Below, in pieces: positions 1 to 64,000 of a DNA stretch of 64,000 nt (position 1 is the first letter of the stretch; the number at the start of each line of letters is the position of its first letter). The stretch spans positions 15,180 through 79,179 of the forward strand of contig JABHQR010000023.1 of NCBI GenBank assembly GCA_018696395.1, read 5' to 3'. The notes under the pieces were generated by a model that was not told the DNA's origin, did not search any database, and was given only the letters and a program-made list of their open reading frames with translations. The position numbers and the translations under genes were made by a program. This DNA is from an archaeon (GTDB lineage Archaea; Nanobdellota; Nanobdellia; Woesearchaeales; GW2011-AR9).

Positions 1-113
1 TCAAAATTTGGAACTATACGATCATCAAAACCTTCACCAAAATAAAGAAAATAATCTCTTAAATCCTTAATCTCCTGTTCCAATGTTCGTTTTAAGTTCA
101 TTTTATGAGACAT
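1..113 (-). CDS. Partial CDS, N-terminal fragment of a gene continuing beyond the left edge
   Basis: ATG at 113..111 reads MSHKMNLKRTLEQEIKDLRDYF... It lies 4 nt downstream of the stop of the 118..1440 gene on the same strand, so the co-directional array continues leftward. Confidence 0.4.
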   Translation of the reverse strand, partial: MSHKMNLKRTLEQEIKDLRDYFLYFGEGFDDRIVPNF

Positions 114-117
114 TTAG

Positions 118-1440
118 TTAACCCCTAACTTCCAACTTTTTCCCTCTAACAATAAAATCATACAGATTACTGTTAGTATCCTTGACCATCCCCATTAAAT
201 TCCTAGACCAAATGATTGCACAATCTATTTTTTGTTCAGGCGTATCACCTAAAAATATAGCTTCATTCAAATTATCAAAATAAGTAAACTTAAATTTACG
301 ATAGATTTTATTAAAAGATAAATTAGCCCCAGAAGGAACACTTGACCGAACATATGAATCACACATTTGATAAGCGTCACAGATATTCTTAATATTTGAC
401 ATAGAAAGATTATTTTTAAAATCAGAATCTACTAAATAAGGAGCTATATTCTGTTGATAATAGGTGAAATCATCTAAATCAATGTAATTTAAATTAGGAT
501 TAACCAATATTTTTTGAATTTCAAGTCTAAATTGACCCTCAGTTCTGATTCTATTACCATCAATTTGTCCCATCAAATAAGAGATAGTTTCATCATAAAC
601 CTCTTTATCGAGTAATTTATCTTTATAATTTAACAAATTTTTAACAGCCCATTTCCCTTTATCATTAAGAGCTCCATTAAAATTATTTAATGTTGAAGCA
701 ATAGTAGATCCTTTCTTACATGAACCAAGAATCTCAAAAATATCTTTAATTAATTTATCTTTAAGTTCAATAGGAGTAATGAAAGAAGAACTAATTTCAT
801 TAAAAAAATGATTAAGATTAACTTCAAAAGTCTTTTTGTTAAAATTCTTTCCTTCAAGGTAATCTTGTTTATTGAAAACAAGTTTCATATTATCTTGGGA
901 ATAGAATTCAGATAAGTTATTTAGATAAGCATTTAGAGATTTATTTACTTTAATTTTAAATTCAGGAGTTCCAATTCCAAGACCACAAAATCTTCTGTTA
1001 AATAAAGAATGGACTGAGTCTAAATTAGAATTTAAATTATTACAAAAAACACCTAACAAAGGACTTTCTTTATAATTATTAAATAGATTATTTAAATTTT
1101 GTAATTGAGAGGGATCATATTCTAACTTAGTAAAAATATTTTGAATCAAAACAAAAGTATAATTTGAATCATCAAACTCAGTTTCATTCCAATAATCAAA
1201 AGTTTTTTTCATGACATTATTAAATACAAACAAATCATTTTCATTATTAAAATGTTGATAAGATGAAGTAACCAATGATTCAAATAAATCATCATAAAAA
1301 TAATTTAAATGTTCAGGACATTTAGTTACAATATGTTTTATGAGATCTTTGGATGAATCTAAAAAATCTTCACTAAAGGATTTATCTTTAACTGCAAAAT
1401 CTAAAATCACGTTTACAAGTCCTTCAAGATCCCTTTTCAT
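118..1440 (-). CDS. Array family member (conserved C-terminal signature), 440 aa
   Basis: C-terminus '...LGDTPEQKIDCAIIWSRNLMGMVKD' fits the family signature (G-D-x-x-E-Q-K ... W ... hydrophobic-K). No signal peptide. Tightly packed head-to-tail with its neighbours. Confidence 0.7.
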   Translation of the reverse strand: MKRDLEGLVNVILDFAVKDKSFSEDFLDSSKDLIKHIVTKCPEHLNYFYDDLFESLVTSSYQHFNNENDLFVFNNVMKKTFDYWNETEFDDSNYTFVLIQNIFTKLEYDPSQLQNLNNLFNNYKESPLLGVFCNNLNSNLDSVHSLFNRRFCGLGIGTPEFKIKVNKSLNAYLNNLSEFYSQDNMKLVFNKQDYLEGKNFNKKTFEVNLNHFFNEISSSFITPIELKDKLIKDIFEILGSCKKGSTIASTLNNFNGALNDKGKWAVKNLLNYKDKLLDKEVYDETISYLMGQIDGNRIRTEGQFRLEIQKILVNPNLNYIDLDDFTYYQQNIAPYLVDSDFKNNLSMSNIKNICDAYQMCDSYVRSSVPSGANLSFNKIYRKFKFTYFDNLNEAIFLGDTPEQKIDCAIIWSRNLMGMVKDTNSNLYDFIVRGKKLEVRG

Positions 1441-2634
1441 TTATAACTCGCCCCCTACAGACAACTGAAAGTAACTAAATAACCTATCTGGATTTTTCTT
1501 GATTAAACTATAAGTATTAAGCAAAAATTCAGTCATAAGATTCTTTTTATCTGAAATGTTGTCTGCTTGAGAAGTAGCTTCTTCAATGCCTGAAGCAAAA
1601 CATTTTGCAAATTTATCTTTAAAATCTGATTCTTTAAAACCAACTATAAAATTTCTATTCAACAGATTATAACTTAAATTATAAATATTCATGATTCTAT
1701 TGATATCCTTACAATTCAAACTCCTCGTTAATTCAGTGTCAGAGATATAAACTTGAAAATGACCTAAATATTGTTCAATCACTTTTGGCTTCAACTCAGA
1801 ATAATAAGGATCTTTGTTAACATAATTTAATATTTCAAAATGCCAAGAATTGATTTCATATAAAGACAATGCTTTCTTAAATCTATCCCTAGAAGTTAAA
1901 GTTGTTACAAATTCTTTTAAAAATGAACTGGGTTCTTCATCAAAAAGAGTTATTAATTTATCATGAATTTTTACAAACTGGTTAACTTCAGAGATACTAA
2001 AACAATAATTTAAAATTGTTAATACATTATCCAAATTATTTCTTACTTTATCAAGGTCATGTCTTAAAAAATAAGAGGACATACCTAGATTAGTAATTAA
2101 TTCTTTTCCAGAATCAGGATTTGCTTTATCTAAAATAATTTTTTTAACTTGATCTTCTAAATATATGGAAAAAACATTATGTCCAATTTCTAAACAATTA
2201 ATTCCACCATCAGCCCCTATAAAAATATTTAATTCAATTAATCCTTTAAAGAGATCTTTTTGCATATGATCTTCTAAAAGGGAATAATCTTCCAAGATTT
2301 GACATGCAATTGAACCTAACTTTTGTGATTGATCCCTAAATGAAGATAATAACTCCAAACCAGACCCAAAACGATTTTGCTTTTTTAACAATTCAAGATA
2401 TTTTGGAAGTTCCAATTCAATTTTATTTTCTAGATGATTGGACGAATTTAATTGTAATTTAGTGAGATTATCTGAATTAATTAAATTGTTTAGAAGAGTT
2501 CTTATTTGATAATTTTTATCTAAAAAAGTGTAATGTTTAATAACTTCTGGAACCAAACATACTAAATCATTAAAATTATCTTGATCATTGTAAACTTTAC
2601 GCAAATCTTTCATAATTTTTCTCTGAGAACTCAT
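1441..2634 (-). CDS. Array family member, 397 aa
   Basis: C-terminus 'KKNLMTEFLLNTYSLIKKNPDRLFSYF..VGGEL' belongs to the 'LIKK[ND]P..F' subfamily. ATGA overlap with the upstream gene at 2631-2634. Confidence 0.7.
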   Translation of the reverse strand: MSSQRKIMKDLRKVYNDQDNFNDLVCLVPEVIKHYTFLDKNYQIRTLLNNLINSDNLTKLQLNSSNHLENKIELELPKYLELLKKQNRFGSGLELLSSFRDQSQKLGSIACQILEDYSLLEDHMQKDLFKGLIELNIFIGADGGINCLEIGHNVFSIYLEDQVKKIILDKANPDSGKELITNLGMSSYFLRHDLDKVRNNLDNVLTILNYCFSISEVNQFVKIHDKLITLFDEEPSSFLKEFVTTLTSRDRFKKALSLYEINSWHFEILNYVNKDPYYSELKPKVIEQYLGHFQVYISDTELTRSLNCKDINRIMNIYNLSYNLLNRNFIVGFKESDFKDKFAKCFASGIEEATSQADNISDKKNLMTEFLLNTYSLIKKNPDRLFSYFQLSVGGEL

Positions 2635-3896
2635 TCAACCATCACCTCTTGCAGGAAATATGTTTTGAAAAGTCCAGGATCTTTTTTTACTAAAGAAGAT
2701 GTTTCATTGATCCATTCTAAAAGATAAATCTCTTTCTGATGATTACTTTCTACCAAAGAGATTGTTTCATTTAAATATTTAAAAAAGTAATCATCAAGCT
2801 TATCATTAACAACATTTTTACCTAAAAGATTAGTTATATCATTTTCAAAAAGTTCAGACATATTTGTATTAATAACATTATAAACAAGATCATATAACAC
2901 AATCAATCTATTAATGCAATTATAAGATATTTCGTTCTTAAATTCAGAATCATTAATTTCTTCTCTAAAACATTCTGAATATCTTAAGCAAAGCCCTATA
3001 TCAAACCCATCTTTATCTTTGGACATACTATAATAATCTAAATTATTTTCAGTTTGATTTAGACTAGAAGATTTATTTATAACCTTTAAAGTGTCCTCAT
3101 AATTAATTTTTTCTTGATAAGAGTTGATAGAATCCAATAATTTAATAAAATCTTTTTGATTTTTAATGTTAATATTAGTTTTATAAGTTAAAATTAAATT
3201 TAATAAAACCATTTGATTTTCATTTTTACATGACCTGTATAGATTAGACAATCTTTTAATATTGAGATTTAATTTGTCCCCGTTAGATTTAAATAATTGA
3301 TAACAATTCTCAAAAGAGCTTATCATCCAAATAGAATCAAGATTACTTAATTGTTGATGTTCAAAAAATATTTCTTTAAGTAGATCAGATGTTGTAAAAT
3401 AATTAATTTTGTTTTTTATAGATTCTCTTTTTTTAGGATCATCTTTAAGATATAGTTCCCTAGCATAATTAGAAAGATAGTTTATTAATGATTCAGAGAT
3501 TTGGGTATTAGAAAATGATTTAATGGATGAGATCACATTTGAACATAAATCAAACTTAACTTTTGGATGAAAGTCACTTCTTAAAATATCATTTAAACCC
3601 ACAATGATCCGATTAAACTTGTTATGATTACCATCAGGAAGATTATCTTTTAATACATCTAAAAGAGAGCCCATCTTTGAAAATTTAGGATTAGAGTGAT
3701 CATAATTGATTATCTTTTTGAAGAGATCTACTGATTGTTGTTCACAATTTTGATTTGTGACATAATTAAAAACAGACCTAATATCACTTTCAATTATTTC
3801 AGGAGCCAGTTCTAGATCAATACCCATATCCTGAATCCCAGAATATACTTGGTTGGATATAGACATAATTTGATTAATTTCATGTTCCAATCTCAT
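2631..3896 (-). CDS. Array family member, 421 aa
   Basis: C-terminus 'NHQKEIYLLEWINETSSLVKKDPGLF'. ATGA overlaps at both ends. Confidence 0.7.
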   Translation of the reverse strand: MRLEHEINQIMSISNQVYSGIQDMGIDLELAPEIIESDIRSVFNYVTNQNCEQQSVDLFKKIINYDHSNPKFSKMGSLLDVLKDNLPDGNHNKFNRIIVGLNDILRSDFHPKVKFDLCSNVISSIKSFSNTQISESLINYLSNYARELYLKDDPKKRESIKNKINYFTTSDLLKEIFFEHQQLSNLDSIWMISSFENCYQLFKSNGDKLNLNIKRLSNLYRSCKNENQMVLLNLILTYKTNINIKNQKDFIKLLDSINSYQEKINYEDTLKVINKSSSLNQTENNLDYYSMSKDKDGFDIGLCLRYSECFREEINDSEFKNEISYNCINRLIVLYDLVYNVINTNMSELFENDITNLLGKNVVNDKLDDYFFKYLNETISLVESNHQKEIYLLEWINETSSLVKKDPGLFKTYFLQEVMVE

Positions 3897-5200
3897 CCCA
3901 CCATCACCTCTGGTGTGAATATTTTTAACGCACCAAAATTTTTTTCAAAAATCCAAGATTCACGTTTCATAACCCTAGTAACTTCTTTTGACCAATTAAC
4001 AAGAAGACTCTTCTTTTCACCAAGATTATTGCCAATCCCTATAACTTCATTCATTGCAGATTGATATTCAACTTTTAAGTCATTTAAATCATACAGGTGT
4101 GCCCATCTAGTAGTATTCCAATTAGGATAAGATTCAACAATCCTATAAATTAATTCATATGATTCCATCAAACATTTAATCTCTTTCATAGAAAGATCAT
4201 TTCTTAATTCATGATCTTCAATTTTTGAATGAAGTAAAGATAAATAAGTTGGATAGATATTATTGTCATAATTTGGTTGGTTAGTTTTCTTTAGCTCATT
4301 TATACCATATTTAAATTGATCAATAGATTTCACTTCATTAAACATAATTAATAAAGAATTATAATCCAAACTATCTTTATGTTCAGTTAATATTTGATAA
4401 TAATCAACCATCACACCAATTTTTTGCCCCTTAGTATATTTTTTATCCCATATAGTTTTACTCAATAAATCAATTTGTTCTTTGGTCTCACAACGATTAT
4501 AAAGAACAGCCAACACTTTAAATTGTTCTAATGCATCTTCTTTTCCTAAGCAGTAAGATAATGGATTAAAACTCCTAAATATACTTTGTAGTTGATTCAG
4601 GCTGTAGTCTTTATGTTTCATAAAAAGTTCAGTGCAACAATCTAAAGATAAACCATTTAATAATACCTTAGAATCAAACACTTTATTTCTTCCAGAATGT
4701 GAAACAAAATGTTTTAATGGAGAAACAACATCATAATAAACAAGATCAATTAAATCAGAGGAGACATCAGATTGAGAATAAGGGATTAAGAATTCAGATA
4801 AAGGGATAATTAGATCTAAAACAGTTTCATTAAATAATTTTGACAATTTCAAAAAACTTTTTTCTGAACCCATATAATCTTTAAAAAGATCTAACATAAA
4901 ATCAGTTTTTGTTTCATCATTTTTTTCATCATATAATTTTAGCTTTAAGATAACATTCCTTATTTTAACATGATTATATTTCTTCCTAAAATATTTACCT
5001 AAATCATTTTCATGGTCATAGGTAACAACACCTCTTTCAATACAATCATCACTATGATTAAATATCACACCCATATCTTCAATAATTTCATCTAAATTTC
5101 TTCTAAAAATTTTACTATTATCAATTAGTTCAGAGTAAGATTCCCTTAAAGAGCCTAATGATTCGTTTACATCTATTTCCCAAGGAAACTGTTCACTCAT
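3893..5200 (-). CDS. Array family member, 435 aa
   Basis: C-terminus 'IGNNLGEKKSLLVNWSKEVTRVMKRE' resembles that of 22413..23657. ATGA overlaps. Confidence 0.7.
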   Translation of the reverse strand: MSEQFPWEIDVNESLGSLRESYSELIDNSKIFRRNLDEIIEDMGVIFNHSDDCIERGVVTYDHENDLGKYFRKKYNHVKIRNVILKLKLYDEKNDETKTDFMLDLFKDYMGSEKSFLKLSKLFNETVLDLIIPLSEFLIPYSQSDVSSDLIDLVYYDVVSPLKHFVSHSGRNKVFDSKVLLNGLSLDCCTELFMKHKDYSLNQLQSIFRSFNPLSYCLGKEDALEQFKVLAVLYNRCETKEQIDLLSKTIWDKKYTKGQKIGVMVDYYQILTEHKDSLDYNSLLIMFNEVKSIDQFKYGINELKKTNQPNYDNNIYPTYLSLLHSKIEDHELRNDLSMKEIKCLMESYELIYRIVESYPNWNTTRWAHLYDLNDLKVEYQSAMNEVIGIGNNLGEKKSLLVNWSKEVTRVMKRESWIFEKNFGALKIFTPEVMVG

Positions 5201-6270
5201 GCTACCATCACCTCTTGCATAAGATTACTTCGGAAAAGATCAGGATCTTCTTTGATCAATCTTTTAATATCATAACAAAAAGAAAGCATATTTCTTGTTC
5301 TTTCATTTACAGAATCACCCATTACCATTACATCATTTAAATGTTCAAAGAAATAATTCTTCCCAATTACTGATCCTTTAGTATAATAATCTAATGTTCC
5401 TGAAACAAGGTCATATGTATCTACTAAAACTTTAATTTGACCCATGTTAAGATAATATTTGGTATCAACTTTAAGCCTATTCCTAATATTCAAACAATAA
5501 TCTTGAAAGATAGGTATATCTACTTTCCCAATATTTTCATAATCTCGAACCTCATATATTAAAGCAATTAATTCGTTAAAATCTAAATCTTGACATATAG
5601 CGTCTTGATACATTATGGCTTCTTTTTTATTTTGAGGTTCTAATTCAATATCAAATAATAAAGTTAAATAGTTATAAAGTTCTGGTGTTCTTTCATGTTC
5701 AGAGTTATGTTTATAAAATAGTTTACACGCTCCTGAAAGGACAATATCTTTATAATCAGAACTAGCATAATGATGTAATATATTAGTAGTGATATCAAAT
5801 AGAGTACGTCTTTTGTTAGAATCATATAATTCAAATTTATCATCAATATCCCAAGCAGTAAATGGTAATTCCAAATAATCAAAGTTAAGGTTAGCTTTAT
5901 TTTTTAAAATAAAATTGTTTAACTTCTTTATGGGTACCAATAAGTGTTTATCATACAAAAAATTACGATCATGATTTATTCCAATACACAGATAATGATT
6001 ATTGGATAATATTTTTTTATAAAAATCATGATTTTTGAAAATTTCTATAATTTCAATTACTTGTTCATAATAATCTAATATTTCATGTTTATCCTCTTCA
6101 GAATTAGGAAAAAACCTATGCCAGTCTGATATTTGTTCAAGGTAAAAAGTATTTGAATCATTCTCTGAATAAGAATAAATTTTTCTTCCTAACTGGTCTA
6201 ATATTTTATCAAGATTTTCATCAATCTTATTTTCCAATCCAGAATCTTTTGAAGTGGTCATTTTCTTCAT
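5197..6270 (-). CDS. Array family member, 357 aa, close paralog of 15896..16897
   Basis: C-terminus 'MGDSVNERTRNMLSFCYDIKRLIKEDPDLF'. The internal block 'LIYEVRDYENIGKVDIPIFQDYCLNIRN...YYLNMGQIKVLVDTYDLVSGT' aligns with 'LIYDSRDYENIKIVDICPFMDYCLKIKN...YSLNMKQIKTMMETYDLLEGT' in 15896..16897. Confidence 0.75.
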   Translation of the reverse strand: MKKMTTSKDSGLENKIDENLDKILDQLGRKIYSYSENDSNTFYLEQISDWHRFFPNSEEDKHEILDYYEQVIEIIEIFKNHDFYKKILSNNHYLCIGINHDRNFLYDKHLLVPIKKLNNFILKNKANLNFDYLELPFTAWDIDDKFELYDSNKRRTLFDITTNILHHYASSDYKDIVLSGACKLFYKHNSEHERTPELYNYLTLLFDIELEPQNKKEAIMYQDAICQDLDFNELIALIYEVRDYENIGKVDIPIFQDYCLNIRNRLKVDTKYYLNMGQIKVLVDTYDLVSGTLDYYTKGSVIGKNYFFEHLNDVMVMGDSVNERTRNMLSFCYDIKRLIKEDPDLFRSNLMQEVMVA

Positions 6271-6275
6271 TCACC

Positions 6276-8705
6276 TTACACCAGATACATCTCAACGATA
6301 TCTCTTGCTACGTAAGGTAAAGTTTCTGGCCTTACAACCAATTGAGCATGAGTAGCAAATTCTTTAATTTCGTTATAAGCTTCAATTTCACTGCTATCAA
6401 CCTGATCGCTAGATTTTGTTAAAATGTAAAATACTTTAATATCCTGGTCAGTTGCTTCCTTGATAGCCATCTTAGTATCGTAAACACCTCCCTCATAACT
6501 ATAATCTGCAGGCCTCCCATCAGCAAACAAGAATAAAATCTTATCTTCTGATTTGCCATCTAACAATTTTCTGGTAACTGACCTAATTGCAGCACCGTCC
6601 CGATTTGCATTTCCGGGGTCAATAGTAGTTAATGCATTAATATGGTCAAATTCGTACAGATCTGTATTCCTGTATGATTGGTAAAGAAATTTTCGAATAT
6701 TAAAATCATCGTCCATTTCTAAATCCCTGAATGAAATATCAATAATAGCTGCAGCAATTTTTTCAATATCTAAAATGTTAGTTTTTCTTTTTAGATTAAC
6801 AATTGATTGAGCTCCTGATGCCAACTTTTGACTAGTTGAACCAGACCCATCAAGTAATAAAGCAATATCATAATTTCTTTTATTAATTAAACTAGCATCA
6901 TAAAATCTTTGCTGAGATGCAAAATGTGGATCAATAGAAGCAAACACAACACCAACAGGGTTAAAAGAGTGAGGAGTAGATTGCATTCTTTCTACTTGTA
7001 ATTGATTAAGTTTAAGTTGTTCAAACTGTTCATATACACCAGTGATTACATTTCCATAAAGTGACCTAATTCTTCTTTCAAAATCAGGATCACCACCACT
7101 TAATCGTTTATTAAATATTTCTGAAGGAACTACTTGCTGTTTCTTAGAGTCATATTCATAAAATATTTCTTTAGACACATCATCTTTATCTTCATTATTA
7201 ATTAACCCATCTTTACTTGGCACTGGGTTCTTTTTCTTTTTATAATGTTCAGGACTAATATTCTCAGCAATTTTATCTACCCTACTTTGAATTTCATCTT
7301 TTCTTTCTTTCAATTCATCAACACTTTTAGGTTTAATTGATCCTTGAGTAAAATCATCAGTTTTTCCGAAAGTAGGATTTTGATCATCATTCCAATCTTC
7401 ACTTTTAGAATTGTCTCCTTCACCATTTTGATCAGTTTTACTTTGACCCTGATCACCTTCACCTTTCCCACCACTTCTACCTTCCCCAGTGCCACCACAT
7501 TGATTATTTCTTTGAGAACGATAATTGTTAACTGGTTCAGGAAATTGTAGTTCCAACATCCGATACAATTCAGGTAATAATCCAACCGCTTCACATACAT
7601 TTTTACCACGTAAATCATATACCTTTTCAGCCATATTATTCATTAAATCACGATAATTGTAAATACCCAATTCTTGAAGTTCTGGAACTGTTTCTTTATT
7701 GAAAAATTTAAACTCAAACTCTTTAATTTCATTTATATCATTGTACCTTTCTTGATTAGAAGCCCTGTTCATTTCTAACCTTTTACCACTAAGGTATTCA
7801 TTACCATTAGCACTTAACACTTCAGAAAGAGTACTCCCACAATTTTGACCACATTTAATTTTACGTAACCACGCATTTTTAAAATTTATAAAATCATATA
7901 TTTTGACTTTTTGTTCTAACTGTTCCGCAGATTCTGTTGTTTGTTCTAAAAGTTTAGTTTCATCAGGTTGGTCATTTGAATCATTTTTAGCTTTATATTC
8001 AGGATCTTTATATTCTCCTTGAATTCCAATCAATACTAGGTTAATAAAATCTAAACAAACTTTAAAATCAGATCTTGATTTAATCCTATCACAAAGGTTA
8101 ACTTCAATCCTATAATCTTCAACAATATTAAATAAATCTGCAGCTAATCCAGAATTAGTTCCAGAAGTTTCCACTTCACTCCCAGTTCCTTTTTCCTCTT
8201 TATCTTTCTTGGTATATACTGAAGAATCATTACCAATGATTGAATCAATACTAGAATCACCAATATTAGCCCCATTTGGTCTTACAATTGGAACTTTACC
8301 ACCATACAAATCATTAAAAATATCTTCTAAATTTAATGGTTCAAAACTCCCTTCTAAAATATGTGCTGCTTCATGAATAAGAATACCTTTGTAAAGAGTG
8401 ATATTTCTGTTTCCAGTTAAAACATGTTTATTATCTTTCTTAAAATCATTTATTTTTGCTGCTAATTGGATCTCAAATAAATTATCAGTATATTCAGTAC
8501 TTTTTCTCAAAAGATAAGTTACACCATAACCACTACCTGCTTTAATTGGAACTTTACCCCCTAACAGAGGAATATTGGTAACCAAATAATGTTCACAAAA
8601 AGAAGAATTTTCTTTAAATTCTTCAAGACTTACACCTATTGGCATTGCTGCTTGAAAGATCATTCTAAGACGTCTAAGTCTTCTTTCCATTTCATCGTTT
8701 GACAT
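6276..8705 (-). CDS. vWA-domain protein, 809 aa, with N-terminal HExxH (putative metallopeptidase-like) region and C-terminal vWA/MIDAS; MoxR partner of DUF2201-like architecture
   Basis: 'LLLDGSGSTSQ' is a MIDAS DxSxS motif sitting in a hydrophobic beta-strand context. The N-terminal region carries 'LIHEAAHILEG' (HExxH). A central low-complexity Gly/acidic linker reads 'GGTGEGRSGGKGEGDQGQSKTDQNGEGDNSKSED'. The gene sits immediately downstream of an AAA+ ATPase gene on the same strand. Confidence 0.7.
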   Translation of the reverse strand: MSNDEMERRLRRLRMIFQAAMPIGVSLEEFKENSSFCEHYLVTNIPLLGGKVPIKAGSGYGVTYLLRKSTEYTDNLFEIQLAAKINDFKKDNKHVLTGNRNITLYKGILIHEAAHILEGSFEPLNLEDIFNDLYGGKVPIVRPNGANIGDSSIDSIIGNDSSVYTKKDKEEKGTGSEVETSGTNSGLAADLFNIVEDYRIEVNLCDRIKSRSDFKVCLDFINLVLIGIQGEYKDPEYKAKNDSNDQPDETKLLEQTTESAEQLEQKVKIYDFINFKNAWLRKIKCGQNCGSTLSEVLSANGNEYLSGKRLEMNRASNQERYNDINEIKEFEFKFFNKETVPELQELGIYNYRDLMNNMAEKVYDLRGKNVCEAVGLLPELYRMLELQFPEPVNNYRSQRNNQCGGTGEGRSGGKGEGDQGQSKTDQNGEGDNSKSEDWNDDQNPTFGKTDDFTQGSIKPKSVDELKERKDEIQSRVDKIAENISPEHYKKKKNPVPSKDGLINNEDKDDVSKEIFYEYDSKKQQVVPSEIFNKRLSGGDPDFERRIRSLYGNVITGVYEQFEQLKLNQLQVERMQSTPHSFNPVGVVFASIDPHFASQQRFYDASLINKRNYDIALLLDGSGSTSQKLASGAQSIVNLKRKTNILDIEKIAAAIIDISFRDLEMDDDFNIRKFLYQSYRNTDLYEFDHINALTTIDPGNANRDGAAIRSVTRKLLDGKSEDKILFLFADGRPADYSYEGGVYDTKMAIKEATDQDIKVFYILTKSSDQVDSSEIEAYNEIKEFATHAQLVVRPETLPYVARDIVEMYLV

Positions 8706-8811
8706 TTTTATAGTTTTTTAAATTTAAGTTAGTTAATGATATGATATTCTTAATCATGCATCTGTAATTAAAAAATCACAATTATTTAAATTAAAAAAAA
8801 TAATTTCAGAT

Positions 8812-10059
8812 TTAGACTCCTTGCGTAGCGTCTTTAGGTTTAGGTATTAAATCATAAGATGTTGCAATTGCAGCAAGATGACTCCATTGATTAGTACCCG
8901 TACTTGATATCATTTTATCTGCCAAAGCACCATGTAATAACTTATCTAATATTTCATAGGTTGTTGCATGTGTAGCTCTTTCAGAATCACCAAACAGTTC
9001 TAAATTATCTTTATATGTTTGAAATCCAACTTCAATGGTTCTTTGATCAGGATAAACTAATGATATCCCGTTACCCTCAGGAGTATGTTCAGATCTCACT
9101 TCAGAACTGATTGTTTGATATAATGAGTCTGGACCACTAGTAATATTTTTTATATTAACAACTCCCCTTAATGCAGTTAAGAATTTCAAATAACTTAAAT
9201 AAAAATCCCCTTGGCCTTCAATTTGTTCTTTAACTTTTTTCCAAGCATCAGAATCATGTTTAACATTTTCTCTATTAAAATATTGATAAGTTGCTAATTT
9301 TCCAACTTCCCTAATAACTTCTTTATTAGCAATATTCATCCAATTACCGCTATCATTTTTTTCTAAATACATTAACAAATCACGTTTAGGCTCATAAATA
9401 ATTCCTCTTTCTTCTAATGGAAGATCAATATCTATTCCCATAGTTTTAAAAGCAACATATGCACCTAAAAAAGAATCAATATCATTAAAAATAGATGGAG
9501 AACATCTACTTTTATGAGAAAATTCAAAATTATCTCTACCAGAAGTAGTTCTTTTTGGATTAAAAGTTTCAGCATAAACAAAGTCTTCAACGTCCCAACC
9601 ATGTTTATCTTTCATTTCTCTTAATGTAACTTTATTTCCTTGTTTATCAAGAACTGTAAAGTCTAAAAAATCTCCAGTTAATAACATAGAAAGTGATTTT
9701 TGTGAATGAGGTGGCATTTCACTACTTTCTTCATTTAAGAAAATTGCAGATTTATTTCTAAGAGCAGATGTTAGTTCAGTATCTGAATAAAAAGTAGTTC
9801 CATTAGAAAAAGCTGGCCTTCCTTGATAATCAAATTCCTGTTCATGAATATGGCAAGTTCTTGCAAATACTGTCCGATCGAAAATATCTGCTACGAATCT
9901 GATTGCACTAGATTTACCATTACCTGGTTCACCTTGTAAAGCAATATTCTTTTTTCGTCTCATTGCTGATGCTAACCATCTAATTTCATCCATGTAAGAT
10001 GTCTTACCTTGGTTTGCAATGTATAATCTATTAAATTGAGAATTTTTTTCTTGTGTCAT
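8812..10059 (-). CDS. AAA+ ATPase, MoxR/CbbQ/McrB-like, 415 aa
   Basis: Walker A 'LQGEPGNGKSSAIRF'. Candidate Walker B 'AIFLNEE'. Adjacent to, and co-oriented with, the vWA protein gene. Confidence 0.6.
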   Translation of the reverse strand: MTQEKNSQFNRLYIANQGKTSYMDEIRWLASAMRRKKNIALQGEPGNGKSSAIRFVADIFDRTVFARTCHIHEQEFDYQGRPAFSNGTTFYSDTELTSALRNKSAIFLNEESSEMPPHSQKSLSMLLTGDFLDFTVLDKQGNKVTLREMKDKHGWDVEDFVYAETFNPKRTTSGRDNFEFSHKSRCSPSIFNDIDSFLGAYVAFKTMGIDIDLPLEERGIIYEPKRDLLMYLEKNDSGNWMNIANKEVIREVGKLATYQYFNRENVKHDSDAWKKVKEQIEGQGDFYLSYLKFLTALRGVVNIKNITSGPDSLYQTISSEVRSEHTPEGNGISLVYPDQRTIEVGFQTYKDNLELFGDSERATHATTYEILDKLLHGALADKMISSTGTNQWSHLAAIATSYDLIPKPKDATQGV

Positions 10060-10257
10060 TTTTCTTTTATTTACCCCATATGTTTAGATATTTTCATCAT
10101 TATTTTTTATCAATTTACAACTGTTAATTCAAACAGCATTACATCTAATAATTTTACCAATAACACTATCACCTAGATACACCTCAGAACAGCTATCACT
10201 AATTAGTGGTACCGAGGCATGATATTTATAAATCTTTTGGTTATTTAGAGAGAGATA

Positions 10258-11451
10258 TTAATAATTAATTACTATGAGATCTGAATTAGCATACAATACA
10301 CCAGCCATTGTATCTTTCATAACTCTCCTTTTAACATCAACTGCCCATTGATTAATCATTCTTCTTTTTTCAGGGATATTATTTCCATAAGCCATTGTTT
10401 CATTAGTATAAACCCTAAACATGTTCTGAATCTTTTCAACATTGAACCAACTTTCTTCATTCTTAAATAAAACTGAATAAGCCTCAACAACAGTAGTGAT
10501 TTCATTATTATTAAGAGAATTCATAACTTTGTGATTATCTCCACAAATAAATAAAGGAAGAATTTTTTCTAAATAAATACCCAAAACATTAACTTTTGAA
10601 TTTAAAAAGTCTAAATTAGGCATATGTTGAACTGCCCAATTTAGCTCATTTCCAGAAACATCATTTCTAACTAACCCTTTTATTTGATTAACAAATTTAG
10701 GGAAATAAATTTCATCCTTATACTCAACTAATAGATCACAAACATTATTGATTCTTGCTGCAGAAACTTTTTTTGATAAAACATCACCTAAACATTCATT
10801 CACAATATTTCTGTGATTATGTTTAGAAAATGTAAGTAAAGTGTCAATTATTTTTTCGTCATGATTAGACCTAAGTAATTCAGGAGGAAATTCCAAATAA
10901 TGTTTAGTCATATAACTATTACATTCTAAAAAGCCCAGATCTAATTCAGAAGTAATTAATTTTTCTTGACGATATATTTGGTAAAGTTTTAAAAGTTTAT
11001 TTACTGCTTTAAAATTAGCTCTTTGAATTATTGAATTTACTAAATTATCATTATAAAGCAAAAAACGATTCACATTTGAATCAAGAAAATTTGTAATTAA
11101 TTCTTTCCTAGAATTATGGTTAATCATCCCATTATAACAAATTTTACTAAGATCTTCGATAATCATTATCCCAAAATTAATTTCATTATCTCCTTCTGGA
11201 GATATTTGGTAAGAAACTTCATACATAAAATTAACCATAGAAATAGAAAGGTCTTTATCTTTATACTCATTGGTGATATCTACTAAATTCATTAATAAAG
11301 ACTTATTGACCCATTTTGGATTTGCAAAAGATTTATTGAAATCAGACAAATCTTCTTTAACATCATCATAACGTCCATCATTTTGAAACAAATTTTTCAA
11401 ACTATTATTAGCTTTTTTTACAAGTTCCCCTAGGGTTTGTTTATCTGACAT
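10258..11451 (-). CDS. Array family member, 397 aa
   Basis: C-terminus 'YGNNIPEKRRMINQWAVDVKRRVMKD'. Confidence 0.7.
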   Translation of the reverse strand: MSDKQTLGELVKKANNSLKNLFQNDGRYDDVKEDLSDFNKSFANPKWVNKSLLMNLVDITNEYKDKDLSISMVNFMYEVSYQISPEGDNEINFGIMIIEDLSKICYNGMINHNSRKELITNFLDSNVNRFLLYNDNLVNSIIQRANFKAVNKLLKLYQIYRQEKLITSELDLGFLECNSYMTKHYLEFPPELLRSNHDEKIIDTLLTFSKHNHRNIVNECLGDVLSKKVSAARINNVCDLLVEYKDEIYFPKFVNQIKGLVRNDVSGNELNWAVQHMPNLDFLNSKVNVLGIYLEKILPLFICGDNHKVMNSLNNNEITTVVEAYSVLFKNEESWFNVEKIQNMFRVYTNETMAYGNNIPEKRRMINQWAVDVKRRVMKDTMAGVLYANSDLIVINY

Positions 11452-12823
11452 TTATCATCTCACTAAAATTAAAATATTCCAACAATCTTCCTGGCTCCTT
11501 AGTTATCGTTCTAATCACATTATTTGCCCAACCAAACATTAATTCTTGTTTTTCTTGTAAAGAATTTAACTGTGCAAGTTCATGATTGTACACATCAAAG
11601 AAAATAGTTTCAATTTTTTCTTTGATAATATCAGGATTTATAGTTTCTGCATAAGGATCATTAAAACAGATAGTAGCATAAGCATTAAGAGAAATTTCGT
11701 AAGCTTCCATCAATTTTTCTTTTTGCTTACAATTTAATGAATTAGAATAATCTTTATTTGAGATTTTTCTATTGATAAGATATTCAAATGCAACATCAAA
11801 AGGAGACTTTTCAAAAATAAAAGTATTAACTTCTTGAAAATATTCTAAAAAAATTTTTTCTTTCTCTTTTAGATTATCTGTTTTTGATAATAAGGCACTA
11901 ACATTTAACATATTAAATCGTTCTATACTGTCGATGAAATACAAATTAAATTCATTTTCAAATGTAGATGAAGAATAAGAGATTTTAATCAAACTGATAT
12001 ATTCTGATAAAATACTGATACAACTTAAAGGCAAAGGACTAGTAAAATAATCTTCGCACACATAATTAGCACTGTTATACTGATAGAGATAATAATTCCT
12101 AAAAGCATTTGGATCTAAATCAGATAAATCAGAATAAGAACTTAACATTTCAGATAATTTAACAACTTGCTTTTCTCTAAAATCAAATACATTAATGATA
12201 TTATCAAATGTTTGTAATACTCTAAAGAAATCATCCCCTTTACTTTTAAATTTTTTAAGTTCCCTAAAAGCTAATTTATACTTAACATTATCCATATCTT
12301 GATTAGACCATAAATTTAGTATTATTAAAGCATTTTCATCGAATTCTTTACAATGACAAAAATCAAAAAATTCTAATAATGTACTTAACTCTCTTTTACC
12401 GGAATAATTTTTAATATAAGCACCTATTGAAGAGGTCATAATTTGCAAATTTGAAACATTTTTCGTCTTAGAATACTTTTCAACAACGTTACAAACCTCA
12501 TCAAATTTGAAATAATCTTTATCTAAACACTTACCAACATCACTTATAAAATTAATCGGAACATGAATGTTATCAACTTTTGACATTGCAATTAAAACTT
12601 CATTAAATCTATTTAACCTTGAACAATTTAACAAAGGCATAGGCCGAATCAAATCACTATGCCAATAAGCATGACCTAACATTGACAATTCTCTGACGTC
12701 ATATTTTTGGATATAAGAATCAACCATTTGATCAAATGTATCTAAGACAGTTTCAAGGTTAGAAAATCCTTTTCTAGAATGTTCAATTTCTTTTCTGATA
12801 TCTTCAAAATTAAACATAACCAT
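11441..12823 (-). CDS. Array family member, 460 aa
   Basis: C-terminus 'ELMFGWANNVIRTITKEPGRLLEYF', a more divergent version of the signature. Confidence 0.6.
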   Translation of the reverse strand: MVMFNFEDIRKEIEHSRKGFSNLETVLDTFDQMVDSYIQKYDVRELSMLGHAYWHSDLIRPMPLLNCSRLNRFNEVLIAMSKVDNIHVPINFISDVGKCLDKDYFKFDEVCNVVEKYSKTKNVSNLQIMTSSIGAYIKNYSGKRELSTLLEFFDFCHCKEFDENALIILNLWSNQDMDNVKYKLAFRELKKFKSKGDDFFRVLQTFDNIINVFDFREKQVVKLSEMLSSYSDLSDLDPNAFRNYYLYQYNSANYVCEDYFTSPLPLSCISILSEYISLIKISYSSSTFENEFNLYFIDSIERFNMLNVSALLSKTDNLKEKEKIFLEYFQEVNTFIFEKSPFDVAFEYLINRKISNKDYSNSLNCKQKEKLMEAYEISLNAYATICFNDPYAETINPDIIKEKIETIFFDVYNHELAQLNSLQEKQELMFGWANNVIRTITKEPGRLLEYFNFSEMINVR

Positions 12824-13949
12824 TCACCACCAAACTATTTTTGTACAGTTGACCATTCATATCAGCAAAATGTATCCCCTTAACTAAACCATCACACCAT
12901 TCCAAAATATCTCTTTTTCTTTGATTAGTATTATCTCCTAAACCTTCAACTTCTCGAAGAAATTCAATAAATTGTCTTTTAGCAGATTTATAACTCCAAC
13001 TTTGTTCAGGAAACCTTTCTCTAGAAAAATTGAAAGCAAAAGTAATTTTGTTAACTTCTCTTAAATTCATTGTATCTGCTAATTCTTGATTCCTGAATCC
13101 ATCACGAATATGATAAAAGTAATCATATACTGAATATGCTAAAAAATCATTTAAGTTGGATTGTTTGATGAGATAATCACAAACTTCCTTACCCAATGAA
13201 GAATGTCGCAGACTCCCAACTAAATATTTATTAAATAAATGATTAATTTCATCAAATTGGTTATTGTCCCTAGTTTTCTTTAATAATTTATTATAATCAC
13301 ATACAAAATTAAGAATATTTTCTCTTGAAAAACTTTTTAAAACTTTATGGACCTCATTATCACCCCCATAATTAGAATAAACTTCAATAATATTATTAAA
13401 AGTAGCATCATTACAATATGAAGAATCAAAAATTATTTTAAAAACTTCTTCCTGATATATTTCTCCATAACTGTTTAGGACATTGGTAATTTCTTTAGAT
13501 GCACACATATTTAATGATTTAATTATTTGTTTTTTGATATGACTAAAATTTCTTATTTTCTCAAGATATTGTAAAGAGCACCTATTTAATTTCTCAACAT
13601 CTTTATGACATAATGTAAATGCCCGAATATGATTTATTATTTCTGGATCATCACCAAACTGAACTTGTGACATCCTAAACACTTCTACCATACCACTAAA
13701 ACCAGAATCAGAGCAGATATAATCTTGTTGAAATGATTTTAAGAATCTTTGATGAGATAAAGAACTAACTGGAACTCTTGTCATGAAATCTTTGGAAGCA
13801 TAGAGAACATTTCTTAAATTATCTTCATTAGATTGTACTTTTTCAATTACTTGATCTAACGAAGTTGTAAGACATTCTTGTTCAAAAGGAGAGTAAGTTA
13901 CTGAGATCAATCTTCTTACTTCTTGTTCCAACACAGATAAAGAACTCAT
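12810..13949 (-). CDS. Array family member, 379 aa
   Basis: C-terminus 'LGDNTNQRKRDILEWCDGLVKGI'. Confidence 0.7.
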   Translation of the reverse strand: MSSLSVLEQEVRRLISVTYSPFEQECLTTSLDQVIEKVQSNEDNLRNVLYASKDFMTRVPVSSLSHQRFLKSFQQDYICSDSGFSGMVEVFRMSQVQFGDDPEIINHIRAFTLCHKDVEKLNRCSLQYLEKIRNFSHIKKQIIKSLNMCASKEITNVLNSYGEIYQEEVFKIIFDSSYCNDATFNNIIEVYSNYGGDNEVHKVLKSFSRENILNFVCDYNKLLKKTRDNNQFDEINHLFNKYLVGSLRHSSLGKEVCDYLIKQSNLNDFLAYSVYDYFYHIRDGFRNQELADTMNLREVNKITFAFNFSRERFPEQSWSYKSAKRQFIEFLREVEGLGDNTNQRKRDILEWCDGLVKGIHFADMNGQLYKNSLVVNGYV

Positions 13950-14920
13950 CTCGCATCACATCCAAACATTAACCTAAGTTCATCATCATAAGCTCCGGAC
14001 TTAATCATACGCTGTACTTCTTTGCACCAGTAAGTCATACTTTCACGTTTCTGTTCTAAGGTTTCTCCGTAAGATATTGCTTCATTTAAATGATGAAAGA
14101 AAATATCATCGCCAGTTCTGATAACATAACTATATGTTGAAAGATCATTTTCAAAGTTATTTCTACAATAATTGATTACAAGATCGTGAGTAGAACTAGT
14201 AATAATCATTTCATCATAATTTAATTTATACTTTAAATCAGGATCATCAATAGAATATTCAAAAGAAATAATAAAATTTTTTAAATTTTCAAAATTATGA
14301 TGTTTTTTAAATTGATTTTCATGTTTAAAATTAGATCTTGGCTGCATAAATCCAGGAAACTTAATTAAGTAACTATTAAATATTTTAAACTCCCTTTCTA
14401 AACTTTTTTCTAAGATATTACAAGATTCTTTAAACATTTCATGATCATGAAAATTTCCCACATAGTTCATTAAATCTTTTAAAACACTAATTCCCTCTTT
14501 TTGATAACATAAATTTCCAAACATATAAATTACTGGTCCAACAAAATTATTAGTTCCAGCTGAAAGGTATGCATCTTTAAAATCATCAAAAACTTCCATG
14601 ATATCATAAGATATTAAATTACTAATTAGATTACCAGCAAATCTCAAATTACATTTTTTACCATTATCGATACAATGAGAATAAAAATAACCCAAATTTG
14701 TCAATTCATTTAAATCTTGATTTTTATCAAGGGATTGATAAAAACTATTAAATACTTCAAAAGGGATAATAATTTTATTTGGATTTTGAATACTTTTAAT
14801 CTTATCAATAAAATGATGATAAGAATCAATAGCTAAACTAAGATCAGAAGATTTTTCTTCTTTGAAAACTTCACGTACAAAATCCTCAAATTCATTAATA
14901 TTTTTTTCTAATAGGCTCAT
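13946..14920 (-). CDS. Array family member, subfamily A (~320 aa)
   Basis: C-terminus 'ISYGETLEQKRESMTYWCKEVQRMIKSGAYDDELRLMFG'. It shares 'KFPGFMQPRSNFK', 'LKYKLNYDEMI' and 'FFHHLNEAIS' with three other ~320-aa members. A strong SD (GGGGGTGAGG) lies upstream and ATGA overlaps the neighbour. Confidence 0.8.
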   Translation of the reverse strand: MSLLEKNINEFEDFVREVFKEEKSSDLSLAIDSYHHFIDKIKSIQNPNKIIIPFEVFNSFYQSLDKNQDLNELTNLGYFYSHCIDNGKKCNLRFAGNLISNLISYDIMEVFDDFKDAYLSAGTNNFVGPVIYMFGNLCYQKEGISVLKDLMNYVGNFHDHEMFKESCNILEKSLEREFKIFNSYLIKFPGFMQPRSNFKHENQFKKHHNFENLKNFIISFEYSIDDPDLKYKLNYDEMIITSSTHDLVINYCRNNFENDLSTYSYVIRTGDDIFFHHLNEAISYGETLEQKRESMTYWCKEVQRMIKSGAYDDELRLMFGCDAR

Positions 14921-15894
14921 TTATCCTCACCCCCTGCTCCAAACATTAATCTAATCTCGTCATCATAAGAACCAGATTTAATCATACGTTTTACCTCTTT
15001 ACACCAGTAAGTCATGCTTTGACGTTTTACATCCAAAGTTTCCCCATAAGAGATAGATTTGTTTAAATTGTTAAAGAAAAGGTCTTCAGCTTCATCATAA
15101 CTATCAATTAAATGTTCACTAAAATGACCATATACCTGTTGAAGATAAACCATAATTAATTCACGAGTTTCTTTAATTAAATTCATTTCCAAGTAAGAGA
15201 CCTTATGCTTCAATTCATAATCTGATATAAATAGTTCAAATTCGTTATAAAATGGAGCTAATTCTTTTAAATTAACTAAATTATTAACATCATCAGATTT
15301 TTTATATAATAAAATTTCAGGAACTTTTGACAAACAACTTGTAAAAAAGTTAGTACTACCACCAAGATAATTTATAGATAAAGACAATTTATTAGCAATT
15401 GGTTCAAAATGATTATGATCATGATAATCAATTATGAAAGAATAATATTGTTTTAATGCTTTTGAATTTCCTACATTAATTAATTTAATTATTATATCTT
15501 CTAAAAGGATATCAGTCCTAATTATATCTTCAATTTCAAAGTAAGATTCGGAAAAATCATCAAAACTTTCTTTTATAAGATTTTTATTTTGAAAAATTCT
15601 TACAAACCTTGAAGCATATGTTAAACTAGTACCCTTATCAACACAAGAATTGTAAAAGTCACATAACTTTAAAATCTCTTCAGAATCTTGGTGTTCTTTT
15701 GCAGATATACGTAAACTCGATACTAACAAATCTAAATTTGAACGTTTATATTCTCGTTCAATTAATTTTTCTGATAAATCACCATAAGATTTTAAAACTT
15801 TGATCAGTTCTAAAGATGAACAATTTTCAAGATGAGAGGTCATGAAATGTTTATTTTCTTCAAGTGCTTTTCCTAAATCCATGAAGTCAGCCAT
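14917..15894 (-). CDS. Array family member, subfamily A
   Basis: C-terminus 'ISYGETLDVKRQSMTYWCKEVKRMIKSGSYDDEIRLMFG'. SD 'AAGAGGA' upstream. Confidence 0.8.
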   Translation of the reverse strand: MADFMDLGKALEENKHFMTSHLENCSSLELIKVLKSYGDLSEKLIEREYKRSNLDLLVSSLRISAKEHQDSEEILKLCDFYNSCVDKGTSLTYASRFVRIFQNKNLIKESFDDFSESYFEIEDIIRTDILLEDIIIKLINVGNSKALKQYYSFIIDYHDHNHFEPIANKLSLSINYLGGSTNFFTSCLSKVPEILLYKKSDDVNNLVNLKELAPFYNEFELFISDYELKHKVSYLEMNLIKETRELIMVYLQQVYGHFSEHLIDSYDEAEDLFFNNLNKSISYGETLDVKRQSMTYWCKEVKRMIKSGSYDDEIRLMFGAGGEDK

Positions 15895-15895
15895 T

Positions 15896-16897
15896 TTAGT
15901 TATATCCTCTTATCATTAATTGTTGCAATAAAAGTCCGTTGGAAGCATCTTTCTTGATTAGTCTCTGCACATCATAACAAAAAGACATGGTATTATTGAT
16001 CTTTGCAGATTCAGTATCACCAATTTCCATCACTTGATTTAAATGTTGAAAAAGAATATCCCTAGCGGGCAAAAATAATTTTGAGAATCTACCTGACGTA
16101 CCTTCTAATAGATCATAAGTTTCCATCATAGTTTTAATTTGTTTCATGTTTAATGAATATTTAAGTTCAGAATCAATGTTATTTTTAATCTTCAAACAGT
16201 AATCCATGAAGGGACAAATATCAACTATTTTAATATTTTCATAATCTCTAGAGTCATAGATTAGAGTAATTAAATTAGAAGTTGCAAAATTTTCTTTAAT
16301 TGTATCATGATAAAGTTTAGCTTCTTTTTCATTTAGTATTTCTAGATCACCTTCCAAAAGCATCGGTAAAAAATCAACACTATCATGAAAATCACCTTCT
16401 TCAATTTTATTTAAGATTAATTTTAATACTGAATATACTTCACCTTTAAATTCAACTGAGTCATATTTTTCTAAAATTAATAGAGTTTTATCAAGATAAT
16501 CCAAATCACTTTCTGGGGTTATATTTTCTAAGGTAATTGCTTGAAGTGGAAGGTTGATATAATATTTTAAATTATCATTAAACCTATTTTTACTAATCAA
16601 ATTATTAATTTTTACAGAAAAATCAGACTCACCCATAGTAAATAAAAATTGATTAATTATAGCAATTTCAGAGGTATATGGGGAATCTTTAAAATTTGTT
16701 AGAACTGATTCTAACCCTTTAAGATAATTAAATATTATATTCCGATCACAATCACCTAAATGTACCACACCATAAAATAATTCACTTTTAATAAAGGTAC
16801 ATTCTGGATAAATTGAAGATAATTTGTGAATAGACGCATAAAACTTCATTATTCCTTCTTCGATCACAGTTTCTAAACTGTTAAAATCTTTTGTCAT
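15896..16897 (-). CDS. Array family member, 333 aa, paralog of 5197..6270
   Basis: C-terminus 'MEIGDTESAKINNTMSFCYDVQRLIKKD'. Confidence 0.75.
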   Translation of the reverse strand: MTKDFNSLETVIEEGIMKFYASIHKLSSIYPECTFIKSELFYGVVHLGDCDRNIIFNYLKGLESVLTNFKDSPYTSEIAIINQFLFTMGESDFSVKINNLISKNRFNDNLKYYINLPLQAITLENITPESDLDYLDKTLLILEKYDSVEFKGEVYSVLKLILNKIEEGDFHDSVDFLPMLLEGDLEILNEKEAKLYHDTIKENFATSNLITLIYDSRDYENIKIVDICPFMDYCLKIKNNIDSELKYSLNMKQIKTMMETYDLLEGTSGRFSKLFLPARDILFQHLNQVMEIGDTESAKINNTMSFCYDVQRLIKKDASNGLLLQQLMIRGYN

Positions 16898-17877
16898 TAA
16901 CCCTTCACCTCAAAAAAATGTTTAAAGAAATAATTATCAAAAGTACCATTAATGACTAATCTTTCAACTTCTCTAAACCATTCAAATAATAATCTTCTTT
17001 GAATATATTGTTCATTACTAAGATCAATCACTTGATTCAAAGACCCATTAAAAATATTTTTGCCTTGATCTTTCCATTCATCTTGTTCATGTAAATATTG
17101 TAATTTATTGAGATTAAGTTGATTAATAACTAAATCATAAGATCTCATAATTTTGTTTACATCTTTAATAGTTAAATATTCTTCAAAATCTTTATTTTCT
17201 ATTGAAGGCATTACATTGAAATAATAAGAAGCGTAAGTATCAGGTTGAAGAGATTTAATTTCTTTCCTAGAAACAACATCTTTAATAATCTTACCCAAAT
17301 CAACTCTAACTTTATAATCAACATTAAATATCTCAATCAATTCTAAAACTTGAAGTTTATTTTTTTCATCTTTACATATCGACAAAGCATTAATTGTTTC
17401 AACCTGATAATTAATATTACCATAAATTCTTCTAAGGGTACTAAGAAATTTATCTTTACAATCATCACCGAAATAATAAGGGGATAAATCATAAACTTGA
17501 TACAAATCATCATGTTTCCAAGATTCATTTAAATTAAGTAATTTAGAAAAACCAAGAAACTCCTTGCTTGATAAAGAATTTAGTTTATTTGATTCTATTA
17601 AAAAGTCACAATATTTAGAAAAATGTTCTAAATTAACTTTTATCACTGGAAATGTAAAATAACCTAAAACACTATCTAAATGATTAGAATCAAAATTTTC
17701 ATCTTCAGTATAAAAATTAATTACTTTCTGGAATTCTTGTAAATAAGGTTTATGTTTACCCCATAACCGACTTATTGGGAATTTTCTTTTAATATCTCTT
17801 TCAATTCTACTTAAATAAGCATCAATAGTACCCCCACCATCAAACTCAGATCTGTCGCGATTATATGTTAATTTCAT
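16897..17877 (-). CDS. Array family member, 326 aa
   Basis: C-terminus 'LSNEQYIQRRLLFEWFREVERLVINGTFD'. Confidence 0.65.
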   Translation of the reverse strand: MKLTYNRDRSEFDGGGTIDAYLSRIERDIKRKFPISRLWGKHKPYLQEFQKVINFYTEDENFDSNHLDSVLGYFTFPVIKVNLEHFSKYCDFLIESNKLNSLSSKEFLGFSKLLNLNESWKHDDLYQVYDLSPYYFGDDCKDKFLSTLRRIYGNINYQVETINALSICKDEKNKLQVLELIEIFNVDYKVRVDLGKIIKDVVSRKEIKSLQPDTYASYYFNVMPSIENKDFEEYLTIKDVNKIMRSYDLVINQLNLNKLQYLHEQDEWKDQGKNIFNGSLNQVIDLSNEQYIQRRLLFEWFREVERLVINGTFDNYFFKHFFEVKG

Positions 17878-17905
17878 TTTTTATTATATTTGATTATTTT
17901 AAAAT

Positions 17906-19195
17906 TCATACCGCCTCTAATGAAAAATATTTCACCAATTCATTATGCTCTTTCCTGGACATCTTAATAACCTCTTCACACCATAAGTTAATTCCATCTT
18001 TTTGTTCAGAGAAAGTATTGTATAAAGAGATTAGTTCATCAAATGCTGCAAAGAATAGTTCAGTGAATTTTTCTTTTCCAAAGTAGCTATCACTTCCTAA
18101 GACTCCTATTGAAACATTATGTGCTTGGACTAAACTATTAATTTCTTTATTAGTTAAAGAATATTTTAAAGGATCAGCGATATGCCCATGAAAATTAGCA
18201 TAAAAATAAGCAAAAGTTTCACCCCTCAAAGTACCATTAATAGAGTTTATATTTTTGTGATTTTCAAGATTTTTAAGACAATCATAAACTTGATATACAG
18301 AATCTCCATACTTTATGAATTGATTTAAAATTTCTACTCTAAAATTATAATTATCTGAATAAAAATGATTATTCAGTTCAGAAATAATACGATAAGTTCC
18401 TCTTCTAGCTTTTGTTTTAGCAATATTATCTAATAAGTTAAAAGTCATACCAAATTTATCAGTGTTGATAGATTTATCAAACAAACTCATTCTTAACCTA
18501 GGATCATAACGTAAATTCAAATCAAAAATAAATAACATATTTACAATTTCAGGGAAATTCCCATGATCTTTATGTTTGTAAATGAAATTAAGATATTTAT
18601 CAAAAACACCTAAATCTTTGGTTGCGTCAGGAGCATGTTCATCAAAGTCTGGATCGTCCTCCCTCTTGTTTTTAATTTCCCATTCACCTAAGTTATAATG
18701 AGAAGCTTTAGTTAAAGAATTAATTATAATTTCAAGAGATTCAGTATCTTTAAAATCAATTGCTACTTGACAAGTTTTAGTAGTATAATCTGAATTTTTT
18801 ATAAAGTGAGCAACTGCATCAATATTTTGAGCTATTCCCTGAATTTCTTTTTTTCCTTTAAATTGATACAAAGTATCAATACAATTAATTATTACATTAA
18901 TATCTTCTTTTCTACAACTAATATAATGAATTGGATTTAAAATACTGCTTAAAATTTTACTAGAATTAGATTCACCATTGTTATAAAAATCAAGTAGTTC
19001 ATTAAGTTGAATTATAGCATTATTAGTTTCATTAATATCATTAACACTATTATTTTCATTAGTTATGTCATTGAATCTTTTAGAAACTTTATTTTTTACC
19101 ATAACCATTTTAGGATAATTTAATTTATCGATTATATCTAACCTCATATTTTCATCCATTGAATCTTCTAATACCATTTTAAACAGCCACCCCAA
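17906..19195 (-). CDS. Array family member, 429 aa
   Basis: C-terminus 'SEQKDGINLWCEEVIKMSRKE'. Confidence 0.65.
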   Translation of the reverse strand: MGWLFKMVLEDSMDENMRLDIIDKLNYPKMVMVKNKVSKRFNDITNENNSVNDINETNNAIIQLNELLDFYNNGESNSSKILSSILNPIHYISCRKEDINVIINCIDTLYQFKGKKEIQGIAQNIDAVAHFIKNSDYTTKTCQVAIDFKDTESLEIIINSLTKASHYNLGEWEIKNKREDDPDFDEHAPDATKDLGVFDKYLNFIYKHKDHGNFPEIVNMLFIFDLNLRYDPRLRMSLFDKSINTDKFGMTFNLLDNIAKTKARRGTYRIISELNNHFYSDNYNFRVEILNQFIKYGDSVYQVYDCLKNLENHKNINSINGTLRGETFAYFYANFHGHIADPLKYSLTNKEINSLVQAHNVSIGVLGSDSYFGKEKFTELFFAAFDELISLYNTFSEQKDGINLWCEEVIKMSRKEHNELVKYFSLEAV

Positions 19196-20516
19196 TTAAT
19201 CTTTGGTTAATTTTCTGCATTTCAGTCATACCATTCCCATAATTTATCTGGTAACTATTTGGATCTTTGATTAATCTGTAAGTGTCAATTGACCAAGCAT
19301 TAATCATCATTACTTTTTCTTTTTGTGTGTTGCCTAAACTTGCTGCAGAATCTAAATAAGCACAGAACTGTTCAGAAAAATCAAAGCCAAACATTCTTGT
19401 TCTTTTACCATTTTTACTTCTTTTTGTGGGAGAAAACATATAATTATAGCTGACTTGATAAGCCTTCACGAGATTATTAATTACTCTAATTGGCAGATTA
19501 TATTCTAAATCTTGATCTTTAAAATTAATATTTTTAATATAAAATTTAATCACATTAGGGTCCCAATTTTCCCAATCATTAACCGCTTGAGATAATTTAA
19601 TTAATTTAAGAATTTCTCTATCTTTATAGTGTTTAATGTTATGGTAATGAAATGCTCTTGCTTTATTTGGTTTATAATTTATGATATTATTTCCTTCAAA
19701 AACATTACAAGTTTGTTTAACAAAATAATCATTTTCAAATGCAATTACACTCCCAATAGCTTTCATAACATCATTTGAAGGAGAATTAAAACAATCAGAA
19801 CTTTCATAAGGAATAACTGTTTTTTTTATTAAATCGTTATTTTTTCTAATTAAAATAAGTCTCTTTTTGAAATCTTCATGAAAATTAAAAGAACGCTTTG
19901 ACAAACCAGAAGATAATTCATTAACTAAAGGAACAAAAGACACAAGATCTTTGAAAGAAAATAATGTTTTGAACAAATCTTTAGCAAGTTTTGGACAAGT
20001 AATTAATTCACTTAATTCTTCAAATGACATACTCAACATATAAAGGATATTATCATGATGATTTAAATCTTTGAAAAGTTCAGTTGCAGGACCAATAAAA
20101 TCAAGATTTAATTCTTTATAATCTTGGTTACCTTGACCAACATATTTAGCCATGCTGAGATAAATGCTAGTTACTGAATGAAGAAAACCAGTAGTTCTAG
20201 AATGAGGATAATTTTCAGATACAAAATCTTTAACCTGATTTTGAGATAAGATATGACATAATGCTTTGAAATCTTCCTTATGTGTGACTCTATTTCTGGA
20301 CCGCTCAAAATGAGATGCAATACAGGTAAGTGGAATATTTGGAATTTGATCAGAATCTAGATTATTAAAATTTGAATATTGAGAAATAACTTCATCATAT
20401 TTTGGTTTTAATTCTCTTCTTAATTTTTTCTTACTAGCAATAGGTACATTAATACGCCTGATTGAATATTTAAAACAATCGTTTAAGAAATCATCCAAAG
20501 AACTCATCTCACACAA
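19179..20516 (-). CDS. Array family member, 445 aa (likely true start at internal ATG 20507 giving ATGA overlap)
   Basis: C-terminus 'LGNTQKEKVMMINAWSIDTYRLIKDPNSY'. Met4 of the track ORF gives a 4-nt ATGA overlap with the upstream stop at 20504. Confidence 0.7.
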   Translation of the reverse strand: MCEMSSLDDFLNDCFKYSIRRINVPIASKKKLRRELKPKYDEVISQYSNFNNLDSDQIPNIPLTCIASHFERSRNRVTHKEDFKALCHILSQNQVKDFVSENYPHSRTTGFLHSVTSIYLSMAKYVGQGNQDYKELNLDFIGPATELFKDLNHHDNILYMLSMSFEELSELITCPKLAKDLFKTLFSFKDLVSFVPLVNELSSGLSKRSFNFHEDFKKRLILIRKNNDLIKKTVIPYESSDCFNSPSNDVMKAIGSVIAFENDYFVKQTCNVFEGNNIINYKPNKARAFHYHNIKHYKDREILKLIKLSQAVNDWENWDPNVIKFYIKNINFKDQDLEYNLPIRVINNLVKAYQVSYNYMFSPTKRSKNGKRTRMFGFDFSEQFCAYLDSAASLGNTQKEKVMMINAWSIDTYRLIKDPNSYQINYGNGMTEMQKINQRLIGVAV

Positions 20517-21466
20517 CCCCCAACAAGTTCAGAAGAACCAAACATCAATCTTAATTCATTATCATAAGCACCTGATTTAATCATACGTTGAACTTCTTTG
20601 CACCAGTAAGTCATACTTTGACGTTTTTCATCTAAAGTTTCTCCACAAGAAATGGCTTGGTTGAGATGTTGGAAAAAAATATCATCAGTAACCGGGTGAT
20701 ATCCTTGAGCATAATTATAAGCAAATTTGTAAGTTAATTCAATTAAAATCATTTCATCGTAGTTTAATTTATATTGTAAATCTTGATCAATAATCCTATT
20801 TTCATAATGTTGTAAAAAATGTTGTAACTGATCAAATGAATGGTGATCAGAATATTCCCCATCATTTTTAAAATTTGACTTTGGTTGCATAAACCCAGGA
20901 TATTTTGAGAGATATGAGGTCATATCATCTTTACTATTCCTTTCATATTTTATTTTAAGATTTTGAATTGAAACATCAAAATATTCATGAGAATGAAAAT
21001 TCTTCAAATAACTGAATAACTTTTTCAATAAAATATCATCTTCTTCTGAGATTAATCTTCTGGTAACATCACCTAGGGAGATACTATTCATTTTATTTTT
21101 AAGTATAGAATTTGTTTCAGCATAATTATCAAACATAGACATCATACTATAATCAGACAAATTATTTACAATATTAATATTTGTTAATACATTATTAGAA
21201 CCAATACCAACACATTCAGAGTAAAAATCACATAACTTAATAAATTCATTAATATCATTATTATTTTTATTACATTTCTTGATAACATTAGTTATATCAA
21301 AATAACGATAAACTCTCTCATCACTATCAGGGTCTGAATCAATAATATCAACAAGATTATAAAAAGAAGATCTGGCTGTTATTTCATCTAACCCTTCTTC
21401 TTTCCAATTTCTTAACATACCAAAGATAGGTAAGTTTGTGAAACTTCCACCCATTTTCATCTCCAA
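20504..21466 (-). CDS. Array family member, subfamily A (true start probably Met3 at 21460)
   Basis: C-terminus 'ISCGETLDEKRQSMTYWCKEVQRMIKSGAYDNELRLMFGSSELVGGCVR'. Also 'KYPGFMQPKSNFK'. Confidence 0.8.
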   Translation of the reverse strand: MEMKMGGSFTNLPIFGMLRNWKEEGLDEITARSSFYNLVDIIDSDPDSDERVYRYFDITNVIKKCNKNNNDINEFIKLCDFYSECVGIGSNNVLTNINIVNNLSDYSMMSMFDNYAETNSILKNKMNSISLGDVTRRLISEEDDILLKKLFSYLKNFHSHEYFDVSIQNLKIKYERNSKDDMTSYLSKYPGFMQPKSNFKNDGEYSDHHSFDQLQHFLQHYENRIIDQDLQYKLNYDEMILIELTYKFAYNYAQGYHPVTDDIFFQHLNQAISCGETLDEKRQSMTYWCKEVQRMIKSGAYDNELRLMFGSSELVGGCVR

Positions 21467-22416
21467 CCACCTCCAACAAGTTCAAAAGAACCAAACATTA
21501 ACCTAAGTTCATCATCATAAGCCCCAGACTTAATCATACGTTGAACTTCTTCACACCAAGAGGTCATACTCTTATGTTTATCTTCTAAAGTTTCTCCACA
21601 CGAGATAGATTCATTAAGGTATTGGAAGAACAACTTCTTTGAAGCGCCAAAACCAATCGGAAAAACAGAATCACCATATTCTTCTAAAACAGTACAATAG
21701 TTAGATACTAATTCTTCAGTTTCTTGTAATAAAAACATTTCATTATAATCAATTTCATACTTTAATTCTTCATCTTTTAACTCACGTAAATAATGATTAT
21801 TAAAATCAGTCAATTTGTTGAATTCATGATGTTCAATGAATCCAATTTCAGAATTAAATTTAGATCTTGGTTGCATGAATCCAGGTAATTTAATCAAATA
21901 ACTTTTAAAAATATCTTCAAATGAACTATTATTTTCTAAAAAAGAACATGACCTATTAAAAAGTGGATGATCTTTAAAATCTCTTAAGTAATCAAAAAGA
22001 TCAAGTAAAATATCACCTCTTTTTTCATTAGCTAAATTTTTAATTGTCCAAAATAAACTTCTATCCATTTCATCATTTTCTAAACACAAATGTGTTTTAG
22101 CATAATCATCAAATATATACATTAAATCATTAGATAAAAAAGAGTTTACCCTTGTAGCACCCATGATAAATTTAATTCCACTTATTTCAACACAAGAAGA
22201 ATAGAAACCACATAATTTCTTTATTTCATCATGATTTTTATTTTTAGTCACAGATTTCCTTAAGCTAAGAAAAATTTCACCAGGGACAACATTTTTTTCA
22301 TTCCTCCTAATATCTTTACATTTGGTAATAAAAGAATGATATGAATCTAACACTGAATTTAAAGTAGAAGTTCCTAACTCTTCGAAAGTTTCAATCATCA
22401 GATTTTCTAAATTCAT
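21457..22416 (-). CDS. Array family member, subfamily A
   Basis: C-terminus 'ISCGETLEDKHKSMTSWCEEVQRMIKSGAYDDELRLMFGSFELVGGGWR'. Also 'KLPGFMQPRSKFN'. Confidence 0.8.
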   Translation of the reverse strand: MNLENLMIETFEELGTSTLNSVLDSYHSFITKCKDIRRNEKNVVPGEIFLSLRKSVTKNKNHDEIKKLCGFYSSCVEISGIKFIMGATRVNSFLSNDLMYIFDDYAKTHLCLENDEMDRSLFWTIKNLANEKRGDILLDLFDYLRDFKDHPLFNRSCSFLENNSSFEDIFKSYLIKLPGFMQPRSKFNSEIGFIEHHEFNKLTDFNNHYLRELKDEELKYEIDYNEMFLLQETEELVSNYCTVLEEYGDSVFPIGFGASKKLFFQYLNESISCGETLEDKHKSMTSWCEEVQRMIKSGAYDDELRLMFGSFELVGGGWR

Positions 22417-23657
22417 TTTTCATTATCCCCACTTAAAATTTCAAAATAATCTAAAAACTGTTCTGGATTTTTTTTAATCAAACCATAAAGGTTATTTGAC
22501 CATTGAATTAATAATGATTTCTTTTCTTTAATTTTATTACCATAAGAGATTGTTTTATTCATTGCAGAAACAAAATAATTTTCAAGATCATCTTCAACAT
22601 CTCTCTGATAATTTAGGTCATAATCTGTTTTATCAGCTTCAGCTTCACCTAAGATTAATATTTGATGTGCCAAACAATAACTCTTAACTAATTGTTTAAT
22701 CTCATTTGATGTTAATGAATCTCTTAACACAGTATCACCAAAATTATATTTAAGATGACTAATATATTTTACTAAATCATCCCCCTCTAAACCTGTAGGA
22801 TAATTGTTCTGATTCAAAAATTTAATTTCTTTATTCCAATGTTTCTTTTCTAAATGAGTATACAAATAAACCACTTGATCAAAATTACTTTTACCAACAA
22901 ATTTCTTAAATGTTTTAACCCCACTTTGATGTTCAAGAAGTTTTTTTCTGAACTGAAAATATCTTTGACGAGGATTTTTTATTTCAGACCTATCCTTAGC
23001 AATTTTGGATAATTGGTCCATATTTCTAATAAAATAACTTATAATTACCCCATGAGATAATTTACATTCAGTTGAACCTAATAATTTAAACAAATCTTTA
23101 TCTTCATTTTCTAACAATTTCTTTGTTGGATAAGCACCCCTAGCATTCCAGATAGAAACACATGTATTAACCAATAAGTCTTTGTAATGAGGATTTTTTA
23201 ATCCAACAATATTATGCTTAATGTAGTGTGATTGTAAATAATCAATAAGACTTTCTTTATCTGTACCATATAATTTATCAGAATTACCATAATTAAATCT
23301 ATTAAATGTAAGATAAATTTTATCGAAAACCGGAGAAAGAGTATAACTATCCAATAAATCATGATATTTTTCAAACAGAATAGGTGAAGATGATTTGAAC
23401 ATTTCAAAAGAATTTAGTAACGCTTGCAGATCATTACTTTTCACACATAATCTTGATAAGCTAAGAGCCATTGGTCTTTCTGTACTAAATCTCCTAGCCA
23501 AGTTAGAATGGATTAAATTAACAACTGCAGCTTCTAATCCTTGACCCCTACTTTTCTCTAAAGCATTTTCAAAAGTATCAATAGTTAATTTGGAATTATA
23601 CCTAACATGCTCTCCAACCCAAGTTTTACAATAATTGATTTTATGTTCTAATCCCAT
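22413..23657 (-). CDS. Array family member, 414 aa
   Basis: C-terminus 'ISYGNKIKEKKSLLIQWSNNLYGLIKKNPEQF'. Confidence 0.7.
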   Translation of the reverse strand: MGLEHKINYCKTWVGEHVRYNSKLTIDTFENALEKSRGQGLEAAVVNLIHSNLARRFSTERPMALSLSRLCVKSNDLQALLNSFEMFKSSSPILFEKYHDLLDSYTLSPVFDKIYLTFNRFNYGNSDKLYGTDKESLIDYLQSHYIKHNIVGLKNPHYKDLLVNTCVSIWNARGAYPTKKLLENEDKDLFKLLGSTECKLSHGVIISYFIRNMDQLSKIAKDRSEIKNPRQRYFQFRKKLLEHQSGVKTFKKFVGKSNFDQVVYLYTHLEKKHWNKEIKFLNQNNYPTGLEGDDLVKYISHLKYNFGDTVLRDSLTSNEIKQLVKSYCLAHQILILGEAEADKTDYDLNYQRDVEDDLENYFVSAMNKTISYGNKIKEKKSLLIQWSNNLYGLIKKNPEQFLDYFEILSGDNEK

Positions 23658-23658
23658 T

Positions 23659-25269
23659 TTATTTTCCTAACATTGAATATAATATACCTTCATTAGATTG
23701 TTTTATAATTGAATCATAAACTTGATTACACCATTGATTAATGTTGCTTCTTTTCTCTGGAACATTATCACCTAATTCAATAACACTGTTTAAATTAGAA
23801 AAAAATGATTTAGAATAACCTCTTAAAAAATCAGTGTAATTTAGTACAGAATCAGAGTGAAATATCAAATTATTATATCCTAAACGATAGGTTTTGGTTA
23901 AATTACTAATATCTTTGATATTTAAGATTCTCCTGAACTCAATATCATTGATATTAGGAAATATTGTGTTAGAATAATCTAAAATAAGAGAATAATTATT
24001 TTCAACAAGATCTTGTTTATTTAAAGAATTTACAACACCTAAAAGGTTATCTGGAAAAAAACCTAAGTTATAATAACCATGCTTTGAATCGTGTAGAAAG
24101 ATAGTTAAAGATTCATCTACGTGTTTACTTCCAGGAATCTTATTAAGTACAAGAATAAGCTCCCTATAGTTCTTACGTAACTTTTTCATTTCCTCATCAG
24201 AAATAATCATTGATGATATTCTTAAATCATCTTTACTAGACCTTTCAGAATATTTATTATAATTCTTTTCAATTTGTTCAAACAGTAAATATAAAGTATC
24301 AACATTGTTCTTAGAAAAAACAATATTGTCTTGTAAGTAAGATTGTAAAAAATTATTTGTAGTTTCATTACAATAAGTTAACTTCTTTACTTTTTCTGCT
24401 GTACTCAATAAAGAGTGAATATTACGTGGATATTTAATTTTATCAGCAATTATTGTGCTTGAAGGATCAAATTCTTCCAAACTTCTTTGAATTGCTTTTT
24501 TATAATAATCAACTAACTGGTTCAAAGTTCGATTATCTGAACTAGTAAAGAAAGAGCCAGTTATATATTTATGAAGATCCTTTCTTCTAAGACCATCTAG
24601 AATAAAAATATTTTTTAGATAATAAGTAAAATTATCAAAATTAAAATCAGGTTCTTTAGCTAAATGATTTATCCTTCTTTTACCAAAAGAGTAAAGATAA
24701 TCCACATTAGAACTGTTAGAAAGCTCAGATAAGAGGTTAAACTTATTATCATCAAAATTATTTCTTAATTTTGTTAATTCTTTAGCAATCGCATTTACCT
24801 GAATATCAAAACTAAATTTGGAATATTTATTGATATTATCAAAAATGTCCAATACTGGAAAAACATATTCTGGCAAGTCAAGAACAAATTTTTCAATAAC
24901 ATCTAAACAGTAAGAGATACTTAAAGGATTTTGATCATTTGATGCAACATTTAACATGGTACTTGCCACCCTAGGCAAAAGGTCAGAATCTTCTTTAACA
25001 TTATCAATTAATTCTAAGAACCAAAAATTAAACCTTTCATCATTCAAGATATAATTTTCAATGTTGTCCATTAACTGAACATTAAATTTATTGTCATAAT
25101 TTTCTAAGCAATAATCAGTAAGTTGATTAAATGATTGTAAAGACTTTTTTCTTCTAAGACTAAATATGTCAAACCAAGAACTATTTTTATGATAGATTAA
25201 ACCTTTAGTTTCCTGTACTTTATCTTCAATTGTTTGTTTAGTTTTTATTCTTATCATGTTGCTTAACAA
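23659..25269 (-). CDS. Array family member, 536 aa
   Basis: C-terminus 'ELGDNVPEKRSNINQWCNQVYDSIIKQ'. Confidence 0.7.
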   Translation of the reverse strand: MLSNMIRIKTKQTIEDKVQETKGLIYHKNSSWFDIFSLRRKKSLQSFNQLTDYCLENYDNKFNVQLMDNIENYILNDERFNFWFLELIDNVKEDSDLLPRVASTMLNVASNDQNPLSISYCLDVIEKFVLDLPEYVFPVLDIFDNINKYSKFSFDIQVNAIAKELTKLRNNFDDNKFNLLSELSNSSNVDYLYSFGKRRINHLAKEPDFNFDNFTYYLKNIFILDGLRRKDLHKYITGSFFTSSDNRTLNQLVDYYKKAIQRSLEEFDPSSTIIADKIKYPRNIHSLLSTAEKVKKLTYCNETTNNFLQSYLQDNIVFSKNNVDTLYLLFEQIEKNYNKYSERSSKDDLRISSMIISDEEMKKLRKNYRELILVLNKIPGSKHVDESLTIFLHDSKHGYYNLGFFPDNLLGVVNSLNKQDLVENNYSLILDYSNTIFPNINDIEFRRILNIKDISNLTKTYRLGYNNLIFHSDSVLNYTDFLRGYSKSFFSNLNSVIELGDNVPEKRSNINQWCNQVYDSIIKQSNEGILYSMLGK

Positions 25270-26588
25270 TAACCCCTCATTATTAATCTAAAGTCATCGT
25301 ACTGACCTTCTTTGATAAGTTTAGAAGCGTTTGAAGCAAATTCTAACAACATTCTTTTCTGAACAGAAACATTTTCAGCATTAGATTTTATTTCATTAAA
25401 TATATTTGAATATAATTCGCCTAAACTCACGTCACCCTTATCTAAAAATGCTTTTTTATTTTCATTAATTGAAATGTAATTCTTACAAAGATCATTAAAA
25501 GTCATTAATTTAAAATATTCATCCACAGAAAGAGATTGAAATATGTCAATATCTTTAAACAAACTACAAGTCATATAATTAAAAGATTTTACTCTATCCC
25601 GTCTTATTAAACAGGTACAATTTATGGCTTTCCCCAACCATTCATTTAATTTAACCTTATTTTCTTGTAAAGAATTATCTTCACTGATTACTTTATTCAA
25701 TGAACTAGACAAATTTTTCCTAAATAAACCTTTATATTCAAAGGGCATATTCTTATAATAATCCAAAAAAAAGTTCAAATTGTTCATCTCTTCCAAGTTT
25801 AGATTTAATCTAAATTTCTTGTTTTCGATTAAATTATAGTTTTTAAAATAAGAGGTAATAGTCTCTAAATCAAAATATTCATCAAAGTACTTTTTATCAT
25901 TATTTTCTACATAATCTATGACATCGCTAAAGGTAGTAGGATTTACATCTACAGCATTAAGTATATCAAAAGTAAAATAGAATTTATCTTGTTTAGTTTG
26001 ATCTGAAAAGTAATCCAAAACTTTCTTAACAGCTTTTTCTTCATTAAAACTATCAAAAGACTTTGGAGAAATAAATTTTTGTGATTTAACAACTGCGTTT
26101 AATAAATCCTTATCATAATGACCTTTTGGATCATTAAATTCATTAATTATAGCTAATCCTCTATCCAAGTAAGATAAAGAATCGTCACAATCCATTGAAG
26201 TTAATAATATTCTGATAGCAGTATCAATATTATTATTTAAATAAACTGAACTAGCTTTGACCCCATATTTGTAAATAAAAGTATCAATTATTTTCACCAT
26301 ATAATCAGATTTAGAATCATTATCATCATGAACCAATTTCCATAAAGTGAAATTAGTTCTCCTTTTTGCAACATACATTAAATTCACATGATCATTGGAT
26401 TCTATATGTCTCATTAAATTATGATAACGAGTATTATACTCACAATCAAAACCACTCATAACCTTGTCGTGGCCATTTAAGATAATTTCTAAGTTGGAAT
26501 CACCTTCCAGTAATTCTGCAATTTTATCTCTTCTCTGTTTGATTAAAGAATCTAATTCTCGAATATCCATGACTTTATCATTTCCCAT
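25263..26588 (-). CDS. Array family member, 441 aa, subfamily C
   Basis: C-terminus 'NVSVQKRMLLEFASNASKLIKEGQYDDFRLIMRGYC'. Confidence 0.7.
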   Translation of the reverse strand: MGNDKVMDIRELDSLIKQRRDKIAELLEGDSNLEIILNGHDKVMSGFDCEYNTRYHNLMRHIESNDHVNLMYVAKRRTNFTLWKLVHDDNDSKSDYMVKIIDTFIYKYGVKASSVYLNNNIDTAIRILLTSMDCDDSLSYLDRGLAIINEFNDPKGHYDKDLLNAVVKSQKFISPKSFDSFNEEKAVKKVLDYFSDQTKQDKFYFTFDILNAVDVNPTTFSDVIDYVENNDKKYFDEYFDLETITSYFKNYNLIENKKFRLNLNLEEMNNLNFFLDYYKNMPFEYKGLFRKNLSSSLNKVISEDNSLQENKVKLNEWLGKAINCTCLIRRDRVKSFNYMTCSLFKDIDIFQSLSVDEYFKLMTFNDLCKNYISINENKKAFLDKGDVSLGELYSNIFNEIKSNAENVSVQKRMLLEFASNASKLIKEGQYDDFRLIMRGYC

Positions 26589-26589
26589 C

Positions 26590-27228
26590 TTAACAATAAC
26601 CCCCTATTGCTAATCGGAAATCATCATACTTACCTTCTTTAAACAATCTAGTTGCGTCAGAAGTGAACCCTAATAATATTCTTTTTTGGATAGAAACATC
26701 TTCAGATAATGATTTAACCTCTTTGAGAATACCACAACACAACTCTTTCAAACCATCATAATGTTTAATATCATAACAAGAGGAATAAAAAGAATTAGAA
26801 TCATTATTTCCAGAAAGATAAATATTACAAAGTCTTTCAAATTTAATTAAGTTTAAATAATCATTTTTACTTAATAAATTAAAAAGGTCTATTTCTTTAA
26901 TTAATTCACAAGCCATAATATGCAGATTATCGTCATCATCATAATCAACAAAATTTAAACAGTATTTTGTTTTACCAATCCAATCAATTAATTTATTTTT
27001 ATCTTTAATCAAATCTTCATCATCATCAAAACAATCATCTAACACCCGTTTAAATGAATATATTAAAGAATCTTCAATATTCCATTTTGTTAATTTTGAA
27101 AAATTGTTATTAAAATTAAAGATATAATTTAAATCGTTTACTTTTTCTTCTAAATTATAATCTTCTTTAAGTAAATACTCAACAGACCTTCTTTTTCTCA
27201 AGAAATTTCTACTCATCTTACTGTACAC
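26590..27228 (-). CDS. Array family member, short (212 aa) paralog corresponding to the C-terminal half of 25263..26588
   Basis: C-terminus 'DVSIQKRILLGFTSDATRLFKEGKYDDFRLAIGGYC' aligns with the neighbour. The preceding 'ELIKEIDLFNLLSKNDYLNLIKFERLCNIY' aligns with 'LFKDIDIFQSLSVDEYFKLMTFNDLCKNY'. Confidence 0.65.
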   Translation of the reverse strand: MYSKMSRNFLRKRRSVEYLLKEDYNLEEKVNDLNYIFNFNNNFSKLTKWNIEDSLIYSFKRVLDDCFDDDEDLIKDKNKLIDWIGKTKYCLNFVDYDDDDNLHIMACELIKEIDLFNLLSKNDYLNLIKFERLCNIYLSGNNDSNSFYSSCYDIKHYDGLKELCCGILKEVKSLSEDVSIQKRILLGFTSDATRLFKEGKYDDFRLAIGGYC

Positions 27229-29839
27229 CCCTCAATTCACTGATAAAAGAATGAATATCAAAGTGATCTTCACGTACTAATTGGGAGATTCTTTTACAAT
27301 AATTAATCACACTATGTTTCTGAACTTCAATAGATTCATCTTTGTAATAATCTACAACTTCGTCCAGAGAAGAAATGAAAGATTGTTTAAGTTCTTTATT
27401 TAAGAATTCTCTTGTTTTAACAGAATTATGGCTTGGATTTGACTCTGGTTTTTGTAATAAAGTATTTTTTAAAAGATTATAAGTTCCAGTCAAAAGTTCA
27501 ATTTGAGAGATTTTAAGTGTTGGTTTAATCACATTGGACCAATCTTCAAAAGAGAAAATATATTCATTTACTAAACCAAAGTTTTCTTCACTTAATGAAA
27601 AATTGTTTTCAAATACATTAAAAAAGTCATCCAAACTCTTACCAATTCCTTTATCAAATCCAAGAACATAATTATTAACCTTAGGTAAGATATTATTATT
27701 GAAATCTTCTCGTGAAGCTAATTTTCTTAACCTATTTTCTAATACTGCAAACGAACTTAAATCACCAGTTCTAGTAAAATAACCAACTGTATGTTTAAAA
27801 GTTTTAATTAAATCACCATTATTGTCCGTCAAATCAAGAAGATCACAAATATTTGTGATAAGATATTCCTTATCATTAACAACTCTTCTTTCATCATAAA
27901 CAAATTCAGGGAGAAGTCTTCTATCTCCGACAACTTGAAAGAAAATTTTTCTAAAAGTATTCATTAAATGATAAAGCTTACTTTTATCTTTATCTCTATT
28001 ACTAACCTGATTAACTTGATTTAATTCTATATCTTCATCAGTTTCAATATTATTTAACTTTTCAATGACTCTTGGCATGGACAAATATTCTTCTAAAAAA
28101 GCAGGGATATTTTTATTGTATTTATGAGTAAAAAAATGGATTGCATTATTAACATATTTTAAATCTAATTCATTATTGTTATGTTTTTTATCAAGATAGG
28201 TTAATAGGTAATTTAAATTCAGACTATTTTCCTTAAATCCAGGTATAAAATAATTTACTTTCTCTAAAACATCATTAAAATCAGATCTTTCAGATAATTT
28301 TTCTAACAATTCTTTTAAAGATACAAATTTATGAAAATCCATTTCAAAACCACTATAATTCTGCAAATTCCAACCATCAAAAACATGTCTGAAAGTTGTA
28401 ACTAAACCAACATGATTATCAGTTAGATCAAAAAGATTACAAACACTACCTATTAAATATTCTTTACAATTAACTTTTTCACCATGTTCAGAATCTCTAT
28501 TTGAAACTAAAAGTTCTCTGTTTGGCATTGATAAAATATTACCAAAACAATTTATTAAATAAAATAAATTAGTTTTTATAGGATCATTTCTAATTACATG
28601 ATATCTCCCATTTTCACCCCTATCTTTATCTGCTTCAAAATGATTTAATTTATCAATAATTTCAGGGTTTGAGAAAAACAAATTTAAATCACAATCTTTT
28701 CCTTCAAGGTAACTATGGCGTTGGAACCTAACCATGTCATTAACATAATTTACATCTAAATTATTTATCCTATTGCTTTCATAAATAATAGACAAAAGTT
28801 TATTAAAATTGGATGTACCAAAAGAAGACACATTATAATTAATTCTTAAATTTTTAATAATTACATCAAAATCAGACATATCAAAATTATCCCCATCAAC
28901 ATAATCTCCGATAACCTCATTGAAGAAATCAAGTTTTTGAAGATGTTTTTCAATACCTTCTTCTGATGTTTCTACTCGAAAAGAGATTGAACTATTATAA
29001 AGCAAATCAGACAGATTTGTAGGGTTAGAAGTTAAAGGAATAAAGTTCAAAAAACCATGAGTTAACATACCTTTTATTTGAGTTTTCTTTTCATCAGAAA
29101 CATTTTCAAGTTCAAGATTAGAGATTAAGACGTATTGATTTAACATTTGTCCTAAGCTAACACTCAAATTGTCTTCCAAAGTAGAATTATCAATTAATTT
29201 ACATACATATTTTTCTAAAGTAATTCTTGGTTTTAAACCATAGCAATTAAGGGGTAATTTTCTAATTTTATTGAAAGTATGAAATAACCTTTCAAAAGAA
29301 ACATGATAATCAGAGATATTTTTAAAATAATTTACTACAAAATCTTGAGAAAAATAGTTAGTTAATCCGGTTGGTAAAGTTTCACCAGGTTCACTAACAG
29401 TACAATTTACAAAAGAGTTTTCTACCCCCTCTATAAATTTATAAAATAAATCATTTTCATTTTCACTATAATTGAAATAATGCTTAATCAATTCATTTCC
29501 TAAAACACAAGCTTGAAAATCGCCATATTCTTCAGAAAATAATCTTATGTATTTCTTATAATAATTTAATTTTGTTGTTGACCTACTTCCAACTGAATCT
29601 AAAATATCCAAAGTACTCTGCACACATTCATCAATAGCAACACCATAATTTCTTGGAAGATCCTCGGTTAGAATTTCACTTACAATCTTAAACTCGTCTT
29701 CAGTATAACCTTCAAAGATCCTACCAAAATTAGATTTAACATACTCTTGATACTCCCCTCTAACTTCTCCTTCTGAAGTACTTATGAGCAAGTACTGTTC
29801 TAAATTAGATTTAGCTCTAATTAGTTCATTATCAACCAT
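27218..29839 (-). CDS. Array family member, giant (873 aa), subfamily D, with an internal ~130-aa tandem module duplication
   Basis: Shares N-terminus 'NELIRAKSNLEQYLLISTSEGEVRGEYQEYV' and C-terminus 'KHSVINYCKRISQLVREDHFDIHSFISELRGVQ' with 29841..31943. The internal repeat is '...KEYLIGSVCNLFDLTDNHVGLVTTFRHV...' versus '...KEYLITNICDLLDLTDNNGDLIKTFKHT...'. Confidence 0.75.
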   Translation of the reverse strand: MVDNELIRAKSNLEQYLLISTSEGEVRGEYQEYVKSNFGRIFEGYTEDEFKIVSEILTEDLPRNYGVAIDECVQSTLDILDSVGSRSTTKLNYYKKYIRLFSEEYGDFQACVLGNELIKHYFNYSENENDLFYKFIEGVENSFVNCTVSEPGETLPTGLTNYFSQDFVVNYFKNISDYHVSFERLFHTFNKIRKLPLNCYGLKPRITLEKYVCKLIDNSTLEDNLSVSLGQMLNQYVLISNLELENVSDEKKTQIKGMLTHGFLNFIPLTSNPTNLSDLLYNSSISFRVETSEEGIEKHLQKLDFFNEVIGDYVDGDNFDMSDFDVIIKNLRINYNVSSFGTSNFNKLLSIIYESNRINNLDVNYVNDMVRFQRHSYLEGKDCDLNLFFSNPEIIDKLNHFEADKDRGENGRYHVIRNDPIKTNLFYLINCFGNILSMPNRELLVSNRDSEHGEKVNCKEYLIGSVCNLFDLTDNHVGLVTTFRHVFDGWNLQNYSGFEMDFHKFVSLKELLEKLSERSDFNDVLEKVNYFIPGFKENSLNLNYLLTYLDKKHNNNELDLKYVNNAIHFFTHKYNKNIPAFLEEYLSMPRVIEKLNNIETDEDIELNQVNQVSNRDKDKSKLYHLMNTFRKIFFQVVGDRRLLPEFVYDERRVVNDKEYLITNICDLLDLTDNNGDLIKTFKHTVGYFTRTGDLSSFAVLENRLRKLASREDFNNNILPKVNNYVLGFDKGIGKSLDDFFNVFENNFSLSEENFGLVNEYIFSFEDWSNVIKPTLKISQIELLTGTYNLLKNTLLQKPESNPSHNSVKTREFLNKELKQSFISSLDEVVDYYKDESIEVQKHSVINYCKRISQLVREDHFDIHSFISELRGVQ

Positions 29840-29840
29840 C

Positions 29841-31925
29841 TTACTGCACCCCCTCTTGACTTACAAAAGATAGAACGTCAAACTTATTTTCTTTTACTAA
29901 CCTAGAGATTTCATTACAATAATTAATTACTTCATGTTTTTTCACATTGATAGATTGATCACCACACAATGCGATAACTTCATCCAAAGATTTTTGAAAA
30001 GATCCTTTTAATTTACCTTTAAGAATCTCTCTTTTTCTTTTTACTTGATTAGCATGAGATATAGTTCTTGTAGGTTCTTCTTCTTGCAACATAGAATTTT
30101 CTAAAAGGCTATATGTTTCAACCATAACTCTTCTTTGATTTAAATTGAAATCATATATTAGGTCCGAATTCCAACCCAGATAAATCCCCATAAAATCAAA
30201 AAATTCGTCTAAGTTAAAATCATTTACAGATTTTGATCTTTTTAATATTTCAAAGAAAGATTTAATATTAAAACGATTATCTTTATTATTATTAATAATA
30301 AATTCATTTGTTTTAGGTAAAATCTCTGAATGATAATTACTTCTCTTAGATAAACTTAACAACTGATCTTTTAGAACTTGAAATTCACTTAAATGAAAAA
30401 GATTTCCATCTTGATTATAATCATAAATTATTTTATTAAAATTCTTAATCATTCTAAAAGAAGAATTGCTAAATAGATCAAATGTTTCTACCAAATCACA
30501 AACACAACTAACAAAATATTCTTTTATATCAAGTTCACCATTAGTAGAATCACTAATTAAAGAATTACGTTCTGGAATAGAAAATATACTCTCAAATGTT
30601 CTCAACAGATGGAATAAATGAGTGTATTTTTGATCAATCACTTCTGATTTTGAAGAGTTATCAAGTTCATACAATTTTAAAACTTTAATTACATTAGGCC
30701 TAGAAAGATAATTTTCTAACTTATTATCCCTTACCTTACTATCAAAAAAACCATGATATTTATGATAATTAAAATTAATTGAATCTTCTAAATAATTAAT
30801 GTTGATAGACCCATTAACGATTCCTTCATCAATAAAATTTAATGCTGCCCTAAAATTACCAAAATCATGAGTAGAACCATATGAAAAACACCTACCCAGA
30901 TTCCAAGTAAAGTTATTATAATCTAAATCTTTTGGCAAATTTTCAATAACATTATCAAATAAATTAACTGTGTATAAGAGATTTTTAGTTTTATTTTCAT
31001 CCTCGTTTAATTTTTTTAAGGAAAAATAAAATTTATTAAAGATAGAATTTAAATGATGGGGTGATTTATTCTTTGAAAGAGCTTTCAATAAACTTTTAGT
31101 TAAAAGTGATCTTAAATTAACAGATACAGGGGCCCCATCTAATTCATTTGAGGGCAATGAAAAATTCTCAGGTAAAGAAGCTGCCTGTTTATATTGTATC
31201 AATAACCCTTTAATTGACCTATATAATTGCCCATTTGACATCAATGAACCACTTTCTTTAATGAATTCACAAACATAATCTCCCATCACTTCCTTAGAGT
31301 TCACTCCATAGAAATCTTCTGGTATATTCATGAGATTAGAAAAGATAAGAAAAGAATCTATAAAACTTAAACGATATTTCCCACAATCAACTAAATATTT
31401 TCTTACATCTTTTTGAGAAAAATAATGTGTAGCCCCTAAAAGAAGATCCATTTTACTTAAGGGAGAATTTATTATCCTATCATTTTGAATATATTTAAAT
31501 TCATCTACAAATTCAGGAAAAATATCAGTATTAATGTAATGCTTAATCAATTCATTTCCTTGAATTAAAATATCATGACTTAAATTATCTTCAGTAAATA
31601 TTTTTGTATAAGTTTTTAATTTTTCTAGCTGATGGACATTAGGAATTCCTTTAATCAAATCAATGACTTCAAAAGTTGAAATCACACATTCATCAATAGC
31701 CGCAATACCATTAAGTTTAGGAAAATTTTCTGTAAAAAGATTTCCAACCACATTTAATTGTTCAATAGAATATCCTTCAAAGATCCTATTAAAGTTACTT
31801 CCAACATACTCTTGATACTTATCTCTAACCTCTCCCTCTGAAGTACAGATAAGCAAGTACTGTTCTAAATTAGATTTAGCTCTGATTAGTTCATTATTAA
31901 CTTTAGATAATTCTCTGCCAGGCAT
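29841..31925 (-). CDS. Array family member (about 694 aa from ATG 31925; track lists a GTG start at 31943), subfamily D, first gene of the array
   Basis: C-terminus 'KHEVINYCNEISRLVKENKFDVLSFVSQEGVQ'. One copy of the 'KEYFVSCVCDLVETFD' module. An ATG at 31925 is preceded by SD GGGAG and an upstream TATA-like box. Confidence 0.75.
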   Translation of the reverse strand: MPGRELSKVNNELIRAKSNLEQYLLICTSEGEVRDKYQEYVGSNFNRIFEGYSIEQLNVVGNLFTENFPKLNGIAAIDECVISTFEVIDLIKGIPNVHQLEKLKTYTKIFTEDNLSHDILIQGNELIKHYINTDIFPEFVDEFKYIQNDRIINSPLSKMDLLLGATHYFSQKDVRKYLVDCGKYRLSFIDSFLIFSNLMNIPEDFYGVNSKEVMGDYVCEFIKESGSLMSNGQLYRSIKGLLIQYKQAASLPENFSLPSNELDGAPVSVNLRSLLTKSLLKALSKNKSPHHLNSIFNKFYFSLKKLNEDENKTKNLLYTVNLFDNVIENLPKDLDYNNFTWNLGRCFSYGSTHDFGNFRAALNFIDEGIVNGSININYLEDSINFNYHKYHGFFDSKVRDNKLENYLSRPNVIKVLKLYELDNSSKSEVIDQKYTHLFHLLRTFESIFSIPERNSLISDSTNGELDIKEYFVSCVCDLVETFDLFSNSSFRMIKNFNKIIYDYNQDGNLFHLSEFQVLKDQLLSLSKRSNYHSEILPKTNEFIINNNKDNRFNIKSFFEILKRSKSVNDFNLDEFFDFMGIYLGWNSDLIYDFNLNQRRVMVETYSLLENSMLQEEEPTRTISHANQVKRKREILKGKLKGSFQKSLDEVIALCGDQSINVKKHEVINYCNEISRLVKENKFDVLSFVSQEGVQ

Positions 31926-31970
31926 ATAATATCTCCCTAGCACCCCTATTTACCACTAATAAGGTGTGTT

Positions 31971-31980
31971 CTTTTATAAA
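31971..31980 (-). promoter_or_regulatory. Candidate archaeal TATA box (TTTATAAAAG on minus strand) for the array operon
   Basis: AT-rich TATA-like element about 46-55 nt upstream of ATG 31925. An SD-like GGGAG sits 8 nt before the ATG. It lies in the only ~100-bp gap between ileS and the array. Confidence 0.35.
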
Positions 31981-31989
31981 CTTTTATTA

Positions 31990-32043
31990 TAAAATATTTA
32001 AAAGTATATTAAATAAAAAGAAGAAGAAGAAAATAATAAAAAA
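31990..32043 (-). terminator. Oligo-T rich tract downstream of ileS stop (archaeal-type terminator candidate)
   Basis: The minus strand reads GTTTAATTTTTTATTATTTTCTTCTTCTTCTTTTTATTT immediately after the ileS stop at 32044. Confidence 0.3.
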
Positions 32044-35000
32044 TTAAACTTTATCGAAACTAGCTGTAAACTCTTCTTTCTTAACTTTAAAGTCTTCTTT
32101 AAATCCATGTTTCTTAGCTGCATCAGTAAAAGCAATAACTAACTTCTCTGCTCCTACTTTTTCAGAGATATCTTTTTCAAAAGGATCTAAAGATTTTTTC
32201 ATAGCTTCTGAACATTTCAAATGAAGAATAATAGAATCTGTCTTTTCTAACCCAGCATTCTTTCTTAAAGTTTGGACTTTCCTCATAACTTCACGAGCAA
32301 ACCCTTCTGCTTCCAATTCTTCACTACGCTCAGTGTTCAAATAAACTAACGCCCCTTTAGTTTCAGATTCAATGTAAAGTTCAGGAACTTCTCTTTCCAC
32401 AACTAACATGTCTTGAGTTAATCTGATTTCTTCTTTCTTGCTTTCAATTTCAATTTCAATGTTAAAATATCCATCTTTACCTAAACTATTAACAATATCT
32501 TCAGCAGAAGTTGAATTGACAACTTTCATAATGTTAGGAGATTTTGCTCCAAAACTTTTACCTATCATGGAAGCTTCTGGTTTAACTGAAACTTTTACAC
32601 CTGGTAAAGATTCAAGTACACTAATTTCTTTAGCATTAATGTGTTTCTTCAATAAATTCCTTAACATTTCTGCAGATTTAATCATATTATCTTTTTTACT
32701 TACTACAACTAATTCTTTAATTGGCCACCTTACACCTAACCTAGCTTTTTCTCTTGCGTTAAGAGCTGCTTGACTTAATCTCTTAAATCCTTCAATATTT
32801 TGTTCCAATTCTAAATCAATTTTATTTTCATCAAATTTAGGGAAAGAGAAATGACTAAGGCTTTCTTCTTTTAAGCCAAACTCTTCTTTAATGTTTAAGT
32901 AAATAGCTTCAGTAATAAAAGGTGAAATAATACTGAACACTTTCAAAAAGTCAAGTAAAACTTTTGCAATGGTATAAGCACAAAGTTCTTTATCTTCTTT
33001 ACTTCCTATTGAACTTTTTTCACGAACCAACTGAACATAAGTCCGACTTAATTCCAGATATAATTCTTCTAAAGGTTGAATAGTAGAATCAAGTTCATAG
33101 GTTTCAAACAATTTATCAACTGTTTTAAGAGTAGAATTTAATTTAGAAACAATATATTTCTCTTCTAAACTCATTAAATTATTCATTAACTTTTCATCAA
33201 GTTTAAATGGATTCAGTTCATTTTCTTTAGATAAATTGATCAATAGTTTATGTAAGTTCCATAAAATTTGTACTTGTCTTGCTTTTGTTTTACATTCGTC
33301 CCAACTGAAATTAATATCCTGACCAGCATTATTTTGGCACATATAATACCTTAACACATCAACACCATGCTTATCGATCAATTCATAAGGTGAAATAATA
33401 TTACCTATACTTTTACTCATTTTTTTACCAGCAATATCATTAAGCATCCCATAAACGTAAACGTTCTTGAAAGATTTCTTATCAAATCTTAAATAAGAAC
33501 AGATCGATAACATACTAAACCATAACCTAGTTTGTTCTTTAGCTTCCAAAATTGCATCTGCCGGAAACCATTCTTCAATTAATTTTGGATCATTATCAAG
33601 ACAGTTCCAACTGGCAGTACCCGCATCTACCCAAACATCAATAATGTCAGGTACACGTAACATTGATTTTTTACTTTTACATTTCGGACAATCAAATTTG
33701 ACATCATCAATCCATGGTATGTGAAGATTTTCTGGAACTTTTGCCCCATTTGATTTAATATCTTCTCTAGAACCTATTACTTTAATTTCTTTACAATCTT
33801 TATTTCCACATTTCCAGATGGGTAATGGTGTTCCCCAAAACCTTTGACGAGAGATAGAATTATCTTTAAGATTACCCACCCAAGATTCATAAGAATTTAA
33901 TGCAGTTTCTGGAACCCAAAGGACTTCTGAATTTTCTTCAATAATTTTTTGTTTAATATCTTCAATTTTAAAGAACCATTGGTACGTAATTCTGAACACG
34001 ACAGGTTTGTGACATCTCCAACAGTGAGGATATTCATGTTCAACATCAGTAATTTCTATCAAAGCACCTTCATCTTTCAAAGCTTCAGTAAATTTAGGAT
34101 CATCAACTTTTGCTCTCAACCCAGAAAATTTACCCATACTTACAGGAAAATAACCATTTTCTTGTAAGTTGTTAAATGGTGGAATGTTGTAAGGTTTACA
34201 AGCTTCCTGATCTTCAGGACCACAACCAGGCGCAGTATGAACTAACCCAGAACCAGCAGTAGTATCAACATATTGTTCATTAAGAATGACTGTATGTACA
34301 TTAGGATGATCTTTTTTTAGTTCAGCATATTTTGAAATAAAATTATTGAATGGATGAGTATACCCCCAACCCTCCATGTGATCACCTTTGAACTCTTCTA
34401 GAACTTTCATTTTTTTATTTGCAACAGCACCACATACAATTCCAGCAAGAGCTTTTGATAAGTACCAAATTTCTTCATTACTTTTTTTACCTTCTTTACT
34501 TTCATCCCAAACTTTAACTTTCAAATAATCAAGTTTAGGATTTACCATCACACCTAAATTGTAAGGGATTGTCCAGGGAGTAGTTGTCCAAACAATTACA
34601 TGTTCATTATTTTGACAATCTTCTTTAGAATTAGTACCTTTTTTACTGTTTAACTTGAACTTCACAAAGATAGATTTGTCAGTAACAGTTTCATACTCAC
34701 ATTCATGTTTAGCTAACGCAGTTTCACAGTTTTGGCACCAAGTAAGAACTTTTTCACCATAATATAATCTGTCTTTTTCATAAGCAGTTTTGATAAGTTG
34801 CCATTCTCCTTCCATAAATTCAGATTTTATTGGCATGTAAGGATTAGATAAATCAAAAGTTGTTCCAATACGAACTAAATCTTCAGTCATAATTTTTGCC
34901 ATGTCAGTAGAAAATTTGATACATTCATTGATGAATTTGTCAAGACCAAAAGATTCAATATCTTCTTTAGTTTCAAGTTTATGTTTTGCCATTACTTTAT

Positions 35001-35271
35001 GTGCGGTAGGCAAACCATGCATATCAAACCCATTTCTGTCCCAGACATTACGTCCTTTACTTCTTTGATATCTTAACACCATATCTTTTAATGCATAATT
35101 CCAAGCATGTGCGAGATGAAATTTCCCAGAAGTGTAAGGAGGACCATCTAAAAAGTAAAATTTTTTCCCAGATTTATTCTTTTCACGAAGTTTCTCAATA
35201 ATTTTATTCTTTTTCCAATATGCGATGATATCTTCTTCAGTCTTTTGGTGATGATATGTTTCAAATCTCAT
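32044..35271 (-). CDS. ileS: Isoleucyl-tRNA synthetase, 1075 aa
   Basis: Class I HIGH motif 'SGKFHLAHAWNYA' and KMSKS motif 'GKKMSKSIGN'. Also 'WTTTPWTIP' and a CP1 editing-domain-like middle region. The size and C-terminal extension fit archaeal/eukaryotic-type IleRS. A TATA-like TTTTAAAATAA about 25-35 nt upstream of the ATG suggests a leaderless transcript. Confidence 0.9.
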   Translation of the reverse strand: MRFETYHHQKTEEDIIAYWKKNKIIEKLREKNKSGKKFYFLDGPPYTSGKFHLAHAWNYALKDMVLRYQRSKGRNVWDRNGFDMHGLPTAHKVMAKHKLETKEDIESFGLDKFINECIKFSTDMAKIMTEDLVRIGTTFDLSNPYMPIKSEFMEGEWQLIKTAYEKDRLYYGEKVLTWCQNCETALAKHECEYETVTDKSIFVKFKLNSKKGTNSKEDCQNNEHVIVWTTTPWTIPYNLGVMVNPKLDYLKVKVWDESKEGKKSNEEIWYLSKALAGIVCGAVANKKMKVLEEFKGDHMEGWGYTHPFNNFISKYAELKKDHPNVHTVILNEQYVDTTAGSGLVHTAPGCGPEDQEACKPYNIPPFNNLQENGYFPVSMGKFSGLRAKVDDPKFTEALKDEGALIEITDVEHEYPHCWRCHKPVVFRITYQWFFKIEDIKQKIIEENSEVLWVPETALNSYESWVGNLKDNSISRQRFWGTPLPIWKCGNKDCKEIKVIGSREDIKSNGAKVPENLHIPWIDDVKFDCPKCKSKKSMLRVPDIIDVWVDAGTASWNCLDNDPKLIEEWFPADAILEAKEQTRLWFSMLSICSYLRFDKKSFKNVYVYGMLNDIAGKKMSKSIGNIISPYELIDKHGVDVLRYYMCQNNAGQDINFSWDECKTKARQVQILWNLHKLLINLSKENELNPFKLDEKLMNNLMSLEEKYIVSKLNSTLKTVDKLFETYELDSTIQPLEELYLELSRTYVQLVREKSSIGSKEDKELCAYTIAKVLLDFLKVFSIISPFITEAIYLNIKEEFGLKEESLSHFSFPKFDENKIDLELEQNIEGFKRLSQAALNAREKARLGVRWPIKELVVVSKKDNMIKSAEMLRNLLKKHINAKEISVLESLPGVKVSVKPEASMIGKSFGAKSPNIMKVVNSTSAEDIVNSLGKDGYFNIEIEIESKKEEIRLTQDMLVVEREVPELYIESETKGALVYLNTERSEELEAEGFAREVMRKVQTLRKNAGLEKTDSIILHLKCSEAMKKSLDPFEKDISEKVGAEKLVIAFTDAAKKHGFKEDFKVKKEEFTASFDKV

Positions 35272-35365
35272 TGTAAAGAAGAGTAGTGAGGTTTATTTTA
35301 AAAAGGTTATTGTTAAAAGATAATAAAAAGAATTAAGTATGATTAAATATTAAAGATGATTAGGT

Positions 35366-35761
35366 TTAAACTTTCTCAAATTCGATAACATCATAACCGA
35401 TTAACCTTCTTTCAATTTCAGAATGATCATCTAAATTTTCAGCGACATAATCTGAAATAATTAAATATTTTTCTTGATAAGATAATTTCAACAGGTCGCC
35501 AACTTCATAAGAATTGTAAATTAACATATTATCAAGAACAATACTTTTAGACCCATTATTTAAATTGATATGATAAATATCTTTACCTGAAGAAGCCAAA
35601 CCCAGGTTAGGGGCCCCTAAAATGTGGTCAACAGTCAGATTACTATTTCCTTGGTAAAAATGTTTATGTGAAATTTTAAAAATATTAATTAATGTAGGGG
35701 TAATTAGTTCTGATTTTTTCTTAGTTAATCCTAATTTCCATAATATTTTTGTAAGGCTCAT
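35366..35761 (-). CDS. Hypothetical protein, 131 aa
   Basis: An ORF with reasonable composition. No recognisable motif. Confidence 0.4.
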   Translation of the reverse strand: MSLTKILWKLGLTKKKSELITPTLINIFKISHKHFYQGNSNLTVDHILGAPNLGLASSGKDIYHINLNNGSKSIVLDNMLIYNSYEVGDLLKLSYQEKYLIISDYVAENLDDHSEIERRLIGYDVIEFEKV

Positions 35762-35783
35762 TTTTATCCCATCAATGATTATA

Positions 35784-36644
35784 TCATTCTTTCAGTAAAA
35801 TGACATTACCTCTGCCACGTTTAACTTTTTCAATTTTACCTTTATGTTCTAATTCAGTAAGAATTAAACTTATTTTTGATTCAGACAAGTCCATCATTTC
35901 TTTCCTTAACTGTTTTTGAGTAATTCGACCATCATTTTTCTTGACAATTTCTAATGCTCTTTTCAAATATCCAGGTTGTTCATTTTGTTCCAACTCTTTC
36001 CCTATAGAAGCTAGTTTCTCTTCACGGGAAGTTTTTTTATGAGGTTTAATTTTTTCTTCATTTTTAGTTTGGTCAACCCCAAAATGTAATCCTAAATTGA
36101 TTTCTTGTTTTATTCCCTCAACCTTATCTTTTTTCTTACCACTATATTTTTTCTTGGCAATAACAACTCTTCCTAAAGCGATCAAGATTATTCCTACTGT
36201 TGCGAGGTATGCCCAAGTTCTGTTTTTATTAATACCATCTTCATCACTGGTTAACTCATCGCCATAAATTGATTCTAAATCATCCCATAACTCATCTTCT
36301 TCATCCATGCTTGGAAATAGAAATATGTCAAACAAAAAAGTAACATTACCAGTAGAAGTGACACTTAAAGTTTCTGTTGCTGAAAGATCACCTTTACTTG
36401 CTGTCAAAATGTAAGAACCTTCTGGCACTACAAATTTATAAGTTCCATCCTGAGAGAGGTATTGTTGGCTTGGAGAAGTGTTAATTTCAAGTATCACATT
36501 ATCAACAACATCCAAATTATAATCATAAATAGTACCTTCAATAGATAGGGATTCAACAAAGCTAGAACTAGTAAAAAACAATGTTATTAAAATTACAATA
36601 AAATAAATGAATTTATAGTTATTGTTCATACATAAACCCCTCAT
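35784..36644 (-). CDS. Membrane-anchored winged-helix (HTH) protein, archaeal type
   Basis: N-terminal signal/TM segment 'FIYFIVILITLFFTSSSF' and a second TM 'WAYLATVGIILIALGRVVIA'. The C-terminus 'ITQKQLRKEMMDLSESKISLILTELEHKGKIEKVKRGRGNVILL' is a typical wHTH. Confidence 0.55.
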   Translation of the reverse strand: MRGLCMNNNYKFIYFIVILITLFFTSSSFVESLSIEGTIYDYNLDVVDNVILEINTSPSQQYLSQDGTYKFVVPEGSYILTASKGDLSATETLSVTSTGNVTFLFDIFLFPSMDEEDELWDDLESIYGDELTSDEDGINKNRTWAYLATVGIILIALGRVVIAKKKYSGKKKDKVEGIKQEINLGLHFGVDQTKNEEKIKPHKKTSREEKLASIGKELEQNEQPGYLKRALEIVKKNDGRITQKQLRKEMMDLSESKISLILTELEHKGKIEKVKRGRGNVILLKE

Positions 36645-36912
36645 TAATATTTTATGGCTGATTTACTATAAATAGATTATTATACTAAACTATCAAGATT
36701 AGACTGATGATTAGAGAAATAAACAGAATAATTAGTTCCTTTCCTAAAATAATCTGAAAATAAAGCTTTGAAAAGTTAATAACACTCCATTTCAATCTTT
36801 TCTCAAGAGTAAAGCAAAGTATGTTTAAAAAGAATTCTTCACCTTATGTTTTGCATTGTTGAGTCAATTTGATAACATTTTGAAACAACTTAAAAACTGA
36901 GAGGATGAATAA

Positions 36913-37893
36913 ATGAATTCAAAAAGAATTATCACCATTTTAATTTTAAGTGTTCTAGTTATTAGTTCATTACCGTTAGCATTAGCTGATTCAGATAATG
37001 AAAATAAGGGTAAAGGTTATGGTTTAGGTAATGGCCAAGGAATTTTAGGATTACATATTTTAGACCAAAGTCATAATGTAAATGGAGAATATCATCAAAA
37101 TATGCAAGAAATTAAAGATAATTATAAACTTGCTAAAGAAGAGTATCAATCTAATAGGCAAGAAATGCACCAATTAAGTGATGATTTAACAGAATGTGAA
37201 GATGTTGATCCAGAAGATTCTAATAGTGAAACAGAACTTGAAACTGATTGTAAAGAACTTAAAGATGAAGCTAAAAAAGTAGTAGGTAATCAATTAGAGT
37301 CTACAGGTAATTTTTTGTTAAAAGCATTAGAACAGGTTTATGCAAAAATTGAAGTATCAGATAATTTAGATTCAGATGTTAAAGAATCGTTACTTGCAAA
37401 AATTCAAGAAAATATTAATGCATTAAATGTAGAATTAGAAGATTTAGAATCTAATGAAGAAATTGATGAAAATTATTTACAAGATTTAATCCAAGGGATG
37501 AAACAATCATGGTTAGACCTGAAACCGGAAATGAGTTTATCAGTCGCTTTACTTTCAAACTCAAAAATTGATGATATCATTAACAAATTAGAAACTAGTT
37601 CAGAAATGGTTAATGAAAGAATTGATCAATTAGAAAGTAATGATTATGACATTACCAAAATAAATTTACTTGAAGAAGAGTTTAACAGTTATATTAATTC
37701 AGCTGAAGCTAACAGGATTTTAGCAGAGGAACTATTGATAGAATTCCATGAAGAAGATAGCACTGGGGAAATTGTATCTCAAGCACAGGAATATAATCAA
37801 GAAAGTAAAAAAGAGATTCATCAAGCAAAATCTAAACTTAGAGAATTATTTTTCCAAGTAAAAATGGCTGAAATGGAAATGTTAGTGAATTGA
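36913..37893 (+). CDS. Secreted acidic coiled-coil protein, 326 aa
   Basis: Signal peptide 'MNSKRIITILILSVLVISSLPLALA'. Very Glu/Asp/Leu-rich heptad-like sequence. SD 'GAGAGGA' upstream. Confidence 0.55.
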   Translation: MNSKRIITILILSVLVISSLPLALADSDNENKGKGYGLGNGQGILGLHILDQSHNVNGEYHQNMQEIKDNYKLAKEEYQSNRQEMHQLSDDLTECEDVDPEDSNSETELETDCKELKDEAKKVVGNQLESTGNFLLKALEQVYAKIEVSDNLDSDVKESLLAKIQENINALNVELEDLESNEEIDENYLQDLIQGMKQSWLDLKPEMSLSVALLSNSKIDDIINKLETSSEMVNERIDQLESNDYDITKINLLEEEFNSYINSAEANRILAEELLIEFHEEDSTGEIVSQAQEYNQESKKEIHQAKSKLRELFFQVKMAEMEMLVN

Positions 37894-37944
37894 AAATTAA
37901 ATTATATTCATCTATAACACACAACATACCAAACATTTTTTACG

Positions 37945-37990
37945 CCAGAAGGTTTTCTAACCTCTTCCTTCTGGTTTTTTTATTTTTTTA
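37945..37990 (+). terminator. Hairpin plus oligo-T terminator
   Basis: CCAGAAGG-ttttctaacctctt-CCTTCTGG followed by TTTTTTTATTTTTTT, about 50 nt downstream of the 36913..37893 stop. Confidence 0.55.
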
Positions 37991-38075
37991 GTTTTATTTA
38001 AAATATTTAAGTAAGTAGTTATTATGATAAATTATAATCATTAACTTTTAATACTTCAACCTTTTTCTTCTTTAT

Positions 38076-38420
38076 ATGAAATGTAAACCATGTAAGTATT
38101 TGTTAGCAGGGATGATTGTTCTGATTTTATTATTAGTGGTTATATTTGTATTTTTTTTACCAGGAGAAGATAATTCTAACGAGGATATTTGTAAAGATAT
38201 AACAGACACATCACAAAGGTCAGATTGTTATAACCAATTAGCTAAAGACACTGGTAATGTGAAATATTGTAAAGAAGTTTCTTACTACTACGAGATTTGT
38301 ATCAACCAAGCAGATGTTAATAGAGAATCAAGTAAAAGTGAAATAGAAAATGTTTGTGATAAGATTACAGATACTTCCAGAAGAAACTCTTGTTATGAAT
38401 ATGCTGATCAGTATTATTAA
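38076..38420 (+). CDS. Small membrane-anchored protein with internal Cys-containing duplication
   Basis: N-terminal TM 'LAGMIVLILLLVVIFVFF'. Two repeats: 'ICKDITDTSQRSDCYNQLAKD' and 'VCDKITDTSRRNSCYEYADQY'. Confidence 0.45.
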   Translation: MKCKPCKYLLAGMIVLILLLVVIFVFFLPGEDNSNEDICKDITDTSQRSDCYNQLAKDTGNVKYCKEVSYYYEICINQADVNRESSKSEIENVCDKITDTSRRNSCYEYADQYY

Positions 38421-38466
38421 TGATAAGATAAATTTAATTTAAAAAAAAGTTATAAAAATAAACATA

Positions 38467-39102
38467 TCAAGCTGCTTCTTTTCCAGATTCGGCTTGAGTG
38501 GCTTGTTCATATCTTTCTTTAGCTACATTTGCTAAAGATTCATACTTTTCTTTCTCTTCTCCCTCAGAATTATCAGCCATTTCTGTGAAATATCCCACTA
38601 AAAATTCTTCTGCAGAACTTTCATCGTAATGTCCAGCTGCATGACTTAATTCATGAGCTAGAACATATTCTTGAGCAGCATCATCAGAGATTTCATAAAT
38701 ACTTGCTAATTGAGATACTCGATCTTCAAAACTTCTATCATCATAATTACTTAACAAAATTCCTTCAATACCGTTATGCATGATAGCTGCAACTGTATTT
38801 GAACCTAAATCACCCGCACCAACACCTTTAATTTTCATCATCTTTTTTCCACGACTGTCAACATAATCCATGAAACTTTTTCCCTCTTCAGAAGAGAGAT
38901 ATGATTTTACAATATGTTCAAAATTGTAAGCTTGGTCAATATGTTTACTTGGTTTATCACTAGAATATAAATTAACATTACCACTATTACTATCAACTAC
39001 TGCCATGCCCATTGTATTTAAAGAATAACCATTGTTTAACATTTGATTAGTTAAAATATCTAAACCGTAAGGTTTACTTAACTGAGACATTCTGTTTACC
39101 AT
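38467..39102 (-). CDS. Putative HExxH metallopeptidase-like protein, 211 aa
   Basis: Motif 'YVLAHELSHAAGHYDE'. Otherwise unassigned. Confidence 0.35.
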   Translation of the reverse strand: MVNRMSQLSKPYGLDILTNQMLNNGYSLNTMGMAVVDSNSGNVNLYSSDKPSKHIDQAYNFEHIVKSYLSSEEGKSFMDYVDSRGKKMMKIKGVGAGDLGSNTVAAIMHNGIEGILLSNYDDRSFEDRVSQLASIYEISDDAAQEYVLAHELSHAAGHYDESSAEEFLVGYFTEMADNSEGEEKEKYESLANVAKERYEQATQAESGKEAA

Positions 39103-39195
39103 ACACAGTTACATGTAAAAAAGAAATAAAAAACTTTTGCAAAGCGTGTGACAAATGAGTCAATAAATAATTAAAAATAAAATATTTAAAAAAGA

Positions 39196-40020
39196 TTAAC
39201 TCTTTTTTTCTTTCTTTTGTTCAGGTTTGATTACTTCATAACCCAACTTTTCTTGAAGTATATTAGAACCACCTTGGAGTAAAATCCCATAGTCCCTAGA
39301 TTGTTCAGTTGCACTTTTTGTTAAGAAAGGATCAGCTGGTTTCATACCCCTAGAATTAAATACAGGGGTTATGTAAGTTGCCATATCTAAGCGGTCATCT
39401 TCTGAGATTAGTCCTTCTAATGCTTTATCTTTTAGGTGAGAGGTATAACCTTGTACTATTTTACTTCCTAAATTTTGTAATTCGCTAATTAATTTAATCT
39501 TTTTCTTCCCTTTTAATTTGTTAATATAATTATCTTCTAAGATATTTATTGGATTTCCTCTCTCATCGGTATGATACATACCCATTAAAGAACCTTTTAA
39601 TTTTCTCAAATCTTTTCCCTTGATACCCTCTTTTTTAGCTTGTTCCATATGTTTATTGAATTTATCCCCTAATGCTTTTTGTAAGAAAGTATCAACATAT
39701 GACTCTAAAATTTTAGCAATATCATCTTCATGATCAATTTTATCACCATCACCAAACTTTGAACCATCTTTATTTTTTAAACCATCTAAAGTTTTAAATG
39801 CTGAATTGTAAGCCCCAGGAAAATCTTTTTCAGATCCAGGCTTACCAAATACAGTATAATGTGCATGCACTTGAAATTGTTGCATATGGATGTTTTCAGG
39901 ATCATGTAATTTTTCAAATTGACCGATTCTTTCCTTGAAATTTTTTCCAAGTTTATGATGAAATTTTTGATAACCACTTACGATGTCATCTACAGATTTT
40001 GGTTTATCGTCTTTTGCCAT
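39196..40020 (-). CDS. Hypothetical protein, 274 aa
   Basis: Long ORF with a lysine-rich C-terminus. No motif recognised. Confidence 0.4.
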   Translation of the reverse strand: MAKDDKPKSVDDIVSGYQKFHHKLGKNFKERIGQFEKLHDPENIHMQQFQVHAHYTVFGKPGSEKDFPGAYNSAFKTLDGLKNKDGSKFGDGDKIDHEDDIAKILESYVDTFLQKALGDKFNKHMEQAKKEGIKGKDLRKLKGSLMGMYHTDERGNPINILEDNYINKLKGKKKIKLISELQNLGSKIVQGYTSHLKDKALEGLISEDDRLDMATYITPVFNSRGMKPADPFLTKSATEQSRDYGILLQGGSNILQEKLGYEVIKPEQKKEKKS

Positions 40021-40290
40021 AAGAACATAGCAGAAAAAGGTATTATATAAATATTTCTTTGCTGAAAATCCATTAAGAATAGTTTTAAATAAATAAAAAA
40101 TTAAACTAAAAAAAAAGAGGATTGACCAAAACGTCTCATTTTCTCAGAAAGCCTTAAAATTATGCAAAACATATATTCTAATAATTGTTTTGATAGTCAC
40201 AGTTTTATATATTTAGTCAAAATAATTTACTATAAAATATAATGATAAACAAAAAAAATTACAAATAACTAAGAGGTTAACATAAAAACA

Positions 40291-42180
40291 ATGGCAAAGA
40301 AAGCTAAAAGTTCAAAAAAAAGTATTAGTGCAAAGAAAATTACTAAAGCAGGAGAACCACAAAAGTCACCTGCAAAATTAATGGAACAAAAACTTCCGCC
40401 AGAAATGGAAAAGAAATTGAAAGCTATTAAAAATAAGTTAGACACATTTAAAGAAAAAGTTGTTGATAAGTTTGGTGATTATATTGTTGGTATCAGTTTA
40501 TTACCCCCAGAAAAACAAGCACCTGCAAAGCCAGGAGAAAAGCCTGTTGAACAAAAACCAGAAGATCAAAAGATTAATGTTTTAGTTTTAGTTGATGATA
40601 CTACTAGTAAAAAAATGAGTAAAGATGAACTTCATAAAAAGTTCTCAACAATTGTTACTCAGATAGGTAAAGAAGTTGACGAAAAAATCAAACCAGAAAG
40701 TATACTTCTAACAGATGTATGGCAAAGTTGTTATGATGGAAAGTTTGACCTTAACAAAATGATTGCAGTAAGTTCTCCAATTTATGATACAGGTATGCTA
40801 GCAGCAATTAAGATTGCAGAAGTTCACAAATCTATGGTTATCAAAAAGTTCGAAAAATATATTTTAAGTTATGTTCTAGCTGGTTCATTAGTTCAAGGTA
40901 GAGCCACACCAGAATCCGACATTGATGTATGGATCGTAATTGACGATACAGATGTTAAGAAAATGAGTAGAATTGAGTTAAAAGATAAACTTCGAGCAAT
41001 AATTTTAGGTATGGGTATGGAAGCTGGAGAAATTACTGGTGTTAAAAATAAAATTAACATTCAAGTATATATCTTAACAGACTTCTGGGATTCATTAAAA
41101 GAAGCTAACCCAATCATTTTCACTTTATTAAGAGATGGTGTACCTTTCTATGATAGAGGAATTTTCATGCCATGGAAACAATTGTTAAGAATGGGTAAAA
41201 TCAAACCTAGTAGAGAAGCAATTGATATGTTCATGAGTTCTGGAGAACAAATGATTAAGAGAGTTCAGTTAAAGTTGAGGGATATTGGCATGGAAGATTT
41301 ATTCTATGCAACTTTAACTCCATCACAGGCAGCTATAATGTTGTATGGTTTACCACCTCCAACACCTAAAGAAACTCCTGAAGTTTTAGAAGACATTTTC
41401 GTAAAGAAAGAAAAAATGTTGGAAAAAAAATGGATTGATATTTTGAAAAGAAATGTTAAAGTTAGAAAAGATTTGGAACATGGTAGTAAAAAAGAAGTTT
41501 CAGGTAAAGAACTTGATGAAATGATTAAAGATTCAGAAGCTTTCTTGAAAAGGATCAAACAACTATTTGATGAAATCCATTTAAGACATGATCAAAGAAA
41601 TGTGTTACACTTGTATGATGAAGTTATGACAATTATCAGAGATGTCTTAAAAATGGAAGGTGTTGATAAAATTCAAGATGAAGAATTAATTAAAATATTT
41701 GAGAACGAACTAATTTCAACTGCAAAAGTTCCTGCTAAATATTTAAGAGAACTTAACGAAATTGTGGAAGCTAAAAGAAAGTATGATGCAAAGAAACTTA
41801 CCAAAACTGAAGTAGAAAAAGCTAAGAAAGGTAGCATTAAATTGATCAAATTCTTAGTAGAGTACATGCAAAGAAAACGTGGTATAGAACTTGAAAGAGC
41901 TAAAATTAAGATTAAGCATGGTGAAAAGTTTGGAGAGATTACTTTAATGGATAAAGAAGCTTTCATTATCTTTGATATTGATGCTAAAGAAAGACAATAT
42001 TCCAAAGCACAAATCAATCCAGATGGAAGTTTAGGAACTACAAACCCAAGTAACATTGAAGAGTTTGAAAAATCTTTAGCAAAAGCAAAATTCCCAAAGA
42101 GAGTTTTCATTAAAGAAACAATCTTTGAAGATATTAAGCGATTGTTTGGTAATAAAGCAGAAGTTCTGTTACATTATTAG
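40291..42180 (+). CDS. Nucleotidyltransferase-fold protein, 629 aa, with Lys-rich N-terminus and degenerate duplicated module
   Basis: Minimal NTase motif 'GSLVQGRATPESDIDVWIVIDD'. An upstream degenerate repeat 'NVLVLVDDTTSKKMSKDELHKKF' matches 'DVWIVIDDTDVKKMSRIELKDKL'. SD AAGAGGT upstream. Confidence 0.55.
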   Translation: MAKKAKSSKKSISAKKITKAGEPQKSPAKLMEQKLPPEMEKKLKAIKNKLDTFKEKVVDKFGDYIVGISLLPPEKQAPAKPGEKPVEQKPEDQKINVLVLVDDTTSKKMSKDELHKKFSTIVTQIGKEVDEKIKPESILLTDVWQSCYDGKFDLNKMIAVSSPIYDTGMLAAIKIAEVHKSMVIKKFEKYILSYVLAGSLVQGRATPESDIDVWIVIDDTDVKKMSRIELKDKLRAIILGMGMEAGEITGVKNKINIQVYILTDFWDSLKEANPIIFTLLRDGVPFYDRGIFMPWKQLLRMGKIKPSREAIDMFMSSGEQMIKRVQLKLRDIGMEDLFYATLTPSQAAIMLYGLPPPTPKETPEVLEDIFVKKEKMLEKKWIDILKRNVKVRKDLEHGSKKEVSGKELDEMIKDSEAFLKRIKQLFDEIHLRHDQRNVLHLYDEVMTIIRDVLKMEGVDKIQDEELIKIFENELISTAKVPAKYLRELNEIVEAKRKYDAKKLTKTEVEKAKKGSIKLIKFLVEYMQRKRGIELERAKIKIKHGEKFGEITLMDKEAFIIFDIDAKERQYSKAQINPDGSLGTTNPSNIEEFEKSLAKAKFPKRVFIKETIFEDIKRLFGNKAEVLLHY

Positions 42181-42229
42181 TTCTTATTTTTTTTTATTTT
42201 TTCTTATTTTTTAAAAAAAGGTGTTAATT

Positions 42230-43399
42230 ATGGATAATAAAAATAAATTTGCATTAGATTTTCATAAAAAGTATAAAGGTAAAATTGAAGTAATTAGTAA
42301 AGTCCCATTGAATAATAAAAATGATTTGTCAGTTGCATATACACCAGGTGTGGCATACCCATGTCTTGAAATTAATCAAGATGCGAGTAAAATTTATGAT
42401 TATACTTCCAAAGGTAATATGGTTGCAGTTGTGACAGATGGTAGTGCAGTTCTAGGATTAGGAGACATTGGTGCTGGTGCTGGTTTGCCTGTGATGGAAG
42501 GAAAGGCAGTTTTGTTTAAACAATTTGGTGGAGTTGATGCGTTTCCAATTTGTATTGATAGTAAAAATCCTGACATAATTGTTGAAACTGTTAGACTGAT
42601 TAGTCCTGGTTTTGGAGGAATTAATCTTGAGGACATTAGTGCACCAAGATGTTTTGAGATAGAGGATAGATTAAAAAAATTACTTGATATCCCTGTTTTT
42701 CATGATGATCAACACGGTACTGCTATTGTTGTTCTTGCTGGTTTAATTAATGCTTCAAAAATTATTGGTAAAGACATATGTGATCTTAAGGTTATTTTTA
42801 GTGGAGCAGGTGCTGCTGGCATAGCATGCGCTAACCTTTTGTTAAAAGTTGGAATTAAAAACATTATCATGTGTGATTCCAAAGGTGCAATTTTTGAAAA
42901 TCGTGAAAACTTGAATAGTGTTAAATTAGAGATGTCTAAAATCACTAACAAAGAAAATAAAAAAGGAACACTTAGTGATGTTATCGTTGGAGCTAATGTT
43001 TTTATTGGAGTTAGTGCACCAGGAGTTTTGACCAAGGAGATGGTTTCTAGTATGAGTAAAAATGCTATTATCTTTGCTATGGCTAATCCTGTTCCAGAAA
43101 TTATGCCAAATGATGCATTAAGTGCAGGTGCAGCAGTTGTTGCTACTGGAAGAAGCGATTTTCCAAATCAGATCAATAATGTTCTTGCTTTTCCAGGTGT
43201 TTTTCGTGGTGCACTTGATGTTAGAGCTAGTAAGATTACTGATAATATGAAAATAGCTGCTGCTAAAGCTCTTGCAAAATTGGTTGAAAACCCAACTAAA
43301 GATAAAATTATCCCAAGTCCTTTTGACAAAAATGTTGCAAATGTGATTGCTGACGCAGTTAAAAAGAAAGCTATTGAAGAAGGGTTAAATAGAATTTAA
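42230..43399 (+). CDS. NAD(P)-dependent malic enzyme (small prokaryotic form), ~390 aa
   Basis: 'LSVAYTPGVAYPCLEI', 'VVTDGSAVLGLGDIGAGAGLPVMEGKAVLFKQFGGVDAFPICID', and the dinucleotide-binding 'FSGAGAAGIACANLL'. The track start at 42221 is a GTG inside the SD, so the ATG at 42230 is more likely. Confidence 0.85.
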   Translation: MDNKNKFALDFHKKYKGKIEVISKVPLNNKNDLSVAYTPGVAYPCLEINQDASKIYDYTSKGNMVAVVTDGSAVLGLGDIGAGAGLPVMEGKAVLFKQFGGVDAFPICIDSKNPDIIVETVRLISPGFGGINLEDISAPRCFEIEDRLKKLLDIPVFHDDQHGTAIVVLAGLINASKIIGKDICDLKVIFSGAGAAGIACANLLLKVGIKNIIMCDSKGAIFENRENLNSVKLEMSKITNKENKKGTLSDVIVGANVFIGVSAPGVLTKEMVSSMSKNAIIFAMANPVPEIMPNDALSAGAAVVATGRSDFPNQINNVLAFPGVFRGALDVRASKITDNMKIAAAKALAKLVENPTKDKIIPSPFDKNVANVIADAVKKKAIEEGLNRI

Positions 43400-43407
43400 A
43401 AAAAATT

Positions 43408-44127
43408 TTATTTCTTCAGATACCATTGCCTTTTATTTTCTTCAAATTTTTCTATAGCGTACCTCAACATTGTTCTGGGCATGGTTTTATAATGTTGTTT
43501 CAAGAATTTTTCTTCTACTTCTTGATTCCTCTTACCAATTTCCCTCAACATCCATCCCACTGCTTTATGTATTAAGTCATGGTGATCATATAACAAGATT
43601 TTAGAAATTTTTAACGAATCTTCAAATTGATTATTCCTAATAAACGCAAATGTAGAAATAACAGAAATTCTTCTTTCCCAAAGATCTTTTGATTTAGCTA
43701 AATCATAAAGTATTTTTCTATCTTTAAGATTTTCTTTTTCCAGTAAGTATTCCCCCAATATGTAATGTGCAGAAGAGTCTACTAAATCCCAATTGTTAAT
43801 GTATTTAGTATTATCCAGATAAAGATTAACAATTTTTCTTTGTTCTAAATCATTATTATTCTTTTTCGCTTTCTTATATTTGTTAACCAATATGATTAAA
43901 GCACCTAACCTGTATTCATGAATATTAGTTTGAAGAAGTTTAACAAGATCAGTTAAGTTCATTTCATAATATCTCTTTGCAACTTCCCTTAGTTTGGGAA
44001 CCCTCATTCCTAAAAAAATATCACCTTCACCATATTCACCTTTACCAGTTTTAAAAAATCTAGAATAGTTTTTAGATAACTCCTTATCAGCTAAATTGTT
44101 TAAATCTTGTTTTATTTGGTTTAACAT
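43408..44127 (-). CDS. DNA alkylation repair (AlkD/AlkC-like HEAT repeat) protein, putative
   Basis: 'NNWDLVDSSAHYILG' and 'HDLIHKAVGWMLREIG' resemble the pfam DNA_alkylation family. Length 239 aa. Confidence 0.45.
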   Translation of the reverse strand: MLNQIKQDLNNLADKELSKNYSRFFKTGKGEYGEGDIFLGMRVPKLREVAKRYYEMNLTDLVKLLQTNIHEYRLGALIILVNKYKKAKKNNNDLEQRKIVNLYLDNTKYINNWDLVDSSAHYILGEYLLEKENLKDRKILYDLAKSKDLWERRISVISTFAFIRNNQFEDSLKISKILLYDHHDLIHKAVGWMLREIGKRNQEVEEKFLKQHYKTMPRTMLRYAIEKFEENKRQWYLKK

Positions 44128-44163
44128 TTTTATATTTAAATTAATTTTATAGATATTTCCAAT

Positions 44164-45084
44164 TCATTTCCGGATAACATAAAATATTTCATTCTTTTCT
44201 AGGATTATTTCAAAAATATAATTTAATCTATTACACATTAATTTAACCCAGTTACGCTTAGGATAATTCATTTTCTTACCACTGATAGTTAATGTTGGAA
44301 AACTAAGCACTACAAACTCTGCTGGAACATTAACAATAATTTCTTCAGTAACTTTATGTCCTTTACCTTGTTCCAACACATCAGACATTTTTAATAAGAA
44401 ACATATATCAAAAGCAGGAAGAGTTTCAATTTCATGCCAGTTAAGTAAATTGAAAACTTTAGCTTGACCTTTAAAATAAGGAAATTGATTATTAATTTTA
44501 ACAAAACATTTATTTAATTGATCAATCTCAGATTCGTTAAGATCATAAGCATAATATATTAATCCTTTAGTTCTTCTATTATCTAAAATATTCATATTAA
44601 TTATTGATAATGGATTAAGGCCCGCCCCCAGGTCTATGATTGAATCTGGCTTGCCAGTAATTTTGAAAATCTTTTGATACAAAGAAGAATAAAAATCTAA
44701 TCTTTCGTTAGTAGAAGCATGTGTTTTCATAATATTGTTAATAATAAGTTCAGTGTTTTTCCAATCATCAACTTTTTCATTTTCAAGTTGATCAATTAAA
44801 TGTTCACGTTCTTTATCTTTAGTTTCATTCCTAAACATAGAATGATATTTTCTTAACCTTGCTCTAACTGATTTTACAATCAATTTATAATCCTTACATT
44901 TAGGATTAATCTCTTTATTTCTAGAAGAAAGGTACTTAACCCCCCCTTTATCTCTTTTAAGAAATTCAAATAATTGGTCACGAACAAACTCTTTATCAAT
45001 ATCCTGAAGTTCTTTCTTCACTATAATAGAATTTAATATTTGTCCTATTCTTTCTTCATCAAGAGTTTTACCATCAACATACAT
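44164..45084 (-). CDS. SAM-dependent methyltransferase, putative (RNA/tRNA MTase-like)
   Basis: Motif I-like 'SIIDLGAGLNPLS', followed by an acidic 'YYAYDLNESE' (motif II-like). Confidence 0.4.
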   Translation of the reverse strand: MYVDGKTLDEERIGQILNSIIVKKELQDIDKEFVRDQLFEFLKRDKGGVKYLSSRNKEINPKCKDYKLIVKSVRARLRKYHSMFRNETKDKEREHLIDQLENEKVDDWKNTELIINNIMKTHASTNERLDFYSSLYQKIFKITGKPDSIIDLGAGLNPLSIINMNILDNRRTKGLIYYAYDLNESEIDQLNKCFVKINNQFPYFKGQAKVFNLLNWHEIETLPAFDICFLLKMSDVLEQGKGHKVTEEIIVNVPAEFVVLSFPTLTISGKKMNYPKRNWVKLMCNRLNYIFEIILEKNEIFYVIRK

Positions 45085-45146
45085 AACATGTTAAAGTAAG
45101 TTGTGTTATAAAAAGTTTTTTAAAGGTAATAAGAATAAACTTAGAT

Positions 45147-45836
45147 ATGTCTAACATTAATTGGAAAGAATCTTTTGAAAAAGTTAAGTTAAACACAAAG
45201 AAATTTTGGAACTTTTTATGGAACAGTGATTCAGCTGCCAGTTGGATTCTTAACATAATATTAGCATTCATTCTAATCAAATTTATAGTATACCCATTAT
45301 TAGGGATAGTTTTAGGAACAGGTTTCCCAGTAGTAGCAGTAATTAGTGAAAGTATGGAACATGATTTGTATGAGGGAGTTATTTGTGGCCAATCTTTCAG
45401 TGAATTTCCAAATGGTTTTGATAGTTATTGGAATATTTGTGGTTATTGGTATGAAGACATGAATGTCACAAAAGAAGAATTTGAAGAATTTCCGATACAT
45501 AATGGATTTAATCGTGGAGACATAATTGTATTATGGAGAGCAGACAGCACTAATACTGAAGTAGGAGACATAATTGTATTTCAAGGACCTAAACCACAAC
45601 CAATTATCCATAGAGTTGTTGATACTTGGACTGTAGAAAACGAAATTGGAGAATTAGAATATTTTTACCATACTAAAGGTGATCATAACAAAGATAGTTT
45701 TGGTGGTGACATGGGCGAGTTAGAGATTAGTGAAGATAGAATTTATGGTAAAGCATTATTCAAGATACCATATTTAGGTTGGGTCAAAATAGGTTTTGCA
45801 GAACTAATTGGGTTAGTTGGCGTAGAAATGAGTTGA
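45147..45836 (+). CDS. Signal peptidase I, archaeal/eukaryotic Sec11-type
   Basis: N-terminal TM, then 'VISESMEHDLYEG' (catalytic Ser box). 'GDIIVLWRA...GDIIVFQGP...PIIHRVVD' gives the conserved His box. Confidence 0.6.
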   Translation: MSNINWKESFEKVKLNTKKFWNFLWNSDSAASWILNIILAFILIKFIVYPLLGIVLGTGFPVVAVISESMEHDLYEGVICGQSFSEFPNGFDSYWNICGYWYEDMNVTKEEFEEFPIHNGFNRGDIIVLWRADSTNTEVGDIIVFQGPKPQPIIHRVVDTWTVENEIGELEYFYHTKGDHNKDSFGGDMGELEISEDRIYGKALFKIPYLGWVKIGFAELIGLVGVEMS

Positions 45837-46553
45837 TTACTTCTTCTTCTTAGCGTTCTTCCACATAAATTCAAAATATGCTTGATAAGATTTTGCAGCG
45901 TCAGGATTTTCTATAATAATTGCTTCAGGCGTTTCTGTCCAAACGATTATTGCAATTTTATCACCATAAATGTTAGTTACCACATTTGAACGAACATCCT
46001 TATCAACAAACCGATAACTGGTCCCTTTAGAAGATCTTTCTAATCTACTTGGAAAAGCTAAATTTTTAGTTTTCATTCCTTTAAAATTTTGTTCGCGAAT
46101 AAACTGTTTAACAAACACGGGTAAACGTTTACTTAACTGTCCTTCAGAACCAAATACATAATTATCTTTTCCTTCACGAAGAATATCCTTTAATACAGAT
46201 TTAACTCCACGCTCACCTTTAAACATACGAACATTCCCACTAGTTTTAGTTTCTCTATGACGTTTTGACAAATGAGGGATAATATTCTTAACTGCATCTT
46301 CTTGTTCTTTAATATATTCTAATAACCTAGAAGGTGAAGTTGCTTGAAATAATTTAATTTTACCAAGAGTAGCATAAGATATTAATCCTTTGTAAACTAA
46401 AGAATTAATTGCACCATAAGCAGAGGATCTTTGTATTTCAGTACCTTTAGCAATTTTCCCTGCTTTACTTTGACCATGATCAATTAGATATAAATAAACT
46501 TTAATTTCATTTGGACTAAGTCCAATTTTTTCTAATGATTTTATGACATCCAT
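45837..46553 (-). CDS. TrmB-family transcriptional regulator
   Basis: N-terminal wHTH 'LEKIGLSPNEIKVYLYLIDHGQSKAGKIAKGTEIQRSSAYGAINSLVYKGLISY' plus a C-terminal sensor-like domain. 238 aa. Confidence 0.65.
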   Translation of the reverse strand: MDVIKSLEKIGLSPNEIKVYLYLIDHGQSKAGKIAKGTEIQRSSAYGAINSLVYKGLISYATLGKIKLFQATSPSRLLEYIKEQEDAVKNIIPHLSKRHRETKTSGNVRMFKGERGVKSVLKDILREGKDNYVFGSEGQLSKRLPVFVKQFIREQNFKGMKTKNLAFPSRLERSSKGTSYRFVDKDVRSNVVTNIYGDKIAIIVWTETPEAIIIENPDAAKSYQAYFEFMWKNAKKKK

Positions 46554-46596
46554 ATTTACTAGAGTTATTATTCATACATATAAAACTTTTCTTTTT

Positions 46597-46614
46597 ATTG
46601 TCCAGATTTGGACA
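46597..46614. promoter_or_regulatory. Perfect 7-bp inverted repeat TTGTCCA-gatt-TGGACAA, candidate operator
   Basis: The palindrome lies 45-60 nt upstream of the TrmB-like gene start, in a divergent promoter region with a TATA-like 'CATATAAAA' at 46573-46582. Confidence 0.35.
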
Positions 46615-46683
46615 ACACAAGTTAATATAACACCTAGTTCTAAAACATACCTGAGAGAAAGGTAATAGAGGAAAGGAGGAAAA

Positions 46684-46839
46684 ATGGAACAAAAATATCA
46701 ACCAAAAGAAGTGCCAGAAAAACAAAAGAAAAAAGATCTTGACCTAAGATACTTACTAGAAAAAACGAAACAAGATGAGTGGTATGGGATCTGCAAAGGC
46801 AGTGAACTAGAACAAGAACTTGGAAAATATCAATGGTAA
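46684..46839 (+). CDS. Small protein, 51 aa
   Basis: Strong SD 'AGGAAAGGAGGAAAA' directly before the ATG. Sequence MEQKYQPKEVPEKQKKKDLDLRYLLEKTKQDEWYGICKGSELEQELGKYQW. The overlapping minus-strand ORFs are low-complexity antisense artefacts. Confidence 0.45.
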   Translation: MEQKYQPKEVPEKQKKKDLDLRYLLEKTKQDEWYGICKGSELEQELGKYQW

Positions 46840-46864
46840 ATAGACTAAAGAATGAGGTCAAAAA

Positions 46865-47014
46865 ATGATGCAAACACAAAACCAAACAGATGAACAACTA
46901 AGCAAGAAAGTTGATGAGATACAAGAATTCTTGATGTGTAGAAACCCAAACTGGTCACAAGACAAAGCAAGGTGGATGGCATTACAAGCCACAGGGGTAC
47001 TGAAACCAAGGTAA
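46865..47014 (+). CDS. Small protein, 49 aa
   Basis: SD 'GAGGT' before the ATG. Sequence MMQTQNQTDEQLSKKVDEIQEFLMCRNPNWSQDKARWMALQATGVLKPR. Confidence 0.4.
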   Translation: MMQTQNQTDEQLSKKVDEIQEFLMCRNPNWSQDKARWMALQATGVLKPR

Positions 47015-47043
47015 TGAAAATAAGTGATAGATGTGGAGAAAAA

Positions 47044-47586
47044 ATGAGAAAATTAAACGAGGAAGATAAAAAACGAGTAATTGAATTAGAAGAGTTAGTT
47101 GCTGAGTATGAAGAAAAAATAGATGAGATACACCCAAAATTAAGAATTGCAAAAAATAGATATGAAAGTCTAAGAGCACAAAACATGAGGTTATGGGATA
47201 AAAAAAGTTTTTACAAAAGAGAAATTGAAGAGATCACCAACCCTAAACCGAGAGAACCAGAGTATCTTAATGCAGAGGAACATCCTGATAAAGAAAACTT
47301 ATTTGGAATAAAAATGATCTGTACATCAAAATGTAGGGCATACAGCATTGATCTAATCCCAGTAAATGAGATGAAATGGACAGTAAGACAATATTATGTA
47401 GACATAGAAATGCCTGCAGACCCATCAGATAGAGGGTCTATAGTATTGAAAGATGGAAAGTATCACTGTTTCAACAAAAAAAGAGAAAGAATAGTCGAAG
47501 CATTAGACATCTTTTATAGGAGGGTAGAATGTGAAGAAAAAAACTCAAAATATCTTTTCAATGGCGAACACAAAGGATACGAATAA
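47044..47586 (+). CDS. Hypothetical coiled-coil/C4-containing protein (~180 aa; track ORF extends upstream to 46972)
   Basis: ATG 47044 preceded by SD 'GGAG'. Sequence 'MRKLNEEDKKRVIELEELVAEYEEKIDEIHPKLR...'. Confidence 0.45.
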   Translation: MRKLNEEDKKRVIELEELVAEYEEKIDEIHPKLRIAKNRYESLRAQNMRLWDKKSFYKREIEEITNPKPREPEYLNAEEHPDKENLFGIKMICTSKCRAYSIDLIPVNEMKWTVRQYYVDIEMPADPSDRGSIVLKDGKYHCFNKKRERIVEALDIFYRRVECEEKNSKYLFNGEHKGYE

Positions 47587-47638
47587 GAAAAGAAAAAGAC
47601 TAACAAAAAGAGATAGAAAAGTAGATGTGGGAGAAAAA

Positions 47639-48214
47639 ATGAAAAAAAGAATTATCCTGGCATCAGGAAGTCCAAGAAGGAAAGATTTGCTAACACAATT
47701 AGGAATTGATTTTGAAATAATCCCTAGCGAATACGAAGAAGATATGACTATTCAACTCCCCCCTAAAGAACTAGTACAATACCTTGCCAAAGGTAAAGCT
47801 CGTGATGTTGCAGATAAATATAACGATGCACTAATTATCGGAGCAGACACGTTCATAACAGTTAACGAAAAAATAATGGGAAAACCGAAAGACTACAACG
47901 AAGCAAAAGAAATGCTCAAAGCAACATCTAACCAAGTAGTTAAAATTCACACAGGAGTATGCATAATTAACACAAAAAATAACGAAGAATGGATTGACTA
48001 TGATTTAACAAAAATCCACATAAAAAAAATGAGTGAAAAAGATATTGAAAGTTACCTAAGTAAAGGCGAGTGGAAAGACAAAGCAGGTGCAATGGGGATA
48101 CAAGGAAATTCAGCACCATACATTCAAAAAATTGAAGGCAGTTACAGTAATGCTATGGGCTTTCCACTGGAAAAAGTGAGTGATAGATTAAAACAATGGA
48201 GGAAAGAAAAATGA
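47639..48214 (+). CDS. maf: Maf-like nucleoside triphosphate pyrophosphatase
   Basis: 'IILASGSPRRKDLLTQLGIDFEIIPSEYEED' and 'GADTFITVNEKIMGKP'. ATG 47639 follows SD 'GTGGGAG', giving ~191 aa, typical of Maf. Confidence 0.8.
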   Translation: MKKRIILASGSPRRKDLLTQLGIDFEIIPSEYEEDMTIQLPPKELVQYLAKGKARDVADKYNDALIIGADTFITVNEKIMGKPKDYNEAKEMLKATSNQVVKIHTGVCIINTKNNEEWIDYDLTKIHIKKMSEKDIESYLSKGEWKDKAGAMGIQGNSAPYIQKIEGSYSNAMGFPLEKVSDRLKQWRKEK

Positions 48215-48402
48215 AAAACTACGAACCAAAAGTAAGTGAATTAGTACGAAGAATCAAAGCAGAAGACAGTTATGACACTAAAGCGAAACTATTTACTCAG
48301 CTAGGAGATTTAAGAACTGAACAATATCAAAGAGCTCAGAAATTAGCAGAAAATTGTTATCAAGCTGCTGAAAGATTCTTAGATAGAATTAAGAATGAAT
48401 AA
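48211..48402 (+). CDS. Small helical protein, ~63 aa
   Basis: SD 'GGAGGAAAG' precedes ATG 48211, overlapping the Maf 3' end. Sequence MKNYEPKVSELVRRIKAEDSYDTKAKLFTQLGDLRTEQYQRAQKLAEN... Confidence 0.4.
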   Translation: MKNYEPKVSELVRRIKAEDSYDTKAKLFTQLGDLRTEQYQRAQKLAENCYQAAERFLDRIKNE

Positions 48403-48441
48403 ATGATTTATTTTTCTTTTTTTAATTATAAAATAAAAAAA

Positions 48442-48762
48442 TTAAGAATGATATTCCCTAAGAATCCCCATTACCTTTTCTAAACTTGGGACTTGTTCTA
48501 ACTTGGAATAAATATCTTCTTTAATTTCAGGAGAAACTTTCTCTTTAACAACATCAAGATCAATCCTAAATATGTACATAGGTGCATAAGTAATTATTTC
48601 TAATGGCCTCTCTTCCCCTACATCAACTAGAACATATTTATGGAAATCTCTCCCTTTTTCATTAACATCCCTGATTGAATAAGGTGATTTTGAAAATAAG
48701 TCATCAATCTGCTCTACACCTGCAACACCAATATGTGCATCATATTCAACCATTCTTGCCAT
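48442..48762 (-). CDS. Hypothetical protein, 106 aa
   Basis: ORF with balanced composition. No motif. Confidence 0.4.
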   Translation of the reverse strand: MARMVEYDAHIGVAGVEQIDDLFSKSPYSIRDVNEKGRDFHKYVLVDVGEERPLEIITYAPMYIFRIDLDVVKEKVSPEIKEDIYSKLEQVPSLEKVMGILREYHS

Positions 48763-48902
48763 ATTAATTGATTAATTTGTTATTTTAAAAAAGATTATGG
48801 TAATGGAAAATGAATAATTGATTAACAAAACAGAATAATATCAATAAATTTTTAAAAGAAAGCTCAATTTAGGTCAAAGTTAAGAATGAAAGGTGATCTA
48901 TA

Positions 48903-49220
48903 ATGTTTTGTCCAAAATGTGGAACTATACTAAGAGTTAAAGAAAAAGCAAAGAAAAAAGTACTTTTCTGTGGAAATTGTAATTATACCAAATCTCCTGA
49001 AGAAGGAGAAAAAATGGAACTTAAAGAAAAAGTAAGTACTGGTAAACAAGTAGAAGTTATTGAAAAAACTGAACTTCTTCCAAAAATAAGGGCACAATGT
49101 AAGAAATGTGATAATGATGTAGCATATTATTGGTCATACCAAACAAGGTCTGCTGACGAACCGGAAACTAGATTTTTCAAATGTACTAAATGCGGACATA
49201 CTTGGCGAGAATATTCATAA
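48903..49220 (+). CDS. tfs: Transcription factor S / RNA polymerase subunit M (TFIIS-type zinc ribbon)
   Basis: N-terminal Zn ribbon 'CPKCG...CGNC' and C-terminal 'QTRSADEPETRFFKCTKCGHTW' (TFIIS/RPB9 signature). SD AAAGGTGAT upstream. Confidence 0.8.
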   Translation: MFCPKCGTILRVKEKAKKKVLFCGNCNYTKSPEEGEKMELKEKVSTGKQVEVIEKTELLPKIRAQCKKCDNDVAYYWSYQTRSADEPETRFFKCTKCGHTWREYS

Positions 49221-49234
49221 TTAATCTAAATTAA

Positions 49235-49768
49235 TTGTATAGAATAAATAAAATGATAAATGAATTAATAACAGAACTGGAAAGTTCCATAGTTTTTAAA
49301 GATTGGAAAAAAAACAATCTAAAAAGTTATTTATCTCATTTTTTTAAACAAGTAAATTCTGAAATAGAAGATAAATCCGATTGGGATATTGGTTATTATA
49401 ATCAAGAAAACGAAAAAGTTACTGTGTTTAGTATTGATAATGAAGGAAATTTCATATTAAAAAATACTGATGATGTTTTCAAAAAAGAAACTAGCGTAGT
49501 AGAACTTTTAGATATGGGAAACGTTAAACTTAATTTCCCTGAAGCAGTTGAGAAATTCAAGGAATTAATTCCAAAAGAATTTTCAGCAGAAGCTTTAATG
49601 TTAGGTGATGGATTTGTAATATTACAATGTCTTAACCAAAAAACTACATGGAACTTAACTTTAATAACTAAGAAACTTACTATGATTAACCTTAAAATTT
49701 CTAGTCAAGAGGGAAAATTAATCTCTAAAGACGAAGTTAACTTTTTACAGCAAGGGCCTACTGCTTGA
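49235..49768 (+). CDS. Hypothetical protein, 177 aa
   Basis: ORF only. The start could be the ATG at 49253. Confidence 0.35.
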   Translation: MYRINKMINELITELESSIVFKDWKKNNLKSYLSHFFKQVNSEIEDKSDWDIGYYNQENEKVTVFSIDNEGNFILKNTDDVFKKETSVVELLDMGNVKLNFPEAVEKFKELIPKEFSAEALMLGDGFVILQCLNQKTTWNLTLITKKLTMINLKISSQEGKLISKDEVNFLQQGPTA

Positions 49769-49824
49769 TATTGATGTTTATTTACCATAAAATTTAATTA
49801 CTTCTTTACATTATAACCTAACTT

Positions 49825-50352
49825 ATGAACATTGAAGTTGAAATTAGATCTTTCATATCGAAAGAAAAGTATGAACAATTGATAGAGTTCTTTACAAAAA
49901 AGGGTAAATTTGTTAATGAAGATTATCAAGAAACATTCTATTTTGACTGTGAACAAGACCTTAGAATTCAAAAAAATAAATTTTATTCTAAAGTTTGGCT
50001 TAAAAAAGGTAAACTTCATGATGACCATAGAGAAGAGTTAGAAATTAAATGTGATGTTGAAGATTTTGAAATTTTAGAAAAAATTTTTACTTCTATGGGA
50101 TATGATATTGAAATTAAATGGTTCAGAAATAGACATACTTTTGAATGGCAAGGGGTTAGCATTATGTTAGATTATTCTAAAGGTTATGGTCACATTATTG
50201 AACTAGAAAAAATGTCAGATGAATCAAATAAAGAAAAAGTTTTGTTTGAATTAAAAGAAAAATTAAATTCACTTAATATAATTGAAACTTCTAAAGAAGA
50301 GTTTAAACAAAAGTATGAACATTACAAACTTAATTGGAAATCTTTAGTTTAA
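49825..50352 (+). CDS. CYTH-domain (CyaB/thiamine-triphosphatase-like) protein, putative
   Basis: The N-terminal 'MNIEVEIRSFISKEKYEQL' resembles the CYTH 'EIExKF' start. Length 175 aa, with acidic patches 'EELEIKCDVEDFE'. Confidence 0.45.
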   Translation: MNIEVEIRSFISKEKYEQLIEFFTKKGKFVNEDYQETFYFDCEQDLRIQKNKFYSKVWLKKGKLHDDHREELEIKCDVEDFEILEKIFTSMGYDIEIKWFRNRHTFEWQGVSIMLDYSKGYGHIIELEKMSDESNKEKVLFELKEKLNSLNIIETSKEEFKQKYEHYKLNWKSLV

Positions 50353-50580
50353 ACTTGTTGAGATTAGTTAGTAAAAAAACTTAATTTTTGCTAATAAGAA
50401 TTAATCTTTGTTCAGACAATAACGTTAATACATTCAGTAGTAATGTGACAAACTAGGCAATAGTAATAAATTGAAATAATTTACATTGAGTGGTATCGGC
50501 TTCTAGAATATATATTCTACAGCCATAGTGTTTATATATCATTTCAGGTTTTAAAAATGTATTAAAGAGGTGATTCAGAA

Positions 50581-50664
50581 ATGGCAGTTTCTTATCAAGC
50601 ACAAGTTGGATGTAAAAGACTTAACGCATTTTTTGTAAAGGAAAATAGCGAGGAAGAAGAGTAA
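50581..50664 (+). CDS. Small ORF, 27 aa, with strong SD
   Basis: 'AAGAGGTGA' lies 7 nt upstream of the ATG. Peptide MAVSYQAQVGCKRLNAFFVKENSEEEE. It sits in a 430-bp gap that is otherwise ORF-free. A TATA-like 'TTTATATATC' lies about 40 nt upstream. Confidence 0.3.
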   Translation: MAVSYQAQVGCKRLNAFFVKENSEEEE

Positions 50665-50783
50665 TTTTTTCATTCTTATTTATTTCTTATTTGATTAATT
50701 ATTAATTCAAGAATTATTTGATTAATTTCTTAAAATTTAACCAAAGCAAAACCCATATAAAGGTTCTGTTTTTCATTTAATTT

Positions 50784-51281
50784 ATGAAGTTTAAAGCTAA
50801 GAAAAGTTATGGAGATTACAAAACTAGTACTTGTCCTTTCTGTGACAGAACAGCTACCCATAAGAATGAACAGGGCCTAGATGTTTGTTTACAACATAAA
50901 AGTGAATCATTAGAAGAGTTCAGGTGTACTTGTGGTTCTTGGTTAGAAGCTCGTAGTGGAAAATTTGGCCCTTATTTTAATTGTATGAATTGTGGTAATG
51001 TGAATTATAACAAAGCAATGGAAATTAAAAGTATGACTTCAAAGATTAAGTTTAATTCAGAGGTAAAACCAAATTCAAACTACAAAATTAATAATTCTAA
51101 TGATAACAACAATTATCAAAGTACAGTTCAACCTAAAAAAATTGAAACTAAAAGAACTAAAGTAAAGAAAACTTTAGCCGAATTAGAAAGAGAAGAATTG
51201 AAAAGAAAATATTATAATAAAGGTAATTCAAATAAAAAAGAGACCACAATTACTAGTGATGATCACCAGTATTTTAGTTAA
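50784..51281 (+). CDS. Zinc-ribbon protein with topoisomerase-type C4 zinc finger
   Basis: 'CPFCD...CLQHK' and 'CTCGSWLEARSGKFGPYFNCMNCGN' match the zf-C4_Topoisom pattern (GKFGPF). Asn/Lys-rich tail. Confidence 0.5.
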   Translation: MKFKAKKSYGDYKTSTCPFCDRTATHKNEQGLDVCLQHKSESLEEFRCTCGSWLEARSGKFGPYFNCMNCGNVNYNKAMEIKSMTSKIKFNSEVKPNSNYKINNSNDNNNYQSTVQPKKIETKRTKVKKTLAELEREELKRKYYNKGNSNKKETTITSDDHQYFS

Positions 51282-51306
51282 AAATAAGAGATATTAGAAA
51301 AAAAAC

Positions 51307-52272
51307 TCATCTCTTAAAAAAGTCACTTCCCTTTGCATCAAACATAATCTTGTCAAGAACTTTGCCCATAGCTTGTTTCATTTCATCCTTACTAGAATAA
51401 AGATTAAATCTGTGTATATCTGGAACTTCTGATCCATAAAGATGTGACCCCTCATCATATAATATGTCTAACCAAGCAGAAGCATACCTACGATTGACCA
51501 ATAATTGATAATCAACATTAAGTTCATGATCATCTAAAATCCTTCCACTACTTCTTTCTTCTTTAAGTTCAAGATATTGTTTTTTAGTCCAGTCCTTAGA
51601 TGCACAAGCAATAAAAAGATGTGTTGGAGGATTAGAAAAAGCAATTTTATGACCTGGCAAATTAAGATAATCTTTCTGTTTGATCCCTTCCTCTAATTTA
51701 TTAACATCAAGTATTTGGTAACAAGCAGATTCTTCACTTCTACTTCTAATAATTATTTTTCCTGCTTCCCGTAAAGGTCCTCTGAAACGAAGAAATTCAT
51801 CAATACGATATACTTGATGAGTTAAAGCTGCAGAGTATGGGTCCATTTCTGAACCAAACTGAGATCTGTTTTGTTCAATAACCCTATTAACTTGTCCCGC
51901 ACCCCTTTTAGTAGGTTCTTCCATAATCCAAACATCAGCAGAATCAGGATCAATGTAAGAAGTAATTGGATTTTTCACACATGAAGCCAATTCTAAATCT
52001 TGTTGTAATTGATATATTTTAAAAATTGCTTGTTCTAAACTAAAACCATCAAATGAACCCCTTTTCAGGAACTCGTCCAATGATTTATACTCTTGATTAA
52101 ATTCATTAAGTCTTTCAGTATGAAACAAAGCATCAAGCTCTGTCCCTCTTAAATCTCTTACTTTTAATCCCCTATCTTCATAATATTCAACCATATCATT
52201 AATTTGTGTACTAGTCCCACTCATGTCTGGACCACCTATAACTAAATCAATAAATTTGTTTTCTGAAATCAT
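51307..52272 (-). CDS. Thymidylate-kinase-like P-loop protein with degenerate Walker A, 321 aa
   Basis: N-terminal 'LVIGGPDMSGTSTQ' resembles the Tmk 'GxDGSGKSTQ', but Lys is replaced by Thr. Adjacent to thyX. Confidence 0.35.
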   Translation of the reverse strand: MISENKFIDLVIGGPDMSGTSTQINDMVEYYEDRGLKVRDLRGTELDALFHTERLNEFNQEYKSLDEFLKRGSFDGFSLEQAIFKIYQLQQDLELASCVKNPITSYIDPDSADVWIMEEPTKRGAGQVNRVIEQNRSQFGSEMDPYSAALTHQVYRIDEFLRFRGPLREAGKIIIRSRSEESACYQILDVNKLEEGIKQKDYLNLPGHKIAFSNPPTHLFIACASKDWTKKQYLELKEERSSGRILDDHELNVDYQLLVNRRYASAWLDILYDEGSHLYGSEVPDIHRFNLYSSKDEMKQAMGKVLDKIMFDAKGSDFFKR

Positions 52273-52285
52273 TTATTACACCCCT

Positions 52286-53872
52286 TTACTTTTCATCTGA
52301 ATAAAACTGCTTTCTAATCTGATCAAACTCATGTTTACCACCATAAAATGCAGCAGTTAATGGGTTTACTTCTTTTGCAATTTTAACCATTTGATTAGCA
52401 ATATTTCTAATATCCCACTGAGCATGAAGGTCACACCTTAATCTTGAAAAAGCACACATCTCACGATCATTAATTTTCATCTTAACTAATCTCCTATGTG
52501 CGTTTGTAAGAACATATTGTGCAGATGAAAAACCCTTACCTTGATCCCTTAACCCATCAGAAATTTTAAAATAAGATGAAGATCCCATATTACAAATATC
52601 TTTTAACTCTTGATCTTTTCCAATTTGTTTAATAGATTCTGGCACAGTGATTCCTAAATGGGGATCATAATCTTTAGCTATTTGAGTTGTCATCCTATGT
52701 CTTTTAAGTTGTGCATAACAACTTGCCGAGATATTCAACTGAAATTCATAATCTCCAAATTCAGCTTCTCTTGGTAATGCATCAAATCTACCTGTATCTT
52801 TCAAAACTTCACGAATAAATTTTTTCTTATCATCATCAGCCATAATCCCATAAACTCTATCTGCCATTTCAAAAGTAATTGGAACATTTCTATGCACTAA
52901 AAGCGTTGAGATTAATTTTTTATCACAATCATCTGAATCTAAAAGAATAACATCATTAGTGTCCCCGATACTATCATTAAGTCTTTTAATAAAATTACCC
53001 CAACCCATAAAATAATTACCAATTGCATTCTGAATATTTTCTACACCATTTTCAAACTGTGAGTTGTCCAGCTCAATCCCCTTAAATTTCTCGAATCTGT
53101 CATCATCAGCCATGATAATTAATGATGGCGCAATTTTAGCAGCTGGCTCATAAAGTAATCTTCCCAATTCTTGAATCTCTTCTAAATCTTCATACTTAAA
53201 TCCCCTAATAGCATATTCTAAATTCCTTGCGTTGGCAGCGAAAGCCAATTGTACTTCAGTCGCCATTGTTAAAGCATAACGAGCATCTTCTTTAGCCCAA
53301 CCTTCAATGGTGTTCATAGCACGATTCATTTTATCAGAAACGCCCCGAGCTTTAGCTTCTTTTGCTTGTTCAACTAATTCAGGATTTTGTGATTTTTGAT
53401 ATTCAATAAGTTCAGGTAAAACTTTGAAATAAAATTCATTTTGTCTTGTTACATTATTTAAAAAAAGTTCTCTTTGTCCCGAATCAAATTCTTTAGGTAT
53501 TATAAAATCACCATCTAAAGTGATGTAACGTTGAGACTTCTCTGTAAAAGAACATAATCTATGATGTTCAAGTTTTTCTACACCTAATCTAGAAAGCCCC
53601 ATAATACCATAGCCAAATGTAGCATGTTCAGCAATAGAATGATGGTTCATAGCATAAACAATTGTCCGATTAGACTTTCTTGCTTTCTTAACTTGTTCAC
53701 TAGCTTCATCAACAAGCTCTTTAATAGTTCTTGGATCTCTACTAATTCTAGCTGCTGCTGCTGAAAATACTTCAGGAGTAATTTCATCTTTAGTAGGATC
53801 AAAAGTTCCATCTTGTAATTTTTTTAATGTACCTACATCTACTGTATGTGCTGCAAGAAAAATATCTAACAT
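52286..53872 (-). CDS. thyX: Flavin-dependent thymidylate synthase ThyX, tandem-duplicated (two ThyX-like halves in one 528-aa chain)
   Basis: First half has 'HHRLCSFTEKSQRY' (RHR-x7-S-like ThyX motif). Second half has 'LKRHRMTTQIAKD'. A single ThyX domain is about half this length. Confidence 0.7.
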   Translation of the reverse strand: MLDIFLAAHTVDVGTLKKLQDGTFDPTKDEITPEVFSAAAARISRDPRTIKELVDEASEQVKKARKSNRTIVYAMNHHSIAEHATFGYGIMGLSRLGVEKLEHHRLCSFTEKSQRYITLDGDFIIPKEFDSGQRELFLNNVTRQNEFYFKVLPELIEYQKSQNPELVEQAKEAKARGVSDKMNRAMNTIEGWAKEDARYALTMATEVQLAFAANARNLEYAIRGFKYEDLEEIQELGRLLYEPAAKIAPSLIIMADDDRFEKFKGIELDNSQFENGVENIQNAIGNYFMGWGNFIKRLNDSIGDTNDVILLDSDDCDKKLISTLLVHRNVPITFEMADRVYGIMADDDKKKFIREVLKDTGRFDALPREAEFGDYEFQLNISASCYAQLKRHRMTTQIAKDYDPHLGITVPESIKQIGKDQELKDICNMGSSSYFKISDGLRDQGKGFSSAQYVLTNAHRRLVKMKINDREMCAFSRLRCDLHAQWDIRNIANQMVKIAKEVNPLTAAFYGGKHEFDQIRKQFYSDEK

Positions 53873-53937
53873 TTTTATCTACCTCTTTTTTTATTTTTTA
53901 TATTAATACTATTAACATTATAATTATTAAAAAAAGA

Positions 53938-54180
53938 AGGGGGCTAGCAGGCATTAATCACAACAACCTTCAAGCAAAAATAAGCCCTTAATTTTTGAGA
54001 TGGCTAAGCGTAGCTTAATCAAAAGGACTAAAAAGGTCTTATTTGTTGACTGTAACTGCCTCACCCCAAGGTCAGTTACAAAACCTGCTCACCATACAAC
54101 AATAATATCATATGATAATACCACCACCCCTTCAATGAGAAAAGATTTAGTTAGTATTTTAAAGCATTTATGGTCTCGAA
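53938..54180. ncRNA. Candidate structured non-coding RNA (GC-elevated island in divergent intergenic region)
   Basis: Local GC is visibly higher than the flanks. A stable hairpin TGTAACTGCC-tcaccccaa-GGtCAGTTACA at 54051-54080. The track's 61-aa ORF here has no SD and an odd composition. No tRNA T-loop motif is present. Confidence 0.3.
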
Positions 54181-54294
54181 AATAGATTCTGATATCATAC
54201 CAATTTCAAACACAAATCAGAAACTTAAATTTTTCAGCATAATAATCATTTTAAAGTCTTAACAAAAAGACATTATCATAAACAGAGGTGACTT

Positions 54295-55311
54295 ATGATA
54301 ATCGGCGTAACAGGGGCATATGCTTCTGGAAAAGATACTGTAGCAAACATGTTACAGAAAATGAATTTTTATCACATTTCTTTATCAGACATTTTAAGAG
54401 AAGAACTTAAACTTCAAAAGAAAAAGCCAACCAGAGAAAATATGATTGAAGTTGGAAATAATCTTAGAACAACTTATGGCCCAAACATTCTAACTAAAAA
54501 AGCACTCAAAAAAGTAAGAGATGGTGAGAATTATATTTTTACATCAATAAGGAACCCAAAAGAAGTTGAATATTTGATGAACAGAGAAGATTTCTTATTG
54601 GTTAATGTCATCACACCTGAAAAAGTAAGGTTACGAAGAATTCTGGGTAGAGACAGAGAAGGCGACCCAAAAACATTGAAAGAATTAAGAGAAAGTGAGA
54701 AAAAAGAAAATAGTTCTAACCCAAACGCACAACAACTTAACACTGTTGCCAAAATGGCAAAAATTGTAATCAATAACGATTCTGATTTAGTTGCCCTAAA
54801 AAATAAAGTTGAAAAATTAGTAAAAGATTGGGTTTACAAATTACAAGATTCTAGACCTAACTGGGACGAATATTTCATGAACATAGCTGAAGTTGTTAAG
54901 AAAAGATGCAGTTGTATGTCAGCTAAAAAAGGTGCAATCCTTGTAAAAGATAAACAAATTCTTTCTACAGGATATAATGGGACTGCAAAAGGGATCAAAC
55001 ATTGTACTCAAGGTTCTTGTCCAAGATGTAATGATAGACATTTAGGAAAATTAAAGTCAGGAGATTATTCAGTAACTTGTATCTGTGCACATGCTGAAGA
55101 AAATGCAATTGTACAAGCAGCGTATAATGGAATTTCTACTAGAAGTGCAATATTATACACCACATTCACTCCGTGTAGTACTTGTGCCAGAATGATTATC
55201 AATGCGGGTATTGTTGAAGTTATTGCTAGAGTGTTATATCCAGATAGTATTGGGACACAATTACTTAAAGATGCAAAAGTTAAATTAAGAATCTTGAAAA
55301 AGAAAAAGTGA
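54295..55311 (+). CDS. Fusion protein: N-terminal P-loop nucleotide-kinase-like domain + C-terminal dCMP/cytidine deaminase
   Basis: N-terminus 'MIIGVTGAYASGKDTVANML' (P-loop). C-terminus 'CAHAEENAIVQAA' and 'PCSTCARMIINAGI' (zinc-dependent dCMP deaminase motifs H-A-E and PCxxC). SD 'AGAGGTGA' upstream. Confidence 0.75.
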   Translation: MIIGVTGAYASGKDTVANMLQKMNFYHISLSDILREELKLQKKKPTRENMIEVGNNLRTTYGPNILTKKALKKVRDGENYIFTSIRNPKEVEYLMNREDFLLVNVITPEKVRLRRILGRDREGDPKTLKELRESEKKENSSNPNAQQLNTVAKMAKIVINNDSDLVALKNKVEKLVKDWVYKLQDSRPNWDEYFMNIAEVVKKRCSCMSAKKGAILVKDKQILSTGYNGTAKGIKHCTQGSCPRCNDRHLGKLKSGDYSVTCICAHAEENAIVQAAYNGISTRSAILYTTFTPCSTCARMIINAGIVEVIARVLYPDSIGTQLLKDAKVKLRILKKKK

Positions 55312-55338
55312 CCAATAACTATAATGTTACGTGAAATT

Positions 55339-55376
55339 AAAAAATTAGGATTAATGTAAATCCTAAATTTTATTTT
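55339..55376. terminator. Bidirectional terminator hairpin between convergent genes
   Basis: AAAAAA-TTAGGATT-aatgta-AATCCTAA-ATTTTATTTT. An 8-bp perfect stem flanked by A6 and a T-rich tract. Confidence 0.45.
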
Positions 55377-55386
55377 GATTTAAATT

Positions 55387-56697
55387 CTAACTCAATACAT
55401 CATCTAAATTATCTTCCCAGTTGTCATAATAAGTTCTATCAGTAATTTCGTTTAATGCAGCGATAGGTGCCAACTTAGTTCCGCTTGGAAGATCTTGATA
55501 AGCCCAATTAACAGCATCAGACCAATTTCCAGGTTGAGAGTTAGCATAATTGTCAGTAGAGAATGATAAGTAAGCAGAATCAGGATTTAATCTAATCCAG
55601 TTACCACTTCTTGTGAAACCATCATATGCTTGATGTATACTTGGTTTATCATCAAAAGGTTGAACATGTTCAGAACCAGCAAAAATTAAAATAACATTTA
55701 GATCCGAATTTAGGCCTAGATAATAATCATGATTTTCACTTACAGTTGTTCTAATCGGCCAGAATGGTCCTACTTCTTCCAAAGTTGCAACACCTTCAGG
55801 CCAAATGTCTAATTTCTGGTCAAGAACAGTTGTTAAGTCAACTGAATAATATCTTTCATCATAAGCAGTTGGACCAAAAGTAGTTAACCTAAATTCATCT
55901 TCATTTAAAATATTATTATCATTTTCATCAAAGAAAACTACACTTAGATTATAGTCATAATTTGCTAAAGAAAAATCAATTTCCAGATCATAAGGGTCAT
56001 AATCTTCAGGGTAAGAATAATAAGGAGTAGCTTCAGTTTTAACATAACCCAATTCTACTGCAAAAATTTCATCATTAGTAGGATTTTCTCTACCAACAAA
56101 CCAAGCAACGTTACTTAACTCTTCAGAATAGATTGATAAAGTATTAATTGAAATAACACCTGGATGTGAAAAAGCGTACAAACCAACATTATCATTTAAA
56201 GTGTCATAATGGTCATTTATGATATTACCTTTAACATCTTCTTTTTCTCCTAAAGCAAATAAAATTACTTCTTTTAATGCTAATTGACAATCTTCACCAC
56301 CATAATCATATTCACCATCACTAGAAACACCCGCAATATTATCTTCCATACCAGGCCAAAGATAGGTGATATAAACAAAGCCTTCTTCTTCAACACCAAT
56401 TTCATGAATAAAACCTTTTTCCCCAGTTAAAAAAGTAGATACACCTACAACAACAGGAGCACCATAATCATATTTTGGTTCTTCAGGAAAAATAATTTTT
56501 ACAGCAATATCACCAATTTCCTCAACATCAATGAATGTAATCATTTCATTTTTATTAGAATTGGAATAATTTTTAGAATTATTAACATCTAAATCTTGAT
56601 CAACTGAGCATGATATTAAGATTATAACTAAACTTAACAGAATAAAAAATCGAACAATAAATTTATTTACATCATTAAAAATCATTATAACACCCAC
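55387..56697 (-). CDS. Secreted/lipoprotein-like protein, 436 aa
   Basis: N-terminal hydrophobic 'FFILLSLVIILISCS' (signal peptide with lipobox-like Cys). Asp/Tyr/Asn-rich mature part. Confidence 0.5.
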   Translation of the reverse strand: MGVIMIFNDVNKFIVRFFILLSLVIILISCSVDQDLDVNNSKNYSNSNKNEMITFIDVEEIGDIAVKIIFPEEPKYDYGAPVVVGVSTFLTGEKGFIHEIGVEEEGFVYITYLWPGMEDNIAGVSSDGEYDYGGEDCQLALKEVILFALGEKEDVKGNIINDHYDTLNDNVGLYAFSHPGVISINTLSIYSEELSNVAWFVGRENPTNDEIFAVELGYVKTEATPYYSYPEDYDPYDLEIDFSLANYDYNLSVVFFDENDNNILNEDEFRLTTFGPTAYDERYYSVDLTTVLDQKLDIWPEGVATLEEVGPFWPIRTTVSENHDYYLGLNSDLNVILIFAGSEHVQPFDDKPSIHQAYDGFTRSGNWIRLNPDSAYLSFSTDNYANSQPGNWSDAVNWAYQDLPSGTKLAPIAALNEITDRTYYDNWEDNLDDVLS

Positions 56698-56745
56698 ATA
56701 ATTTCAAAAAAAATCACCATATGTATATCTGTTTAGTAACCATGA

Positions 56746-57003
56746 TTATTCTAAAACTTTTAAAACTTTGTTTCTAGATTTAGCTCCAGACTTAATTTCA
56801 ACTTTTAACCTAAACATTTTCTTAAACAATTTAACAAGTTCATCATTAGCTTTATTTTTATCAGGAACTGATTTAAGATAAACTTTAATCTGTTCATTAT
56901 CTTCAATAATTTCTTGTTTAGATGAATTTGGAACAACACGAATATTAAGTAAATTATTACTAAAATGCCTTTTTAAATTAATAGATTTCATCATAAAAAA
57001 CAT
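56746..57003 (-). CDS. DUF167/YggU-family small protein
   Basis: 'LNIRVVPNSSKQEII...LKVEIKSGAKSRNKVLKV' resembles the UPF0235 pattern (V.P.A....I.....L.V......G.AN..L...L......V.I..G..SR.K.v.i). Confidence 0.5.
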   Translation of the reverse strand: MFFMMKSINLKRHFSNNLLNIRVVPNSSKQEIIEDNEQIKVYLKSVPDKNKANDELVKLFKKMFRLKVEIKSGAKSRNKVLKVLE

Positions 57004-57114
57004 AAAACTAATCCTTTTTAATTAAATTTCCATTTAATTGTCATCACCTAAGGGGAGCAAATATGTGCGAAATATTTATAAAAAAGCTGAATATTAACGT
57101 AAAAGATAATAAAA

Positions 57115-58443
57115 ATGGGAATAAAAGCACCTGATTTAAAATCAGAATTTAATAAAGTGAGAATAATTTACCTAGAAGGATTTAGCTTATACCAAAATTA
57201 TTCATATATGAAAGACATACATAAAGTAGAAGAATTAACATATTTTACTAATTCAATTTATCACAATCAAGATGATAACAGAATTGGTTTAGAAAAGATT
57301 CTTAAAAAAGTAAAAAATTGTAATTCAAAAAGATCATGGGAAAAAATAAGACCAACATTATCATTATTTTCACCATATAAAACAGTCCCTAATAGAACTG
57401 ATACAAATTTATTAGACCTTGTAGAATTATCCAAAAAAGAAGGGAGAAAAACAAGAAAAAAATATTTTGATAATATTACATCACATCAAGAAAAAGAAGT
57501 ATTTAACCTAATTAAAGGGTTAGATGATATGCATTCAAACAATGTAAGTTATAATTCCATTGAAGATTTCTTAACACAAGCAGGTATTCAAGACGAACTA
57601 ATTGAAGGAAACAGAGACCTTTGGGACTTTGCAAGACATCTTGAACATAATGAAGTTGTAAGTTATAACGAAACATACAAACTCGTAGACAAAAATGGTG
57701 AAAGATGGGTCCTTAAAGTCACTGATGTCGAACATAAAGCTAAAATAGAAGCTGCAGCTAATTATTACTTATCAGATCATTTTTCTTTTATTGTCCCAGG
57801 AATGTCGCCAGACCCGATAAAAATTAATGGTTTATATTTGACTTTACAAAAAGATGTTTCTGATAGAGAAGACTTACTAATTAAACAAAGTATTGACTAT
57901 TGGATAAGTAGTTTAGCTTTATTTCATAAAGAGGCAGAACATATTTTGTCAAGCCAAGGAATCATTGTGCCAGATCATGAAGTTATTGATTTTGATATTA
58001 TGAAAAATATTTATGATATTAGTGATAAAAGTCATGAATTAACCTTTGATTCAGAAAAAATTAAAGATGCAATTGATTATCTTAAAAGTACCGAGTCAAA
58101 ATACCTGGTTCATGGAGATGTAAAAAATGATAATCGTTTAGGAAGCATGTTAATTGATTTAGAACTTTGCGGCAAAGGTAACCCATCAATTGATTTAGCA
58201 TTGATTTTAATGCAATATAATGTTCCAAAAGAAAATTGGGTTAAACATTTACAAGATTATTTGACGATACGTGGTTCAGAAGATCACATGAAAGAACTAA
58301 CTGAATTAAGTAAAGGAATAGAGTACGCTGCAACTTACATAGGGTGTAAAGAATGTTGGGGATCACATACTAGAACAATTACTAAACAAACTACTAAAGA
58401 TGGGAGATTATTAAGGAAATATCTTTTAAGCATTGCAGCTTAA
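57115..58443 (+). CDS. APH/choline-kinase-like phosphotransferase (protein-kinase-like fold)
   Basis: Brenner motif 'LVHGDVKNDNRL' and the downstream 'LIDLELCGKG' (IDxE/DFG-like). Confidence 0.55.
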   Translation: MGIKAPDLKSEFNKVRIIYLEGFSLYQNYSYMKDIHKVEELTYFTNSIYHNQDDNRIGLEKILKKVKNCNSKRSWEKIRPTLSLFSPYKTVPNRTDTNLLDLVELSKKEGRKTRKKYFDNITSHQEKEVFNLIKGLDDMHSNNVSYNSIEDFLTQAGIQDELIEGNRDLWDFARHLEHNEVVSYNETYKLVDKNGERWVLKVTDVEHKAKIEAAANYYLSDHFSFIVPGMSPDPIKINGLYLTLQKDVSDREDLLIKQSIDYWISSLALFHKEAEHILSSQGIIVPDHEVIDFDIMKNIYDISDKSHELTFDSEKIKDAIDYLKSTESKYLVHGDVKNDNRLGSMLIDLELCGKGNPSIDLALILMQYNVPKENWVKHLQDYLTIRGSEDHMKELTELSKGIEYAATYIGCKECWGSHTRTITKQTTKDGRLLRKYLLSIAA

Positions 58444-59319
58444 TAGTCTTGACAAAAGATGAACATGTAAACGTAAAATATGACCATAATGCATTGACAT
58501 GATTAATTTTTCCCCTTTCAAATTTTTCTTTAAATCCTTTTCCAATGAATTATTAATATAATCAACAGTTTCTAACCAAAGATTATTTGAATCATTGAAA
58601 TCTTTCTTTAAGAAAGATTTGTAGGATTTATCAAAATTATTGAATATTAAATAATCTAATTCAGATTTCTTGATATTATATTTTACAAAATCTACCGAAT
58701 AAATATAATAGGCATGAGCTAATTTTTCTAAAATAGTCACAAGATCGTAATAATCATAAGATTTATCACCACCAAATTTATTAGAATGAATTAATCTTAA
58801 ACAATGATCTCTTAGTTTAATAGTATTAGGTTTCAACATAATTTTCAAATTGTTAAGATCAACTTTTAACCCATCAGTGTATGCTGTTTCAGAGATATAT
58901 TTTGTTAATTGAAACATTTTAATAATTAAATTATCGATATTATTTCCTTCAGATAAAAGGAAGGATTTTATAACATAATTTTTTTTATTACCAGAAATAA
59001 CCTCTAACCCAGTAAAAGAATTAACAACTTCATTGATTTTTTCTAGATCCCTCCCATCTTTAAATTTAATTATAATTTCATCATATCCACTTTTATATGT
59101 TGAAGCAATTAAACTTCTTAAATGATAATGATTAGTTTTGCCCAAAACTATTTCTTTGACCTTATTACTAAAAGAACTGTCACATTTAATGATCAGTTTT
59201 TTCCCACTATTTTCAATATCTATTTCATCACCAGGTTTAAGACTATTATCCCTAATCCATTTTCTAGGTAATGTTAATGTTAAAGCATCATATCCTTGCT
59301 TGATTAATTTTCTTTTCAT
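58426..59319 (-). CDS. Hypothetical protein, 297 aa, possibly N-terminal AbrB/SpoVT-like swapped-hairpin
   Basis: N-terminus 'GYDALTLTLPRKWIRDNSLKPGDEIDIE' resembles the AbrB/MazE 'vtiPkeirdklglkeGDev' pattern. Confidence 0.35.
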   Translation of the reverse strand: MKRKLIKQGYDALTLTLPRKWIRDNSLKPGDEIDIENSGKKLIIKCDSSFSNKVKEIVLGKTNHYHLRSLIASTYKSGYDEIIIKFKDGRDLEKINEVVNSFTGLEVISGNKKNYVIKSFLLSEGNNIDNLIIKMFQLTKYISETAYTDGLKVDLNNLKIMLKPNTIKLRDHCLRLIHSNKFGGDKSYDYYDLVTILEKLAHAYYIYSVDFVKYNIKKSELDYLIFNNFDKSYKSFLKKDFNDSNNLWLETVDYINNSLEKDLKKNLKGEKLIMSMHYGHILRLHVHLLSRLLSCNA

Positions 59320-59469
59320 AAAACATAATTTCTTTATCTTTTTTATAAATCTTCTGCATTAATATGATTAATATTAATTATATTGGATAAATATAACTAA
59401 TGGTTTGTTTCTACTAACGGATTATAAAATCACAGTTTAAACATAATAATGCTTAAATGGAGGAAAAAA

Positions 59470-60099
59470 ATGATAAGAAAAAAAAGTTTAGAAAGTAGTG
59501 GCATGGTGTTATGTGACTTTGGTGATAAAGCAGTTGATCAAATTATGAGGGATACTGAAACAGATATAAGAACAAGAAAACAAGCCTTAAAAGATGGTTT
59601 TGGAATGATGAATGCACAAGAAAATATTGTTCCTAATTCAGCAGACCATATTGCTCACGAAATGTTTTATGACCCTAGTGATCCTGGAATGAAGTATGGT
59701 GGACCATTAAGTAGTGCAATGAGCAGTGATGAAAGAGTTACAGAATTAATTAAAAAAAATTATAAAGTATGTGATGAAAAAATCAAAGGCTTAAGAGTTA
59801 TAAGATATGATGCTGATCTTGAAATTTATAGCATTAATGTACAAAAAACAATTGAAGAGACTCTAAAAAGAGATTTAGAAGTTGATCAAACTAATTTAAA
59901 TACTATGCTAGAAACTGAAGGGTTAATAAATCAAGAATTATTATATGGACTTAATGTGTTAACAATAAATGCCAATCAAGAAAAGATTTATAGTTTAGCC
60001 AGGGATGATGAATTAATTAAAAAAATTGAAAGATTAAAAGAAAGTTTGCCAAATAATTATACATTAAATAAAGAATTTTTAGTTGATTTAGGTAACTAG
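59470..60099 (+). CDS. Unknown protein, paralog of 60284..61003
   Basis: ATG 59470 preceded by 'AAATGGAGGAAAAAA'. Aligns with its neighbour: 'RVIRYDADLEIYSINVQKTIE' versus 'RLINFDSDLELYALNHQETIR', and 'LETEGLINQELLYGLNVL' versus 'LEVEGVMNENLLMALTYI'. Confidence 0.55.
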   Translation: MIRKKSLESSGMVLCDFGDKAVDQIMRDTETDIRTRKQALKDGFGMMNAQENIVPNSADHIAHEMFYDPSDPGMKYGGPLSSAMSSDERVTELIKKNYKVCDEKIKGLRVIRYDADLEIYSINVQKTIEETLKRDLEVDQTNLNTMLETEGLINQELLYGLNVLTINANQEKIYSLARDDELIKKIERLKESLPNNYTLNKEFLVDLGN

Positions 60100-60283
60100 G
60101 TCATTTTTTATTTTTACTATCTCTTTAAAATTAATTATGTAGTCTTTTTTGTTGAATCCCTAATTAGTAGTAAATCAACTAGAAACATTTATAAATAAAT
60201 TGAATTATAACACAAGTAGAGGTTCTTAGATAGTTATTAATTATTCATATAAAGACACTAATTTTCACGGAGGAAAAAATAAA

Positions 60284-61003
60284 ATGACACGAGAAGGCGG
60301 ACAAAAAGATGCTTTTGAATGTATGGTCTTGAACGAAAGCAACCCACGTTGGAGACAAGCAGCAATTGCAAAAGGTTTTGGTTCAATGGGATACTATGAA
60401 GAACATGCTCCTGGATGCCAAGATAGAACATTATCTAAAATGAGATATAATCCAGATGGGAGAGGCAATGAACCTACCAGAGACCAACTTGCTTATGCGT
60501 ATAAAAAAAGTACCATTGGCAAACCAGGATTTGTTGTAGATAAAGCCCATGATAAAAGAAAATATCATCTTAATTTAGTAGATAATTTCATTATAGATAA
60601 TTATCAAGTTCATCCAGAATTAATGAGTAATGATCAAAGAATAAATGCAAGATTAATCAATTTTGATTCTGATTTAGAGTTATATGCATTAAATCATCAA
60701 GAAACTATCAGAGCAGGTAAAGCAATAAGTGAAGGAGAATATGCAAAAAGTACTTTTCCAAACCTTACTAATAGTGAGATTGTAGAAAAATTAGAAGTTG
60801 AAGGAGTTATGAATGAAAATTTATTAATGGCATTAACTTACATTAAGGATGGAATTGATTCTACAACAATTGATAATGAAGAGATTAGAACTCAAGCAAT
60901 AAAAATTAGAAAATCAATTGTAGGATTTAATGTAGAAAGTGAAAAACATTTTTATAATGTTCCAGGAGCTTTTGTATTCCTACCAAATTATTTATCAAAG
61001 TAA
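60284..61003 (+). CDS. Unknown protein, paralog of 59470..60099
   Basis: SD 'CACGGAGGAAAAAA' precedes the ATG. See the paralog alignment above. Confidence 0.55.
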   Translation: MTREGGQKDAFECMVLNESNPRWRQAAIAKGFGSMGYYEEHAPGCQDRTLSKMRYNPDGRGNEPTRDQLAYAYKKSTIGKPGFVVDKAHDKRKYHLNLVDNFIIDNYQVHPELMSNDQRINARLINFDSDLELYALNHQETIRAGKAISEGEYAKSTFPNLTNSEIVEKLEVEGVMNENLLMALTYIKDGIDSTTIDNEEIRTQAIKIRKSIVGFNVESEKHFYNVPGAFVFLPNYLSK

Positions 61004-61074
61004 TTAATTTAATTTATTTTTTTTATATTTTTTGTTATAATTCAGTTTAATTTTATTATAGGAGAATTAATTTA

Positions 61075-61989
61075 ATGAAACCAGAAGATTTAATCGGAAA
61101 AACAATTTTACAAGAGGATTATGAAATAAATTCAAAACCATATTATGAACCTGTTGGAAATGAAATTGAAATGTTTAAATCAGCATTTTACTCCGCCATC
61201 CCCATTTCTTTAATTGGACCCACTGGTTGTGGTAAAACTGCTTTAACCAAATTTATGGCATACCAATTAAGAAAAGAGATGATTGAAGTAGGTTACAAAG
61301 AAAGATTTGAAAATAGTGGTGAAGGGAGAGTATTCAAATTCCCTTACATTGAAGTTGCTTGTAATGAAGATACAACTGCAAACGATTTAATTGGAAGGTA
61401 CAATATTAACCACAAATGGATGCCTGGACCACTATATATGGCAGCTAAAAAAGGGGGCTTGATTGTTCTTGATGAAATTTTAGAAGCAAGAGAAGACGTT
61501 TCAGTAGTTATTCATTCATTAACAGATGATCGAAGATATTTACCAGTATTAAAGAAAGGGGAAAATGTAATTCCACCAGATCATTTTGGATTTGTAGTAT
61601 GTTACAACCCAGGATATAGTATTAAATCAAAACAAATGAAACCAAGTACCGCACAAAGATTTTGTACTATTAGAATGGATTATCCACCAACAGAACTAGA
61701 AAAAAAGATTGTTATGAAAAGTTCAGGAGCAGATGAAAAATTAGCTAAAAAATTAGTAAATTTAGCAAGTAAAGTTAGAGAATCTGCAAGTGAAGGGAAT
61801 AACCCATTAAATTTACAAGAAGGTGCAAGTACAAGATTATTAATAAGAACCGCAGAGATTTATTTAACTAGTCAAAAAAAGGGATATGGCTTAAGCATTG
61901 AAGATTGTATTGAAACAGCAATATTTAACCCAATATCTACTGATGAGACCAATATTGAAGCTTTAAGAAATTTTTACAAAATGTTATAA
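61075..61989 (+). CDS. AAA+ ATPase of the CbbQ/NirQ/NorQ/GvpN (MoxR) family
   Basis: Walker A 'LIGPTGCGKTALTKFMA'. Walker B 'GLIVLDEILEARED'. 'CYNPGYSIK' and the ~300-aa size are typical of CbbQ-like proteins. SD 'AGGAG' upstream. Confidence 0.75.
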   Translation: MKPEDLIGKTILQEDYEINSKPYYEPVGNEIEMFKSAFYSAIPISLIGPTGCGKTALTKFMAYQLRKEMIEVGYKERFENSGEGRVFKFPYIEVACNEDTTANDLIGRYNINHKWMPGPLYMAAKKGGLIVLDEILEAREDVSVVIHSLTDDRRYLPVLKKGENVIPPDHFGFVVCYNPGYSIKSKQMKPSTAQRFCTIRMDYPPTELEKKIVMKSSGADEKLAKKLVNLASKVRESASEGNNPLNLQEGASTRLLIRTAEIYLTSQKKGYGLSIEDCIETAIFNPISTDETNIEALRNFYKML

Positions 61990-62065
61990 TTATTTTAACT
62001 TTTTGTAAATCTTATTTTTAATAATAATAATAATAATAAATTAAAACTTAACTTTCTAACATAAA

Positions 62066-64000
62066 ATGGAAGAAAATCAAGAACAACAACCGGAAGAAGA
62101 GAAAAAAAGTATTTCTGAAATTTTAAACGAATTGTTAACTTGTGAGAAAGATTTTGAAACCATATCTGGAAGTAAAAAGGATCCAAGTGGATACTCTGTT
62201 CGTGAAAAAAATATTTTAAACGACGCGATAAAATGGTTTAATTACATTAACCACCATAAAAGTCAACACAGTAAAATCAAGAAAAAAATAACCAAAGATG
62301 AAATTTTTAAAAGATTAGAAGAAGTATTAACAAGAGATGAAAATATTAGGAATTTAATTAGTGAAGAATTTGATAGAGAAACATCACCTTACTCTTTGAA
62401 AAAAGATTTAGGATTATATAAAAGGGTTACAGATGAAGGAAAAGTTAGAATTGAATATTACCAATACAATGCTTTATGTGAAGATTTTTGTTCAATACTT
62501 AGCACAGTAGGGTGTATAAATGATAAGCCGGGATTAATCGAAAAACAAATTGAATTAAGAAGAAATTTTGAAGAGTTTGAAAGAAGACACTTGTTTCAAG
62601 ACACATATTTTCGTTATATTTTTCAAAATGGGCCTTTAAATAATTTAGAAAAAATTGCTCATTTAGCTTCTATTGACAAAATTACAGGTAAACCTTATTT
62701 GAAAGAATTAAGGGATGGAAAGTATGTTGGAAATGCTTTTTCTTTGGATATTTTTAGACATGTGGTAGATATTAGCAGCACATATGATGAAGAAAAAAAA
62801 CTAAGATCTAAAATATTATTAAGTGATAATAACGAAACATCTTCAAGAAAAAAAGTATTTAAAAGTAAGAGAGACATAGGGCCAACAAGAGGTAAAATAA
62901 CAGAAATCCTAATTAAAAAAAATTCAAAAAGAAGTAATAAAACAAAAAAATCAGCTACCATTAGAGAGATCTTATTTGAATCTAATGACGAGGATTATTA
63001 TATTAGTAAAGAACATTTTTTAGATCTGATAATGGGGAGAAATTTCCCTAAAACTTCTTATCAAAGTTATCAATCAATTTTAGACCATGTATTAATGTTC
63101 AACCCACAAGATACAAGTGAACTATCAAAAGTGAAATCATTATTGCATCAAGTTCACACTAATTTCAAAGATAACCAATTTGAGATTTTAACTAGAAGTA
63201 AAGAAGTATTAAGCTGTGATGAAGTTGTAAGAGAAATTTATCATGTTTATGAAAAATATTTTGTGAGAATGTTTTCTGACAGTCAAATTGAAAGATTAAG
63301 TCAAATAAAAGATTTTATGCACGAACTATTTATTGATCATGCTTATAGTAAAGATTGCATTCCAAAAATTAGAAAAAAAATAAGAACATTATTTGAAGAA
63401 GATAAGTTAAGCCCAAGAGAAACATTTGACCTTGTTGAAAAAACTAAACAGATATACCCCTCAATAAGAACAAGCGAACTTTTAGATGAGTGGAGACCAT
63501 ATCTTCTAAAAGGAGATTCTTATCGAAAAAATACTATTGAAAAAGAATTGGAAGGGATAAGCAAATTTAAAGAAAGTGCACATAAAAAAAGAAACTTTAC
63601 TTCAAGATATAATATTTTCGACATTATAAATAAATCAATAAATTTTCTAGATTCTAGAGGATATGATAAATATTTAAAAAGGTTACAAGTTAGAGATTAT
63701 GTTCTAACAAATTTTAAAGATAACCTTAAAGGCCATTACCTAACCAAAATATTTGAAGAAGTATACTTAAACGGAAATTATGACGACTTTGACCCAGAAA
63801 AAACATTAAAAGCAATTACCAATGTTAAAGAAAAAGAAACTCACGAAGTTTATGATTTTAGAGACCAAGATAGTTTAGAAGAATTTCTTTCAACCTTAAA
63901 AGGCCAAGTTAAATTGTATGAGATGGTTGATGATCATAGAAATTACGAAGAATTAGAAAAAGAGTTTATGACAATGACCATGAGAAAAAAAACAAGGTTT
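62066..64000 (+). CDS. Large ORF (>640 aa) open to the window end; candidate vWA/CbbO-NorD-like partner of the upstream AAA+ ATPase (partial)
   Basis: I translated the frame starting at ATG 62066 and it has no stop through position 64000. Lys/Glu/Asn-rich. The track's minus-strand ORFs here are antisense artefacts. Any partner domain would lie beyond the window. Confidence 0.5.
   Translation, partial: MEENQEQQPEEEKKSISEILNELLTCEKDFETISGSKKDPSGYSVREKNILNDAIKWFNYINHHKSQHSKIKKKITKDEIFKRLEEVLTRDENIRNLISEEFDRETSPYSLKKDLGLYKRVTDEGKVRIEYYQYNALCEDFCSILSTVGCINDKPGLIEKQIELRRNFEEFERRHLFQDTYFRYIFQNGPLNNLEKIAHLASIDKITGKPYLKELRDGKYVGNAFSLDIFRHVVDISSTYDEEKKLRSKILLSDNNETSSRKKVFKSKRDIGPTRGKITEILIKKNSKRSNKTKKSATIREILFESNDEDYYISKEHFLDLIMGRNFPKTSYQSYQSILDHVLMFNPQDTSELSKVKSLLHQVHTNFKDNQFEILTRSKEVLSCDEVVREIYHVYEKYFVRMFSDSQIERLSQIKDFMHELFIDHAYSKDCIPKIRKKIRTLFEEDKLSPRETFDLVEKTKQIYPSIRTSELLDEWRPYLLKGDSYRKNTIEKELEGISKFKESAHKKRNFTSRYNIFDIINKSINFLDSRGYDKYLKRLQVRDYVLTNFKDNLKGHYLTKIFEEVYLNGNYDDFDPEKTLKAITNVKEKETHEVYDFRDQDSLEEFLSTLKGQVKLYEMVDDHRNYEELEKEFMTMTMRKKTRF

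Follow-up and report, generated by a model that had tools for sequence, protein, structure and literature searches.

A GC-elevated, stably folding insertion between the divergent thyX and dCMP deaminase genes of a small archaeal genome: a candidate lineage-specific structured RNA

The spacer between two divergent genes of dUMP and dTMP synthesis, thyX and a kinase-dCMP deaminase fusion gene, carries in one small archaeal genome (1.38 Mb in 24 contigs, 98.9% complete, GC 29.1%) an element of about 200 nt that is a candidate lineage-specific structured RNA. This is a weaker claim than the one made in the initial annotation, which had proposed a structured non-coding RNA of the kind represented by SRP RNA or RNase P RNA: the element is non-coding, GC-elevated and stably folding, as proposed, but the named classes, an Rfam match and conservation all fell away. 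Its transcription, strand, ends and any function are what we infer from the sequence, and at best the finding is a strain-specific small RNA, a reading that is plausible but unproven. The window (the whole 64,000-nt stretch of DNA that was analysed) corresponds to C10:15180-79179 on contig C10, where the element lies at C10:69116-69314; the features discussed below are given in window coordinates.

52286-53872, minus strand: thyX, encoding a double-length ThyX with Pfam Thy1 in two stretches
53873-54294, no strand assigned: whole divergent spacer of 422 nt between thyX and the kinase-dCMP deaminase gene
53882-53893, minus strand: thyX Shine-Dalgarno region, UAAAAAAAGAGG, predicted to pair with CUUCUUUUUUUA at 53928-53939 in a read-through RNA
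53929-53935, minus strand: T7 tract directly 3' of the closing helix, a candidate archaeal terminator
53936-54133, minus strand: core structured element, ~198 nt, 40% GC (minus strand G 48, C 31, A 48, U 71)
53936-53942, minus strand: 3' strand of the predicted closing helix P1, CCCCUUC, pairing with 54127-54133 (7 bp)
53946-53952, minus strand: 3' strand of predicted helix P2, GCCUGC(U), pairing with 54083-54089 (6 bp)
53965-54038, minus strand: predicted long central arm, with an apical hairpin formed by 53995-53998/54019-54022 and 54003-54006/54011-54014
54000-54185, plus strand: 61-aa ORF, judged spurious from its codon usage and its lack of a Pfam family and of a true homologue
54051-54080, minus strand: main hairpin, as in the initial annotation, of 8 pairs, extended after a 1-nt bulge by four pairs on the minus strand (one of them U-G) or three on the plus strand; predicted probability 0.92-0.97
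54083-54089, minus strand: 5' strand of helix P2, partner of 53946-53952
54089-54118, minus strand: predicted hairpin A, 13 bp with 5 G-U pairs, probability 0.94
54127-54133, minus strand: 5' strand of helix P1, GAAGGGG
54156-54163, minus strand: TATA-like box TTTAAAAT, ending 22 nt before GAAGGGG
54229-54257, plus strand: putative promoter of the deaminase gene, with a TATA box, ATTTTAAAG, at 54248-54256; conserved in relatives
54295-55311, plus strand: kinase-dCMP deaminase gene, a P-loop kinase fused to a dCMP deaminase

Composition, coding potential and folding of the element

The divergent intergenic region, put at about 420 bp in the initial annotation, measures 422 nt, which places it among the longest 6.5% of the 1069 intergenic segments of the genome (median 87 nt). 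Contigs assembled from four other public sequencing runs, belonging to four studies, span 53761-54291 piecewise with 0 differing letters, so the element is real DNA and not an assembly artefact; as these contigs are identical, population variation is uninformative for it. The GC-rich island reported earlier is likewise present, its core of about 200 nt (53936-54133) having 40% GC against ~24% in non-ORF DNA, and the runs quoted as GC-rich are found at 53939-53952 (GGGGGCTAGCAGGC), 54062-54071 (CACCCCAAGG) and 54121-54130 (CCACCACCCC). Genome-wide, ORFs of at least 100 aa average 29.8% GC and the remainder 24.1%. The elevation is real yet moderate: the best 150-nt window of the element (41.3% GC) is matched or exceeded by 9.1% of 64,849 intergenic 150-nt windows, and the element ranks about 37th of 333 regions by its best 150-nt window and 17th of 214 regions of at least 200 nt by its best 200-nt window (39.5%). 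Its GC content equals that of the RNase P RNA of the same genome (40%), while the tRNAs are higher (47-68%). In AT-rich marine Pelagibacter, tmRNA, SRP RNA, RNase P RNA and riboswitches headed a ranking of long GC-rich spacers (PMC2704228). In the present genome, 15 further GC-elevated spacers also have no Rfam match, so that a GC island that lacks an explanation is nothing unusual. A stretch of 40% GC amid non-coding DNA of 24%, in a genome whose spacers have a median length of 87 nt, argues against old neutral DNA.

The 61-aa ORF that overlaps the element does not appear to be coding, in line with the earlier suspicion that its composition was implausible. GC at its three codon positions is 0.30/0.44/0.33, against 0.41/0.31/0.18 in 658 long ORFs, and the third-position value lies 5 sd above that of genes (0.18 +/- 0.03). 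Its codon score is -0.075 per codon, where chunks of real genes have a mean of 0.40 and a 5th percentile of 0.17 and off-frame sequence has a mean of -0.19. No Shine-Dalgarno motif precedes it, as had also been noted, while both neighbouring genes carry GAGGT. It has no Pfam family and no word-sharing homologue, and a phmmer search against 1.84 billion representatives returned four matches, all multi-stretch tandem-repeat translations, and no true homologue. The frame does open with ATG and stays open, and a leaderless mRNA might draw on an A/T-rich stretch some 20 nt upstream; set against a codon score within the off-frame range, an aberrant GC3 and the missing ribosome-binding site and relatives, this leaves a genuine small protein highly improbable.

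Stable folding, the second property claimed for the region, is predicted on both strands. With 200 dinucleotide shuffles the plus strand folds at -51.1 kcal/mol (z -3.72) and the minus strand at -63.4 kcal/mol (z -3.24), none of the 200 shuffled sequences being as stable in either case, and a rerun with 100 shuffles gave z of -4.0 and -3.5, respectively. Both strands thus beat all shuffles (z -3.2 to -4.0) as well as 45 GC-matched control windows from the same genome, which had a mean z of 0.06 (sd 1.15, minimum -3.00). The z value depends on the number of shuffles and falls to -2.70 for the element when 15 are used. In a coarse scan at 15 shuffles each of the 45 GC-richest of 214 spacer windows, nine reached z <= -2.7, namely six windows overlapping tRNA genes, one overlapping a weak tRNA match, one unexplained window (C21:42839-43038) and the element itself.

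The hairpin described earlier at 54051-54080 is present, with TGTAACTG (54051-54058) and CAGTTACA (54073-54080) forming 8 perfect pairs. Together with P1, P2 and the apical part of the central arm, it is common to the predicted folds of both strands. P1 has a pair probability of 0.95-0.96 on either strand and P2, whose six pairs join 53946-53951 to 54084-54089, one of 0.60 on the minus and 0.98 on the plus strand, whereas the lower register of the central arm is strand-dependent because CCUU/AAGG is repeated. Hairpin A is predicted for the minus strand only, the plus strand forming a mere 4-bp hairpin at this position.

Known RNA classes and the orthologous loci

The housekeeping RNAs that had been offered as candidates are encoded elsewhere. 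The Archaea_SRP model (RF01857) matches at C2:8662-8930 with 111 bits (cut-off 96.5) and has no match in the window, and RNaseP_arch (RF00373) matches at C20:18273-18588 with 150 bits and nothing in the window; these matches on other contigs also agree with the earlier view that the DNA comes from a small archaeal genome. RNase P type T (RF02357) has no genome match at E <= 10, and 6S RNA (RF00013), a bacterial family, has none in the genome. The 5S rRNA (RF00001) was considered and set aside, being located at C8:79883-79997 (50 bits) and not in the element. A scan of the 64-kb window at Rfam 15 gathering scores gave 0 matches, two scans of the spacer at E <= 10 returned noise only (the top score being 21.8 bits where the cut-off is 50), and no Rfam family reaches E = 1 on the element.

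Transfer RNAs are recognizable by a cloverleaf with a D arm, an anticodon arm and a T arm (G53 T54 Psi55 C56, C61), and their introns by a bulge-helix-bulge; C/D guide RNAs by RUGAUGA and CUGA boxes with a K-turn, and H/ACA guides by a hairpin whose interior opens into a pocket, together with a K-turn and a 3' ACA. Such a housekeeping RNA in disguise, for instance a guide of the C/D or H/ACA type or a tRNA that is permuted or carries several introns, could have been missed here, since tRNA genes in this genome are rich in introns and readily escape detection (ARAGORN finds 14 genome-wide without an intron search and 31 with it), and on the minus strand the 7-bp closing helix is followed by U and G, which recalls an acceptor stem with U8. 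Against this, the gap from P2 to the acceptor-like strand is four bases, and signals of all these classes are missing at the element. The earlier failure to match a T-loop motif was confirmed with the Rfam tRNA model and ARAGORN, both blank at the element: the 32 genome matches of RF00005, some of only 13 bits, include none at C10:69116-69314, and ARAGORN finds nothing in the window without introns and nothing at the element with introns of up to 300 nt. Inspection by eye finds neither a T or D arm nor a bulge-helix-bulge in the element; RUGAUGA and CUGA boxes do not occur there as a pair, and a hairpin with a pocket and ACA is likewise missing, the main hairpin having no internal pocket. No snoRNA-type Rfam match in the spacer is better than E 7.5. 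We regard a disguised housekeeping RNA as the least probable of the readings considered, at the very edge of credibility.

Homologues of the element were sought in relatives, in wider collections and at orthologous loci. BLAST against 60 relatives yielded no real homologue, the best non-self match being 27 nt long (E 0.003) and the four best-placed matches, on inspection, all lying in unrelated sequence; within its own genome the element is single copy. A covariance model built from the single sequence and its minus-strand fold gave one partial match over 100 relatives (16.7 bits, E 0.054), taken as chance, and none over 8 assorted loci or, with filters off, over 19 orthologous loci. Among 400 genomes of the phylum there were two short matches (41-47 nt) and no real homologue; the one inspected sits in an open frame that continues to an ATG and looks coding. 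No match was found by blastn in phage and plasmid collections, four exact-pattern scans of viral contigs gave one 16-mer match in an unrelated GC-rich contig, and an 18-mer scan of metagenome contigs gave three matches, none fitting the covariance model. Among named relatives, a Candidatus Woesearchaeota MAG is closest by ThyX; a ThyX-anchored scan of genome contigs recovered one distant Woesearchaeota locus, and the same scan of metagenome contigs recovered none.

The kinase-deaminase fusion occurs in 40 of the 60 relatives, and 19 of its loci were examined, none of which contains the element. Of the 18 loci whose spacer could be measured, 17 have one of 54-180 nt. The divergent neighbour is thyX in five loci (G008, G019, G025, G033 and G036), four of them with spacers of 111-151 nt; the spacer of the remaining one, G025, is about 600 nt long and is made up of an N run, repeats of the form (GTTATTT)n and a Cys-rich ORF of 67 aa, none of which is related to the element. 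In a relative of the same genus (G001), the orthologue of a 321-aa gene that lies beyond thyX in the present genome adjoins the deaminase gene across a 126-nt spacer, and both thyX and the element are missing from the locus. The only conserved part of the spacer is 54229-54257, which is found by blastn (E <= 0.06) in the upstream regions of 8 of the 19 relatives, more weakly in 6 more, and at 93% identity over 28 nt in G001. This conserved deaminase promoter marks the right-hand limit of an insertion, and the element, as read from these alignments, is a lineage-specific insertion of ~270 nt between two divergent promoters. The initial annotation had named the joint lack of an Rfam match and of a conserved structure in homologous spacers as grounds for refutation, and both are lacking here, the 19 orthologous loci being without the element; covariation cannot be counted because no homologue was found.

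Strand, transcription signals and competing readings

Three independent sequence features agree in favouring the minus strand as the RNA strand. First, G exceeds C in all 14 known RNAs of the genome (skew +0.02 to +0.24), and the element has a skew of +0.22 on the minus strand. Second, hairpin A and the additional U-G pair of the main hairpin form on the minus strand only. Third, the T7 tract directly follows P1 on this strand. The archaeal terminator signal is a U-tract (PMC8716108). In this genome, 6 of the 11 known RNA genes listed have a run of T5-T8 no more than 3 nt from the 3' end as called, and T runs of at least 7 occur in intergenic DNA at 1.65 per kb per strand. Read together, the skew, the minus-only pairs and the T7 tract after P1 suggest a minus-strand unit of ~205 nt. 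The arguments from terminator and strand were formed after inspection of the sequence. The TATA-like box at 54156-54163 has the same spacing as, and a similar sequence to, the tRNA-Met promoter, although it is weak evidence for a promoter since TATA-like hexamers occur at 30 per kb. An independent archaeal sRNA gene would be expected to have a BRE/TATA promoter some 25 nt ahead of its start, a U-tract at its end and a transcript that can be detected.

The reading that we tentatively prefer, giving it somewhat less than an even chance, is a minus-strand RNA, mostly envisaged as a stand-alone orphan sRNA of ~205 nt that is codirectional with thyX. Transcription would start ~22 nt downstream of the TATA-like box, near G54133, and the RNA would fold such that the 7-bp GAAGGGG/CCCCUUC helix encloses hairpin A, P2, the 8+4-bp hairpin and the central arm, with transcription ending at the T7 tract (53935-53929) that abuts this closing helix. 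Were transcription to read through T7, the ribosome-binding site of thyX would become paired with the tail of the element, and the unit could in this way locally modulate thymidylate synthase expression.

The opposite orientation, in which the RNA would be a plus-strand transcript, standing alone or serving the kinase-dCMP deaminase gene as a long leader, draws on a z value that is equal or better (-3.72 to -4.0), on the retention of P1, P2 and the main hairpin, and on a sigma-70-like plus TATA-like match at 53897-53924. A plus-strand RNA would have more C than G (skew -0.22), however, which is seen in 0 of the 14 known RNAs; no T run of at least 5 lies within 20 nt after the closing helix, and the conserved promoter of the deaminase gene (54229-54257) is located downstream of the element. 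We consider a plus-strand RNA very unlikely.

The same minus-strand fold might instead act in cis, as a 5' leader or attenuator of thyX in the form of a riboswitch-like or protein-bound switch, in which T7 would stop transcription conditionally and the UUC-U7 tail would pair now within P1, now with the Shine-Dalgarno sequence of thyX. The setting is suggestive: the element runs in the direction of thyX, stops 57 nt short of the thyX start codon and lies between the dUMP and dTMP genes. In a predicted read-through fold, moreover, CUUCUUUUUUUA pairs with UAAAAAAAGAGG and covers the thyX Shine-Dalgarno sequence (probability 0.81-0.98, duplex -10.6 kcal/mol), at a cost to P1 of two to three of its 7 pairs; pairing between an A-run and a T-run is, on the other hand, easily obtained by chance in DNA of 24% GC. 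No such leader is present in the five relatives in which thyX neighbours the deaminase gene, and in four of them the spacer measures just 111-151 nt. A TATA-like box, AATAATTATAATG, lies at 53927-53915, just past T7 and about as far from the ATG as in G019, and thyX is thus probably transcribed from a promoter of its own that lies downstream of the element. No riboswitch family (THF, ZTP, 2'-dG, preQ1 and others in Rfam 15) matches the spacer at E <= 10, and no thyX-linked RNA motif is described among the literature matches listed; in Pelagibacter, thyX merely adjoins tmRNA (PMC2704228). A leader role for the element is clearly unlikely, and a stand-alone sRNA is favoured over it, though not strongly. 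More specifically, a newly born, lineage-specific cis-regulatory RNA whose ~200-nt sensor fold is coupled to thyX may be envisaged, in which a formed P1 would lead to a stop at U7 and an open P1 would free UUC-U7 to pair with the thyX Shine-Dalgarno sequence; both the coupling and this switching scheme are decidedly improbable, but if true they would signify an archaeal thymidylate-synthesis attenuator or riboswitch of no known family. To our knowledge, termination-type riboswitches are not established in archaea.

The element might also be a non-functional relic or recently acquired DNA, such as a decayed gene or a scrap of foreign sequence, with an incidental fold and no stable RNA product. 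Its uniqueness to this genome, evident from both the 19 orthologous loci and the covariance search of 100 relatives, agrees with this, as do the ~600-nt spacer of G025, which shows that the locus can take up unrelated material, and the other 15 GC-elevated spacers with no Rfam match; recent foreign DNA would, in addition, show GC above the local background. Conversely, tblastx against the genome itself and the orthologous spacers gives nothing better than E 0.02, no source is indicated by the 61-aa ORF or by phage, plasmid and viral sequences, and the marks of a mobile element (contiguous terminal inverted repeats, a target duplication, multiple copies) were not found. Chance is also a poor explanation for z values of -3.5 to -4 combined with a T7 tract that abuts the closing helix on the strand with G in excess. 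Such a relic is rather unlikely, while all readings other than a minus-strand RNA, a thyX leader and relic DNA are improbable even when taken jointly. A MITE or other mobile remnant was considered separately and rejected, the arms of P1 and P2 being interrupted by 3 nt on one side and 37 nt on the other, with no flanking direct repeat and a single copy in the genome.

If the element is transcribed as a minus-strand small RNA, it would be among very few candidate regulatory or structural sRNAs described for Woesearchaeota-like DPANN archaea, and it would represent a very young RNA gene between dUMP- and dTMP-making genes. The locus also serves as a calibration case, in that a GC-elevated, well-folding spacer is insufficient to call a housekeeping RNA in this genome.

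Comparison with known RNAs and regulatory leaders

Several known systems share part of the architecture proposed here. Bacterial riboswitch and attenuator leaders place a structured domain before a metabolic gene and trade a P1 helix for Shine-Dalgarno pairing, and the predicted folds of the element are alike in these respects; unlike them, the element belongs to no ligand class or family, is missing at orthologous thyX genes and probably has the thyX promoter downstream of it. The SRP and RNase P RNAs of the host have a GC content of 40-46%, a skew of +0.13 to +0.22 and paired ends, to which the element is similar, but they exceed their Rfam thresholds elsewhere in the genome and the element fits neither model.

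The unclassified candidates obtained from long GC-rich intergenic regions of AT-rich genomes (PMC2704228; PMC6429828; PMC8632094) resemble the element in their long spacer, raised GC, stable fold and non-coding character, although they are bacterial and were accepted only with covarying homologues, whereas the element is archaeal and has no homologue. Archaeal intergenic sRNAs that have a TATA promoter of their own and end in a U-tract are a further parallel; those of Pyrococcus abyssi, for instance, are reported to have been mapped (PMC3124441), while the element is a candidate read from its sequence, with no target or partner protein indicated. The element is like them in its size class of ~200 nt and its intergenic position, and its layout of candidate promoter and U-tract resembles that of the genome's own tRNA genes.

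The flanking genes and the promoter they share a spacer with

The GC-elevated element lies in the spacer 53873-54294, between a thymidylate synthase gene, thyX, and a divergently oriented deaminase gene, for which the following features were recorded:

52286-53872, minus strand: thyX, of double length, encoding a single chain of 528 aa with two Thy1 stretches
54229-54257, preceding the deaminase start by about 40-65 nt: conserved promoter block containing AATCATTTTAAAGT
54295-55311, plus strand: kinase-deaminase fusion gene (338 aa), encoding a P-loop (d)NMP-kinase-like domain and a dCMP deaminase domain

The kinase-deaminase fusion was detected in 28 of 36 genomes of the family (E <= 1e-30), and is 57-69% identical across the 19 relatives' loci fetched. 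The occurrence of ThyX is patchy, with matches in four of 40 relatives (E <= 1e-20) and none in the same-genus genome G001, and its gene adjoins the deaminase gene in five of the 19 orthologous loci examined. The block at 54229-54257 is the sole spacer sequence that recurs in orthologous loci, and its 9-mer ATTTTAAAG is found again at 54156-54164, where we read the copy, on the other strand, as the putative TATA box of the element.

The orthologous spacer and environmental occurrence

The orthologous thyX-deaminase spacer of another relative, G025 (locus L045, contig C30, 900-1500), is approximately 600 nt long. Within it are a run of 100 N, a tandem (GTTATTT)n repeat, a Cys-rich minus-strand ORF of 67 aa, and a GC hairpin with T7 after it. 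The thyX-deaminase spacer is thus a site of repeated insertions. Metagenomes of marine and seawater samples from at least eight studies contain the source organism at low depth, and the sequence of the locus was identical across the four runs compared.

Other GC-elevated spacers and the tRNA set

None of 15 further GC-elevated spacers of the genome (L065-L079) has an Rfam match at E <= 0.01, and some of these may contain short ORFs, as the mask covered ORFs of at least 100 aa. The first is a second candidate structured RNA:

C21:42839-43038: spacer L065, 42% GC, fold z about -3.0, no Rfam match

The tRNA set of this genome is cryptic. Genome-wide, ARAGORN finds 14 tRNA genes without intron search and 31 with it, and the Rfam tRNA model gives 32 matches, 28 of them above the cut-off. 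Weak tRNA matches in three GC islands may represent multi-intron tRNA genes:

C23:64319-64410
C8:114218-114296
C5:62669-62686

Repeat-derived matches of the 61-aa ORF

Where a protein library includes translated repeats, a spurious ORF can reach E-values between 1e-6 and 1e-11. The top phmmer "relatives" of the 61-aa ORF that overlaps the element (54000-54185, plus strand) are periodic DNA repeats in translation, among them P0002, whose repeated unit CSTPRGITAPGH recurs with a CRISPR-like spacing.
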